A stretch of 63,365 nt of DNA, filler included, from Dugesia japonica (Eukaryota): NCBI GenBank assembly GCA_001938525.1. It is 5 parts of 5 records of this genome, joined end to end, with 100 filler letters (N's around TTAATTAATTAA, not from the genome) between each part and the next. Parts side by side here need not be neighbours in the genome. Positions count along the whole stretch, not along the records: positions 17,815 to 30,806 come from MQRL01584079.1; 4 more parts are not named here. One strand, 5' to 3'. Within the stretch, counting starts at the first letter, position 1. Each line of letters starts with the position of its first letter. Below, in pieces: positions 1-63,365 of this stretch. The notes beneath the pieces were generated by a model that did no database searches, was not told the DNA's origin, and saw only the letters and a program-made list of their open reading frames with translations. Both the position numbers and the translations under genes were made by a program.

Positions 1-169
1 ATGTTTGTAATCTTGATTTTCTTTAGTTTGGTTTATCAGTAATACGTATTGACTTTAGTCTAAATTATCGAATGTGTATGATTTCCTACGCTCTACATTT
101 TTGTATGCCTGAAAGCATTAAAAATCATGTAATCTGTAAATGCACAAGATTAAATAGTTGTTTATATAA

Positions 170-433
<264 letters not shown>

Positions 434-479
434 TGAATAGTTGCTTTACTATTTGGATTTTGAATTTTTCTTTTAATAG

Positions 480-756
480 AAAACCTGAAGCTGATTCTCC
501 AAGAGCTGATAAAGAAGCCTGGGTTCGTGCAAAATACGAAAAGAAAATGTTTCTTCCACCATTGCCTTATTTAGACGCCCCAATTCAGCAACAATTAATT
601 GATGCGATAACTAGACAAGACACAAGACAGGTCATTTTATGTCTGGCACTCGCAGAAGATGCTGTTAACTCTTGTTACAGTGATCAAGATCCTCGTACTG
701 CAATTCATATTGCAGCAACACTGGGAAATATCGTTTACCTGCAGCTATTATTATGG
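480..756 (+). CDS. ArfGAP+ankyrin protein, exon with ArfGAP end and first ankyrin repeat
   Basis: Follows a 47-nt intron (433-479); KPEADSPRADKEAWVRAKYEKKMFL...DPRTAIHIAATLGNIVYLQLLLW; GTAAGC donor at 757, phase 0. Confidence 0.95.
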
Positions 757-997
757 GTAAGCTTCTTTTAATAACTGGAATCTTTTAGGTTATAACGAAT
801 TAAACGTATGTATATTAATAATATTAATTTTAATTAATTAATGTTAACGTTAATTATTAAAGTTAATTAATAACGTATGCATATAAACTTTGATTTTTCC
901 TCAATGATTTTCATCTAACAAAGGCCATTACTTTATAAATATCATGACTGCCTTTTTCTATTTTAGATAAATACTAAGACATGGAGTTAGATTTAAC

Positions 998-2387
998 CAG
1001 TGGTTCCCAAACGTTTTGATTCGCGGCGCCCATAATATATCAAAATTTTTCTGCGGCGCTCCAAATCAAAATATTGGTTTATTATTATGCAAATTTTTAA
1101 TTCATGAGTTAATTCTATCATATTATTACTGCTATATTATTCAAAAATTGGTGGATCGGAATTAGTTACCGTTATTGAAAATTGTTTTTAAAAAAAGAAA
1201 AAAATTGTTTATTGAACAAAAATATATTTAAGCAAAAGCAGAACAGTATTAAATTTTTCTCGTTTGGGCAGTGANNNNNNNNNNNNNNNNNNNNNNNNNN
1301 NNNNNNNNNNNNNNNNNNNNNNNNNNNNNNNNNNNNNNNNNNNNNNNNNNNNNNNNNNNNNNNNNNNNNNNNNNNNNNNNNNNNNNNNNNNNNNNNNNNN
1401 NNNNNNNNNNNNNNNNNNNNNNNNNNNNNNNNNNNNNNNNNNNNNNNNNNNNNNNNNNNTAAGCTCTCCATTTATCAGTTATAAAATGAAACCCGAGATT
1501 TACATTTTCAAGTATCACATGCATCATTGTATTTGCGTTTCAATTTTCTATTGGGACTATAAAACATTGATTTGTTCCTCTTTCGATCACCCTACGTACC
1601 ATTGCTCATTTCTTATCCGTCCTCTGTTTTACTTGCGTTTAAAAAATAGACTCTCGTCAATTTCTACTCTCTTTCTCGACCCATCTTCATTTTTTGCCTC
1701 CAATTCTCTCACTATTTGTACACAGATAATAGCATATAGCTTCTCTCAATAAATCTGCCCATTTGCTTACAGTCTTAGGATCACGATGCATCTCATAATC
1801 AATATCACTAAATGAGTCTCTTTTTAAATACTTATAGAAAAAATTTCCTCAAATCCAAGTCTGCAATCTTCAAAAAAAAACTTCTATATCTAATGGTAAC
1901 AGAATAAGTGCAAAGTCTTCTGCATTGGCAAATATAACCATCTTTATTTCTTGGGGCTTTTACATAATTCAGATACGGATGACCTGCACAAGAATAACAT
2001 CTCTGTATTCTTGGAATGATCTGGAGTTTTGCTAAGAACTCATTAGCACCCTTATGATTCATAAACAAAGATCTCATATGTCTTTCCGTAATAGAAATAC
2101 TTAAAATATCTTCATCGGAATATATTTCATCAATTGTAATAATTTCCTTTTGAGATATTCGAACCATTTTTATTTTTTTTAAAAGTTTTTCAATAACGGT
2201 AACTAATTCCGATCCACCCAAAAATTATATATTTACAGTTTGATGTCACAACATATTGCGAACATAAGTAAATGTATTTTATTCGTCCTTTGGATTTGCT
2301 ACTTTTATAGAAGAAAATTCTCGCGGTGACCTTGTGACATAGCTACGGCTTTCCAGGGCACCGCGATGCACAATTTGAGAACTATTG
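998..2387. mobile_element. Non-autonomous hAT element (interrupted by Merlin)
   Basis: Left end CAGTGGTTCCCAAAC..TCGCGGCGCCC, right end GGGCACCGCGA..ATTTGAGAACTATTG (degenerate inverted termini); flanks GATTTAAC/CATTAAAC (6/8 TSD). Internal 2240-2310 recurs at ~39131-39205. Confidence 0.65.
1150..2218 (-). mobile_element. Merlin (IS1595/ISXO2-like) DNA transposon
   Basis: Perfect 32-bp TIRs GGTGGATCGGAATTAGTTACCGTTATTGAAAA (1150-1181, 2187-2218); perfect 8-bp TSD CAAAAATT (1142-1149, 2219-2226); disrupted transposase with zinc ribbon (CYSC..DGYICQC..IRYRSFF), VEIDES..KRK.NRGR and ITDKWRA motifs. Confidence 0.93.
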
Positions 2388-2984
2388 CATTAAACTTAAT
2401 AGCTCATTCAAATCGTTTATTTAGATTATAGATTAACTTTATTTTTAAAATCAACTGCGCATATTTAAACAAATGTCACGAAATATTTCTAATTTCTTTA
2501 ATTTTTATTAATCTATTTTTAGCATATCATAAAGATTCTTTAATTTTTCATAAGTGACGATTCTTATTATAAAAACGAAGTGTTTGATCTTTAATAAAAA
2601 TTGAGCAATCATCAGAAAGTATCCATCTCATACACACTACTATCATAACATCGGATGGATGATTATAGTATCACCTGAGAAGAAGATGTTTACAAATTTT
2701 AAATTTTCTACAAACATATTTAAGTCAATTTAAAAAGTTATGCGTTTAGCATTGATATAAGAAAGCAGATTGTTTCTCAGGAATATGTTTTCATACTGTA
2801 CAATTTTTTAAATAAATATATTTGGAAATTACTTTTCGTACTTTTAGTTAAAAAATTAAAATAACTTAATTTTTTTGATTAAGTTTTGGCGTAAATTATT
2901 TGGTAAATTTTATTTTAAAATCACATGTAAATATTAGAAAATTGGTTGTCTAAATTTAAAAATTACGTGACATACCCTGTAAAT

Positions 2985-4300
2985 GCATTGTGTAATCTTA
3001 AAATAAATTTTCAAATAAAATTTCAATTGAAGGACCTGAAAATGTCATCGATATTGTAAGTGACTTCTTTGAAAGATACAAAGAACATACAGNNNNNNNN
3101 NNNNNNNNNNNNNNNNNNNNNNNNNNNNNNNNNNNNNNNNNNNNNNNNNNNNNNNNNNNNNNNNNNNNNNNNNNNNNNNNNNNNNNNNNNNNNNNNNNNN
3201 NNNNNNNNNNNNNNNNNNNNNNNNNNNNNNNNNNNNNNNNNNNNNNNNNNNNNNNNNNNNNNNNNNNNNNNNNNNNNNNNNNNNNNATCAAACAAGAAAA
3301 TTCATCTATGGTTTAGATACATAGATGATATTTTCTTTGTAACCAATTCTCCTTTAGAGAACATTTTATAATTAGCCAATAGTATAAATGATAAGATTAA
3401 ATTCACTTTAGAGAAATCAATGGACTTTCAGATTCCTTTTCCGGACACTTTAATCCAAAAAAAACCTGAAAGATTAACTACCCAATTATATATGAAACCA
3501 TTTCACAGTGGAAATATATTACCTTGGAGTAGTAATAATCTGCCAGAAAATTGGTATAATTAAAGGTGAAAGAATTTGAGCTGAGAGACTATCTTCACAT
3601 GAAGAAATGAAATTGATTTCTCTCAAGTTGATAAAAAATAAATTTTTAAATAATGGCTATCCAAATAAAATATTTATCTTCGAATACAATAAATAATAAA
3701 ATCAAACCAAAAACAAACACTGTTATTAAATGAGAAATGTAGCCAAATCATGCAAAATATAATAAAAAATTATAAACTCAAACACATTCCAAGAATTGTA
3801 TTCAAACCGCAAACACCTTTGGGCATCCAATTACAGAAACCAAGACAAAACATTTGTTGTCCGAAATGCGTTTTTGATGGTAGAAATATATGCAATAAGA
3901 AAAATGTCACTTATAAAATAACATGCATCATTTGTAAAGAAACATATATACGTGAAACATACAGAACCATCCGAACAAGAATTAAAGAACATCTGAAACA
4001 AAAAGAAAGTGAAGTCTTCAAACATTTTCAACACAAACATAAAATTTAACCAGAGCAACATCACATAACATGGAAAACAGTAGGAACAGTCTACCTTTCC
4101 ACACTTCATTGGAAAAAATATGAAGAATTACTAATTAAAGATAATCTTAAAATCAATGTAATTTATAATAATTAAAAAAATAATTCAGTAAATTAAATTA
4201 ATTCAAAGAAATATTTCCATTATAAACATAAATCTTGAATAAATCAAAAAAGTCAATTCCTGACGAAGACTAAGTCAAAAATTTGAAATATCAAATTTTT
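2985..4300 (+). mobile_element. Penelope-like retroelement, 5'-truncated and decayed (RT + GIY-YIG)
   Basis: WFRYIDDIF RT motif near 3310; CPKC..ICNKKNVTYKITCIICKETYI.ET.RTIRTRIKEH GIY-YIG domain; frameshifts and stops. Confidence 0.9.
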
Positions 4301-5061
4301 TTTTCTTTAAATGTGCCGGAATGAAACTTAATAGTTATTTTAATATATCTGCCATAAGCTTGCTAATGCAGTAGAAGGAGTGTCAGAAGCGTTGAAAATA
4401 GGACTTTCGCCGAATAACTGCATGTGATGTGATTCTTCAGAGCTTTATATCTCATTCTAGAATGGAAAATTCAATAATCGGTTATAAATCCAGAATTACT
4501 TAATAAGATTTTCATTTGACCATTTAGTGGGAATAACATCTACCACTAATCTTTTGTCTATTCATGTATTGAGAGTACAACATATACACTCTATTCCAAA
4601 GATAAAATTCATATCAAATTTCTATAAAAGCTCATTTTTCTATTTCTTATAAGATTAAATTCTATCCTTAAAAATTCTAAATCTGTACTAATCTTTCTTG
4701 ATACAAACAATGTCGATGTACCAGTTTTCAACTACTAAGCAAAGATATATAAGGAAATCGACATTACAAACATAGATTAGATGTTGCAAACACTTAATGA
4801 TTCTATTCTAAATTAATAATTTTCCTTTTATTGACTTGAGTTACTTTTCTATTCAACAAATGTCTTAATTTTAACCAAAATTTTTATGAAAATTNNNNNN
4901 NNNNNNNNNNNNNNNNNNNNNNNNNNNNNNNNNNNNNNNNNNNNNNNNNNNNNNNNNNNNNNNNNNNNNNNNNNNNNNNNNNNNNNNNNNNNNNNNNNNN
5001 NNNNNNNNNNNNNNNNNNNNNNNNNNNNNNNNNNNNNNNNNNNNNNNNNNNNNNNNNNNNN

Positions 5062-5127
<66 letters not shown>
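5062..5127. repeat. (TAT)n microsatellite
   Basis: About 22 perfect TAT units adjoining an N run. Confidence 0.95.
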
Positions 5128-5128
<1 letters not shown>

Positions 5129-6024
5129 TCAGATTAAATGTAAATATTGTTAATAAAAAAATAATCTTTTTGACTATTGAAGTTGTAAAATTTCTCAATT
5201 TAAATGTTTGCTTGTTACCAATATTAAATTTATTGAATGGCATGTTTCTATTGGTAGTCATAGCAATAGAAATATTTATCTGTTCATATATAAATCAATA
5301 ATTACAAACGAATTCTTATTGAATGTGTTTTCACACATACGACAGTCAATGAAATTGAAATTATCCTCAAACAAATTATTAATAGAATAGCATTATTGGG
5401 CTACAATTTCTAATCAATAAATTTTTCATGTATTTGTTCCTTTTATTTAATTTTTTAAAATTAAAATTCATTCTTATAAAAACATAATCCTTTCATAGAA
5501 AAATATTATTAATACATTAATGTCCCAAATAGCCTTGAAAAATTGAAACAGGAAGTTACAATGTTATATTTTCACACCGCAGATTTTTCAAATTCGTTAT
5601 ATAAATTATAGATTTTTTCCCTTTGAATTTTTATGTTATTTTATCAGTTGTGGCATGCCAATAAAATACAAATTATTAGAAATTATTGTTAAAGTTATTC
5701 GAAACACATTGAATAGTAAATTTCTCCATGATACGATTAATTTTTGTAATTATTTTCATTCCTTTTTTGTATCCAAGAAAATATTAAATAAATGTGGTCG
5801 AATTTAGTGTTGCATTTAATTAATTAATCGAAAATTTAAAACANNNNNNNNNNNNNNNNNNNNNNNNNNNNNNNNNNNNNNNNNNNNNNNNNNTTTTTTG
5901 CGATATTTTAAATATTTTCAGTAATACATTTTCATTTTCAAAATCATTTCTTTTTTTAGGCTCACATTATTAATAATTTAATTTAATTTTAGTTAATATA
6001 GAAAATTAATACTTATCTTAATAG

Positions 6025-6537
6025 TATAATGGAAACCCAGACGTAACGGACAATGAAGGTCGTAATGCATCATTCTATGCTTATTTCTCTGGTCAAGTTG
6101 ATTGTGCTTTGTTTCTAATAAAAAATAGTTGTTCTCCCATGACTCATCCGATTCTATCTCAAAATGAAGACCACCAATCAAGTCAATCTCGTTCTCAATC
6201 ATCTTGTCTAACTATGAATCCACAACAGCAATCTTCTCATACTGGTCATTCTATTGGAGTAACTTTGCCAAGGCGTCGTAACAATGTTGAACCATTAAGG
6301 TCTATTCAGAAATCTCAGATATCAACCAATAATTCTATTGGTAACTACAATAATAACAATAATAATCACATGGTCCACGAGAACAATATAGTTCCAATGA
6401 CAGGTGCAATAAACAACAACAATTATATCGATTACGCGAGTTCTGTGTTTCATAATAATGGTGCCAACAGTATCTCCGTGCCTCGAGGTCACACTACTTT
6501 AGGAGCGGGCTATACTAGAGATAGTGGTCCAAGTTAA
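6025..6537 (+). CDS. ArfGAP+ankyrin protein, terminal exon (ankyrin end plus low-complexity S/N/Q tail)
   Basis: ATAG acceptor 6023-6024, phase 0; YNGNPDVTDNEGRNASFYAYFSGQVDCALFLIKNSC continues the ankyrin repeat exactly as in AGAP proteins (LLWYG.D...D..G..A..YA); in frame with ORF 6109-6537. Confidence 0.9.
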   Translation, partial: YNGNPDVTDNEGRNASFYAYFSGQVDCALFLIKNSCSPMTHPILSQNEDHQSSQSRSQSSCLTMNPQQQSSHTGHSIGVTLPRRRNNVEPLRSIQKSQISTNNSIGNYNNNNNNHMVHENNIVPMTGAINNNNYIDYASSVFHNNGANSISVPRGHTTLGAGYTRDSGPS

Positions 6538-6899
6538 ACTGAAATTTGTCATTGAATTTTCGGCGTCGACACTTTATGATTTTTGGTATGTATAATAAAT
6601 GATTCTTTGATTTTCTGCTGTTTTACTTTTGGAACATTCATTTGTAAATTTTATCAATTTTAAATGATTTTTAACAATTAAAATTTTCACCTAACTACTC
6701 TTTTGATTTGGAAACGTAAACATAATACAGAAAGTGAGACCTGTTCGTACTCCAGCATTTTTTTTATCAATTTTCAAATCCATATTTCTTTTCAAAAAAC
6801 TAAGCATGTTTTAAATTTGAAAATCAGTCGGGTAAAATTGGAAAAAATACTACTACAAACAAGTATCATTTTCTGTGAAGTATAGATAAGTTTTGTTTA

Positions 6900-7405
6900 A
6901 ATAAAAAAAGGAGTAACTATAAAAATATTTTACTTTGGATAAATAATTGGTATTTTTGAAAAAATACCTGAAAAAAAGAATTTATTTTATAAAACACCTA
7001 AAAATATTTACGGAATTTTTTAGAATACCTAAGAAAATATATTTACAAAAATCAATTAAAAAAATAAATATAAATTAATTGTTTATCTGCCTGGGACAAG
7101 TGCGACGATTATGTCCAATTTCGTTACAAATACTTCATTTTAAAGCTCTTGGTCTATAGGTGGGTTTTGGAATCTTTGAATTTCTTCGTTTACATTTTCC
7201 ATTTTAGGGGTAATAAAATAAATATGTAATATATGAGATGNGAATAAACAAAGATTGATATTAAATAATTTTTTCAATTGATTTTTGTTTATATATTTTC
7301 TTAAGTATTCTATAAATTCCATAAATTTTCCAAGGTATTCTATTAATTCCACAATTACTTTTAGGTATTTTATAAATTCTATAAATATTTTTGCTAAAGA
7401 ATTAT
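6900..7405. repeat. Foldback-like inverted repeat with ~30-bp subrepeats
   Basis: TAGAATACCTAAGAAAATATATTTACAAAAATCAATT (7021-) is inverted by AATTGATTTTTGTTTATATATTTTCTTAAGTATTCTA (7276-7312); arms built of GTATT(C/T)TATAAATTC units. Confidence 0.65.
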
Positions 7406-8848
7406 AAATTACTCGAAAATTCATTTATTACTAATTAAGATAATACCGTTAAAAATTTACGATATTTAAATCGATGTAAAAGAATGTGTGATTCTCGATC
7501 TTGCCTCAAGCAGGTCTTTGTATTCTATCTTGTTATCGTTGTTAGATTTCATCAAATATAAAAGGATTTGTTTATTGTAAACTCGAATCAATACCATATA
7601 AGATTTCTGTTTTAATATCAAGTCACGTCACTATTCATATTACATCGTAATTTAAGTTTTTGATTTTAATTTTATTCACTACTTGGAAGTTGCTTTAAAA
7701 ACTGATCTTTATCTATCTCAAATTATATGTCTTCCAGCTGTTACGAATAACTGCTCATCTCCACAAATGTCTCATGTTTTTCTGACAACTATTGGTCCAC
7801 ACGATAGATATCCATTAGGTTGTTCAGGTATTTTTCCAGTACCTCTTGCCATTTAATTCTTCTTTCTGAAAGAAACTTAATCTGCTTCTCTTTCATCTTT
7901 ATTAGTTTCTCTAGACCTACCGCATTTTGCATTCTTCAAAGGAAGGTGCATCTCCTGTGTGCTGAGTGTTTTCCTATCTTAGCCGATTGTTTGAATAACA
8001 CAAGCATTAATTTCCACAGCAAATTCAATACATTTAAAAGTTTTATACGTATATGTATTTTAATATTCATATAAAACAGAATGTTTACTCAAAAAAAAAA
8101 ATTAATAACAATGTGATAATCGAAAGCACTAGGTCTATACACTAGATAGCCTTTTTATGAAAAGGTTACAGACTTATCACCACAACATTATATGTCAACA
8201 AAACATGTGATATTTTATTAATTAAATATCAAAATTGTTCTATTTAATTATTTGACTCCGTTGTAGCCGGTTCTGATCTTACTCACTTCGAGTACTCTTG
8301 CAATTCCCCAACAGATGCTGTCTCGTTAAAAACGACTGCTTGATAGAATATATCTTTCAATCTGTTGCTGCAGCTACCTCGTTTACTTCTCTTTACCTTT
8401 TAGCAACGAGGCCCTGGTTTTTAATTCTCTTCCAAATAATAGTTTTCTGTTACTTTATTACATATGTATGAATTTTTTTTAATTAAAGTAGACGAATACT
8501 TAACAAAACATTAAAATTTTAAAAAGTTCTCAATCATTGCATTTAATGTTGAGATTTCGAAGAAAAACATCTGAATAAATATGCAAACATACATTAATTA
8601 TGAACATTTTATAATACACTTTTGTTTTTCTTTATGCGACATTTCCCTCCAAATATATTATAAAATAACAAAAAAATAACTTTTTTCATGTTTTTTCAAA
8701 AGCAAGAGTTTTTATGTTTTTTGAATAAAGTTAAGAAAATGAAATTTTATTTTAATTAACAAAGTGAGTTTTGTGTTTATAATAATTATTTCATATCAAT
8801 GAACGTAAATAATTATTATAAAAAATAATATATCTCTGTATTTTACCA

Positions 8849-10400
8849 TGGATAAGTGGATCAAAATAATTCCAACAAAAGAAAATGTGGCGATGACCGA
8901 GGATCTTGCAGTTTAACAACTAATGTACATTGGACGAATTATAAATCTTCCGCGAGTTTAATAACAAAAGAAACTCATACTATGTCAGCAAGAAAATACA
9001 ATGTTGAATATCTTGCTTGTGGATTCACGTACATCGACGATGAAAATGCATCTTCTTTCCATTGTTTAATTTGCTTTGAAAAATTATCAAACCAAAGCAT
9101 GAAGCTGTCACATCTAAATCGACATTTACAAACCAAACACATTGATTTTAAAGACAATCCTTTGGAATATTTTCAACGGAATCTAGAAACTTTGAGTTCA
9201 AGTAAAGCTGACAAGTAAAGGCGACAGAGGCTTCGTATAGAGTTAGTTTAAGAATTGAAAAAGTTGGTAAATCTGACACAATTGGTGAAAAGTTGATCAA
9301 CATGGCAAATTCAATATTAGGAGAAAAGGAAACTACACAATTGAAAGTTATTGTTTTTCAGACAATACAGTCTCGCGACGGATATCAAACATGGCTTTAA
9401 ATAGTAAGGAACAATTGACCGAGAAGATAAAGATTAGTAAATATTATTCTATTCAATTGAACGAAAGTACTGATATAAGCAATTTGGTCAAGCTTTTTAT
9501 TTTTATAAGATTTCAAGACGAAGGATCACTTAAGAAGGAATTTCTGTTTTGCAAAAGCTTTATAGAGTGAGCCACTTAGAATGATATTTTTGAAAAACTC
9601 AATCTATTTATGAAAAAATATAACATTGATGGAAATAAATATATTGGTATTTGCTCTTATGGAGTACATTAAGAAATAAGAAAATACAGTGACATTATCA
9701 GCCAAGTTAAAAAGATAGCTCCTGAAGCAAGGTTTCTGCATCGTAACATTTATTGTGAGATTCTTGCTGCATAGAAAATGCCAAATAATTTAATGAAAGT
9801 GCTAAATGAAGTAGTGAATGCTGTCAATTATAATTAATCCAGACGTATGTCAATTTTAAGTTATGAGATGGGAAGAGTGCATCGTCAACTTGCATACCGA
9901 AATAAGATGGTTATTCCAGGGAAATTTACTAACAATCCTGCTTGAAATACGTTCCGAAGTTAAAGTTGTTCTATCGAACAGTAATTATGAATTACACAGT
10001 CACTTTGAAAATGAATTAGAAAATATAATTTCNAATCTGCGCAGCATTTTCAAAAAGATTTATCATCAAAATTTTGGATAAGAATCCATTCAGTATAGAA
10101 GTTAACCATTTACCAGTTTCACTGATTTCACCAGAAAAAGAAGAGCTGAAACTGTCTTGTGATAGTAGTTTTTCACAACTGAAAAAAAATATTTTAGCGA
10201 ACTTCTGAATAGCAAAAAGAAACGAATACCCACTATTCGCTGAAAAGGCAATAAAATCTTATATACTATTCAGTACAACTTACTTATGCGAGTTAGGATC
10301 TTTGTCAATGTTGTATATAAAAAATTAAACTACGAAATAAGTTGACTATAGAGCCAGATTTACGGGTAAAACTAAGTCAGATTGTCTCAAATATTCAAGA
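8849..10400 (+). pseudogene. hAT Buster/Charlie-type (ZBED5/SCAND3-like) transposase, decayed
   Basis: RKYNVEYLACGF..CLICFEKLSNQSMK.SHLNRHLQTKH; ATEASY.VS; YSIQL.ESTD; HTEIRWL..G; FSTTYLCE; IEPDLRVKLS; many stops and frameshifts. Confidence 0.92.
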
Positions 10401-10613
10401 CTATACAAACACATTGTTCATATTAAAATCATGTATCAGTAAATACATACACAAAGATTTAAATATATGTAATAAAAATTTAATAAATGACAAAATTATT
10501 ATTAATGGAATTTTCTGTTTGTTATGCGTATTGTTTTAATTTTTATTAACATTCTAAGATTGAATTCGTTGATAGTACTCCTATTAAAGCGGTAAGGGAG
10601 AGTGGTACGTGAC

Positions 10614-13320
10614 TAGGGTGTCCATTACCGAAGCATTTCCTTCATAACCGGTTATTCGGTAATTGTTAATTACCGAAACCGGTAATTTTCGGTAATGAAC
10701 TTTTTTATAGTTCCTGCTAGAAAACAGAGAACTTAAATTAATCTCTTAAATTAAATAAAATTCAGTTAAATATTTTGTTAATTTATTTGTTTTTATTTAA
10801 AAAATCAAAAATTCAATGAAAAAATAATTGATACATAATAGAAACAAAATTATTTTATATTTTGAAAATGTGATCGTAAAAAGCATGAATCATCGACGCT
10901 TTTGTTGGACAGCATTGATCGGATTTTGGTGACGAGCAATCCTGCAGCGGAGAAAGCTCTTTCTGCATCGACGCTTGTTGGCCTAACTCTATTTAAATAA
11001 TTATGTACCCTGCTTAAATGCTTTCCTTTAATACCTTCACTTTCAAAATATTATACTTTCGCGCGAATTAATTTTATTAAATCCTTCTAAGGTTTTTTTG
11101 TGGTAGTTGAGATTATTGTTGTGTGTATCGTTCCAGAATTCTTTTGTGAAGCCTATCCTGCAGAGAAATGGGTTCTATTGGTTGCGGTTCAATCTCCATT
11201 TCGTCATCAGAAATCAATTCCGTATCTGAATCTGAAATTGTGCCCAACATTTCTACACTAACACTTAAACGTTCTAACAGATTAACAATTTGTTTTATTA
11301 AAGTATTTTGTGAGAGTTGGTCAAAAATTCCATAATCCTCGCTATTTAAATGCTGTACATTAGGGATATGAAGAAAGCGAAAAAGGTCAGCATATACAAA
11401 TCGCCGCTCAGAGATGCCTCTCGATAATGCATTTTTAAGATCATTACTGAATGAGAAAATTTGCTTTGAAAGTTCCTCAAACATAAATTATAAAGCTATA
11501 CCAGCCTTATATAAATCAGTGTTTGCACAGCATAAACTCTCAACTGTTATTTTTAACGGAGTTAGACCAGATATTATATTTAAGATTATTTTAAATTAAT
11601 GTCTTTTTTCACATCATTTTTGAACGCAGCTATTTAATTTATAGAATCTTTCCAACATCAAAAGTAGTCTATTCTATCTGGTGGGGCAATCTAATGTTAG
11701 CATTATTTCTCTCCCAAATCCTTCTTTAACATGTTTCTGTAGAAGGTCATCATTTTTCGTAGGTGACCGTTGAAACATTTTCACAACTTTTCTAATTTTA
11801 TCAACTATTGGTTTAATATCTAGGATTAGCAGTGGAACAATTTGGAATGTGTGATTACTAGTTGATTCTATTTGTAAATCTAATTCCAATTCCTGTTCTT
11901 CATTATCACTAATTGGAATTTCATCAAACTCGTCGTCATAAATATCTTCTTCTGGCAAATTTTCTAACTCATTTTCTCGACGGGAATACATAACCTATAT
12001 TACGGCTAACTGAATCCTGTGTACTAAAAAGATTTGATGGTTTGCGGGTATAATATTTCCTACTTTCTTCATAACGGATGCGCCATCCGTAGTAATCGCA
12101 ACTATATCAAATTAAATGGATAAATCAAATATTTTTAGTTTTGAATTGATAATTTCTACACACCTCTCGGCTGGTATAGTTCCATTTACGCTACTTAGTC
12201 CTAAATTCCATGTAGTATTGACGGAGTGAACATTGAGGTTCATATCTCTCTTATTTCGAACTGATGTTCACTCATCGAAACTTAGACAAAATTTCTGGTT
12301 ATCTTTTTTTAATAGTAAAAATTCATTTTTGAACTGTTGTCAAATTTTTGTACTATAACTATTAATGATATTTGACAGTCCGCTCTTGGATTTAGGTATA
12401 TCTGATACTAAAAATCCTCGAGCTATTAATCCTTGCCTTAAGTCAACTGACTTACAAAATTCGTTGAAAGATATACAATCAGGGGATGTGAGGCGAGATA
12501 GAACTGCCGTTAGAGAATTATCAACTTTGGTATGAAAATATTGGGATATTGTTCTTCCAGCAGTAGGTTTTCCATCATTGGGATCTTTTTTTTGGCTGGA
12601 AATATCGGTTTCTGGTACTGCACCTTTCTTTGATGAAACTATATTATGTAATGTTTTTAGGTGCGCGTGTATGCCACTAGTACTGCCACCACCACAGGTG
12701 ATTACTTTACCACATCTTGGAAGATTACATTTACCTACATGTTTATTTATTTTTCCAGGAAGAAAATAGTACCACACAGAATTTTTATCATCGGCCTTAT
12801 TGGTTTTTTCGTATTCCTGATCTTGAGTGTTCATAGCTGCTATGGGGAATATATAAATTAGAAATATTTATAAAAATATTAAATTTATCATTGATAGTTT
12901 GAAAGTGTAAAACAATCTTTACCAAATTTAATATTATATTAAATTGTTATTAAGATATTATACTAAATATTATATAAAATTGATGTTAATAAAGTAATAT
13001 TTTTTTTCACAAATAGAAATAACAAAACCAAGTCTCTTATTCAATATTCTAAAACCACTTTTTATTTCAAAGTACACTAGATCATTTTTTCACATAGATT
13101 TTCAACTTTTGAATCGTAAAAATTTCTAAATAAATATCTTTACCAAGTGATTTTGACAAAAATTTCTTAGCAAAATAATTTTTATACAGTAGATATATTT
13201 AATTATATAAATAATTTGAATATTTTATTACCGAATTTGTCGGTAATTCGGCAATTCGGTAATGATTATTGTCCGGTATTACCGGTTAACCGGTATCGGT
13301 AAAACCGGTAAAACTACCTA
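10614..13320 (-). mobile_element. Full-length hAT (Ac/ZBED1-like) transposon with decayed transposase
   Basis: Perfect 8-bp TSD TACGTGAC (10606-10613, 13321-13328); TAGG../..CCTA ends; dense TACCG/CGGTA subterminal repeats at both ends; BED finger (VWYYF..CNL..CGK..GSTSGIHAHLKTLH), TTDGASVM, LDCPTR and PTSVDAERAFSAAG motifs over ~12834-10860. Confidence 0.95.
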
Positions 13321-13328
13321 TACGTGAC

Positions 13329-13350
13329 TGAAAAAGTTTGGGAAACACTG
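13329..13350. repeat. Displaced right terminal inverted repeat of the Buster-type hAT
   Basis: AAAAAGTTTGGGAAACACTG = reverse complement of CAGTGTTTCCCAAAC, a typical Charlie/Buster terminus, directly after the TSD. Confidence 0.75.
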
Positions 13351-13589
13351 GAATAAACCAAATTTGTTTGAAGATATAAAATGCGGAGCGTCCATCTTTA
13401 ATTCCACTACATTAGATTTTAGTAAAATTTGATTTTTATTTTTATGAATACTTCTACTCAGGACCGACTCTATGTCGGTGCAAACGATGTGATCACACAA
13501 AGCCCCGCGTCGTTCCCGTTTTAAATTAAATAGAATAAATAAATTATTTTTATCTTTTGTTTTTGAAGAAAAAGAACAATAACTTCAAG

Positions 13590-16300
13590 GCATACGAGAC
13601 ATACCATTTTCATTTGCGTGTTGCTCACATTTTTTATCTAAGCTCAAAATCATATTCTGTTAATTCGATTATCCAAGTTTAAAATTGTGGCGTAATTAGT
13701 TTATGTCAAAGCTTAATAAATTCCGTACATTGTGATAGATTTGTTCTACAACTTTTTTTCCATATGAATAATGACGAAAATGCTTGACGAATTCATATAA
13801 CGCTAGAAATTCTTTACGTATCACAAGATAACCTCTTTCGTGAGCATTTAATAGTTTTATCACTTTACGGCCGTTTTGAATTTTGTTCAATACAGCACCA
13901 ATCCTATTAATCATTTTCCACTATGAACTGATAGTGAAGCTTTCTTGATCTCGTTAAGGCTTGTTTTGCACTATTCAGTTTATTAGATTTCTCGTTTATG
14001 GTCCTCCGTTGCAGCATATAATGGTTTTGCAAGTAACGAAAAATTCTTCAAAAACTTCCTATAATAGTTATCCATGTGTAAAATGGAACGTAATTGCTTA
14101 GTGCATTTTAGTATTTGTGCTTTTGTAATTTCTAAGACTTTCTCTGAATTCAGCTTCAATCAGTCCTTGCTAACTGTTTGCCCCAAAAATCACAATTCAC
14201 TTTGATATAGTTTACATTTATTTTATTTTGAGGCCAGAGTTCTCTGAAATTCATTTTCAAGTATTTTATCATGTTTTGATCGACTTTATGCAAATATTAA
14301 AATGTCGACCATAAATACAACTATATCTTTAAATACAACTCCATCCAAAATTGTATGCATCAATTTATGAAATTTAGCTGGAGCAATTGATAACCAAAAT
14401 GACATTAGATTGTAACAATATTGTCTCTTCTTTGTTGAAAATACCGTTTTAATCTTATCTTATTTGTTTAATTCTACTTGATAATAAACTTGTTCTACAT
14501 CCAAAGTTGTAAATATTGTACAACCTTAAAGATGACCAAACAAGATTTGTGGATCTAGTATTTGGAATGAAAACGTCTTTGTAGAATCATTCTAAACATT
14601 CTAAAGTCTTGACACATTCTAATCGTACCATTTTTTAGCAACAATCGCCATCAGTTACTTAATCAATTCATCAATTTTCTATCCAAGATGTATTGTTTGA
14701 CGTTGAGGTTGTTGTAGCATAGGATCTAAAACTGTTGGAATGTAATATTTTACAACATGTGTTTTTTCCAATATCAAAGGTATATTCCATAAGTCACTTT
14801 GAGAATTTTAGAAGCATTTTTTTTAAAACGTCATTCTTCGGTATAAGCTCTGCTAATGCTGCTTTAAAATGATCATTATCAATTTATTTGCTGTTATTCT
14901 TCCCTGAATCCAATATATTAAGCATTTTTAATTGAATATTAAATGTATTAAGCATATCAATTCCATCAATAAATTCTGGATTTATTCCATCCACGATCAC
15001 AATGTAAACAATTCTCTANACATTTTAAATGCCATTTCAACTTGTTCACTTCCCAAACAATTCACTGCATGTTTTGAAAATGCACAATTCAATTTAATAT
15101 TGCATTTATCCAAGGGAAAAGATCTGCATTTTCTCCATAACTTTGTATGTATCACTGATATTGAAGTACCAGTATTCCACTACATTTCGACTATTTTACT
15201 TCTTACTTTGACTATACTCCAAATTATACTATAATTCTTCTTATACATATCACAATTCCGATTTTCAGTTTTCATTATAATGACTCTACGGACGATATTT
15301 AAACAATGCAATTTGTTTTTTTAAATAGCTAACATCATGATTGATCATCTTTAAATCTTCATTTCTTTCATCCACATTGTCATCTTCTTTTAAAATGCAT
15401 TTCACACTATTACTGTTGTAATATATCTGATTTCCGAGTAATTGACAGTTTCTAAAACTATGACTAGCTTTGCCAAAAATTAGGCTACATGATTTAAGAG
15501 GGCAGTTATTACGTATTTGACCCATCAAAATCCAACAAAAGCATGAGTCTGTTTTTAATTGTTATTCTTTTGGTGGACAGAGTCTTTTTGATCTATTGCA
15601 CAATTTCCTTGCAATAAACTTCATGAGAATTGTTGGTATATTTCTAAGTTAACCATTTTTCCTATTTTTGGAATCATTAAAATTTTCAGCATTTGGAATG
15701 GATTTTTCTATTTCATTATTGCTGGGCTTATGATAGTTAGAACCTTTTAAATCAATTGTCTTAATTCTCGGTCTGTACGATGCAGCTGCTACTATAAGTA
15801 AGTCAATTTATTTATCTGTGACGCACCAAAATTTTCATCTTTCTTCTCAAAAATTTTAGCCAACTTACGAATTTCATCAGGTTTAATTTCTGGTTTAAGA
15901 GCAAATGATTTTCTTAGCTTTTCGGAATTAATTCTTTTCTTGAATATTTGCTGAACAATTTCTTTCACAGTCAATCCTGGTTCAAATATTTCTTTGGCTG
16001 ATCTTAAAACTCATACTTCAAAGTTTTCGAAACGTTCATTTCTTTTTGTTGAATTCGACTTCATTCTTCAATAATTCAGAGAAATGAATTTTCTTTTATA
16101 AATTTTATTTTAAAACATTCAGCTAGCCATTTTATCGTTGACATTCAGCTGACTTTAAATGTTTGTTAAAGGTCTTTTACATCACCATCTAATAAAATAA
16201 ATTAAAGGTTTGACAATAAATCAAAACTGTTTGATTCTGCAAAGATTTCAATTTCACTTAATCATTCTGCTGAATTGTCGTTATAATTCAAAAAAAAAGT
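13590..16300 (-). mobile_element. Ty3/Gypsy LTR retrotransposon remnant (gag, protease, RT, RNase H)
   Basis: Decayed zinc knuckles ~15440-15540; NTGTSISVI (protease DTG site) ~15170; KTVFSTK..Y.YNLMSFWLSIAPAKF..VVFMVDILIF (RT); GAVL.KIQNG..RKEFLALYEFVKHFRHYSYG (RNase H). Confidence 0.88.
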
Positions 16301-17115
16301 CTTCCATTAAAATATATTCAATAAGCTCAAAATATAAATATATATTAAAACACAATATTTAAACAAATGTATAGTTTTTATGATAAAATTGTGAAAAATT
16401 TGCATTTTTCAATTTGAATTAATTTCCAAATTTTTGCATCCTTTGAGGATGGGATACTCATTTTCATTAAAAAGTGAATGTGTCAAAACAAGCGAAAAAG
16501 GTGCTTTTTTAGTGAAAAAGGGTAAAAAAAACAGGCCTTTTTCGAGCTTATTTTTCCAAGTTTTTTAGGGCTCCCTCAAAATTTTTCAAATTTTTCCAAA
16601 CCCCAAAACCATTAATAGATTGACATTTATAATAATAAATAGACTTTTTCAACAATTTGAGTAAGAAATCAAAATTATGAAATTAAAATCAATTTCAAAT
16701 TTTCACAAAGCTTAAAACCATCAATTTAACAATTTTGAATGAAAAATAAATTATAGAAATCCCAAAAATTACCCCACTACACAGAAAATCTATTTAAATA
16801 ATAAAAAATGAATTAATAAAATTTATTCTGTTGTTTTAATGTGTTATTTTAATTATTTTTGAATCGATAAATGAAATTGACTATAGTTCATTTTTTCAAT
16901 TGACACTTAAAAATGTTAATGATAAAATGTAATTTGAAATAAAAAATTAACCGTATTTTAATATTTTATTTAATAATGATAAATTTATATTAGAAAATTA
17001 AATTTTTTATTAAATTTTTCTATTTCAGATTAGTTAGTTTTGTAAATTTTATTAAATTTGTTTAAAAATTAAATTTGCTTTAAATAAAATCTTTGAGAAA
17101 AATATATATAATAAA

Positions 17116-17587
17116 ATGACTACATCCGAACAGAAATTCAAACTAAATTTCAATTACAATAAATTTAAACACGATATATTAAAGATTTCTCTAATATCTA
17201 ATATCTAAGTTCTATTTCCTATTTAAATAAATCAGGAGACATTATTTTTCAATCATTACAATCATCGAATCCTTTAGATATTTGTACGCACGATTATATT
17301 TTAAAATTGAAATAACACTTACTACAGATAAAGATGATATAACTTTAGAAAAGAATTTCTTTCCTAATTTATTTAGTAATATAAGATTGAAATTAGGTTC
17401 AACAGAAATAGAATCTATTTTAAATCCAGGAGTATATTTAAACTTTATTTTAATTGGCACTGATTATAAAAAAGAATACGGAGAAATTACTGGATGGATC
17501 CCAAATAATAGTGCAGGAACTAACAATGTTTCAGGAGAAGATTTTAATATTGGTTATTATAAAAGAAAGTTATTATATAATGAGTAG
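17116..17587 (+). pseudogene. Maverick/Polinton-like double-jelly-roll capsid protein fragment
   Basis: LYFKIEITL...LEKNFFPNLFSNIRLKLGSTEIESILNPG resembles the N-terminal NN.F..LF..IR..L.G.EI..I.NPG block of Polinton major capsid proteins; intronless and truncated. By-eye match only. Confidence 0.65.
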
Positions 17588-17714
17588 AGGGATAGTGGCG
17601 GGCATAGCCACCTCTGTGCGAACCCCCCCCCGCCGATTAGATATGTAATTAGTGCGATTATCTGAAATTTGATAGTTAATCTATGATGTAATTACATCAT
17701 CGGTAATTTAATCC

Positions 17715-17814
17715 NNNNNNNNNNNNNNNNNNNNNNNNNNNNNNNNNNNNNNNNNNNNTTAATTAATTAANNNNNNNNNNNNNNNNNNNNNNNNNNNNNN
17801 NNNNNNNNNNNNNN
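17715..17814. other. Artificial contig-join spacer
   Basis: 44 N + TTAATTAATTAA (stops in six frames) + 44 N. Confidence 0.95.
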
Positions 17815-18189
17815 TGAATTTTGAAAATCGATCAATGGTTACGTTCAACATTTATTCTCGCAATAATTGCAATTGTAAAATATTTGTTTATTAATTATTT
17901 ATTTATTTGCGTATATTCAATTGACATTGACGTACATACACCCAACCTTGAAATTTTCTAGAAATCATAATTGAATATATTAGATGACTGACCATTAAAA
18001 ATTTGACCTTGACCTGTAAATTTGATTTAGTGCGTCTCTATTTACTAACTAATTCTTATCTTATTGTCATATTTCTAAAAGCTTGTACATCTGTGAGAAA
18101 GTACAAAAACAATATTTCATTGAATTTTAAAACAATAACAATTATTCAAAGTACAGTTCATGATTATTTACCACTTTTTGCCATTGGTC

Positions 18190-18910
18190 TACAGGTCTAC
18201 GAATCTATTTAAAGTATCAATTTGGCTTCTTCGGATGAGAGAACTAATCCCCAGCTTTTTCTACTTAAATTTATTCAAAGTATTGACGATTCAGAATGTG
18301 CTGCATATATCTGAAAGGATCTTGGTTCGATTGGTCAATGTCTTAGCTGCATGGTGAATGTAGCATATTCTTGACACCGTCTAAATTCTCAAATCTATCC
18401 TTAGTATTACTGTTCGTATGTAACTTGATGTTGTCTTCGCGGTTCCAACTGAGTAAAGTCAGGTAATTCTCTCCAATGTATTGTAAACACGGTCAATTTT
18501 TGATAGTAGAATTGAGCATTGATAGCACGACCATTCGAAACTAGTTCAAAGTGAAATACGTATTTAAAATTCCACCAGACACAAATAATGGTATTCTTGT
18601 GAAATTGATCTTGATGTGGAACTAATGTCATCGTATAACCTAGTAAAACCCATATTTGTTCTGATTATGATTTGCCAGAAACTCTCAATTCTCGTTCAAG
18701 TTATCAATTCACTTGTAATAAGAGTCGTACAATGGATTTCTGAGAAGTTGATCACAGCTTTATACACTCGTGTAGATCTTGACAGGACTTTTTGTAGGAA
18801 TAACCATGTTAGTAAAGATGAAGGTGAATCGTCAATTTTTTGTGATAGCGTATTTCAGAAATTGAAGAGAAACAGTTTAATTAATTTTAGCAAAGCAGAT
18901 GCATACAAAA
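18190..18910 (-). pseudogene. Mariner transposase remnant
   Basis: HKNTIICVWWNFKYVFHFELVSNGRAINAQFYYQKL matches the mariner K.M..VWW...G..H.E.L..G.TI...Y..QL block. Confidence 0.85.
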
Positions 18911-19020
18911 CTAGAGAAATTGAATTTTCATTTTTGTAATTGTAATATTTAAATCAATTTCTCTCAAATACTTTTAAAATATTTTTATTGAGATTTAACA
19001 AATCCATTTTTTTAATTTAG

Positions 19021-19284
19021 AAATTGAAAAATGCAAACTCACCAGTCATGGTAGTGAATATATTGGGACGATGAGCAAAACCTTTAATGGTAAATCATGC
19101 ATTCCTTGGAAGAAAGCATATATAGATGGGTTAAGTCTATCTAGCAGCTATTATTACGATGAATCTGCTATCACTGATATCGTATTTTGTAGAAATCCAA
19201 CACAATTTCCTAAAGGACCATGGTGTTTTGTTAATAAAAATACTTTAGAGTGGGAGTATTGCAACATTCCAAGTTGTGTTAAAG
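19021..19284 (+). CDS. Kringle-domain protein, exon with kringle 1
   Basis: TTTAG acceptor; CKLTSHGSEYIGTMSKTFNGKSCIPW...FCRNPTQFPKGPWCFV...WEYCNIPSC (six kringle Cys); GTATGA donor 19285. Confidence 0.93.
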
Positions 19285-19333
19285 GTATGATTATAAATAT
19301 ATAAGCATAAATTACAACAAAAAGACATTAAAG

Positions 19334-19573
19334 AAAGACATTGGTGCAAAACATCAGATGAAGGTACAGAATATATGGGTTCAATAAATTATACAATGCG
19401 TGGAAAAACTTGCAAGGCATGGGTTGATAAAGGAGTATACAGGGATGAATTATTTCCAGAGAAAAGCATGCTTATTGCTGGTAACAAATGTCGAAATCCA
19501 GAAAATATGCAAGCACCATGGTGTTTTTATGATTATAGTTGGGAATTTTGCAATATTCCAGAATGTGAGAAAA
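19334..19573 (+). CDS. Kringle-domain protein, exon with kringle 2
   Basis: CKTSDEGTEYMGSINYTMRGKTCKAW...NKCRNPENMQAPWCFYDYSWEFCNIPEC; in-frame AAG acceptor at 19333 (alternative 19324); GT donor 19574. Confidence 0.9.
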
Positions 19574-19619
19574 GTTAATTTAATAATTACNNATTTTTTA
19601 TTTAATATATTCATTTTAG

Positions 19620-19742
19620 AATTCAGTCAAGTTGACTTCTTTGGAGGTTATGATTTTCTAAAATCTAATCTTAAATACACTAAAATCATACCATTGAATG
19701 AATTATATCAAAGTTTAATGGTTACGGTCTCAGTTCATATAG
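19620..19742 (+). CDS. Kringle-domain protein, linker exon
   Basis: TTTTAG acceptor, phase-compatible with both neighbours (46- and 47-nt introns); FSQVDFFGGYDFLKSNLKYTKII. Confidence 0.75.
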
Positions 19743-19789
19743 GTTAAAAGATGAGTGATTTTATTTCACTGATAAATTTAATAATTTAG

Positions 19790-20067
19790 TTTTGTGGCAA
19801 TGGGATGTTCGCCGTAAAACTTCAATGTGGGCAACTGATTATGATCTGAAGTGTCAAACAGATATGAATTCTTATGAATATTGTGAAATGTATAGAAGTA
19901 CGAAGTCATATGATCATATTATTCTAACCTATTGGTGTCGTCGACCCCTTAGATATCTAATTTTTATATCTTCCATAATACATTCCTCTTTTCATATAAC
20001 GTATTCGGGAACAGTTTATAAGCCGAAAATACAATTAAGTGAAGATTTTTTAAAATATCAAGAAAAG
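19790..20067 (+). CDS. Kringle-domain protein, exon with unassigned Cys/Trp-containing domain
   Basis: TTTAG acceptor 19788-19789; LWQWDVRRK..KCQTD..YC..LTYWCRRPLRYL; AAG|GTAAAG donor at 20068, phase 0. Confidence 0.78.
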
Positions 20068-21049
20068 GTAAAGTTATTAATAAATAAATTTTATAGAGAA
20101 ATTGTTATAAATGTATGAAAGATATAAAAATATTATTTAGCACATTAATATTAAAAACCTTATGAGGAAAAGTTAAAATAGTAAATAAAAATTTAGTTTC
20201 TCAACGGTTGTTTTAATAACTGAAAATAGAAAAAGTGGGGATTAAGATTGTATTTGAAAATTGTATTGTGATATAAAAACCTTTTTTTTTGAACTGTTAA
20301 TTGAAGCTAGTTATTCTGTAAATTTTGGTGCCATAGTTACTTGGCATTATTGCTATTTATTGAAAATACTATTTAGACTTACGTGAGTACTGTTCTGATA
20401 TTTTATTGTGGTTAATTTATTAGTTGTAAATTTCATCGTTACTGTTAAATATTTTGAAATATAAAAATATTTATTAAATATTATTGCCAACTATTGTCTT
20501 TTATTAATAGCAATTATTACTGAGAAATAATAAAATCAAAATTCTTTAAAAATATTATTTTAACTTTTCCTCAATTATTTGTTATTTAGATTAATTATTT
20601 TAACGATGACAACGACTCCGTTATCCTCTAACAAACGTAATTATTTATGCTTTAAAATTTACATTAATAAATCATTTTTTATTTAAAACCACGTGTAATT
20701 TTATAAGATTTTCATGGTAAATAAAGTTTAAAAAATGGATTAAATCAGACATGTCAAACTCAGTGTACCTTGATAGTCAAATAGGTCGCAAGAATATAGT
20801 GGCGAGGGCTATGATACATTTTAATAAATACATTTTAGGAAATGTATTGTAAAATATTTATGTAACGTTTATAAATGCACCGAAAGGAAATAGCATTACA
20901 AAAATTAAATTTTAAAGTAGGAATGCATATACAGGGCTTGTATCATCAATGAACATTGTACCATTAAGAAATGGCTGTATTAATAATTTGGCTTTTATTT
21001 CCGGAAATTAAGTAATCAGGTATCTTTATAGAAATAAAATAGAAGTATA

Positions 21050-21800
21050 GGGTAATTTACATAATTTGCATAAAAGTCAATAAAAAATTTCGAAAATTAT
21101 ATAGAAGTCATTAAAAATTTAACAAATTGTATTGAAGGTTTCAAAAGCTCTTGTAAAATATTGGGAATATAACTCAACAATTACATAAAAGTCAATAAAT
21201 ATTTAGAGAGATTACATAGATAAATAGTAGAATTCATAGAAGTTACATAAAAGTATAGAGAAATTTATAAAAATTGCACAGCAGTCAATATAATATTTCA
21301 GAGATTACATAGCAACCAAAAATATGTTTCGACAATTACATAAAAGTCATTACACATTTACTAAGATTACATAGAAATATATAAATAGAAATATATATCC
21401 ATTACATTAAATTGTAATATCATATACAAAATTCTAAGCTAAAATATATCAGTTAATAGTAATCGTAATAGTTAATATAAGATTCATTATTTAAAAAAAG
21501 TCACTAAGTCATAGAAATCTACCACTTCAACATAGAAAATAGATACATCAACCTGAATATATTGAATTCATTCTAAATTATACATTGAACATAACTTTCA
21601 CTATCGAACTTAAAATATAAAATATATAAATTTTGTCACTTAAAATGTATATGCCTTTAAATTACAACTTAAAGTTCAAAATCTTGAAATTTATCACCTT
21701 GAAATAATATGAATCAATGTTAACCAGCTTAAAACTAATATGAATTAAAATTTATCAGTTTCAATTTAATATGAATTAAAATCTTAGGTCATAAATTTAT
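21050..21800. repeat. Two degenerate minisatellite arrays with ~31-bp and ~30-bp period
   Basis: ATTACATA-like core recurs at ~21180, 21211, 21243, 21272, 21304, 21335, 21367; CTT(A/G)AA core recurs at ~21609, 21639, 21668, 21698, 21728. Confidence 0.65.
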
Positions 21801-22466
21801 AATTAATAAATTAATTTTTTGTTTAGTTATGTTAAATTAAAAATATATCTGAAAATAAATTAATTTATTATTAGTAAATAGAAATTAATCTGTTTAATCT
21901 GATTAATTAAATATGTCCGAAATGAAATGATGTGTGCATCGATTACATATATAAGCAAGATGCATACATCATTTAAACATTTTAAGAAAATCAACTAAGA
22001 TTTTTATTTAATTTGTTATATAATTAATTTTATTTTATATTATTTATGAAAACGCATTAAATATAATCAATGTTTTTGGAAATGTGAAAACTTATTATGA
22101 AATTTATGAACTATGAAAATAAGTAAGGATTTATTTTATTTAAATTAAATGGTAATAATTTTTGTTTAAACAGTATTTATGGTAATGGTAATTAATTTTA
22201 ACAATATTTAAACGATAATGAATTTATTTTAAGTTAACAATTTTAAAATTAATAATTTTGTTGGGCTTCGAGGTTTTTGAGGTTTTATTTATTCTTGACC
22301 TAATGTCGTTTTTTTCATTAATCCTAATTTTCTAGAGGTAGATGCCTCGAAGGCTGTAAAAATTTAATCAACACCATTCGTGTTGAGATCACCTACTCAG
22401 TGGCCTATATGAGACTATGGGCACTACAGAAAGTCTACTAAGTTTCGTTTTACTTCTTTCGTAGTA

Positions 22467-22578
22467 CAGTCACCCCCTCTCAATATCGCCACCTCTCTAC
22501 ACCGCAACCCCACTCAACCGCCAAAATTATTTATTTTAAGCAATTCCCGAATTTGGGCGGTATAGGNAGTGTTGACTG
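22467..22578. mobile_element. Tc1/mariner-pogo type MITE
   Basis: TA-flanked; CAGTCACCCCCTCTCAATATCGCC ... GGCGGTATAGGNAGTGTTGACTG imperfect TIRs; a more decayed related hairpin follows at ~22615-22697. Confidence 0.65.
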
Positions 22579-22949
22579 TAGTTATTTAAACGATTAATAT
22601 TTTATACTTTTACTTAAATCACACTCATTTTTACCGCCATAAATTTTTGTTTACTAATTTGCACGAATTTAGGCGATATAACAAGGGTGGATTGTATTTA
22701 AATTTTGCTAATAACCAAAATAAATTTCTATTATTTAAATCTTTATCATACTTAATTAGAAGACATTTTGCTTTTTATTTTGGACAACATTCGTTTAATA
22801 ACACATTTTGGGAGTTTAAGTTATTTCGTTTAAATATTAACGTTATACGCACAACATTCTTTTTTCTCAGATCTATATTATGAATAAGTGATTTAAATGA
22901 ATAAAAAATTGCTAAGAAATTATATTTATACGTATACATATAGCTGTTA

Positions 22950-23545
22950 CATTGGGGTCTCTCCTAGTTCTTTTAACTATGAGATGAGGGTTGGCATCAC
23001 CCCTTTAATGTTAGCTTCCAATTGTTTGCTCAATTAATTATGTGATAGTAGCCTCATTTCAAATATGGTTTCTCGTTTGGTGATCGTTGGTGGATTTCTC
23101 AGGTGGTTAGATATCCACAATAATAGATCGGCTAGATCTACACTTTGTTTATTTCGTTCGTGTTTCTGTGACACTAGCTGCTCCTTTAGTTACGTAGCTT
23201 TAATATTTCTTTCTTCTGCTCTTGAATGTTTAAATCTCGTAGATGGAGTTGATTAGCAGAGACCCACCCCTGATCTCTATGAGTTCCAAAATCTGATCAT
23301 GTATCGTATAGCATTGGCATGACATTAGATGGTGACGTGATGAATCTCCAGCCATTTAACGATCTGATTGCCTCTTCATCTGTGAAATTCTTAGCTAAAT
23401 CTAAGTTAATTTTAATCATAAATATTATTCACATTATCATACAGAATTGTTGATTATATTAATTTATATACAAGGTTCAGAATTTGTTATTTATCAAATA
23501 ATCCAAATTTTAGGTAGATATTAAACTTATTCTGTTATCACATCA
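22950..23545 (-). mobile_element. Probable LTR-retrotransposon gag-region remnant
   Basis: Coding-like composition with broken frames on the minus strand, and a TGTGATAA start on minus at ~23541 like the LTR start at 29030; no diagnostic motif. Confidence 0.3.
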
Positions 23546-25739
23546 AAGACAAATATGTATTTCTTATACGAGCAAGGAGGCGAGAATCCGCTGTGAACCT
23601 TTCATCACTTATTGTATTCAGAGACTAACACTTCCTAAATCGTTTCTGATTATTAAGATTTTAGATGATTTTGAGTCGCGTTTATATATTTTACATCACT
23701 TTATTACATTGGTCTAGACAATTTAAGAAAGTTGATAAAAATTCTTTTTCAATAAGAAATGATTTATAACAGTAATAAAAATTTATGGCTCGTTGATCGC
23801 CTATTTCAATTTAAATTTCTTTCATCATTTCAAATTGACGGAATAAAGTGCTCTTCGTATCTATCATGTTTAAAAAGCAAAGAAATATTCATTAAAATCT
23901 GACTTTATGTACTCATTTATATTCATTTATACTCATTTGATATTCTAAATTGGTCAGAAGACTATCAAAAACCAATAAGAATGACTCTGAAAGAAGAAAA
24001 CACCAAAGAAAAGACCAATGAAATGTTATAAAATAATTAATGTTTGTTATTATCAACAGTGTTTTCTTCGTTTTTATAATTTCAATAAAACTTCAACACA
24101 TATACGATATTTGTAAATTTTAATTGATATGATTGGTTAAATGCAATAGGTTTGCAACACAAGTGTAACTTAAAATCACTTGACTGATGATTTTAATACT
24201 ACCATAATCAATAAATTGCTTATATAACTAGTTTTTGCAACATGATTGAATAAACCATGCAACATGTATGCAACACGCATGCAAATCAAGACTATCTAAA
24301 CAAAAATATCAAGACCATTCATTTAATAGAATCTCACCTCTTGATTTTTAAAAATTTTTACACACGTATCTTGCACNNNNNNNNNNNNNNNNNNNNNNNN
24401 NNNNNNNNNNNNNNNNNNNNNNNNNNNNNNNNNNNNNNNNNNNNNNNNNNNNNNNNNNNNNNNNNNNNNNNNNNNNNNNNNNNNNNNNNNNNNNNNNNNN
24501 NNNNNNNNNNNNNNNNNNNNNNNNNNNNNNNNNNNNNNNNNNNNNNNNNNNNNNNNNNNNNNNNNNNNNNNNNNNNNNNNNNNNNNNNNNNNNNNNNNNN
24601 NNNNNNNNNNNNNNNNNNNNNNNNNNNNNNNNNNNNNNNNNNNNNNNNNNNTTAAAACAAAATTTAAAATTCATAAAAATTCAATCATAAATTAAAACAA
24701 AAAAAGAAAAATTAAAGAAAAATAAAATTTTTTGATCCGATCAAAAATCTGATCTGATCAAAAGTCTTAAAATTTAAAATCCACGATAACGTATAACATA
24801 CTTTTTAAACTGTGTTGTTTTTTCGCTAAGGAGGAGGGGGTGTGCCAGTGCGCTCACTTCTAAATAATAACAATGTCTGAATGATAAACGAATAAACCCA
24901 ATATATTCAATTCGGAAGGAATAACAATTTACAAACCATTAGTAGAAACAAAATTAGTACATATTAAAAAACAAGAAACAAAATGATGGTGGTGGTAATT
25001 TCAGACGATTTTCACGAAGTATTCTTTACATCAAGATAATTTTAAGGGGTCCATCAAATTTTCGACGGCAAATTATGCACTCAATGCGGGAATTTGTAAT
25101 GAATGATGTGATAAGTGTTTTTCAAATAATTGCATCACAATAGTGGAAAATATCGATGAAAAAAAATTTCAAGAAGCTCTTGTAGATATGGCAAAAGCAA
25201 TGAACCTAGAAGCAAAGAAACGAATACTCGAAAGACATTTCCTATACAAATTAAAAACAAGANNNNNNNNNNNNNNNNNNNNNNNNNNNNNCCAAAACAA
25301 AATGGAAATTTCTGTGGGCTGCACAATTACCGATAATAAGTATGTTGTGTAAAGAGGCTGCAACTATTGTTGTTGGAGCTGCTACAGGAAATGATACAAA
25401 AAAACTATTGATTCTGTATTGACAATTTAAATTCTTTTTGAAATTGCAATATAGATGGGTATTGCACCTTCTAATATTCCAGAGATTTCATTAGATATTT
25501 GTTGCTTTTATTTTGCGTAATCAAGTAGATGGAACAACTGTGATACAATACAAAGGAGCTAGTTAGATATACCGGTATTTCAAAGCTTACAAATGATACA
25601 AATTGTTTGGTAAAAGAGACAAAGAAATGGTTAGATAATCAGTTGGCGTATAGTTTGAAAAGACCAATAATACGCAAATACATTGTTGCTAGTGTTAATT
25701 GACTATGGAAAATGGATTTGATGGAAATGAATCCATATA

Positions 25740-26412
25740 CAAGCATAAATAATTATTATAGATACATTTTGACATCTATATTTTGACATGTCTTGATATA
25801 TTCAGTCGATTTGCTCGTGCAGTTCCAGTAAAACGAAAATCTAGTAAAGATATATTGTTAGCTTTAACGGTGATTTTCAAAGATCGTCACCAGAAATCTA
25901 TTCAAATAGATTTGGGTAAAGAACTTTACAATACCTAGTAAAATCATTACTAAAACAATATAGTATACTGCACTATTCAGTATTTTATCAGTACAAGACT
26001 GATCTAGTTAAGCGATTTAATCAAACCCTACGCACTAGATTAACCAAATTATTTATCAAATAAGGTAACAAAAAATGGATACATGTTTTCCAAAGATTAT
26101 TTATGCATAAAATCATTCTGAGCACAGAGGTATTGGAGGAGGAAATAAACCAGTTAATGTTACAGATATTGGTGATGAGGCACAGTACTTCATCAAAAAT
26201 AAACCAAAACCAAAATATAAAATTGGACAACATGTACAGATTTCCAGAACTAGAACTATATCATTCATCAAAACCTTTGATAATAACTGGAGTGATGAAG
26301 GCTTTCAAATATCTGAAATCAACACTAGACAGACCCCAGTCATGTATGTAATACGTGATGAAGCTGGTAATAATATCAAGGCCCATTTTTTTAAGGAGTA
26401 ATTACAAGTTTA
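25740..26412 (+). pseudogene. Maverick/Polinton-type c-integrase remnant
   Basis: YILTCLDIFSRFARAVPVKRKS..IQIDLGKELYN..VKRFNQTLRTRL..KWI..F..NWSDEGFQISEI..TPVMYVIRDEAGNNIKAHFFKE.LQV; the C-terminal NW..E.F...P..Y...D..G..I...FY..ELQ tail is characteristic of Polinton integrases. Confidence 0.82.
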
Positions 26413-26439
26413 TAATTATAATTATTGTATGAAAATCAG

Positions 26440-27263
26440 GTTGATCTTTCAGGTTTCTTCTCTTTTATAATATTTACTCATGCTTTTTTCTGAAAAATGC
26501 AGAAATGTAGCTTGATCCTAAACTTTTCCATGAAATATGATTATTTTCTTGTAAAGCGTTATGTTTCTATAGAAAGATTTTTAAGACTTCACTTTCTTTC
26601 TGTTTGAGATGTTCTATAATTTTTGTACGGATGGTTCGGCATGATTATTTTTTATATGTATCCTTACATAAAGAGCATGTTATTTTGTAAGCGATATTCT
26701 TTTATTGCATATATTTCTACTATAAAAAATGCATTTGGCTCCACAAAACGTCTGTCCTGGTTTCTGTGATTGGATACCGAAAGGTGCTTGCTTTTTAAAT
26801 ATAATTCTTGGGTTGTGTTTGAGTTTCGATTTTTTATTATATTTCCCACGATTACGCATTATTAAAAGGTAATTTAATTACTGTGTTTGTCTTTGGTTTG
26901 ATTTAATTAAATTTTGTATTCGAGGATAGATATTTAGATACAATTCTATTTGGATAACCATTATTTAGAAATTTATGTTTTAGCAACCTGTAGGAAGTCA
27001 ATCTCATCTCTTCATTTGAAGACAGTCTTTCAGCTCTTATTCTTTTACCCTTATGATGGTAGTGTCTGATGGTAGTATTACTACTTCACGGTAATATAAA
27101 TCCACTGTGAAATGGTTTCATATATAACTGGGTAATTTATAATTCACCAGGTTTCTTTTGGATTAATGTGTCCAGAAAAGGTATCTGAAAGTCGATTGAC
27201 TTTTCTAAAGTGAATTTGATCTTATCATCAATACTATTGGATAGTTCTAAAATATTTTCTAAA
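26440..27263 (-). mobile_element. Penelope-like element, second decayed copy
   Basis: Reverse complement aligns by eye with 3350-4150 (DKIKFTLEK, IPFLDTLI, YMKPFHSG, GIY-YIG remnant). Confidence 0.88.
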
Positions 27264-29070
27264 TGCATCAAAGGATTGATGAGTTTCTTGAGAATATTTT
27301 GCTATTACAGAAAATTCATAAATGATTACACAAAGAAAAGTAGATAACTAGAAAAACTGTGCAGTGTAAATAATAAGAAGTTAATATGGACAGAGAGCTG
27401 CGAACAATCATTCAGAAATATGAAAGAAGCGTTAACAAAGCCACCAATTATAGTGTTTCCGGATGTCAGAAGAGAATTCATACTGGATACGTATGTACGT
27501 TACAATACAATTAGTGCAGTATTATCACAAATTGATAACAATGAACAAGAAAGAGCGATAGTTTATGGATCACACGCAATAAATAACCACGAATTTGGAT
27601 ATTGTACAGCAAGAAAGGAACGTCTGGCAATAGTTTATTTTTGCAATCATTTTTGTCACTACTTATATGGGTGAAGATTCACTCTACGGACAGATCATAA
27701 GGCGATTACATTTATGCTAACTACGAATAAACTAATAACGACATAGTTTCAAAATGGATCAAATACCTATGTGGATTAGACATTGATTTACAGTATCGAA
27801 AAGGCAACAAACATGACAATGCGTGTAGTGCAGGGTGATACACAAAGATCCTATAGGGGGAAAATTGAAAACGATACGTTTGAATACAATAACGGAGATA
27901 TGAAAATAACAAAGAGATACTAAAGAGATACGAATAATACGGGAACAAATCAAAGATGGTAATGAAGAAAGATTGCAATAGATAGATGGTCAGATATTAA
28001 CACAAAAGGGAAAGATATCGATACTAACAGATAAAAAATAGGATATGATAAGAGAAATGTACCAGTTTCTAACACACGAAGGAACAGAAAAAGTGGCCAA
28101 ATTTATTAGGGAACTTTATGAAATGACTAGGTTGTAGGGAATTGTAAAGAAAATTGTGAACAGATGAGAAGCATGTCAGCGAGTGAATGTGGTAACAACT
28201 AAAACAAAAGAAAAAACTAAAAAATCTGAGTTGGCAAGGCCGCTTGAGAAAATATTTATAGATATAGCAGGACCATGGCCAGAAACTTTCCAAAAAAGAA
28301 ATATGTCGTGGCTATTATCAATCCGAATAGTAAATATATATCATTGACAGCAGCAGCAAAACAAGATGAAGAATTAATAACTCTTGTATTATCTTAACAC
28401 AAGTGTTAGAAACTGATGCGTTTCTCTTATCATATCTTATTTTTATCTGGATATTAAAAATAGGAGCTCCGAGATATATTCATACAGATAGTGGTGAGGT
28501 ATTTAAATCACAAAGAATGAAGAAATTGGCAGATAAGATGAATATTAAACTATGTTTCTCAATTCCCTATCACTATAATACAAATGGACAGGTAAAAAGA
28601 CAATTTCGGACTTTCAGAGACTAGATTGGGACATCACTAGCAGACTACAATGCAAAAAAGTGAGCAGAAATTCTATCCTTCGATTGAATTTGCGATGAAT
28701 GCGACAGTACAGAAAACAAAAGGTAAAAGCCCGGTAGAAACGGTGTTTGGTAGAATAATCAGCAGAGACAGGTCGTTTCCATCTAGAAAACTAGAGTCCA
28801 ACAGGTAGAAAATATACCGAAGGTTACGTACCCAACAAGGATAAGAGTCGTTATTGGAGATGCAATGCTTATAAAGGAGAAATCAAGAAATAGGGATCAA
28901 AATCTTTTCGTAGCTTCATTCTTAGTAGTAAAAAAGATACATGACCGTAGATATCTGATTCAAGATGATCCGGGTCGGACAATGGAAAAAAATGTTGAAA
29001 AGATCAGAAGATGTCTTAAAGAAGGGGGATGTGATGATGATATTTGAATTGTTTAATTTCAAATTTANNN
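27263..29070 (+). mobile_element. Ty3/Gypsy remnant (RT end, RNase H, integrase, PPT, start of 3' LTR)
   Basis: YYRKFI..WTESCEQSF..FILDT..ISAVLSQ..KERLAIVYFC.HF.HYLYG; GAPRYIHTDSG..F..PYH..TNGQVKR; polypurine tract AAAGAAGGGGGA (29018-29029) followed by TGTGATG. Confidence 0.92.
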
Positions 29071-30136
29071 NNNNNNNNNNNNNNNNNNNNNNNNNNNNNN
29101 NNNNNNNNNNNNNNNNNNNNNNNNNNNNNNNNNNNNNNNNNNNNNNNNNNNNNTTTGTTTGAATATTTAAACTTTTCTGATTCAGCTTTTCAATTTATAA
29201 AATTGCAAGTGATAAATTATTGATGATGACAGTGCTTTTCTTGCTAATAATGAGTATGAAAGCCTAATATCCACTAAAAATTTGAATCCCTCATCAGTAA
29301 GAGAAAGAATCAGGTTGAATACCCTTGATACAAAGAATTGCTTATTACATAATAACATAATTGTTATATGAGATTTGAGAAATCATCGGATTATCAACAT
29401 CAGAACTCGAATTCATTACAAGATTTATTAAAACAAAACTTTAAACATAAATTTCCTTTTTCCAAACAAATTTAAATAACGGAAAATACTAAATATTTAA
29501 ATTCTTAAATTTCATTAATATCTCATTTTAAAACACTAAAATAAACATATTTCATTCATTTAATTTTATATTTTATTCTATTTAAAATATATTTTGCTTT
29601 TTAATTTTTTTAATATTAAATTTTAAAACATTAAAAAACAATAATTCATTCATTTAATTTTATATTTTATTTTATTTAAAATTTTTTAAATTTTATTAAT
29701 TTTTTTTATAAAATATTTTCTTTTAACAAATTTAAATATACTTTTGACTTTAATAAATTCTTTTTTAAAAATACAAAAAAAATTTAAATATGTTTTCAAA
29801 AAAACGATCTTATAATAATAATCTATCGTTATCATAACCAGATGATATATTTTTTCCAAATTTTGCAAATTTTTTTAACAAATTGAATTTTTTTTCATTA
29901 TTTTTATTTTATTTTATAATTATTCATTTTTAAGATAAAGACTTAAGGGTTGAAATTATATACACTAAAAATGCGAACTCTAGATTTTTAAATAAATTTT
30001 CTTTTATCTTTAAATAATGTGTAAGTTATACACGAGATTTTATGTAATGTATAATTTATAATTAATTATTTTTAATAACTATATTAATTTTTAAATATAT
30101 TTTAATAAAAAAAATTTTCATTTTATTGTTATTTAG

Positions 30137-30806
30137 ATCAGAAACTTTATAGCCAGAAAAGATAGACTAATTTCAAAATTTCCAGTAGATTTACACAATG
30201 GTCATTTTTATCTGTTATATGATAATGTTATTCCGTATGCCATTACTCGAGATGATAAAGTAATGGCAACAATTTCTACTGTTGGAAAAGGTTGCGTTGC
30301 ATTTTTACATTCCCAAATACATCTTTTTCATGAATCCGGTGAACCACTAAAGGATTATACAGATCTAGCAGATTTATTTCAGCAAGTATTTAAATCACGG
30401 AAAGCAATTCCTCGAAAGTTAACTGTAGATTTTCTAAAAATATTGAAATCAAACTGGGAAACCAAAAATGATGTTTCTACGCCGGTAATATGGAAGACTG
30501 TTGAGGAAATAGGAAAACAGGGAATTGAAGTCTTACTAAACTTAATAAAAGCTGGATTAAGAATAATAATGGAAATAACTTTGTGGGAAAATCCGAAAAA
30601 TATTGTGGATAGTGAATTNCAAGTTNTATTTTTTGAATTAGGAATATGGCCATCAGTTGAGCAAGTACTTAGAAGCATAAATGTAACTAATACAGAAGAA
30701 ATCCTCACATTTCCCCTCGTTCATTTGATAGATTATGCTACAGTGAGTATATCAAATGCAATATCTGTTGCAGACACCATTAAAACTATTTTATTAAATG
30801 TACCAT
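30137..30806 (+). CDS. Large exon, probable continuation of the kringle gene; TCAF/FAM115-like N-terminal region
   Basis: TTTAG acceptor 30135-30136, phase 0 matching donor 20068; open for about 223 codons to the contig end; VIPYAITRDDKVMATISTVGKGCVAFLH and LLNLIKAGLRIIMEITLW resemble TCAF motifs. Exon is well supported, family call is tentative. Confidence 0.7.
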
Positions 30807-30906
30807 NNNNNNNNNNNNNNNNNNNNNNNNNNNNNNNNNNNNNNNNNNNNTTAATTAATTAANNNNNNNNNNNNNNNNNNNNNNNNNNNNNNNNNNNNNN
30901 NNNNNN
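30807..30906. other. Artificial contig-join spacer
   Basis: 44 N + TTAATTAATTAA + 44 N. Confidence 0.95.
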
Positions 30907-31969
30907 TAACAAACAATCAAAATTCTTTCATACTCGCACTTCGATTACTAACATTACCGAAGGCGGGGGGGAGGGGGGAGTCGATGCCAGTGCGCTCATA
31001 TCTATCTACTCATGGGCCAGATCCAACCGGCTGAAAAGTTGAAAAAATTCTATTTATGAAAGGTATGCAAAATTGTGTCAAAACATAAAAATCATTAATA
31101 TTCATTATTGGTAGTTGAATGATAAAAAATGAGGAAACGCGATTCGTCGAATATTTCAAAGAAACATACAGTTATCAGAGTAAATGGTTGTAAAGGTTTT
31201 ATAATAAATTTATATTGGCCAGTTATATTTTATTGTATTTTAACCAGGTGCCAAAATTTTTTAACCATCACTGTTTTGTGCATTTATTTTGTTGCTTGAT
31301 GGTCTCATCGACTGTGTTGTAATAATTTGGGTTGGAAAGGGTTAATTTTTTGAATTGATTTTAAAAATTTTATATATAATAAAAAATTACAAAAGATAAT
31401 AAAACTTTCAGAATTATTAATTAAACATGGTTATTAGAGATAACACTTACTTTAACTATCAATTTTAACTTCGTGTTACATATGGTATAATTACATTTTG
31501 TATAAGCTCTTCTTGCTTCTATTTTGAAGTGTTCACTTTTGAAGAAGCTGTCACTTTTTTGAATTTATTATTTTTGTCGCAATTAATAATTTTTATTAGT
31601 GCACTGTCAATAACCTTACGACTTTGATCTTTACTACTAGTCAATGTCAGGATGTTATCTAGATTTACCCTGCTTTTGTTGTATTTGAAATAACATAACC
31701 AATCGGATAGTAGGATCTTTTAAGTTCTTCAGAAATGATTTTACGACATTCCTTACAAGTTGCTGTATCATCTGCAATCTACATATCGATTATTTTACGA
31801 TAAGACAAACTAGTGACTACTTGCAGTGGTTTGAAAATTAGAATCAGGAATTTTTCAAGAGACCGATTCTTCATTGTCATCTTCAATGCCAAAATGTGAC
31901 TGCGCTTTAACTTTTAAATCCCACAAAACTGCTCCAATATCTCATCTTTTTACTAACAATATAGAATGT

Positions 31970-33531
31970 CAGGTGTAAAGTTACATCTAGTAGGACGTTC
32001 AACTATTAATTTCCTGCTTCGCTCTTCTTTTCTTGTATCTTCTCGGCCGTCCCTTCATAACACAAATTCGAACTGCCTTTGTAATTCAATCCCACCCAAT
32101 AATATCAGGGGTCACCGATCTGAATATAATAAATCTAACCTTCTCCAAAATATCTTCAATTATTACTTCTATTGTCACTCTGCTTATCGTCTCCAGTTTA
32201 CTATCATTAGCGCATCTGAGTTTTTCCTCTTAATTTTCAATCTCTGTCTTTCAACTTCTTTGCTATATTCCAACTCATCACGTTTATTCGGGCTCCTGTA
32301 TCTAAACGACACTCGAAAACCTGTCCAGCCATCTTTAGTGTGACGCTGGGTCTCCGCTGCTTTTTATCGTAGTGTATTATCGTCCCTGACACGTCTCCAA
32401 TTACTCCTATCGCATGGTCGTCTCTTTATTCCTCTGTCCTAAAGCTTTCTCTTTTCGAAAATTTATATACCTTCTCTGCCACTTCCTGATCCAATTCACC
32501 TCTCTCGTTCTCTTGGGGTATCCTAGTCACAGTACTTAGTTGATGGCTCTGACTATCTCCCCATTTAGCAGAGCCTGTCCATTTGGGTAGTCCACCAAGC
32601 TTGCCGTGTCTTCCTGGTCTTCTGCATTTATTCCGTTCATTCTATAATTTCCACCATGTGGTCTGTTTCGTTGTCTGTGGTCGTCCCGCTCCAAGTTGTT
32701 ACTGCTGCAAAATCTCTATGTCTGACAATCACCACGTAGTGTCCTTTCTTTCCACACTTTGCACACTTACTATTTGGATAAAATCTACGAATGTGCCCTG
32801 CCTTCACACATGTTAAACACTTTGGTATTTTTATGTTTGGGCATTTTTGGCTGATGTGTCCCATCTTGTGACACGACCAACATTCTATCTAGCTGATGTG
32901 ATTTTCTCTGGTAGTGTTCTTCGTAAATGTTTTCTTTTCTGTTCTATGTCTGGCCAGCTCCCGTATAGTTTCGTACTGCATTGATACGACAATTACTCTT
33001 CTTCTATATTCCATCCATATTTACCATAAACGTCTCGATTTCCTCTGGTGATGCTAATTTCTGTATTTCCACTTCCTTTTTCATTTCGTTATTGCCACTG
33101 CAATGTACCAACATTTTTGCGATCATTTGTTCTTCGGTTATTTGATTTTTGTATAATTTTTGCACTTTCCGTTTGACTACTTGAAAGTATGTCTGGATGC
33201 TCTTTGATACTCTTTTATATCGAAGCATCTCTTAATCGGCTACTATGTCTTTGGGCTTCCCAAATGCGATCGTCAATCGTGATTCGAATCCATCTTCCTG
33301 TGCTACCGATCTTTCGTAGTCGGCGATCAAATCCTCTTCGATCATTGCGTAAATCAACGCTTCACGCCCCTTTTTTGGCTTTTCCAGAATGTCAAAATAA
33401 CGTTGACATTGTTTAATGAAAACTTCCAAATCGTCTGTACGATTCAACATCTTTGACAGTAATCTTTTGGCCAGTGGGTCAACTGGCGTGGTTACCATGT
33501 TAACTTGATTAAAATCCGGGAAAAAATCCAT
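31970..33531 (-). mobile_element. Ty3/Gypsy gag(-protease) remnant with three zinc knuckles
   Basis: DLEVFIKQCQRYF gag N-terminus; CWSCHKMGHISQKC, CLTCVKAGHIRRF, CAKCGKKGHY knuckles; in-frame stops. Confidence 0.85.
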
Positions 33532-36041
33532 AAATTTATTAATTCAAAATTATAACTAATCTGAAAATCTGAATATTAAAACAACGATATTAAACATTAA
33601 TTTAATATCATTTATTTTAATTCTGATTTTCAATTTTAAATAATATTTCATAGGTATAATAGATAAACACAAGATACACGAAGACAAAGAGGTAGATAGT
33701 ACCCACTTGACTTATATCCTTTAAACATGGTTGTCTTTTTCACAACAAAAACTTCTAAGTAGGTATTTTTCAGGACTAATTCTAATTATATTTTCTTTGT
33801 TAAGATAAGTTCAATAACCTATTAGTTCTTTCGATTCGACAATCTCTTTTAGCATGACTAAAATTCTAACGCAATCATAATTCCATTCCTTTCATTTCCA
33901 TGATTTGGCCTATATGTTTTCTCCGCTTGTTATTTACAGCTTCATTTATCCCCTATTGTGAAACATTTACATACCTTCTGACAATATATATTTGATCTCT
34001 TTGAGGTTGTTGTGTCATTTATAATATTTCTATATGACATATTTTGACCTTAAATCTTATGATTTCATCATTTGAAAATAATTTTTCATCAAGTTTTTCT
34101 ACGTTTTTAAAATAAAACTCAATGATTTTACTACTTTAATAGATTTCAGAAATCTTTGATTCCACCCATCTTAAAATTAAAAGCCATTAAAATATGAACC
34201 TAAAATCCATCGGCTTTCTAAACAGTCTTAACATACGCTTTCAAGAGATCTTTGTCAACCATACATTAAACTGGCCTTTTTTGTTCTTTCTTATATTTAA
34301 TCCCTTATGCTACAATGTAATTTTGTAATGCTTGATCAATCTATCCAGGTTTACTTCTCGAATAAACAATTTTTCAGCAATTCATGTAATTGCATTTATG
34401 TTTAAATATGTAATGCCGATCATGAGTTGTCACGTAGAATTCACAACTTTATTTGTTTCCATTATTTTATTTTCTAAACTTTTGGTATTCTTTTAATTTC
34501 TATAATTTAAACAAGTTACTAAATTAAATATCAATAAAAAAAACAAAAGTTTTGATCAAAGTTTTTATTTTAAATGAAGTTACTAAAAATTTTTAATATA
34601 CATAATAATTCTTAAAAACTTCTTTTAATGATATTACTGATTTCGATAGTCTATTAACTCATTTAAATATGGTAATACTTTTTTATGTAAAAAATGAATA
34701 GTAGGTTTATATGATATTATCTATTGTGACAGTGACTTGGATGCTTTATCATACTTTAAGCATTTTAAATCATTACCACGAACTCTCCTTGAATTGTAGG
34801 AATTCTGGATAAGATTATAGTTAAAAAAGATAAAAGAGTAATTTGTTTTTCCTTCCGAATAAAGATGAGTTCTAAAAGATTATTGGAAAAAAATATCAGC
34901 ATGTCATTTGTAAAGAAGTTTCATACAACAATAAAAAATGCACGAATATCGATAACAATATCGATTTCTATAATCTTTTTATACTGGACTTTTAAATCAG
35001 GACCACCATTGATTAGTATTATCACGAAAAGTTCATTTATAACATCCAAAAGTTCTTTAAATCAGTGAATCCTAACAGGAAGTGTATGTATCTACAGGAA
35101 TGCAATATTGATCTCAACATTGAAATTATAGGTTTAATGAAAAATTCATTCTAAAAAGCAAATATGTACCTATGACCTTGAAAAAAAATTTGACTTTAAA
35201 TATTTTCCAAAATTTTACAAGATTTTAAAAGAAATTTTTTTATGTAATATGTTTCCGTTAAGTAATATGAGCGTTTGGTGCGCCCATATCTTCCTACTCT
35301 CACAAAAGATGAAATAGATGTTCTACCCTGTAAAAATTTAAACCTGAGGTTTTAAATATAATATTGCTTCATTTGTTGATCCGGTTGTTGATCTAGTTGT
35401 TCGTTTTTTGGATCTTATTGAGGAAATAGATGATGAGTTCATGCTAGAACCAAAGGAGAAGAAAAATGAAGAATTAGATGAAGGTATGATTTCTGAGAAA
35501 TTCAAAATTTTAAGCAAAAAGTAAGTGCTTTAAGAGATATTTGAAGAAATCTACATTGTTACAGTTAAAGCATTAAAATTAAAACATTAAGTAAAATTTT
35601 AAGATCATTCTAAGAAAGTAATTTATTTCTTTTTCTATCTCTATTTCCAAGATACAGTTTCTTTTTATTCAACTTAATGTTACACTTTCATAATTTTTTT
35701 TATAATTTAATCCAAAGTTTTTTTACATATTTTTCATAAAAATAATAGTCAATTTGAATTTAATCTATTTTCGTGTCACTAGGACACTTTTACTCGGCCA
35801 TATATTTTTAAAAATTAATTACATTAATTTTTTTGTAAAAACTATAATTGGCATGGAATTAACGGTCATTTACACTTTAAATTCAAACCTCCATAACTTC
35901 TGTGCACTCTGAAATTTTTTACAAATATTTTTTGTGCTATATTTCAAAATTCAATAAAAATTAAAAAAAAATTCTAAAAACTCAATAAACATTGTCAATT
36001 TTTAAAAAAAAATTAATGAAAGCTATTTCATAAAATATTTA

Positions 36042-36090
36042 TTTACTGCAATTAACTTCAACGGAATAACCGTCATCATCAGGCAATAAA
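36042..36090 (-). ncRNA. Second hammerhead motif, opposite strand, core variant
   Basis: Reverse complement reads ATTGC-CTGATGA-T-GACGG-TTATT-CCGTT-GAAG-TTAATT-GCAGT; GAAA changed to GAAG, probably inactive. Confidence 0.6.
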
Positions 36091-36397
36091 TGATTATTAA
36101 AAGAAACTATTTATAGTGATTATATAATTTTAATTATGCAATCTCAATACATAATCTTTAAAATAATTTTAAGAGCGATATTTTCTGATTTTAAAATTTT
36201 ATGCAGTGGATTTAATAATTATTGGGAGAGAGTGATGTGTGAAGCTTTGTTGATAAGGGCATTTAATTCTAAAATCGATGTTCAGTTGACGGATTTAATA
36301 TCGCTCTTAAAATTATTTGATTGATTATTTATTGAGATTGCAAATTTAAAATTATTATATCATTAAAACTTGATAAATAGTTTGTTTTAATAATCAT

Positions 36398-36446
36398 TAA
36401 TTGCCTGATGATGACGGTTGTTCCGTCGAAATTAATTGCAGTAAAT
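36398..36446 (+). ncRNA. Minimal type I hammerhead ribozyme motif
   Basis: ATTGC-CTGATGA-T-GACGG-TTGTT-CCGTC-GAAA-TTAA-TT-GCAGT: intact CUGAUGA and GAAA core, 5-bp stem II, stem I ATTGC/GCAGT, palindromic ATTAAT in place of stem III. Confidence 0.8.
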
Positions 36447-37599
36447 AAATTTTTTTAAAATATTCTTTACTTTTTAAAATTAATAAATTTGTTTAAATAT
36501 TCGAGAGATTTACAAACATGAAGACGTAGGAAATTATTGTTAATAAATAACACATAACTAATCTACCTGTTTTTTGTATGTCATATATAATTTACTATGG
36601 TTTCCAAATAACGCGGTACATATAATTACCTTTTTCGTAAATTAATACAGAAATTCTTATAACGTTTTACAAATTAACATATTATCTGTTAATATTTTCG
36701 TTAATATTTTTTAATATTTTACATCTTATAAATATTGGGAACAATTTAATGAAAACAAATTAATTATTGTTATTGTTTTATGTTAATTATGGAATAGTAA
36801 AACGCATATTTTTAATAAGCTTCAATTTAGTTTTGAATGAAAAATAATCAAATTTACCAATAGAATACGACATTTTGTGTTTATTGTGAAAATTACACTG
36901 TGTAATTATTAACTTCTTAAAAACTTTTAACCATTGATCTGTGAAAATAAAAAATTAAATATTTATATTACATTACGAAAATATACTAAGGCGTATATCA
37001 AAAAAGTTTCAAAAAAATGTTTCTTTTTAAAATTTTTATTAAAGTAACAAAAATCTTTTCATAAAAACGTTTTTTTCCCCAAATTTTCGATTTAATCTTC
37101 TTCAGGAGTTTATAATATATGATGAGTTTATGATACAATATATTTATGCAAAATAATAAAACTTGTTTAACAGCACAAGCAAGATCTTGCATATTCAACT
37201 GATTTCATATTTAGAAAATTAAAGTATCCATACTCGGATTGTTATTCATTGTTATTTAAAACCATGTATAAAATCAATGCATCATTAATTATATATTAAA
37301 AGAATTCTCATTGAAAATTATATGATAAAATTACAAATTTTAAAACCAGTCAGTTATCTAGCTGTTATTTTTAAACACAAGTTCATTTTAACCAATTATT
37401 ATTATTATTTTCTGAAATTGAGATATAATTGCTGAATATCATCAATCTGATTTCGTAAATCATCTTATCGAGATTGACTTTGTTTTATTTAAGTAATTTA
37501 AGTAAATATTTGATATTTAAATTAGATTAAAGACAAAATAATAATTTTTGAACAAATTACAACATTTTTTTTGTTTACTCTTTAACAATTAAATAAGTA

Positions 37600-38190
37600 C
37601 AGTTATCTCCCGGTTAAGTACTCATATTGTTTCAAATTGCGAAATGCGCACGATATTAGTCAAACTCCTGTTAGTTTGAGATTGATAAGGTTAATTACAC
37701 GTATTCTTTTTTTTGCATATATTTTTGGATAAATAGCATTATTTCGGAAATTGTAATAATAAACACCACAATTGACACCAAATGACGTTGATGACTGTCA
37801 AAATAATGATGAATATTTGCAAGAAGTTATGCAAGATGTGTATGATATTTTGGAAAATGTTCAAGTATCGAGTGAAAGTCGTCTGATGATTTTGATTTAG
37901 AATTTAGCACAAAATTATTACTGTGTTCAATTGTCTGGATTTGATCAGTTGTGAGTATAGAATATTAGTTCTTAAGCACAATAGTTCAAATTGCAGCTGA
38001 CATTGATTATAACGATTTAAGTTTGTTTAAAAACTTTCAAAAAAATTTTAAAAATTATCTTGGCAGATAAAAACAAAGCAGAAAGTCAAAAAAAAAATTT
38101 AATAAAATATTGATCTGTTTTTTTCCATTAAATATGAGTATTTATCCTAGATGTACCGATTTTTGTTCGTACTTAACTGAGAGATTAAGG
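37600..38190. mobile_element. pogo/Tigger-type non-autonomous element
   Basis: TA-flanked; CAGTTATCTCCCGGTTAAGTAC ... GTACTTAACTGAGAGATTAAGG imperfect TIRs. Confidence 0.6.
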
Positions 38191-38587
38191 TAAAAATATT
38201 GTAATATTTTAAGGAAATATTTTATTTATTTGAATATATTTAGTATTTCTGTTGCCCTGTTGTTTATTTGTATTGTCATATACTTATGAATCAGATGTAA
38301 TTATTTTGATTTTGATAAAATACAATCTTATACAAGTTTTTAATTATGGGTTAATTATATCCTTCCATGTTATTAATTTTTTGTTAGTTTTTTGAGCTTC
38401 AAAACACAAAACTTATTGTAGTGTTATTGTTTTTATTTTTGTTAAAAGTACATATATACATATGTGTGTAGAAATACATACACACATGTATTACTATAAT
38501 AAAAATATTTAGATAATATAAAATTTGATTAAAATATCGATGCAGAATTTAAAATAAATTAGAAAATTTAAAAATACTAAAAACTTG

Positions 38588-39065
38588 TCAACCGCCAGAA
38601 AATAAAAATTGAAAGTCCAAATTGAAACAATTTATTACCAAATTGGAACTGAATGTTAATTGAAACAATTTTTTCCAAATTAAAGTTGAACCATAACTGA
38701 AGTCAGTGTAAATTTTAAATTCTTTTATACTATTTTCATTAATAAAATTTGTTAAATATTGTTGATTATTAATATTTCTATTTAAGGGATAGCAAACTAA
38801 AATTAAAAGGTAATTAAAATTATCCAACACAACATATACCCCGGTTGTCCCAGCATTGAGACAGGAGATTCTACCGGGCTCAACAGAATCCCTCTAGTAA
38901 TTTAATATAAAATAATTAGCATACTAATAATAAAGAATAACTGTGATTATAAAGAATAACACTTATCAACCTTTTTAGTGCTGGTTCCTTGTTGATTCAC
39001 TCCGTTTTCGATACTCAAGAGTATTTCTGAATACGACAGTCTATTANTATGGCTTGTTAAATAGC
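38588..39065 (-). CDS. Possible 3' exons of an unidentified spliced gene
   Basis: Exon-like GC-richer blocks (~38970-39060, ~38842-38894) separated by short AT-rich GT..AG segments; reading frame ambiguous, no recognisable domain. Confidence 0.3.
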
Positions 39066-39267
39066 TTTTGTATAAAATAACAGCTATACTATACAAAAGT
39101 TATATAATAATAGCTATATAGCTTATAAATTGATGCCACAACAGATGGTGAACATAAGTAAATTGATTTTAATTCATCCTTTGGGTTTGCTTTTTTTATA
39201 GAAAGTGTCTAATATTGAGAATATCTCACGAGAACAGATAATTTTAATCAATTAATTGCTGTTCAAA

Positions 39268-39367
39268 NNNNNNNNNNNNNNNNNNNNNNNNNNNNNNNNN
39301 NNNNNNNNNNNTTAATTAATTAANNNNNNNNNNNNNNNNNNNNNNNNNNNNNNNNNNNNNNNNNNNN
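39268..39367. other. Artificial contig-join spacer
   Basis: 44 N + TTAATTAATTAA + 44 N. Confidence 0.95.
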
Positions 39368-39370
39368 TTA

Positions 39371-39945
39371 TTTATAGAGTTTTTAGTTTAAATTTATTTT
39401 TTAAATTGATAAATATTTTTTTTGTTTAATGATTATTTTCAAAATATAAATACACTGACTTTTAAACAGATACAACAATAACATATAAATAATAATAAAC
39501 ATAAATAAAACATTAAAACCAATTTTATTCTTCAAATACATTTACACCTAATCATTTCATAGTGTTATTGGTAACATGCCATTCATAGTTTTAGCAGTGT
39601 TCAGTTGTTAAAGTGGTATTAAAAGTATTAATCATTCTTTCCACATACAAGCCATAACCGTTTTGATTCTTGACTTAATTCTGGGTGTTGTTTCAATTGC
39701 ATTTTCCATTTTCTGACCTCCCGTAATATTTCATCAGAAAACAAGATTATTCGTCCTTCATTTGTTTTTTCAAGAAACCAACTACAATAGCCTTTTCTTT
39801 CATCAGCCATATGTTTATTGTTATTATTTATATGTTATTGTTTTATCTGTTTAAAAGTCAGTGTATTTATATTTTGAAAATATTCATTAATTAAAAAAAA
39901 ATATTTATGAATTATAAAAAATGTTTAAATTAAAAACTCTATATT
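39371..39945 (-). mobile_element. Internally deleted Tc1/mariner-like element with long TIRs
   Basis: ~130-bp inverted arms (39371-39503, 39810-39943) enclose MADERKGYCSWFLEK..IILFSDE, a fused transposase remnant with the first catalytic Asp (FSDE). Confidence 0.72.
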
Positions 39946-40479
39946 TGGACACAAATTACTCATTATACAATCATAAAGCTATTCGATAAAATGTTACTAA
40001 ATGGTTGAATTTTGATAATATGTTGCAAAAAATTGCGCTGGGTTGCCCTAATAATAAAATATAGTTTCTTATCAACTCATTTTTATAAATTATTATTTAT
40101 TATTTGGTAATATTTAATCTACAATTAATTATTGTTTACTATTGTTTCTATAGATGGTTCTTTTGTTCGAGGCATTCTTTTCAATAGCATAAATTTAGTT
40201 TTGTACACTTACTTCTTAGATGTTTAATTTGCAGTTCCTGTGACTTTTAAGTGAGTNCATGGACATGGATCAGAATGAATTATATTGTTAAAATNTTTTA
40301 CATAAACTTTACTCAAATTAGGGCAAGATCCATCAAATTTATTAAAAGAAAATTCGCTATCATACTTCTTTTGATTTTCATATTATTCGTTATTCAATTT
40401 TTTTACTGGTACTTGATTCTCAGTGGTCACTTTCCCCTCTTAACCTGTTATTAAAGTCACTTAAATATCGCATCATCTA

Positions 40480-41340
40480 AAAACCCCTTAACAGTTGCAG
40501 CCAACGTTCCCTCTAAGATGCTCGGCCGCGCATTAAAAAAATCACGCGTGCACTGGTTTCTATTATCCGCTCATTATTTTTTTTTCGAATTTATAGAAAT
40601 ATCATAAATAAAAATCATTTAAAAAGCTGTAAGAAAAACGAAATTACTAATTGTATTACCATTATTTATGAATTCTAATAAATAAATTAAATTTTTCAAA
40701 TACATATTTTCTTAAGTTTATTTTTAAGAAAAATTTACACAATACCGCGCCCAAAATGCTGTTTTGTAAATATATTGCTCACCCCGCCGATTTTCTGATC
40801 AGATATTCAAAAAATTACAGGGAATATTGGTTGCAGCTCGTCTTGATATCAAATTTCTCCTTCCACATCCTTTTACTTAGGTTTGACATATATTTATTTG
40901 GTTTGTTTTTGACATGTTTATTTTTCAACAGACCTTCATATACTTCTTGGTGTTAAATACTTCATTTTGAGCCATTTTTATAATAAACCATATTTATATA
41001 CGGACATATTGAAACAAACATTATACAGTAATTAACCAATGAAGTCAACATCTCTCTTGTCGACCTTCAGATGTGGTCATTAATGAAATTGAATAATTTA
41101 GGCAAATTAATATTGTTTACCCTTTGGTTACCAGTACGAGAAAGCAGTAAAATTATTTTAGAATTGGTTTTGAATTTTGGCCATTTTGATAGCTTACTTT
41201 TCTATTTGAAAATTTGATGTTTCCAATGTCATTGTTCAAATGATAATTGAATTTGAATCAATTAACGGAAACATACTGTAATCATTATAGTTAATATATA
41301 GTATGGATGGGAAAGATGTCTACCACCTAGCGACTAAAAG
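40480..41340 (-). mobile_element. Probable piggyBac 3' remnant
   Basis: Decayed ILLLS...LP..IQF....KVDKRD region, Cys-rich tail remnant (CQ..KGCGRRN) and a CCCTT-like terminus at ~40484; heavily mutated. Confidence 0.4.
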
Positions 41341-42443
41341 TCGTTCGCGATTATAATAAAAGGATGAATTATTTTCATTTGCTAAGTAAACTTTTTTTGA
41401 TTTAAAATGTAATGAAATTTTAAAAAATTGAAAATTAAATTGAAGTTTTTTAAAATTAGATGACAGAAGAATTTGGTTTATGTGGTTAAAAATACGATGC
41501 TCGACAGCAATTTTTCTTATATATAATATTTTTTTCAAATTAAAACTTCCGATTTTTTAATAAATAAATATTAATTTTTTTAAAATATGGTATATTTTGT
41601 TTAGTTAATTATTACTTTTTTTCTGATAGACCGCAAGCATTAATTTAAGCAAAAAGCCGTTTTAGTAGAGTAAGTTTTGTCACCCCTGTAGTATTGTATA
41701 GTGACCAATCGCGTTGCAATTAATTAGATAATCATTGTTCATACTAGAACATTGTAAGATCATTATATATTACTAAGGGATAATTACAGATGTGATCAAT
41801 GAATAACGATGATATTGAACTAAATCTGTGGTTCTTAACTAGTGTTCCGCGAAGTTGTTTCAGATGTTCTTCGGACAAAAGTTTGAATAAAATAAAAATC
41901 ATTTCAGTTTTATCTAACACACTATTGAATTGACCTTTATTAAACTAAAATAAATTTTAACATTTCTATTTCATGTAATTAAATATGACTGTTTAATGAC
42001 AAATTTTAAAATACCCATTCATATCAGTTAAAGAATTAGGAAAACGTAAATAAATTTGCAGGTAATATTCAGATGAATATTTCGCGATTGGCAAAACATA
42101 GAACGGTAAAAATGAATACCCGCTTCCGGTACGCTTGATATGCGGAGAACAGTTGACAAACAGATCAGTGGTAACTGAAAAATTGAAGAGATAATTTTCT
42201 AAAGGATAAGAAAAACATTTGAATAAATTATAAAAGTTTCTAATGAATCCCAATTCATCTCTTTACAAACTGGACAAGTTGATTACAACTAAATTAAAGT
42301 CACAACATAGTTGAGACATTAATTTTGACAGAATTTTGTGACATACTAAAAATAAAGTTTGGCGATGAAGCAAAAAGTGAAATAATGAAAATTCCTTTTT
42401 CAAACGATACAATATCAAACATAATAAAATAGATGTCTTATAA

Positions 42444-42781
42444 CAGAGGTGCACAACATATGGCCTGCGGGTCGGATGCAGTTCACATCTATGTTGTATG
42501 CGATCCGCGACCAAAGTCCATGAAAAATCCAAAGTGCATTTTTATAGAAATATACAACCTATATTTCACGGATTCACAACGATCTCTTCCAAAATACTAG
42601 ATTTAAAATGGAAATTTAAGTGTTATATATATTTTTTGAAGTTGTATAGTACTAGTTTAGTATAGTACCTATATTATCAATGATCCACAACCTTCGGCTG
42701 GAAATGTTTGCATGAATGGCCCGCTACATTGGTTTAAACTGATGAAAATAGATTGTCTAGAAAATAGGTTTTGAATCACTG
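42444..42781. mobile_element. hAT-type MITE, copy A (no insertion)
   Basis: Starts CAGAGGTGCACAAC..GGCCTGCGGGTCGGATGC; shares TCCATGAAAAATCCAAA and TATTTCACGGATTCA with 46550-47117. Confidence 0.65.
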
Positions 42782-43759
42782 TGTTATAATATTGAAGAAA
42801 AAAACAGTAGTTGATAAGTTTTCCAAATTTTTTTGGAATATTTCTAATGACAACAGTGAAAATCTATTGGGATGTTTCTTTTATTCATGGAAACGAAATA
42901 TTAAATAGGTTTTTGTGTTGTAAACAAACAATGGATATACTATTTGAGTTGTTCATATTATTTGGTAATTTCCGTTAGCAATTTTATTATAAATTTTTGT
43001 AATTTTTATATAAATTCTGAGCACAATGTGTGAATGCAAATGTTCCTTTTTAAATGTAATATTTTTTATTATGTATTTGTTTGTTTTATAACGCAAAATA
43101 AATAAATAATTTATATTTAAATAACCTACACCAAGAAATATTAATTTTGTTGATAAAAAACTAATAACAGATAATTTAGGTACCAATTTTCCATTGATTA
43201 AAAAATTTTTTAAAAAATTCCCGGATTAAAATTTTCAATCCCGATTCCCTGATTTTTGCCGTCAAGTATGAAATTTATAGAGAGAAACAAAGTTTGTTGA
43301 TTTTATAAGAATACAAGAAATAGTCAATACACTTTTTTCATATCAACGGTAGCTTGTTCCAGTCCGTGGTGTAGAAACCTAGTAAATGAAAGTCATTGAA
43401 CTCTTGGGAGGCTTCTTTTGCAGTACTATTGGAATTAAATTGTTTTCATATAACAAGTCCAAATTCCAGAAGAAGTGATGGGCAATGGGGTTAGGCTGAT
43501 GGCTATGATGAATAATGGAGAAGTTCCAACTCAAATTATAGTATCTTTGCTACTGTTATATGTGCAATATGTCATCTAACATTGTGTAATATTAGGTAAT
43601 CAAGAAAATTCTTTCGGTTTTTAAATATATAAAAAAAATGTAAATATATACAAAAACCGTACGGACTTTCTTGGTTGCCTAATAGAATAAGAGTTAATTG
43701 GCTGATCGTTGAAGCAAATTTCCAAATAGTTAAATCAACGTTTAATGATTTTTCTTTAT

Positions 43760-44915
43760 TTTGTTGCATATCAATAATAATTAAATTTTACAATTACGAT
43801 TATTGTTAGAATAGTTGTTATTCTTAACCATTTATCGTATTTAAGATTTAATTAAATCAAAAGCTTCGATTAACATATTTTTTTGTTTTTTATCACTTTT
43901 TTGGTAGTTCTTTGAAACTTTTGGTAGTTATCCGAATTTTCGACTACTTTCTTTAGGAATTTAACATTTTCGATTAATTCAATCCAAATTAGAAAATTCT
44001 ACAATTTGTTTTTCATTTTATTGAAATTTTTTTTGGATAATTTTGGATTTATTTAAGTTTACTTAATTATTACAAATTACATTGATTTTAGGATTATCTT
44101 CTTTAATTAGAAATTCTTTTTTCCTATGAAGCGTAGAAATATAGCCTGTTCTTAGTGTTTTCCATGTTATATGATGTTGATCTGGTGAAATTTTATGTTT
44201 GTGTTGAAAGTGTTTGAGATGTACCTTAAGTCTTGTATGGATGTTTATGCATGTTTCTCCTATATATGTATCCTCACATAAGCTGAATATTATTTTCATT
44301 AATTAATTTTACTTCACATTTTTATCTTTACTTGAGTTAATTAGATTCAGAATGTTTAAATTGCCGTAAAATTGAATATTTAAACTAAATTGAAGTTTAA
44401 AAATACTAAATTGAAGTTTTAAATACTAAAAAGAAGTTAAAACCCTGTAATTGATAGTTTTCTTATTGCATATATTTCTACCATCACAAATGTACTTGGG
44501 ACCACATAGGTTTTGTAATCGGATATCCAAGGTGCTCACGTTTTGAATATTATTCTTGGAATTTTTTATTATATTTTGCATAATTTGGCTACATTTTTCA
44601 TTAATAAAAGGAAATTTAATTACTGTGTTTCTTTGATTTTTTTTAAATTTTATATTAGAAGATAAATTATATTTTGATAATTTTATTTGGATAGCAGTTA
44701 TTTAGGAATTTATTTTTTATCAACTTGATAGAAATAAATTTCATTTCTTCATTTGAATAAAGTCTCTCAGCTCTAATTCTTTCACCCTTGATTATCCAAA
44801 TATTCTGTTTGATGGTAGTATTAGAACTCCAGTATAATATATGTCTACTGTGAAATGGTTTCATATATAATTAAGTAGTTAATACTCCACCAGGTTTCTT
44901 TTGAATTAAATTGCC
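43760..44915 (-). mobile_element. Penelope-like element, third copy with pseudo-LTR tail
   Basis: MKPFHS, IIKGERIRAERL, CEDTYIGET..TRLK.H..HFQHKHKI match copy 1; downstream 43760-43900 tail recurs at 17820-17890 and 49390-49500. Confidence 0.88.
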
Positions 44916-46549
44916 CAGTAAAACTATATAGGGAAAAAGGAAAACAGTTAAATTGTTCATCATTTTATCGTATATCGTTAGTAATTTTTTATTTTTGTTT
45001 TCCATGTAATTGTATGTATTCAATTTTTTCGTATGTTACATTGTTCAATAATAAAATTTAATTCATAGTGATTGGTTCAAACTTATACATTTGTTTAGTA
45101 TTATTTTTTGTTGGTAAATTAAGTTTGTCTACAATTAATTGTCATTCTTGGAATATTTTTATTTCTGTAAAAGAGTAATAAAATAAATCTTTGGGAAAAT
45201 TGGTATAATTTGCAAATAGAATGACATATGTATAAAACATTATTTTTAGTAGATTTTATTATTTGGATTTTTATAAGTTTGGAAAGATTGTTAAGATTTT
45301 TTTTTGAATTACAGTAATCCGATCGGTCGTGGTTCTTCGTTTCTTATTTGTTTTATCATTCTTCTTAATATTGTTTCAAGATACATTGGAAAATACTATT
45401 ACATTCATTTTGAAACAAATAAGAAATTACTTTAAAATTAAATAGATTTACTCTAAAACTTCTAATAATCTAGTAGATGGATAGTAGGAGTCGTAGCCAG
45501 CACACATTCAGTGACCCCCCCCCCGACGTAATCGGATTATTACATAAGTATGGCTATCATTTTCTAATGTAAATAGGCGGCAGCACACATTTGTGTGCGT
45601 TACATAATGTAATTAATTTTGTCGCGAGAATTATTACATAAGTGGCTACACATTTTCCTGTGTATTTAGTTGGGAAAATATTTTGCACACAANNNNNNNN
45701 NNNNNNNNNNNNNNNNNNNNNNNNNNNNNNNNNNNNNNNNNNTACACATTTTCCTGTGTATTTAGTTGGGAAAATATTTTGCACACAAATTATGTCATGA
45801 GATTAATTTCATCGGTAAAATTTTTACGTAATAGGATTAAGTGGCTATTAAGTGAAATTTTAGAATTTAAAATTTTTTTAAAAAGTAATTCACTACTTCC
45901 AATAATCCATCATGCAAATATCTTATCATATCATATTGTGTTATTTCTGGTGGTATGACTGGATTACATCAACCAATCGATGTATTTTGGTTTAAGGAGC
46001 TATGAATCAACATTTTTTGGGTAACATTTATGAATTAATAATTACCAAATATACTCAATATGAATCTAAATTCATGTAATCATTATCAGGGAAATGAATT
46101 AAAAAATAAAGAATACCTTGATGTTTTTGATTATGAACAATCTGATTTTTCTGAATAAACCTATTCCCTTAATTTTTATATATTCATATAAGAAATAATG
46201 AGAATTTTTGTTAATAAATTGTATTTATTTTTTTTAAAAATAACACTCATCCATTTTTAATAATTTTTCGCTTTATTTTTTTTCAAAGAATTTAAATAGG
46301 AAGTTTTAGAGTATTTATGAAAAATTAAGTGTTTCAAAAATTTATCAATAAGTGAATTAAATATTTTATTTTAGTTCAACTTTAACCATTTAAAAAGTAA
46401 CATGTGACGAGAGTTTTTATATAACGTTTTTAATAAAATCCTTATTTTGTTATTTTCGTAATTTTAAAATTCTACGAAATACATTTGAAGAACTGGATTT
46501 GTGAATTTTTTGTTTGACATTAGTAAAAAAATTAATGAATCTACTAAAT

Positions 46550-47117
46550 CAGTGATGCAAAACACACAGCCCGTGGTCGAATTCCATGAAAAATCCAAAA
46601 TGTATTTTTTTTTAAATAGAAATTTAATTCTATACAACCAATATTTCACGGATTCATAACAATCTCATAAAAAAATGTTGGCTGCAAAATAACATTTTAG
46701 TTGTGCTATATTAAATTTTGGAAATTATATAGCAGGGGTGGCCAAACTTTTTGCCGTCAAGAGCGGGAAATCTTAAATATAGAATTTCGAGAGCCGTAAT
46801 TAGAGAAATGTTTTAATTGTTAAATAATATTTAGTATAAAAATCTACGCGTATTTATTTGTAAATAAAAAATACATGGTATGAAAACGAATACAATAATA
46901 ATTCTTGTGACGGTATTTTTTAATTAAAATTTATTTTAACTAAATTTTTTCCAGACTGAAAATTTTTTTTCAGCTTTGGCTAGAGCCGCATTGAAGACAC
47001 AGAAGAGCCGCAGTTTGGCCATAATGGTTGTATAGTATAGTGTAGTACCCGCCTTTTTTGTATGCATGACCCGCGATTTTGAGTTCAACTGATAAAAAAT
47101 ATGTTGTGCAACACTGT
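46550..47117. mobile_element. hAT-type MITE, copy B (interrupted)
   Basis: CAGTGATGCAAAAC ... GTTGTGCAACACTG termini; homologous to copy A. Confidence 0.7.
46733..47027. mobile_element. hAT MITE nested in copy B
   Basis: CAGGGGTGGCCAAAC ... GTTTGGCCA termini, GAGCCG subterminal repeats, TSD TTATATAG/TTGTATAG. Confidence 0.78.
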
Positions 47118-47879
47118 ACTAAATAATTATTAAAATTAATCTGTGTAAATAGAATATATTTGTTTATTATGAATTGCTAATAATTATTTTTTTTAGGGAA
47201 ACATGATTTGAATGTGTTGTGTAAATATAAATCAGATAATTACCAAGAAATTTTGAATGTCAAAAAATAGTTTGAATTCAATTTATAAATTCCTTCTCGT
47301 AAATTATGATTTAATTCAAATAAATTCAAGATTATAATTTTTTATTAGGACTTATTTCTTGTAATTAATTCTTTAAAATTTAGTTTCCTTTCAAAAAAAT
47401 TAGATTGGTTTTATACTTTTCTATTAATATGTATTTTGTTTTGGAAAAAGTTTTCTATTAATTTTTTTTTACAATTCAATAGAAATTTTCTTTTAAAAAC
47501 TTATTTTATCATTACAAATAATATAATTTGGACAATAAAACGAATTTGAATGAAAAATTATTTAATTTAATTGGGAATTCCCACATTGCTATTGAACTGT
47601 AATATTTTAATAATTTTCATATTTTAAAACTATTTTTATTAAATTGACATTTCAGATTTAATATTTTAAATTATAAAATAACTAATTTCATTGAAATGGG
47701 TTTTTCTAATATATTGGTTTGTAAAGCGCAAAATGCAACTTCCGATATAGTAATTATTGAGAACACGTGTCTCAATATTGGAGTAATATTTTAAAATGTG
47801 GTTTTTGACATTTTNTTTTAGTATTTCAATTTAATATTTTGCGTTTAATAATTTCACGTCTTTATTTGAAATCATTCCA

Positions 47880-48803
47880 GAAAATTAATTTTAGATTAGT
47901 GCTGCAGAAACTCATATTCAACATTGTTTGTTATACGAGTTCAGAAAAGGATCAACAGTCTTTAAATTGTCACTGAATAAATGTCAAATATGGTCCCGAA
48001 AGTTCAAGAATAGGAATGAAGTTCTTCAAATTCGGATAACAAAGTCCTTTTGACACTTTTTGAAGAAGACCCCAAGTTTTCAATACGGGTATTGAGAAAT
48101 CGCTTACAGGTTTCTCATACCATTATTGCCACTCATCTTCATCAATTAGGCAAAGTGAATAAAGAAAGGTCATGGGTTCCTCATTGCTTGAGTGAAAGTA
48201 ACAAACAGAACCGGTTGTCCATTTGTTCTTCGAATTTCTCCAGATTTAATAAAATAATTTTTTAAATAGAATTGTGACAGGAAATGAAAAGTGGGTGTTT
48301 TACGTTAACATTAAAAACAAGAAGCCAATATCTGCAGCCAAAGTAGGATTTCATCCTCGCTGAATAATGATGTCTGTTTAGTGGGATTATTGCAGTGTCA
48401 TATATTTTGAGGTATTGCCACAAAAACNTATCTATAACAGGAAACATCTGCTGGGATCTACTAGGAAGACTGGAAATAAATTATTAAATACAAGACCAGG
48501 ACTTATCAATAGAAAGAATATTACAATGCTCATACTTCAAAACTCACACCGCAAAAATAGATTTAGAATAGGAATTTTTTCCTCATCCAGCATACTCACC
48601 TGACATCGCTCCTTCAGATCATCATTTGTTCAGGACCCTTTAAAATTATAGGAGTGGTAATTAATTTTTAAAAGAGGATAATATCAAAACCACCTTGAAA
48701 AATTTCTTTGTATCTAAGTCTTCTATTTTTTATGAAGATGGGATCATGAATTAACCTTTAAGATAGTAAAAGGTCATAGACAATAATGGGAATTACTTGA
48801 GTT
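47880..48803 (+). pseudogene. Mariner transposase remnant
   Basis: WVPHCLS motif, LNRIVTGNEKWVFY and HPAYSPDIAPSDHHLFR. Confidence 0.93.
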
Positions 48804-49234
48804 NNNNNNNNNNNNNNNNNNNNNNNNNNNNNNNNNTTTTTTTAATAAATGATATTAGTTGAGTGGTTTGAAGTTTTCACGCCAATACAACTATGGCATC
48901 CGGAGAAAAAATTTAAAATGGTGAAAAATTAAACATTATTTTGTTTAAAAATAATGACACAAATACTGACACAATGAGATGCAACAAGTTTTATTGTTAA
49001 TTAAGGCAGATTTGGTAAATTTCTATGATGATATTAAACACAAACATTTCAAAAAATTACAAAATATTGAAATCATTAACGAAAAACACAATTTAGCAAA
49101 TTTAAGTAAAATATCACAAATTACTAATGATTTATCATGTTTTAATGAAATTCAACAATAATTTAAAAAAAATTTAATTCTAATTATAAGTTGTTAATGG
49201 CTGCTGGAAAGTATATGCTGAACTCCCAAAAAAC

Positions 49235-49334
49235 NNNNNNNNNNNNNNNNNNNNNNNNNNNNNNNNNNNNNNNNNNNNTTAATTAATTAANNNNNNNNNN
49301 NNNNNNNNNNNNNNNNNNNNNNNNNNNNNNNNNN
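49235..49334. other. Artificial contig-join spacer
   Basis: 44 N + TTAATTAATTAA + 44 N. Confidence 0.95.
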
Positions 49335-49345
49335 CTAGAACATTT

Positions 49346-49426
49346 ATTTCATTAAAATAAGAAAAAGCTTCGATCAAAATAATTTTTTGTTATTTTGATC
49401 GAAGCTTTTTCTTATTTTAATGAAAT
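49346..49426. repeat. Perfect 37-bp-arm hairpin with 7-nt loop
   Basis: ATTTCATTAAAATAAGAAAAAGCTTCGATCAAAATAA / TTTTTTG / exact reverse complement. Confidence 0.95.
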
Positions 49427-49879
49427 CTCAAATGCGATCAATGGTTGAGTCCAACAATTATTCTCACAATATTTGTAATTATAGAACATTTATTATTCAT
49501 TTCTAAAATCAAATTACAGTTGAATACTATCAGACTTGCTTTTGTTGCAGGTATTCAACTTTTCTGCAAAATATATTTAATATTACCGGTTCCCAAATAT
49601 CAAATATCGTGTTACATTGATTAAAATCGGTGTGCTGCAATTTGTTGGTGCGACCGTGCGAATAACTTATTAGGTTAGTAGATATTACTGAGTTCTTTGT
49701 TAAATTATATAGGAGCGAGTTGCTCGTAAGGGTTTCCCTAAAACTTAATACATTTGGTTTTTATTTTTGTTTTTGAATGTAAAAACTTTTAATATAGAAT
49801 TTAGTCAATATTTAATAAAATTGATATAATTGAATAACTGTGTTAATTTTGTTCCTATGTTCTTTATTTTTTATATTAT

Positions 49880-50470
49880 TATTTATAAAGAGATTTTAAA
49901 TATTTGGAGTCAAAGTCTTCTTGTTAGATATCTTTACCCACGAGGATCTTTTTCTTTTAGCAAACACAAATCAGTGGGGTATTCCATGAAGAATTACATT
50001 TCCAGATAACATTATTCTAAAAGGTTATGGATAGCTTTTTCAATTTTAGCTTCTAAGTTTATTGGTTGTCTGCACGGTTTTATATTGATTGATTCACCAC
50101 TTGTGATAATTTTCTGTTTTATCCGATGTGTGCGTCCTATATGCCCCATTAACCTGTCATGAAAGAATCTTTATTAATTCCAATTATGTTCAATAACTGT
50201 TGATCGTCTTCAATCTTCAGAATACTTAAAGCTCTTATCAACCACTCTACCTTTTTAATTTATCTCTCAAATTTTCCTTCAATATTACAGATGTAATTTT
50301 CAACGTTTTCATCAGTTTCGCTGTCTACTCTACTGGTAAAACCTGGTATACAAAAATCTTCAGCATATCTATTTCTACAATTAGATCTGTTGTCACTCTT
50401 TATGCAGCCAAAAAAGTAACCTCTTTGCAGTCATCAGTTGTCACCCCAGTTCTGATTTTCCCCAACAATT
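49880..50470 (-). mobile_element. Ty3/Gypsy pol fragment (RT N-terminus)
   Basis: IGRTHRIKQKIITSGESINIKPCRQP..IEKAIHNLLE..CNSSWNTPLICV. Confidence 0.8.
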
Positions 50471-51063
50471 ACTATCGTTCGCATACCGCTCTAAAAATGG
50501 TTTCACTTTTTCCATGTACTAATTATACGCGCGAACAGTTTATTTCAACAAATACAATTCACAAAAAGCAGATGCAAGTTGACTGATGACAATCTTTCAA
50601 ATCAACTTCGTGCGGCGACGTCAAATATCAAGACAAACATGTCATACACTGGTACGCTGGTGTCATTGATATTTGATAAGGAATTTTANATNGGATGGTA
50701 AAATTNATAATAAAAAACTGGTTTGAATAATTGAAATTATGTTTATTATTTATATCGAGGCTGAGCGAGTTATCAATCTTTGATCTTTAATAACTTTTCA
50801 ACGAGACGCTTGTTTGAACCGAGGATTGCACCATGGGATCCATCGCGTTTTTACGCATATAACGATACCATGGCGATACATTTACGGCGACTTATTGCTG
50901 CAGAAAGCCAATACCAAAATTTGAATTGCTGCGTATTTCTATATAGAAATTTCAGTTCATGGTGGAGAGGTGGTGCAATGCGCTACTATCTACCTACTTT
51001 TCTAATAATTATGTTTATTATTCAAAAGTAGAGAACTAATCTTGAATTTGAATAAATATAATG

Positions 51064-51470
51064 AAGAGGTCAGCAACCCTTTTATAGTAGTCGGGCATAT
51101 TTCGGCGGGCACAAAAACCCGCCACTGGAAAACGACCACTTCGAACTACACAAGAAAACAGGCTACGTCGTATTATCAACTTATTTTTCATCCTCACTAT
51201 TCTCGTAAACGAAATGAGGATTGTGGGGAAAAGAATATGTTTAGTTTAGTATATGCACAAACTGATGTTTGCCTCAAGTAGTCGAAAATTTTGATTGAGT
51301 CCATCGTCAAAGTTTAATTTAAGATGGTCATTAACGATTTTAGATAAATTGTACAAATATTAAAGTAGAATAGAAATTAAAACCAATTTTTACGACTTTA
51401 TTAAAATTTTATTACATTTGAAGGCGGGCACAGTAAAATCGTCTCGCGAGCACCACGTTGCCGACCCCTG
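51064..51470. mobile_element. hAT-type MITE
   Basis: AAGAGGTCAGCAAC ... GTTGCCGACCCCTG termini; GCGGGCAC subterminal motifs; flanks ATATAATG/GTATAGTG. Confidence 0.75.
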
Positions 51471-51709
51471 GTATAGTGTAACAACAGGATTATTGAACTT
51501 TAATGTTTAAATTATATATTTACAAACAACTGATGCCACTGTAATTAAACCCTTAATTTTTGCCAGGCTTTCGACAGAATCTCCCAAATCGTAACCACCC
51601 CCTCCCCATCAATAAAAGTTGAGCATACCTGAATTAAACCCCTAATATCCCCATTCTATACATATAAAAGTATATTTTAATGATTATAAACGTTAGTTTA
51701 TTTAACTTT

Positions 51710-52000
51710 TAAGCCTTAGTTTAAAGGAGAAATTAGAGATAATTAAAGATGTTGAAATCTATCCGACTGTTTCTGATAAAAAATTAGCTGAACTATTTCT
51801 CAAAGAGTTAAAAATGAAATTCAGAAAGCTATGTCGGATTGGAACATCTTTCTCAGCTGTTTGGGATCCTGGAGAACCGAAAAGAAAAATATCCGCTTGA
51901 AAATGAAAATCTGAAGAGCAGAAACCAAGAAACTCGAGTGCAAAATGGTGATTTCAAACATCAAATGGACCAAACTTTTCGAAAAATTTGCATTAGCCAT
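51710..52000 (+). pseudogene. pogo/Tigger transposase N-terminal HTH fragment
   Basis: LSLKEKLEIIKDVE..SDKKLAELF (psq-type HTH), then decays. Confidence 0.55.
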
Positions 52001-52559
52001 GTGAGGAAAGATTAATAATAATGTTCAAATATTAAACACTAGGTTAATAATAAAATACCGTGTATGTGAAGAATTTAAAAACACTNNNNNNNNNNNNNNN
52101 NNNNNNNNNNNNNNNNNNNNNNNNNNNNNNNNNNNNNNNNNNNNNNNNNNNNNNNNNNNNNNNNNNNNNNNNNNNNNNNNNNNNNNNNNNNTATTGTTGT
52201 AAATTATAAATTAATTAATTAATAAAACTTTCCATAAGAATTAACTATTTCATTTTTACGTAAGTAATTATAATTAAATAATTAATAATGATTCACATTT
52301 AATAATTACATTTTATTAATCTTTCATCTATAAAATGCTTACTAGCGGACTATCCCCTAACAAGCCATAATTTAACGACTGCCTTATTTTCCATTTAGTG
52401 AAAATCGTGAGCCTAAATCGGACAATAAGAAAATTCTGACTGTAAATATTTGAATCTAGATTTCAAATGATAAATTTCCAGAATCAAGTTAATAAATGTA
52501 AATATCAAAACTCAATGAAATGAAAAAAAATAATGAGAAATAAAATTAATTGACAACAC

Positions 52560-53136
<577 letters not shown>

Positions 53137-53649
53137 TTTACTATTTTATTTTCTTATTATACTTTGAACTTCTCTTAATTAAAATTCAAATAAATACTAA
53201 ATTGCAAATAAATAGAACTTTTATATATAAATAAATGATTGTTCAAATTTACTTTTAATACAAAGATCTGTTTATCAAAATCTTAAATAAATTAAAAATT
53301 ATACACTTTTTAAACAAATCTGTCAATTAAGCTAAAAGTTGATTAATGAATTAAGTTTTAACAAGTTAGAATTGTTTTAAATTTACAGAATATGTAATCA
53401 CTAGAAGTTATAATTATATTTGTGGTAAATGTATTTCGTAAATTACGAAAACTTTCTTGGTGATATAACAAATGACAAATAATATGATAAGAAATTTGAG
53501 CATACATTCACTTGACTCACAATTGTTCACACCTGATATTGCCAGTCTAAATGTGATTTATGTATTTCTACAACCTATTGAAACGATGAATAATTATAAC
53601 AATATAAAATCTGTTCCAATACAAAATCTTACATATAAATGCACATATG

Positions 53650-55000
53650 GATAAAGTTCCACATGGAGAAAACCCCACATGGACAAATGCCCATATTTTT
53701 ACATATATCGGATATATTTATTATTTCCTCCATTTCCTCTTGTTTTTTCGAGTATATTACAGTCGTGTTAATTGATTATTTATTGTTTTCGTATTGAAAT
53801 GTTGAAATGTACAAAAATTAATTACTTCGTAGAATTTATTCTTGTGTAAATAAAGTTTCATGTAATAGAATTTCAATTAGACTGAAATAATTAAGTTTTT
53901 AAGGCAAATTAAGTACGAAAACATTTAAAGTAATAATCCCTCGATTTGCGGAAGCTTATTTTATGGAATTATTATTATATTTCATTTTGTCTTCTATTTG
54001 CTCATATTCTTGCACTGTGATCGCCACTAAATCATCTATTTGATTTTAATTTTTCTTTTTGGCTTCTGACCAACCTACTTTTGCGTTAATAAGTGTCAAC
54101 CTGTGGCAAGCAAGATCCCTTTGAAGTCCATCGAATAGAATTCAAACTTTTGGATGACTACAGTAAAATAAGGAATTGATTGCATTATAAAATCTTTTGC
54201 AGCAATTTGTAGTCTTAGGCAATCATTGAAGAACTGTATTATAATGATTCCATATTTTTATGGGAAATTGGAGATTTCTACCAGATGCTCTTTCAATATA
54301 TGTCGAAATAAAGTTAGTAAAAAAAATTAGTTTAGTCACATATAATACAGGTAACCCACCTAGAACGCGATAGATACGTTCCCATAAAAAATCCACTTTC
54401 AAATGAAATAGCGCTGTAGAAGTACCGTTTTATAAGAAGGTTATCTGTACAAACTTTTGTTTATATATATACTAAATTCTTTGTGCATAAAAAGAATTCA
54501 AAAAAATTACAACTTTATTATGGTAGACTTTTGTTACAAAAATAAATCGTGTTGTTCACATATATGTATTCTACTAAACAGTGTTATAAACCGTGTTATG
54601 CAGTATTGTCGAGGTTTTGTTGGTGAATATTTTTGTTTTTTTGTCAGCAGGTAAATTGACTCACATAAATCTTTTATCAGATTTCTTTAACCTGTTTTTG
54701 GAGTAACTCTGATGACTCATAAACTGTACATTCACATACCAGAGATTTCTATTTGGTTCGGTTTTAGAATGTTAGTCAGCTTTTACTTTTTTAGGCGTGA
54801 GTAAATACTGCCGACATGAAGCGTTAATTGATGTTTGAATAATCACCTGTTGAATATATCGATGGCAGCTCGGGTTAATCATTTTTGAAATCTAGAGTGT
54901 ATGAGAGAACCATTTGCGTGTGTTTTGGATTTCTTATTGATCACTGTTACAATAATATTAACTTTGACTCTAAATATCGGAAATAGAGTCTAATGTTAAT
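53650..55000 (-). mobile_element. Mutator-like (MULE) transposon remnant
   Basis: FPIKIWNHY...LPKTTNCCKRFYNAIN....HPKV.ILFDGLQRD matches the MULE W....P.TNN..E..H...HP..W block; terminus with repeated GGA(C/G/T)AAA..CCACAT units at 53649-53696. Confidence 0.75.
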
Positions 55001-55990
55001 CAAAATGGTTGGAATGTGTTTAAAANAGGTGTATTGAAATCATGTACATTTATTAGGATTATCAGAGTACCATGTCGGATTATCTGTCAAATCCACAAAC
55101 ATTTTTTCTTTTCGTGATTCTGTAGCATCATTGCTGATATATTATTACTGAATTCAACCTGTAGATCAATCACAGTATCAAGTTGGATGGCTAGGAGTTA
55201 AGAGTTTTGATTGCGAATCATAATTCAGAAAGCGTCTCAGGCTCACTCATCAGTTTTATTCCCATTGCCATTATAGCGCCTTTCTAATTGAATAGCTGAT
55301 AGATCTTCGTCTATTTTGTTTTGCTTCCAACCAGTTGATGAACTAAAGTTCGGTCTCGAGGAAACGAATGGTGTGATCGCCAAATCCTTGTAGATAATGA
55401 TTATTTTAAGGTAAATTCTTTTATAAGATTTTGTTGAGTTTTACTTCCAATGACGAAAGTATCTGATGAAATTTATTGACTTTAAATGGATTAATATTCA
55501 AAGTAACTGACCAGATCATAGAGTGATTGCTATTTCACTCTATAAATATATTTATTCATTTGGGTGACATAATTGATTTGAATAATTATGACCTTGCCGA
55601 AATTATTCAAAAAACTTTAATTTTAAAAAAATTATTAATAATAATTTTTTTAAAAAATGTAAATGATAATAAGAAATATCATTTAAAATCAAATTTTAAG
55701 ACAAACCTGAAATCTAATTGTAATTCAAAAAACGATTTAGAAAGAAATTTTTAATAAAAAAATTTCAGTAATTTAAAAAATTCATAAAAATGACTTACAA
55801 GGTTTTACATTAAAAATTACAGAAAATTTATGGTTGTATTTATTCAAAAATATTTACGGGAGTGCTCATAATGTTTTACCAAAGTTTTATCACATTCGGA
55901 TAAATAGTATAGGAACGCATACTACACAAACCACTAAAAATTCACACATACACACAAAAATTTTAACTTACACACACATATATATATATA

Positions 55991-57499
55991 TGTTGGGGTT
56001 CCACCTGAGTTCGTTGTAAAAAAATATGGCTGGGTGAAAAGACAGCACTCAGGGGACTCGTTCAAGAATTTATCTAATGCCCCTTATTAGGTTTTCGATG
56101 AGAAGTGGTTGACCCCAACGCTTATACAGGGTACACATTTACGCATCGTTTTATTTGGGTTCAATAATTCCCCGTAATTTTACTTTAGTACGTATAAACA
56201 AATACTAATATCAGAATTACAATAAAAGTTTATTTTTTCATTTATTCACATAATATTTAATGCCCCATGGTCCAGCCACTGGGTAGGCTCACCGTTCGTT
56301 TAATCAACGGCGGCCTCATTGTTATCACTCTTTCTTCTAGTCCACGAGCCTAGTTCTAATCGAGTGGACAAATCGGTGATGCATCTATTGAGAAAATTTA
56401 TTTGTTTCACAAGCATCTGCTTGATTTGCTCCGCCAACTCCCCTTGTTTTTTAATTATGATATCTAATTTTTTAATTAGCCTATTTCTTTGAGTGAGATT
56501 CTAAAATAGGGCATGTTCATTTTGACGCTTAACATGTCTCTCCAGGAGGAGCTTTTGGATGAGACAATGACACCTGTGGAGATTTGTTGGTAGTTGAAAA
56601 AATAAAGAGATGATGAATTTACACAAAAGACGAAATAATCAAGATATCGAAGTCCTTATAATAAGATTTATTTATAATAAAACTATGTAAAGAGTTAGTT
56701 TCGTGTCTGGATGGATTTATCAACCATTAAAGCGTCTAGTGGAACATGCTTCTGCATTTCCAGTAAATCAGATACCAGTTTATTCTCATAGTCATGGAGG
56801 GACAGGATAAAATTTGCAAATGACTCCACCTGGCGTTTCGAAATACGCTCCGTTGCATGGGAGGCCTCTGCTTCTATTCGATAACTTTAACATTTGTTCT
56901 GGTAGCGTTTCACTTTGGCGTTTGCTGCAGCTGTTTTGGCCTCCCATTTCCGTTTTGCCAATTTATAAAGGTNCCAAGACATATCTATGTCCTCGCTATC
57001 CTCTGACTTTTTTGTGGGTGTGACTGAACAGTTGAATGAGGAATGCACTAGAATTTAATTGAAATTTAATTTAAAATCAGAGTTAATAATAAGATAACCA
57101 CAGAAATTAAGAGTTAAAAATTTGGCACATGCTGTATGCACTTAGCTACTTAAAGGAAAACTATACCGGAAATATATAAACACAAAATTAGAATAAAATG
57201 GTTGAAAGATTCAATTGAGGATAAGCATAATTTATTAATAGAAAACATTTATTAAAGGAAAATCATTAAACACAAAAAATTTTCGTCATTATCAGTCGGT
57301 ATAAGCTTACCAGGGACGGGAACGGGATCAATATTTATCGCATTTTCCGAATTCGTCGGATCCCTGATTTCCAATAATAAATTATAAACACTAGCCTTTA
57401 TTATGGGTGTTACTTGTGGTGCCCCGTAAGTAAACCGGGTTGCTTACTCCTGTGGAGGGGCGTGCCGTAAACGATAACTTCAGCGTTCTCCAATGTCAC
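55991..57499 (+). mobile_element. Probable LTR/5' leader of an LTR retroelement with primer-binding site
   Basis: TGTTGGGG start right after a (TA)n tract; TGGTGCCCCGT at 57417-57427 after ..TGTTAC.; followed after a gap by Asn-rich gag-like sequence. LTR bounds uncertain. Confidence 0.45.
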
Positions 57500-58075
57500 N
57501 NNNNNNNNNNNNNNNNNNNNNNNNNNNNNNNNNNNNNNNNNNNNNNNNNNNNNNNNNNNNNNNNNNNNNNNNNNNNNNNNNNNNNNNNNNAAAAAATCAT
57601 CCTACAGGTCCGGTGATTCCAGGTGTTTGATCCAAATAATGTTCACTAAAATTTAAAATACGAGATTGAGAGATTTTTGTTTAGAATTGAAAAATTTTAT
57701 AATATAAATAATGGAGACGTAAATTTAATCAGTAAGTAGAGAAAAAATTTATTTCAATTCAGGATTCATTGTTGATCAAAGGATCACGATCTAAATCTAC
57801 TTCCCTTCCTAAGGGAAAAATTTCTGCGAAACAACGAAGATCGGTTTCGTCGGGGGACAGAATCCTATCGTGGAATAGAATGTGTCTGATTAACTGTTTT
57901 AACCGTGGGGCTTTCCATTGTTTATATATCACCCGCAAGGTGCGCCTTAACTCCGTGGACATAGTCTGAATGTAAACTGATAATTAATCAAATATTCCAC
58001 TGATACTATCGTGATCTGGTCCGTCCTAGTATAAAAAAACAAAATGCTACTGATAGTAGGGTTGTTAACGCTAAT

Positions 58076-58384
58076 ATGGACGGCGATAATAATATGAATA
58101 ATAACACTAACAACTATAATAATGATAATAATAATGGTAAATTTAATAATAAAAGTAGTAAACATTTTACCAACAATAATAAAGATATTCCTTATAAGAA
58201 TAGTTATAATAATAAAAATATTCATAATAATAATCATCGCAAATATACTAAAGATGATAATAATAGTTTTCAAAATAATAATAGTTATAATATTAGTTTT
58301 CATAAAAAGAATGATTATGATAATAATAAATACAATTGCCGTCGCAATAATATTAATGGTTTTAGTGGTCAAAATAAAGATTAG
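58076..58384 (+). repeat. AAT-rich low-complexity tract (Asn-rich frame)
   Basis: Degenerate (AAT)n; open Asn-rich frame, possibly gag C-terminal low-complexity region. Confidence 0.55.
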
Positions 58385-58817
58385 GACCATACTGAGAAAA
58401 TCAGGTTATTAGCACTAACACTATCTTAACGATGATGACGCTGTTCATTACTGTGATATTTGCAGTAATGTTATTCCTGGAAAACTCAAAGATAACTATA
58501 TTAGTCATCAGTATCACATTCATCGATTAATTTTGATGTGGTTAACGTGATTGCATTTATCGACTTAAAGTGGAAGTGACACACAGTAACCTATTTCTGT
58601 CTATCTTCCTATATCAGCATGTAAACTGCTAGAGTTATCGATTTCCACTACAGTTAAATCATTTAAATAAATGAACAAAGCTATTAAGTAAGGCCTTGGT
58701 TAATATTTTTTATGTATTTTTATTGTTTTTTGTAGATATTTTAATTAATTTGAAGAAGAAAATTTGATAAAAAAGAAAATNNNNNNNNNNNNNNNNNNNN
58801 NNNNNNNNNNNNNNNNN

Positions 58818-59216
58818 GGATAAAAGGTTTTCACATGATGATAATAATGGCTTAAATTAACTTCTTTTTCAGAAGCCATTATTTCTTCAATAGATTGTTT
58901 AATTATCTGAAATTTCGAATTATTATTGGAAATAAAATCGAAATCAGTAAGTTTCTTCCTTAATGTCGATTTTATTTTGGAGAAATAATTCTCAATCGGA
59001 TTGAGGAATGGACTGTAGGGAGGGAGGTTCCATATTTTGTGGCAATCTGCAGTAGTAAGGACAGAATTGTGAATTGAAGCATTATCGTGGATAAGATAAT
59101 GCAGCTCTGCTTTCAGAATAATACTTAAATCGCAGATAAATGTCTGGTATATCGGCTGGGTGACAGAACCCTCACGAACTTCAAAATGAATGGGTCCTTT
59201 TTTCCCAATGGCCATC
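58818..59216 (-). mobile_element. IS630/Tc1-like (DDE_3) transposase, C-terminal half
   Basis: LIHDNASIH...LPPYSPFLNPIENYFSKIKS; open between two N runs. Confidence 0.9.
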
Positions 59217-59499
59217 NNNNNNNNNNNNNNNNNNNNNNNNNNNNNNNNNNNNNNNNNNNNNNNNNNNNNNNNNNNNNNNNNNNNNNNNNNNNNNNNNNNN
59301 NNNNNNNNNNNNNNNNNNNNNNNNNNNNNNNNNNNNNNNNNNNNNNNNNNNNNNNNNNNNNNNNNNNNNNNNNNNNNNNNNNNNNNNNNNNNNNNNNNNN
59401 NNNNNNNNNNNNNNNNNNNNNNATTTGAATATTTGAGTTTCTTGAAAGTGTATAATTTATTTTTCAAGAAATTTGAGATTGTTCCACAAGAAACATATA

Positions 59500-61960
59500 T
59501 GTATAGAAAAATCTAAAGCTGTAAGCCAAGATTTTACCTCTGCTGAATTTAGTCATTATTTCTGTAAACCTGCAACAATTCTAATATTGTCATGGGACTT
59601 CTTTACTACCAAAATATTTAGAATGTAAAATTTTGGAGTATGTATGTCAATAATTTCCATTGAGTAACTGGTATCAACAACGTGGACGAAACTTCAATAA
59701 AAAAAATTTGATCTAAAACCCAAATGAGTCGATGATAATAATTAAACAAATGTCTAAACACGAACAAAATTTCATCATAACTATTTATTTATCAGAATAT
59801 AAAGCATCATAACATAGATTATAAACCAAACATGTACTCACTCGATAACATTGGATTTTCTGCAACGGAAATATTCTCTCGAGAGTAAGTTATTGTACTT
59901 TGTATATGTAATCGTAATAATTAAATTAATTCCAATTTGGGAGTATTGGTTTTCCTTTCATTGGTAAATTCCACGAGTTTTTTTCCAACAAAGTTAATTT
60001 AGTGATTTATTTAACTGTTGATACAGCGTAAAATGACAATTATTTTTGGGGTACTTTTGCTAAGTTTTCAGGGGCTTTTATAGCTTTTTGCGTGCACCCC
60101 TTTGTCTAGCTATTTTTGTTTTACCATTTTTGCTTCTCATTGGTGCTGCTGCCAAATTTAGACTTTTTCTGTGAATTTTTGGTCTTCTATTGGTGCCTAT
60201 TTTAGAACACCTTGTGATTTTCAGGGCTTTGTTTCTTGTTTATTTTCTGGTTACTTATTGGCCGAATCTTTAAAATNNNNNNNNNNNNNNNNNNNNNNNN
60301 NNNNNNNNNNNNNNNNNNNNNNNNNNNNNTACCCCTTCTCATGCGCTACTTGCCCCGACGATTTTTGTCCATCCATCGAAAAGTTATTCACCTTTTACTT
60401 ATTTCTGGCGAAATTAATTTTTCTTTCTTGTAAAATTTAATTAATTTTAGGTTTGTTATTTTGATTATACTTTTGATAATAATTTGTTTTANGAAGTACG
60501 ATTCCCGTAATTGGATCAAGTAGATGATATTAATTTCATTCTGATTTTCTCTTTCCCTTCTTCGTTCTTAGTTTACTTCTTTAGATCTTCTTTTGATTAT
60601 TGATTATTAGTGGGATTACATTATTAATTACTTCGTCTGTATCGTATTAATTAGTCAAAACTTGGATTCCTGAGTATGTTTTCTTGATAATTGGTTGTTT
60701 TAACCCAACAAATTACTCCCCGTTTCATTTAAATTCCGTCCCGGAATTGGTCATTGTTCCTCCCCGTTGCAGAATCCTTTAACCTTATATAAGACAGATC
60801 AAGATAAATTTAAGGTCAGATACTGATTAATATTTGAACGCACATGCATAAAAACTTTACAAATATACACCAATACATATATATTTTATTTGCCAATTTA
60901 GTCCTACTCCATCACCCAATAGTTCAGTCACTATTTACAGTTTATTTACACTGTATTCTTCTTCTTTCAATCCATTTCTTCCTTGGGTTGCTGGTAAGTT
61001 CTGAGTTTAAGAGCTGATCTGGGTTTGATTGATCATTGCGGTTTAATTCGGTGTCCAACTTGGGGTTGTTGGATTGAGTGAAAATTTCGAAGATTCCTAG
61101 ATTGTTAGAGGTGCTGGGTATCTAGTTCGAGTTGGAGTTTCCACTTGTAAGTTTGAAAGAGTTGAAAAGGGTATTGGTTGCCATGCTGGCGCTGCTGGAT
61201 TTAATGCCGACTGTGGAGGGTTTAGGATCAGTAGATCTCTTGGAAGAAACGAAGCAGGTGTGACACTTCAGTTAACGACTAAATGAGAGATAGGTTGATG
61301 TGACTGCTGACTAGCATGTGACTGCTGTAGCTCCTTGATCATTGAAAATTGCTCGATCAGGCGCTGCTGTTTTTATGCGATGTTAATTTCTTTCTCTTGA
61401 CATAGTGTGCATAGTTCGATGATTTATTATTCTAATGCCGCTTTATATTGATCATAATATTCACTTTTCTGCTGATATTCCTGAATTATACATTCGAACT
61501 CAAGTGACAGTTTGTCGATACCAGCACGAACACCTTCTTGGTGAGAATCTAGTTTTCCGTTGCGAGGCGGGATTTTTCCAATTCCGTGTTGAATTATTCT
61601 ATCCTGAGACTTTGAGTGTTTTCTTGTTCTATCTTCAGCTGATTTTTAAGTTCTTTTCTTCGGGGTTCAACCTCTTCAAACTTACTTTTCCAGTTACAAA
61701 CTTGCTTGATAGCATTTATTTTTGTTCGGTTTTCATCTAGAGTTCTTTTCACTATTCTCTTGTGGCCGATGCATGACAGTTCTCTAATTGCGAGCTCGTG
61801 TCCGACTTTTTTGATTTGGGTTTCGAGTCCGCTGATGTAGTTTTGGAGTTAGAGATTTAGAAGGAAATTTTGTTTAGCATCCAATTTCCAGTTTAGAGCT
61901 TCGGGAACTATTATGAGTTACTGATTTTGTATTTGGAGGGTATGGATTTCGTTTCGAAGG
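59500..61960 (-). mobile_element. Possible non-LTR retrotransposon remnant (coiled-coil ORF1-like plus endonuclease-like scraps)
   Basis: A-rich coding-like minus strand with broken frames; INFVGKKLVEF near 59990 resembles the APE N.NG..L..F motif; weak. Confidence 0.3.
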
Positions 61961-62089
61961 TGAGTTAATAAATTTTCGTTACTCATTTCTAAATTAGAGA
62001 GGGTGATTAGTTACATTTAGTATAATAATATGACATTTAGATAACTACTATAGATAGATAGTATTTACACATTTTTAACTTTATTTTAT

Positions 62090-63250
62090 TGAAGAAATTT
62101 TATTCCCACCACCTTACGTTCGATTAACTTTCTACACATAGGGCGTTCATTTATGATTAAAGCACAGTTATAGCAGGTTTTAAAATGTCCGCAGGGAAGT
62201 CAATTCTTCGAGACAAATGACGCAGTCATTGTCCATTAAAACCCATTCTTGTTCATAACTTACTTTTTTTGATACAACGTTGAGTGATTGCTGGTATAAT
62301 TCCAAGGTGTTATTCTTTCACTTCCTTTTCCTACAACTGTCATTGCGATTAGTTCATTTGTGGTTTCCTTACTTATGTCGAGTATTTTAGACAATTGGTC
62401 TGTCTGAAATTCGACTGCCATTTCTATTCTGTTTTTCGACATATTCCATTCTACTCTACATGATGTTACGGTAAATCTTCCCCATGACTTTAGTTTAATC
62501 TTGAACATTTCCGTGATGGAAAAGATTGTTTGGCAATTTCTCCACGTCATTCAGTATTTCTGTTTCCCTTTTGCATGTTGTGCATTTGATGAATTTAATA
62601 TTTTCTCTTTTGGTTATAAATTCCATAACTTTTTCCAATAACTCTAGTGTGTCCTTAAATGTTTTTTTACGAGCTTCGAAGTTCCATTCTAGATCATCTG
62701 GCAGTGTTTTTTTTATTATTTTACAATAAAATTTACTGGGTTCCGTGGTTATTTTTTCAATTTACAGTTGTTTACCTAGGGTTATTATTTTTGGCTGATT
62801 ATTTAAATCCAAATTTAGTAAGAATGGGCAAGTGGGAAATGATCTCTTGTAGTCCCTCCTTGGGTTATCATTTCTCCTCCATTTATACAAATTTTCTTGA
62901 CTCGATCTGGTTCGTCTTTTGTCCCGAAGAAATATAATCCGGTTTTATCACTGCTACCGATTATCTTATGCAGATGTTTTGGTAGCTTAAGTAACGTGAG
63001 GGCTCTTGCTCTTCCATTTCGATATTTCTCATAAAAAACTCTCATTGCACTGTAATATACTATCCTTCGTATAAAGTTTTCTGGTGATCCGAAATTGTTG
63101 CGATAGTAGATGATGTTTTTGACTATTGGAATTTGTTTTATTCCTTCTCGACCTTGACTCATACAGTATAAATTGATATCTAGATATAGATATAATGGTG
63201 CCCATTATTAATCTAACCTCTCGTATTGATAATTCCAAATCAAATTTCAT
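62090..63250 (-). pseudogene. Intronless decayed gene with internal CxxC and C-terminal IAP-type RING finger
   Basis: Chained frames 63250 to ~62090; KCTTCKRE at ~62580; DCVICLEE / LPCGHFKTCYNCALIINERPMCRKLIERKV at 62225-62110. Confidence 0.7.
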
Positions 63251-63365
63251 TATCTAAAACATGTACATAATTGTTTCTGATTATATAATAAAATATTGGT
63301 TAAATTATTTCTGATTTTCAGAAGTATATTTTATTTTTATTTGTTTTCAGTATTTATTATGGATA

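Follow-up and report, generated by a model that had tools for sequence, protein, structure and literature searches.

Does an animal gene join kringle domains to the core of a TCAF/M60-type metallopeptidase? The question is raised by a contig of Dugesia japonica (MQRL01584079.1, assembly GCA_001938525.1), which occupies positions 17,815 to 30,806 of the 63,365-nucleotide stretch of DNA that was analysed (the window). Two coding blocks lie on this contig, one with two kringles and one with a long open exon that starts at 30137 (Table 1). We favor, with moderate confidence, the reading that both belong to the 5' half of a single gene encoding a modular kringle-TCAF_N protein, with the blocks joined by splicing over ~10 kb.

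Table 1. Features of the candidate kringle-TCAF_N locus (positions of the window).
Feature	Position	Strand	Description
Exon K1	19021-19284	+	kringle 1, six Cys; phase 1 to 1; donor AAG/GTATGA
K1-K2 intron	19285-19333	+	49 nt, GT..AG
Exon K2	19334-19573	+	kringle 2, six Cys; phase 1 to 1
Exon C	19620-19742	+	123 nt, 41-codon cassette; phase 1 to 1
Exon D	19790-20067	+	~95-aa Cys/Trp domain; phase 1 to 0; followed by GTAAAG
Exon D in-frame continuation	20068-20115	+	VKLLINKFYREIVINV; stop codon 20116-20118
Non-coding interval	20116-30136		~10 kb, decayed LTR-retrotransposon pieces, three assembly gaps
rve piece	25762-25935	+	Pfam on stop-to-stop pieces
RT_RNaseH piece	27348-27671	+	Pfam on stop-to-stop pieces
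rve piece	28370-28621	+	Pfam on stop-to-stop pieces
Assembly gaps	24377-24651, 25263-25291, 29068-29153		all within the non-coding interval
30137 exon	30137-30806	+	TCAF_N-type domain and start of helical domain; truncated by the contig end

The kringle block

The initial annotation had placed two kringles and a Cys/Trp domain on exons with short introns. All of these were present in the sequence, with slightly refined coordinates. The Pfam Kringle model (PF00051, gathering threshold 34.3 bits) matched both K1 (66.4 bits, E 2.9e-18) and K2 (52.7 bits, E 5.4e-14) above threshold. The six Cys of each kringle are in register with the plasminogen kringle Cys, which form three disulfides, and the closest solved relatives of K1 and K2 are the kringles of plasminogen and HGF. 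The locus thus has canonical six-Cys kringles like those of plasminogen, HGF, prothrombin and ROR1/2, with the best sequence matches in plasminogen and HGF. In these proteins the kringles precede serine-protease or kinase domains, whereas a metallopeptidase core would follow here.

Judged from the residues present, classical lysine binding by K1 and K2 is doubtful, because the acidic pair of plasminogen K4, which we take to be Asp55/Asp57, the two Asp of NPDAD, is not kept. The NPDAD column reads NPTQF in K1 and NPENM in K2, with T and F/P at the acidic-pair positions of K1 and E and M at those of K2. The pair is a criterion for lysine-binding kringles only, not for the kringle fold.

The splice between K1 and K2 was borne out by a 351-nt RNA-type contig of run X8 (depth 67), from which the intron is absent. 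Coverage by RNA-type contigs was limited to K1-K2 and left exon C uncovered. Exon C is flanked by GT..AG introns of 46 and 47 nt. As ~1,000 background AT-rich windows of 216 nt contained no open, phase-compatible AG..GT cassette of at least 123 nt, exon C is more than a chance ORF. The domain encoded by exon D contains three Cys and several Trp and is conserved. Pfam gave zero matches for exons C and D, even up to E 1, and an Atlas search with the counterpart of exon D in the homologue P0001 (see below) found no match.

Exon K1 is entered in phase 1, so at least one exon is missing upstream of 19021. No convincing signal-peptide exon (ATG, hydrophobic stretch and phase-1 donor) was found in 17815-19020, and the true first exon may sit upstream of this piece.

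The exon at 30137

The long open phase-0 exon previously described from 30137 is present as an ORF of 223 codons, which opens directly after TTATTTAG and includes single-N codons at 30619 and 30626. The "acceptor" AG is no more than the last two letters of the TAG, in frame, behind which this ORF begins. No ATG occurs among the first 42 codons, and hence no start codon ahead of the conserved residues, indicating that an upstream exon is needed.

An exhaustive protein search with this exon identified P0001 (E 3.5e-32) and P0002 (E 1.2e-11), the latter a transcript-derived, complete, kringle-less TCAF-like protein. A NACHT-LRR protein (P0003, E 7e-4) was rejected as a chance leucine-rich match. 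Pfam gave no match up to E 1, in a model set that did not contain TCAF_N (PF27016). The precomputed Pfam lists of P0001 and P0002 omit PF27016 as well, suggesting that the TCAF_N-type domain is divergent. An ESM Atlas feature search with the first 160 aa of the exon returned nothing usable.

Profile and structure comparisons were more informative. Alignment of the family with 81 bacterial TCAF_N regions by hhalign gave P 7e-4 over 266 collinear columns, with a score of 33.5, compared with 13.6±2.5 for shuffles and a maximum of 21.5 among 100 column shuffles. An AlphaFold model of the exon, for which the input alignment included bacterial TCAF_N sequences, reached a pLDDT of 78; a model from a 3-sequence alignment (pLDDT 50) was set aside. 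Foldseek matched the exon model to the N-terminal region of IMPa (E 1e-3, probability 1.00), and with VIA IMPa was the only clear PDB match (Z 9.5-10.5, next match 4.2). The alignments comprised 156-165 residues with an rmsd of 3.3-3.8 Å and covered IMPa chain residues ~78-359. IMPa of Pseudomonas aeruginosa is an M60-family metallopeptidase with structures that include O-glycopeptide and T-antigen ligands (PDB 5KDV, 5KDW, 5KDX, 7JTV). It differs in being a bacterial secreted enzyme of 12-14% identity, with other accessory domains and no kringles.

The motifs that had first suggested TCAF (VGKG, LIKAG...W and LGIW) turned out to be nearly invariant columns of the family alignment, in which G50, G52, G140, W150 and G169 are near-invariant. 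Homology of the exon to the N-terminal domain of TCAF/M60-type peptidases, as the initial annotation had proposed, is upheld by sequence, profile and structure matches. Sequence comparison and modeling together support the conclusion that the 30137 exon shares homology and a predicted fold with TCAF_N/IMPa_N.

A homologue with the same module order

P0001 (UniParc UPI0005FFB7D8) is an uncharacterised 919-aa fragment. Its single chain contains, in order, a kringle (residues 39-112), the Cys/Trp domain, the homologue of the 30137 exon, M60-like_N (516-604), and Peptidase_M60 with the sequence HEVGH (687-842). The anticipated architecture from kringle to M60 thus exists as one chain in this protein, HEVGH included. 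The tblastn alignment of P0001 takes in K1, K2, exon D and the 30137 exon, all collinear and on a single strand, at 36-57% identity to the window exons (43% between K2 and residues 29-114, 46% between exon D and residues 116-215). The module order, two kringles followed by the Cys/Trp domain and the TCAF_N-like region, is the same as in the window gene. P0001 differs in being without the 41-aa exon C and in running uninterrupted at the point where 10 kb of transposon DNA lie in the window.

P0001 is a fragmentary predicted protein, missing both the N-terminal end and ~35 aa elsewhere, GYMHSGYP among them. No locus encoding it was found among the contigs searched. A homologue search with the whole of P0001 was dominated by plasminogens, a search with region 115-919 returned P0001 itself and nothing else, and a search with P0002 returned two bacterial relatives. 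The combination of kringle and TCAF/M60 was found in one uncharacterised database protein only, P0001, and the literature searched held no description of an architecture of kringle with M60, TCAF or enhancin.

M60-like_N (PF17291) followed by Peptidase_M60 (PF13402) is present in both P0001 and P0002. P0001, P0002, P0007 and P0008 all share an invariant HExGH and, 26 residues past its second His, an invariant Glu (zincin motif criterion, HEXXHX(8,28)E). Compared with clusters of TCAF_N/TCAF_helical/M60 proteins, P0001 residues 205-520 gave TM values of 0.70-0.74 for Chordata (0.74, 297 residues aligned) and bacteria. Vertebrate TCAF1/TCAF2 (FAM115A/C) share the core of TCAF_N, TCAF_helical and Peptidase_M60, with TM up to 0.74 for the same region, but are without kringles, unlike the window gene. 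Bacterial M60-like mucinases (such as BT4244) and TCAF_N-M60 proteins likewise have the N-terminal domain, M60-like_N, and Peptidase_M60 with an HExxH core in common with this family. The TCAF_N-M60 proteins compared were from Verrucomicrobiota, Planctomycetota and Armatimonadota, and the homology is at the profile level. Targeting modules of bacterial M60-like proteins are carbohydrate-binding domains (PMC3267712), whereas the window gene has animal kringles N-terminally.

The kringle-less, transcript-derived P0002 starts exactly at the domain boundary in question, with stops upstream, and P0001 is a predicted protein. Both observations would fit two adjacent genes, one for a small kringle protein that is secreted and one of TCAF type that has no kringles and keeps its own first exon hidden in the interval, P0001 then being a prediction chimera of the corresponding neighbours in another genome. 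We consider this arrangement quite improbable, as the boundary carries no stop codon and no start codon either in P0001 or, if the splice is used, in the window, and the motif that opens the TCAF core (MNILGK/IKLILNK/VKLLINK) directly adjoins exon D on the window DNA.

The interval between the two blocks

The description of the interval before 30137 as ~10 kb filled with transposable elements was confirmed by the decayed transposon pieces that Pfam detected, and tblastn found no P0001-like coding segment within 20116-30136. The three assembly gaps all fall in this non-coding interval, so that no reading frame crosses a gap. The ~4.3 kb following exon D and the ~1 kb preceding 30137 are gap-free. 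Three gaps of estimated length between the blocks could nevertheless conceal a scaffold misjoin that brought together kringle and TCAF_N blocks from different loci or paralogues, and contigs of X8 at ~96.6% identity do show that diverged copies or alleles occur. Yet both blocks have the strand and order expected from P0001, and the second takes up exactly where the first leaves off in that protein, which a random join is very unlikely to produce; a misjoin therefore appears highly improbable.

The donor of exon D probably needs revision. The phase-0 donor reported at 20068 exists insofar as GTAAAG is present there in phase, but the next seven codons (VKLLINK) show conservation against P0001, arguing for a later donor. 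The tblastn match extends through 20088, and the BLOSUM62 score of 27 for VKLLINK against P0001 was reached by 0 of 6,172 background 7-mers. A diverged exon-D contig in X8 also continues through 20067 into GTAA. Alternative phase-0 donors are available at 20103 (followed by GTTATA) and 20112 (followed by GTATGA), and their hexamers recur at other donors of the gene. On the strength of the conserved VKLLINK, exon D probably extends beyond 20067, with the donor further downstream.

The same conservation has a less favorable side. With VKLLINK conserved right after 20067 and the frame stopping nine codons on, the locus could be a broken copy, split by transposon DNA into …QEKVKLLINK and …RKDRLIS…, which would make at most a truncated kringle-only product, terminated by the 20116 stop, and leave TCAF_N orphaned. 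RNA is consistent with this, since three raw RNA runs gave 0-2 reads over 18640-20700 and none on exon D or beyond, or across the junction to the 30137 exon. An imperfect direct repeat at the edges of the interval (20086-20101 and 30142-30159) points in the same direction, at p ~0.016 with a window chosen post hoc. The repeat is thus only marginally unusual, and joining its copies, as worked by hand, fails to restore the frame; a target-site-duplication model was dropped for these reasons. The in-frame donors at 20103 and 20112, with their familiar hexamers, also speak against a break. Furthermore, 223 and 92 codons are still open in DNA of 28% GC despite the heavy decay of the transposons. 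That both flanking coding blocks remain open beside such badly decayed pieces is a sign of continued selection. Overall, we judge a broken copy unlikely.

A proposed single gene and its possible product

Returning to one gene spliced across the interval, we propose that its product would consist of kringle 1, kringle 2, the 41-aa cassette, the ~95-aa Cys/Trp domain and the TCAF_N-type alpha/beta domain. By analogy to P0001, these would be followed past the contig end by the helical domain of TCAF, M60-like_N and Peptidase_M60, a gluzincin domain with HExxH and a downstream Glu. The ~10 kb of decayed retrotransposon DNA would be removed as an intron with its acceptor between 30136 and 30137 and its donor at 20067, or else at 20103 or 20112, which the conserved VKLLINK makes more likely.

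Disulfide-rich kringles would direct the protein to the secretory or extracellular compartment, where they may act as binding modules in the role that carbohydrate-binding modules have in bacterial M60-like mucinases. On the model of IMPa, TCAF_N and the helical domain would lie packed on the catalytic domain, and the encoded enzyme may cleave glycoprotein substrates. The initial annotation's idea of a parasite host-tissue effector drew no support from these results. In the extended version of this proposal, the TCAF-type M60 core has become a secreted, kringle-targeted zinc O-glycopeptidase and the locus, with its 10-kb transposon insertion, captures the birth of an intron. We regard this version as tentative and rather unlikely.

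If true, it would provide an endogenous animal "mucinase", from a family in which the TCAF-type core elsewhere in animals is kringle-less, and nothing but the removal by splicing of a 10-kb insertion, at or within the coding sequence, would connect the kringle half to the catalytic half. The TCAF/FAM115 proteins of animals have homologues in the M60 peptidases with which bacteria cleave mucin, yet work on them has been confined to their role as intracellular partners of TRP channels. TCAFs were identified on the cytosolic tails of the TRPM8 channel (PMC4284226). In a survey of metazoan M60-like proteins neither a signal peptide nor a transmembrane segment was present, and the zincin motif had decayed in 36% of the vertebrate M60-like proteins (PMC3267712). 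For a TCAF member with two kringles, folding in the secretory pathway would be all but certain. The window gene would be a concrete candidate for an extracellular animal peptidase, which could be expressed and assayed on glycoproteins. Kringles on a metallopeptidase core, rather than on a serine protease or kinase, would be the first case described in the literature searched, and the locus may record how a gene outlasts the insertion of a large transposon where two of its domains meet.

Homologues with and without kringles

An exhaustive HMMER search with the distal open exon (30137-30806) found three proteins. P0001, a UniParc entry (UPI0005FFB7D8) whose record carries neither name nor locus, has 919 aa and is 38% identical to this exon (E 3.5e-32). 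Its N-terminus falls inside a first kringle, and its catalytic motif is HEVGH with a Glu 26 residues downstream. In tblastn, P0001 matched the piece 17815-30806 (MQRL01584079.1) collinearly and on a single strand, so that the architecture proposed in the initial annotation, kringles joined to a TCAF/M60 region, occurs as one polypeptide elsewhere. At about residues 695-705, P0001 lacks a segment of ~35 aa with the conserved GYMHSGYP that is present in the homologue P0002 and its bacterial relatives P0007 and P0008; this absence is most likely an exon missed by the gene model.

P0002 (756 aa, E 1.2e-11), from a 2.5-kb transcript-like contig, has a complete N-terminus with stops upstream and no kringle, and begins exactly where the TCAF-like block of the window begins. 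The family therefore holds both kringle-bearing and plain members. The N-terminus of the P0002 transcript (L001, 1-300) is not signal-peptide-like, and the plain members are probably cytosolic.

Features of the piece (nucleotide positions) and of its homologue P0001 (residues)
Feature	Position	Strand	Remarks
K1	19021-19284	+	phase 1 to 1
K2	19334-19573	+	phase 1 to 1
Exon C	19620-19742	+	phase 1 to 1
Exon D	19790-20067	+	phase 1 start; phase-0 AAG|GTAAAG at 20067/20068
rve fragment	25762-25935	+	decayed transposon
RT_RNaseH fragment	27348-27671	+	decayed transposon
rve fragment	28370-28621	+	decayed transposon
P0001 Kringle	39-112
P0001 M60-like_N	516-604
P0001 Peptidase_M60	687-842
P0001, matching end of K1	1-30		tblastn
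P0001, matching K2	29-114		tblastn
P0001, matching exon D and next 21 nt	116-215		tblastn
P0001, matching 30137 exon	216-428		tblastn

Kringle-side exons

The four closely spaced plus-strand exons described earlier are present, separated by introns of ~46-49 nt in a piece of ~28% G+C. K1 and K2 are canonical kringles by Pfam, as had been claimed (E 2.9e-18 and 5.4e-14, both exceeding the gathering score), with six cysteines each and with plasminogen and HGF kringles as the closest solved structures. Neither K1 (NPTQF) nor K2 (NPENM) keeps the lysine-binding acidic pair found in the NPDAD of plasminogen K4, to which these segments align. Since K1 starts in phase 1, at least one exon is missing upstream, and no convincing signal-peptide exon was found in the 1.2 kb available there. 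A mariner-type transposase remnant (18407-18631, minus strand, Pfam Transposase_1, E 1.5e-8) lies ~400 nt upstream of K1 and may separate it from the missing first exon.

Exon C, a cassette of 41 codons, is missing from P0001, in which K2 continues gaplessly into the exon-D homologue, and had no RNA coverage in the contigs of the RNA-type run X8 or in three raw runs. It is nevertheless probably real in this genome, because it is bordered by GT..AG introns of 46 and 47 nt, like the confirmed 49-nt intron, and no equivalent open cassette occurred in ~1,000 background windows. At 46% identity, exon D corresponds to residues 116-215 of P0001, with three Cys and Trp residues conserved; it had no match in Pfam or in the Atlas and thus represents an unassigned conserved domain.

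Three raw RNA-seq runs yielded 0-2 reads on 18640-20700. A 351-nt X8 contig joins 19284 to 19334, removing the K1-K2 intron. With ~96.6% identity to the window it stems from a diverged allele, strain or paralogue; 4 of the 7 listed differences are synonymous (codons read by hand). A second X8 contig, a more diverged exon D copy, matches 20041-20071 and thus passes the 20067 donor into GTAA. The X8 copies differ from the window by 3-4% in the kringles (19102-19551) and by >5% in exon D (20041-20071), and the organism therefore carries either alleles or strains that diverge strongly at this gene, or paralogues.

The distal exon

From 30137, immediately 3' of TTATTTAG, a reading frame is open, as had been noted, to the end of the piece (223 codons). 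The P0001 match reaches 30805, so that a good-looking internal donor near 30743 is not an exon end. The sequence has scattered Ns, one or two at a time, at 19591-19592, 22567, 30619 and 30626; two of these sites are within this exon, and the local consensus quality of the assembly is modest.

Pfam gave no match for the exon, the TCAF_N model not being among those scanned. PF27016 (TCAF_N) is found in the precomputed annotation of P0007 and P0008, the nearest relatives of P0002. We fetched 80 bacterial loci of this kind and compared a profile of 81 bacterial N-terminal regions with the window/P0001/P0002 alignment, obtaining 266 collinear columns (P 7e-4) and a score of 33.5 (100 column shuffles, 13.6±2.5, maximum 21.5; reversed query, 12.5). 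The ESM Atlas model of P0001 (residues 205-520) matched chordate TCAF_N/TCAF_helical/Peptidase_M60 clusters (TM 0.74 by query, 297 aligned) and bacterial TCAF_N/M60 clusters (TM 0.70-0.72), as well as IMPa-type clusters. An AlphaFold model of the exon (pLDDT 78, pTM 0.71) was built on a 29-sequence alignment that contained bacterial TCAF_N sequences, so that model and profile comparison are not entirely separate lines of evidence. Its top five Foldseek matches in the PDB were all IMPa, the M60-family metallopeptidase of Pseudomonas aeruginosa (E ~1e-3, probability 1.00), and VIA-align placed it on IMPa residues ~78-359 at Z 9.5-10.5 (next entry, 4.2). The motifs thought to echo TCAF coincide with nearly invariant columns of the 29-sequence alignment. 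As judged from sequence and modelling, the exon is TCAF-like, in line with the initial annotation. Bacterial proteins with a TCAF_N-type N-terminal domain (L002-L081) occur widely across metagenome-assembled genomes from Verrucomicrobiota, Planctomycetota, Armatimonadota and Lentisphaerota; one scan confirmed 135 candidate stretches.

The junction and the intervening DNA

Joining 20067 to 30137 makes the window and P0001 equal in length from QEK/QNK to the conserved G(H/Y)FYLL. The AAG|GTAAAG proposed as phase-0 donor is present, but its use as exon end is disfavoured: the seven codons read through it (VKLLINK) score 27 in BLOSUM62 against IKLILNK of P0001, a value reached by 0 of 6,172 stop-free background heptapeptides, and the spliced alternative IRNFIAR scores 5. 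P0002 opens with the corresponding motif MNILGK. Because of these matches, exon D probably continues beyond 20067. Two further phase-0 donors lie in frame ahead of the 20116 stop, 20103|GTTATA and 20112|GTATGA, the latter hexamer being that of the confirmed K1 donor. For the TCAF_N frame, 30136|30137 is the sole acceptor in phase 0 that precedes it, with its AG within an in-frame TAG.

An imperfect direct repeat (20086-20101 and 30142-30159, p ~0.016) brackets the interval and hints at insertion into formerly continuous coding DNA; joining its copies did not restore the frame. That the locus is a broken copy appears unlikely. By tblastn, 20116-30136 holds no P0001-like coding segment, and Pfam bore out the claimed transposon filling, with fragments broken up by stop codons into short pieces that lie in different frames. 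The presence of two distinct integrase-core fragments and a single RT-RNaseH fragment, not all in one frame, with neither a reverse-transcriptase domain nor an LTR pair detected in the interval, suggests at least two old LTR-type elements, nested or rearranged. Inside the retroelement remnant, a 42-nt inverted repeat (28034-28075/28403-28444, 90% complementary, 327 nt apart) may mark a small secondary insertion. Very AT-rich stretches carry degenerate tandem or direct repeats at 21066-21381 (units of ~31 nt) and 29527-29705 (two copies of ~85 nt). The three N gaps all lie within the non-coding interval, so that no reading frame spans a gap.

No ATG precedes residue 43 of the distal exon, a position already within conserved sequence. 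We favour, with some reserve, one gene whose mRNA would join the kringle block to the TCAF_N block. This reading is the most likely because both coding blocks have stayed open despite the very high AT content, in contrast to the decayed transposon between them, and because the distal block is unable to start translation alone. An arrangement of two neighbouring genes seems improbable, and a scaffold misjoin very improbable.

Relation to known M60-like proteins

TCAFs are partners of TRPM8 cytosolic tails (Gkika et al., PMC4284226), and metazoan M60-like members are described without signal peptide or transmembrane segment (Nakjang et al., PMC3267712). By analogy with P0001 and the family, the window gene would have a catalytic domain, and may be secreted and active. 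No description of a kringle-M60 protein was found in the literature searched. The kringle-TCAF/M60 architecture is already in sequence databases, uncharacterised, and is a variant of a known family; the M60-like architectures listed by Nakjang et al. (PMC3267712) include no kringle.
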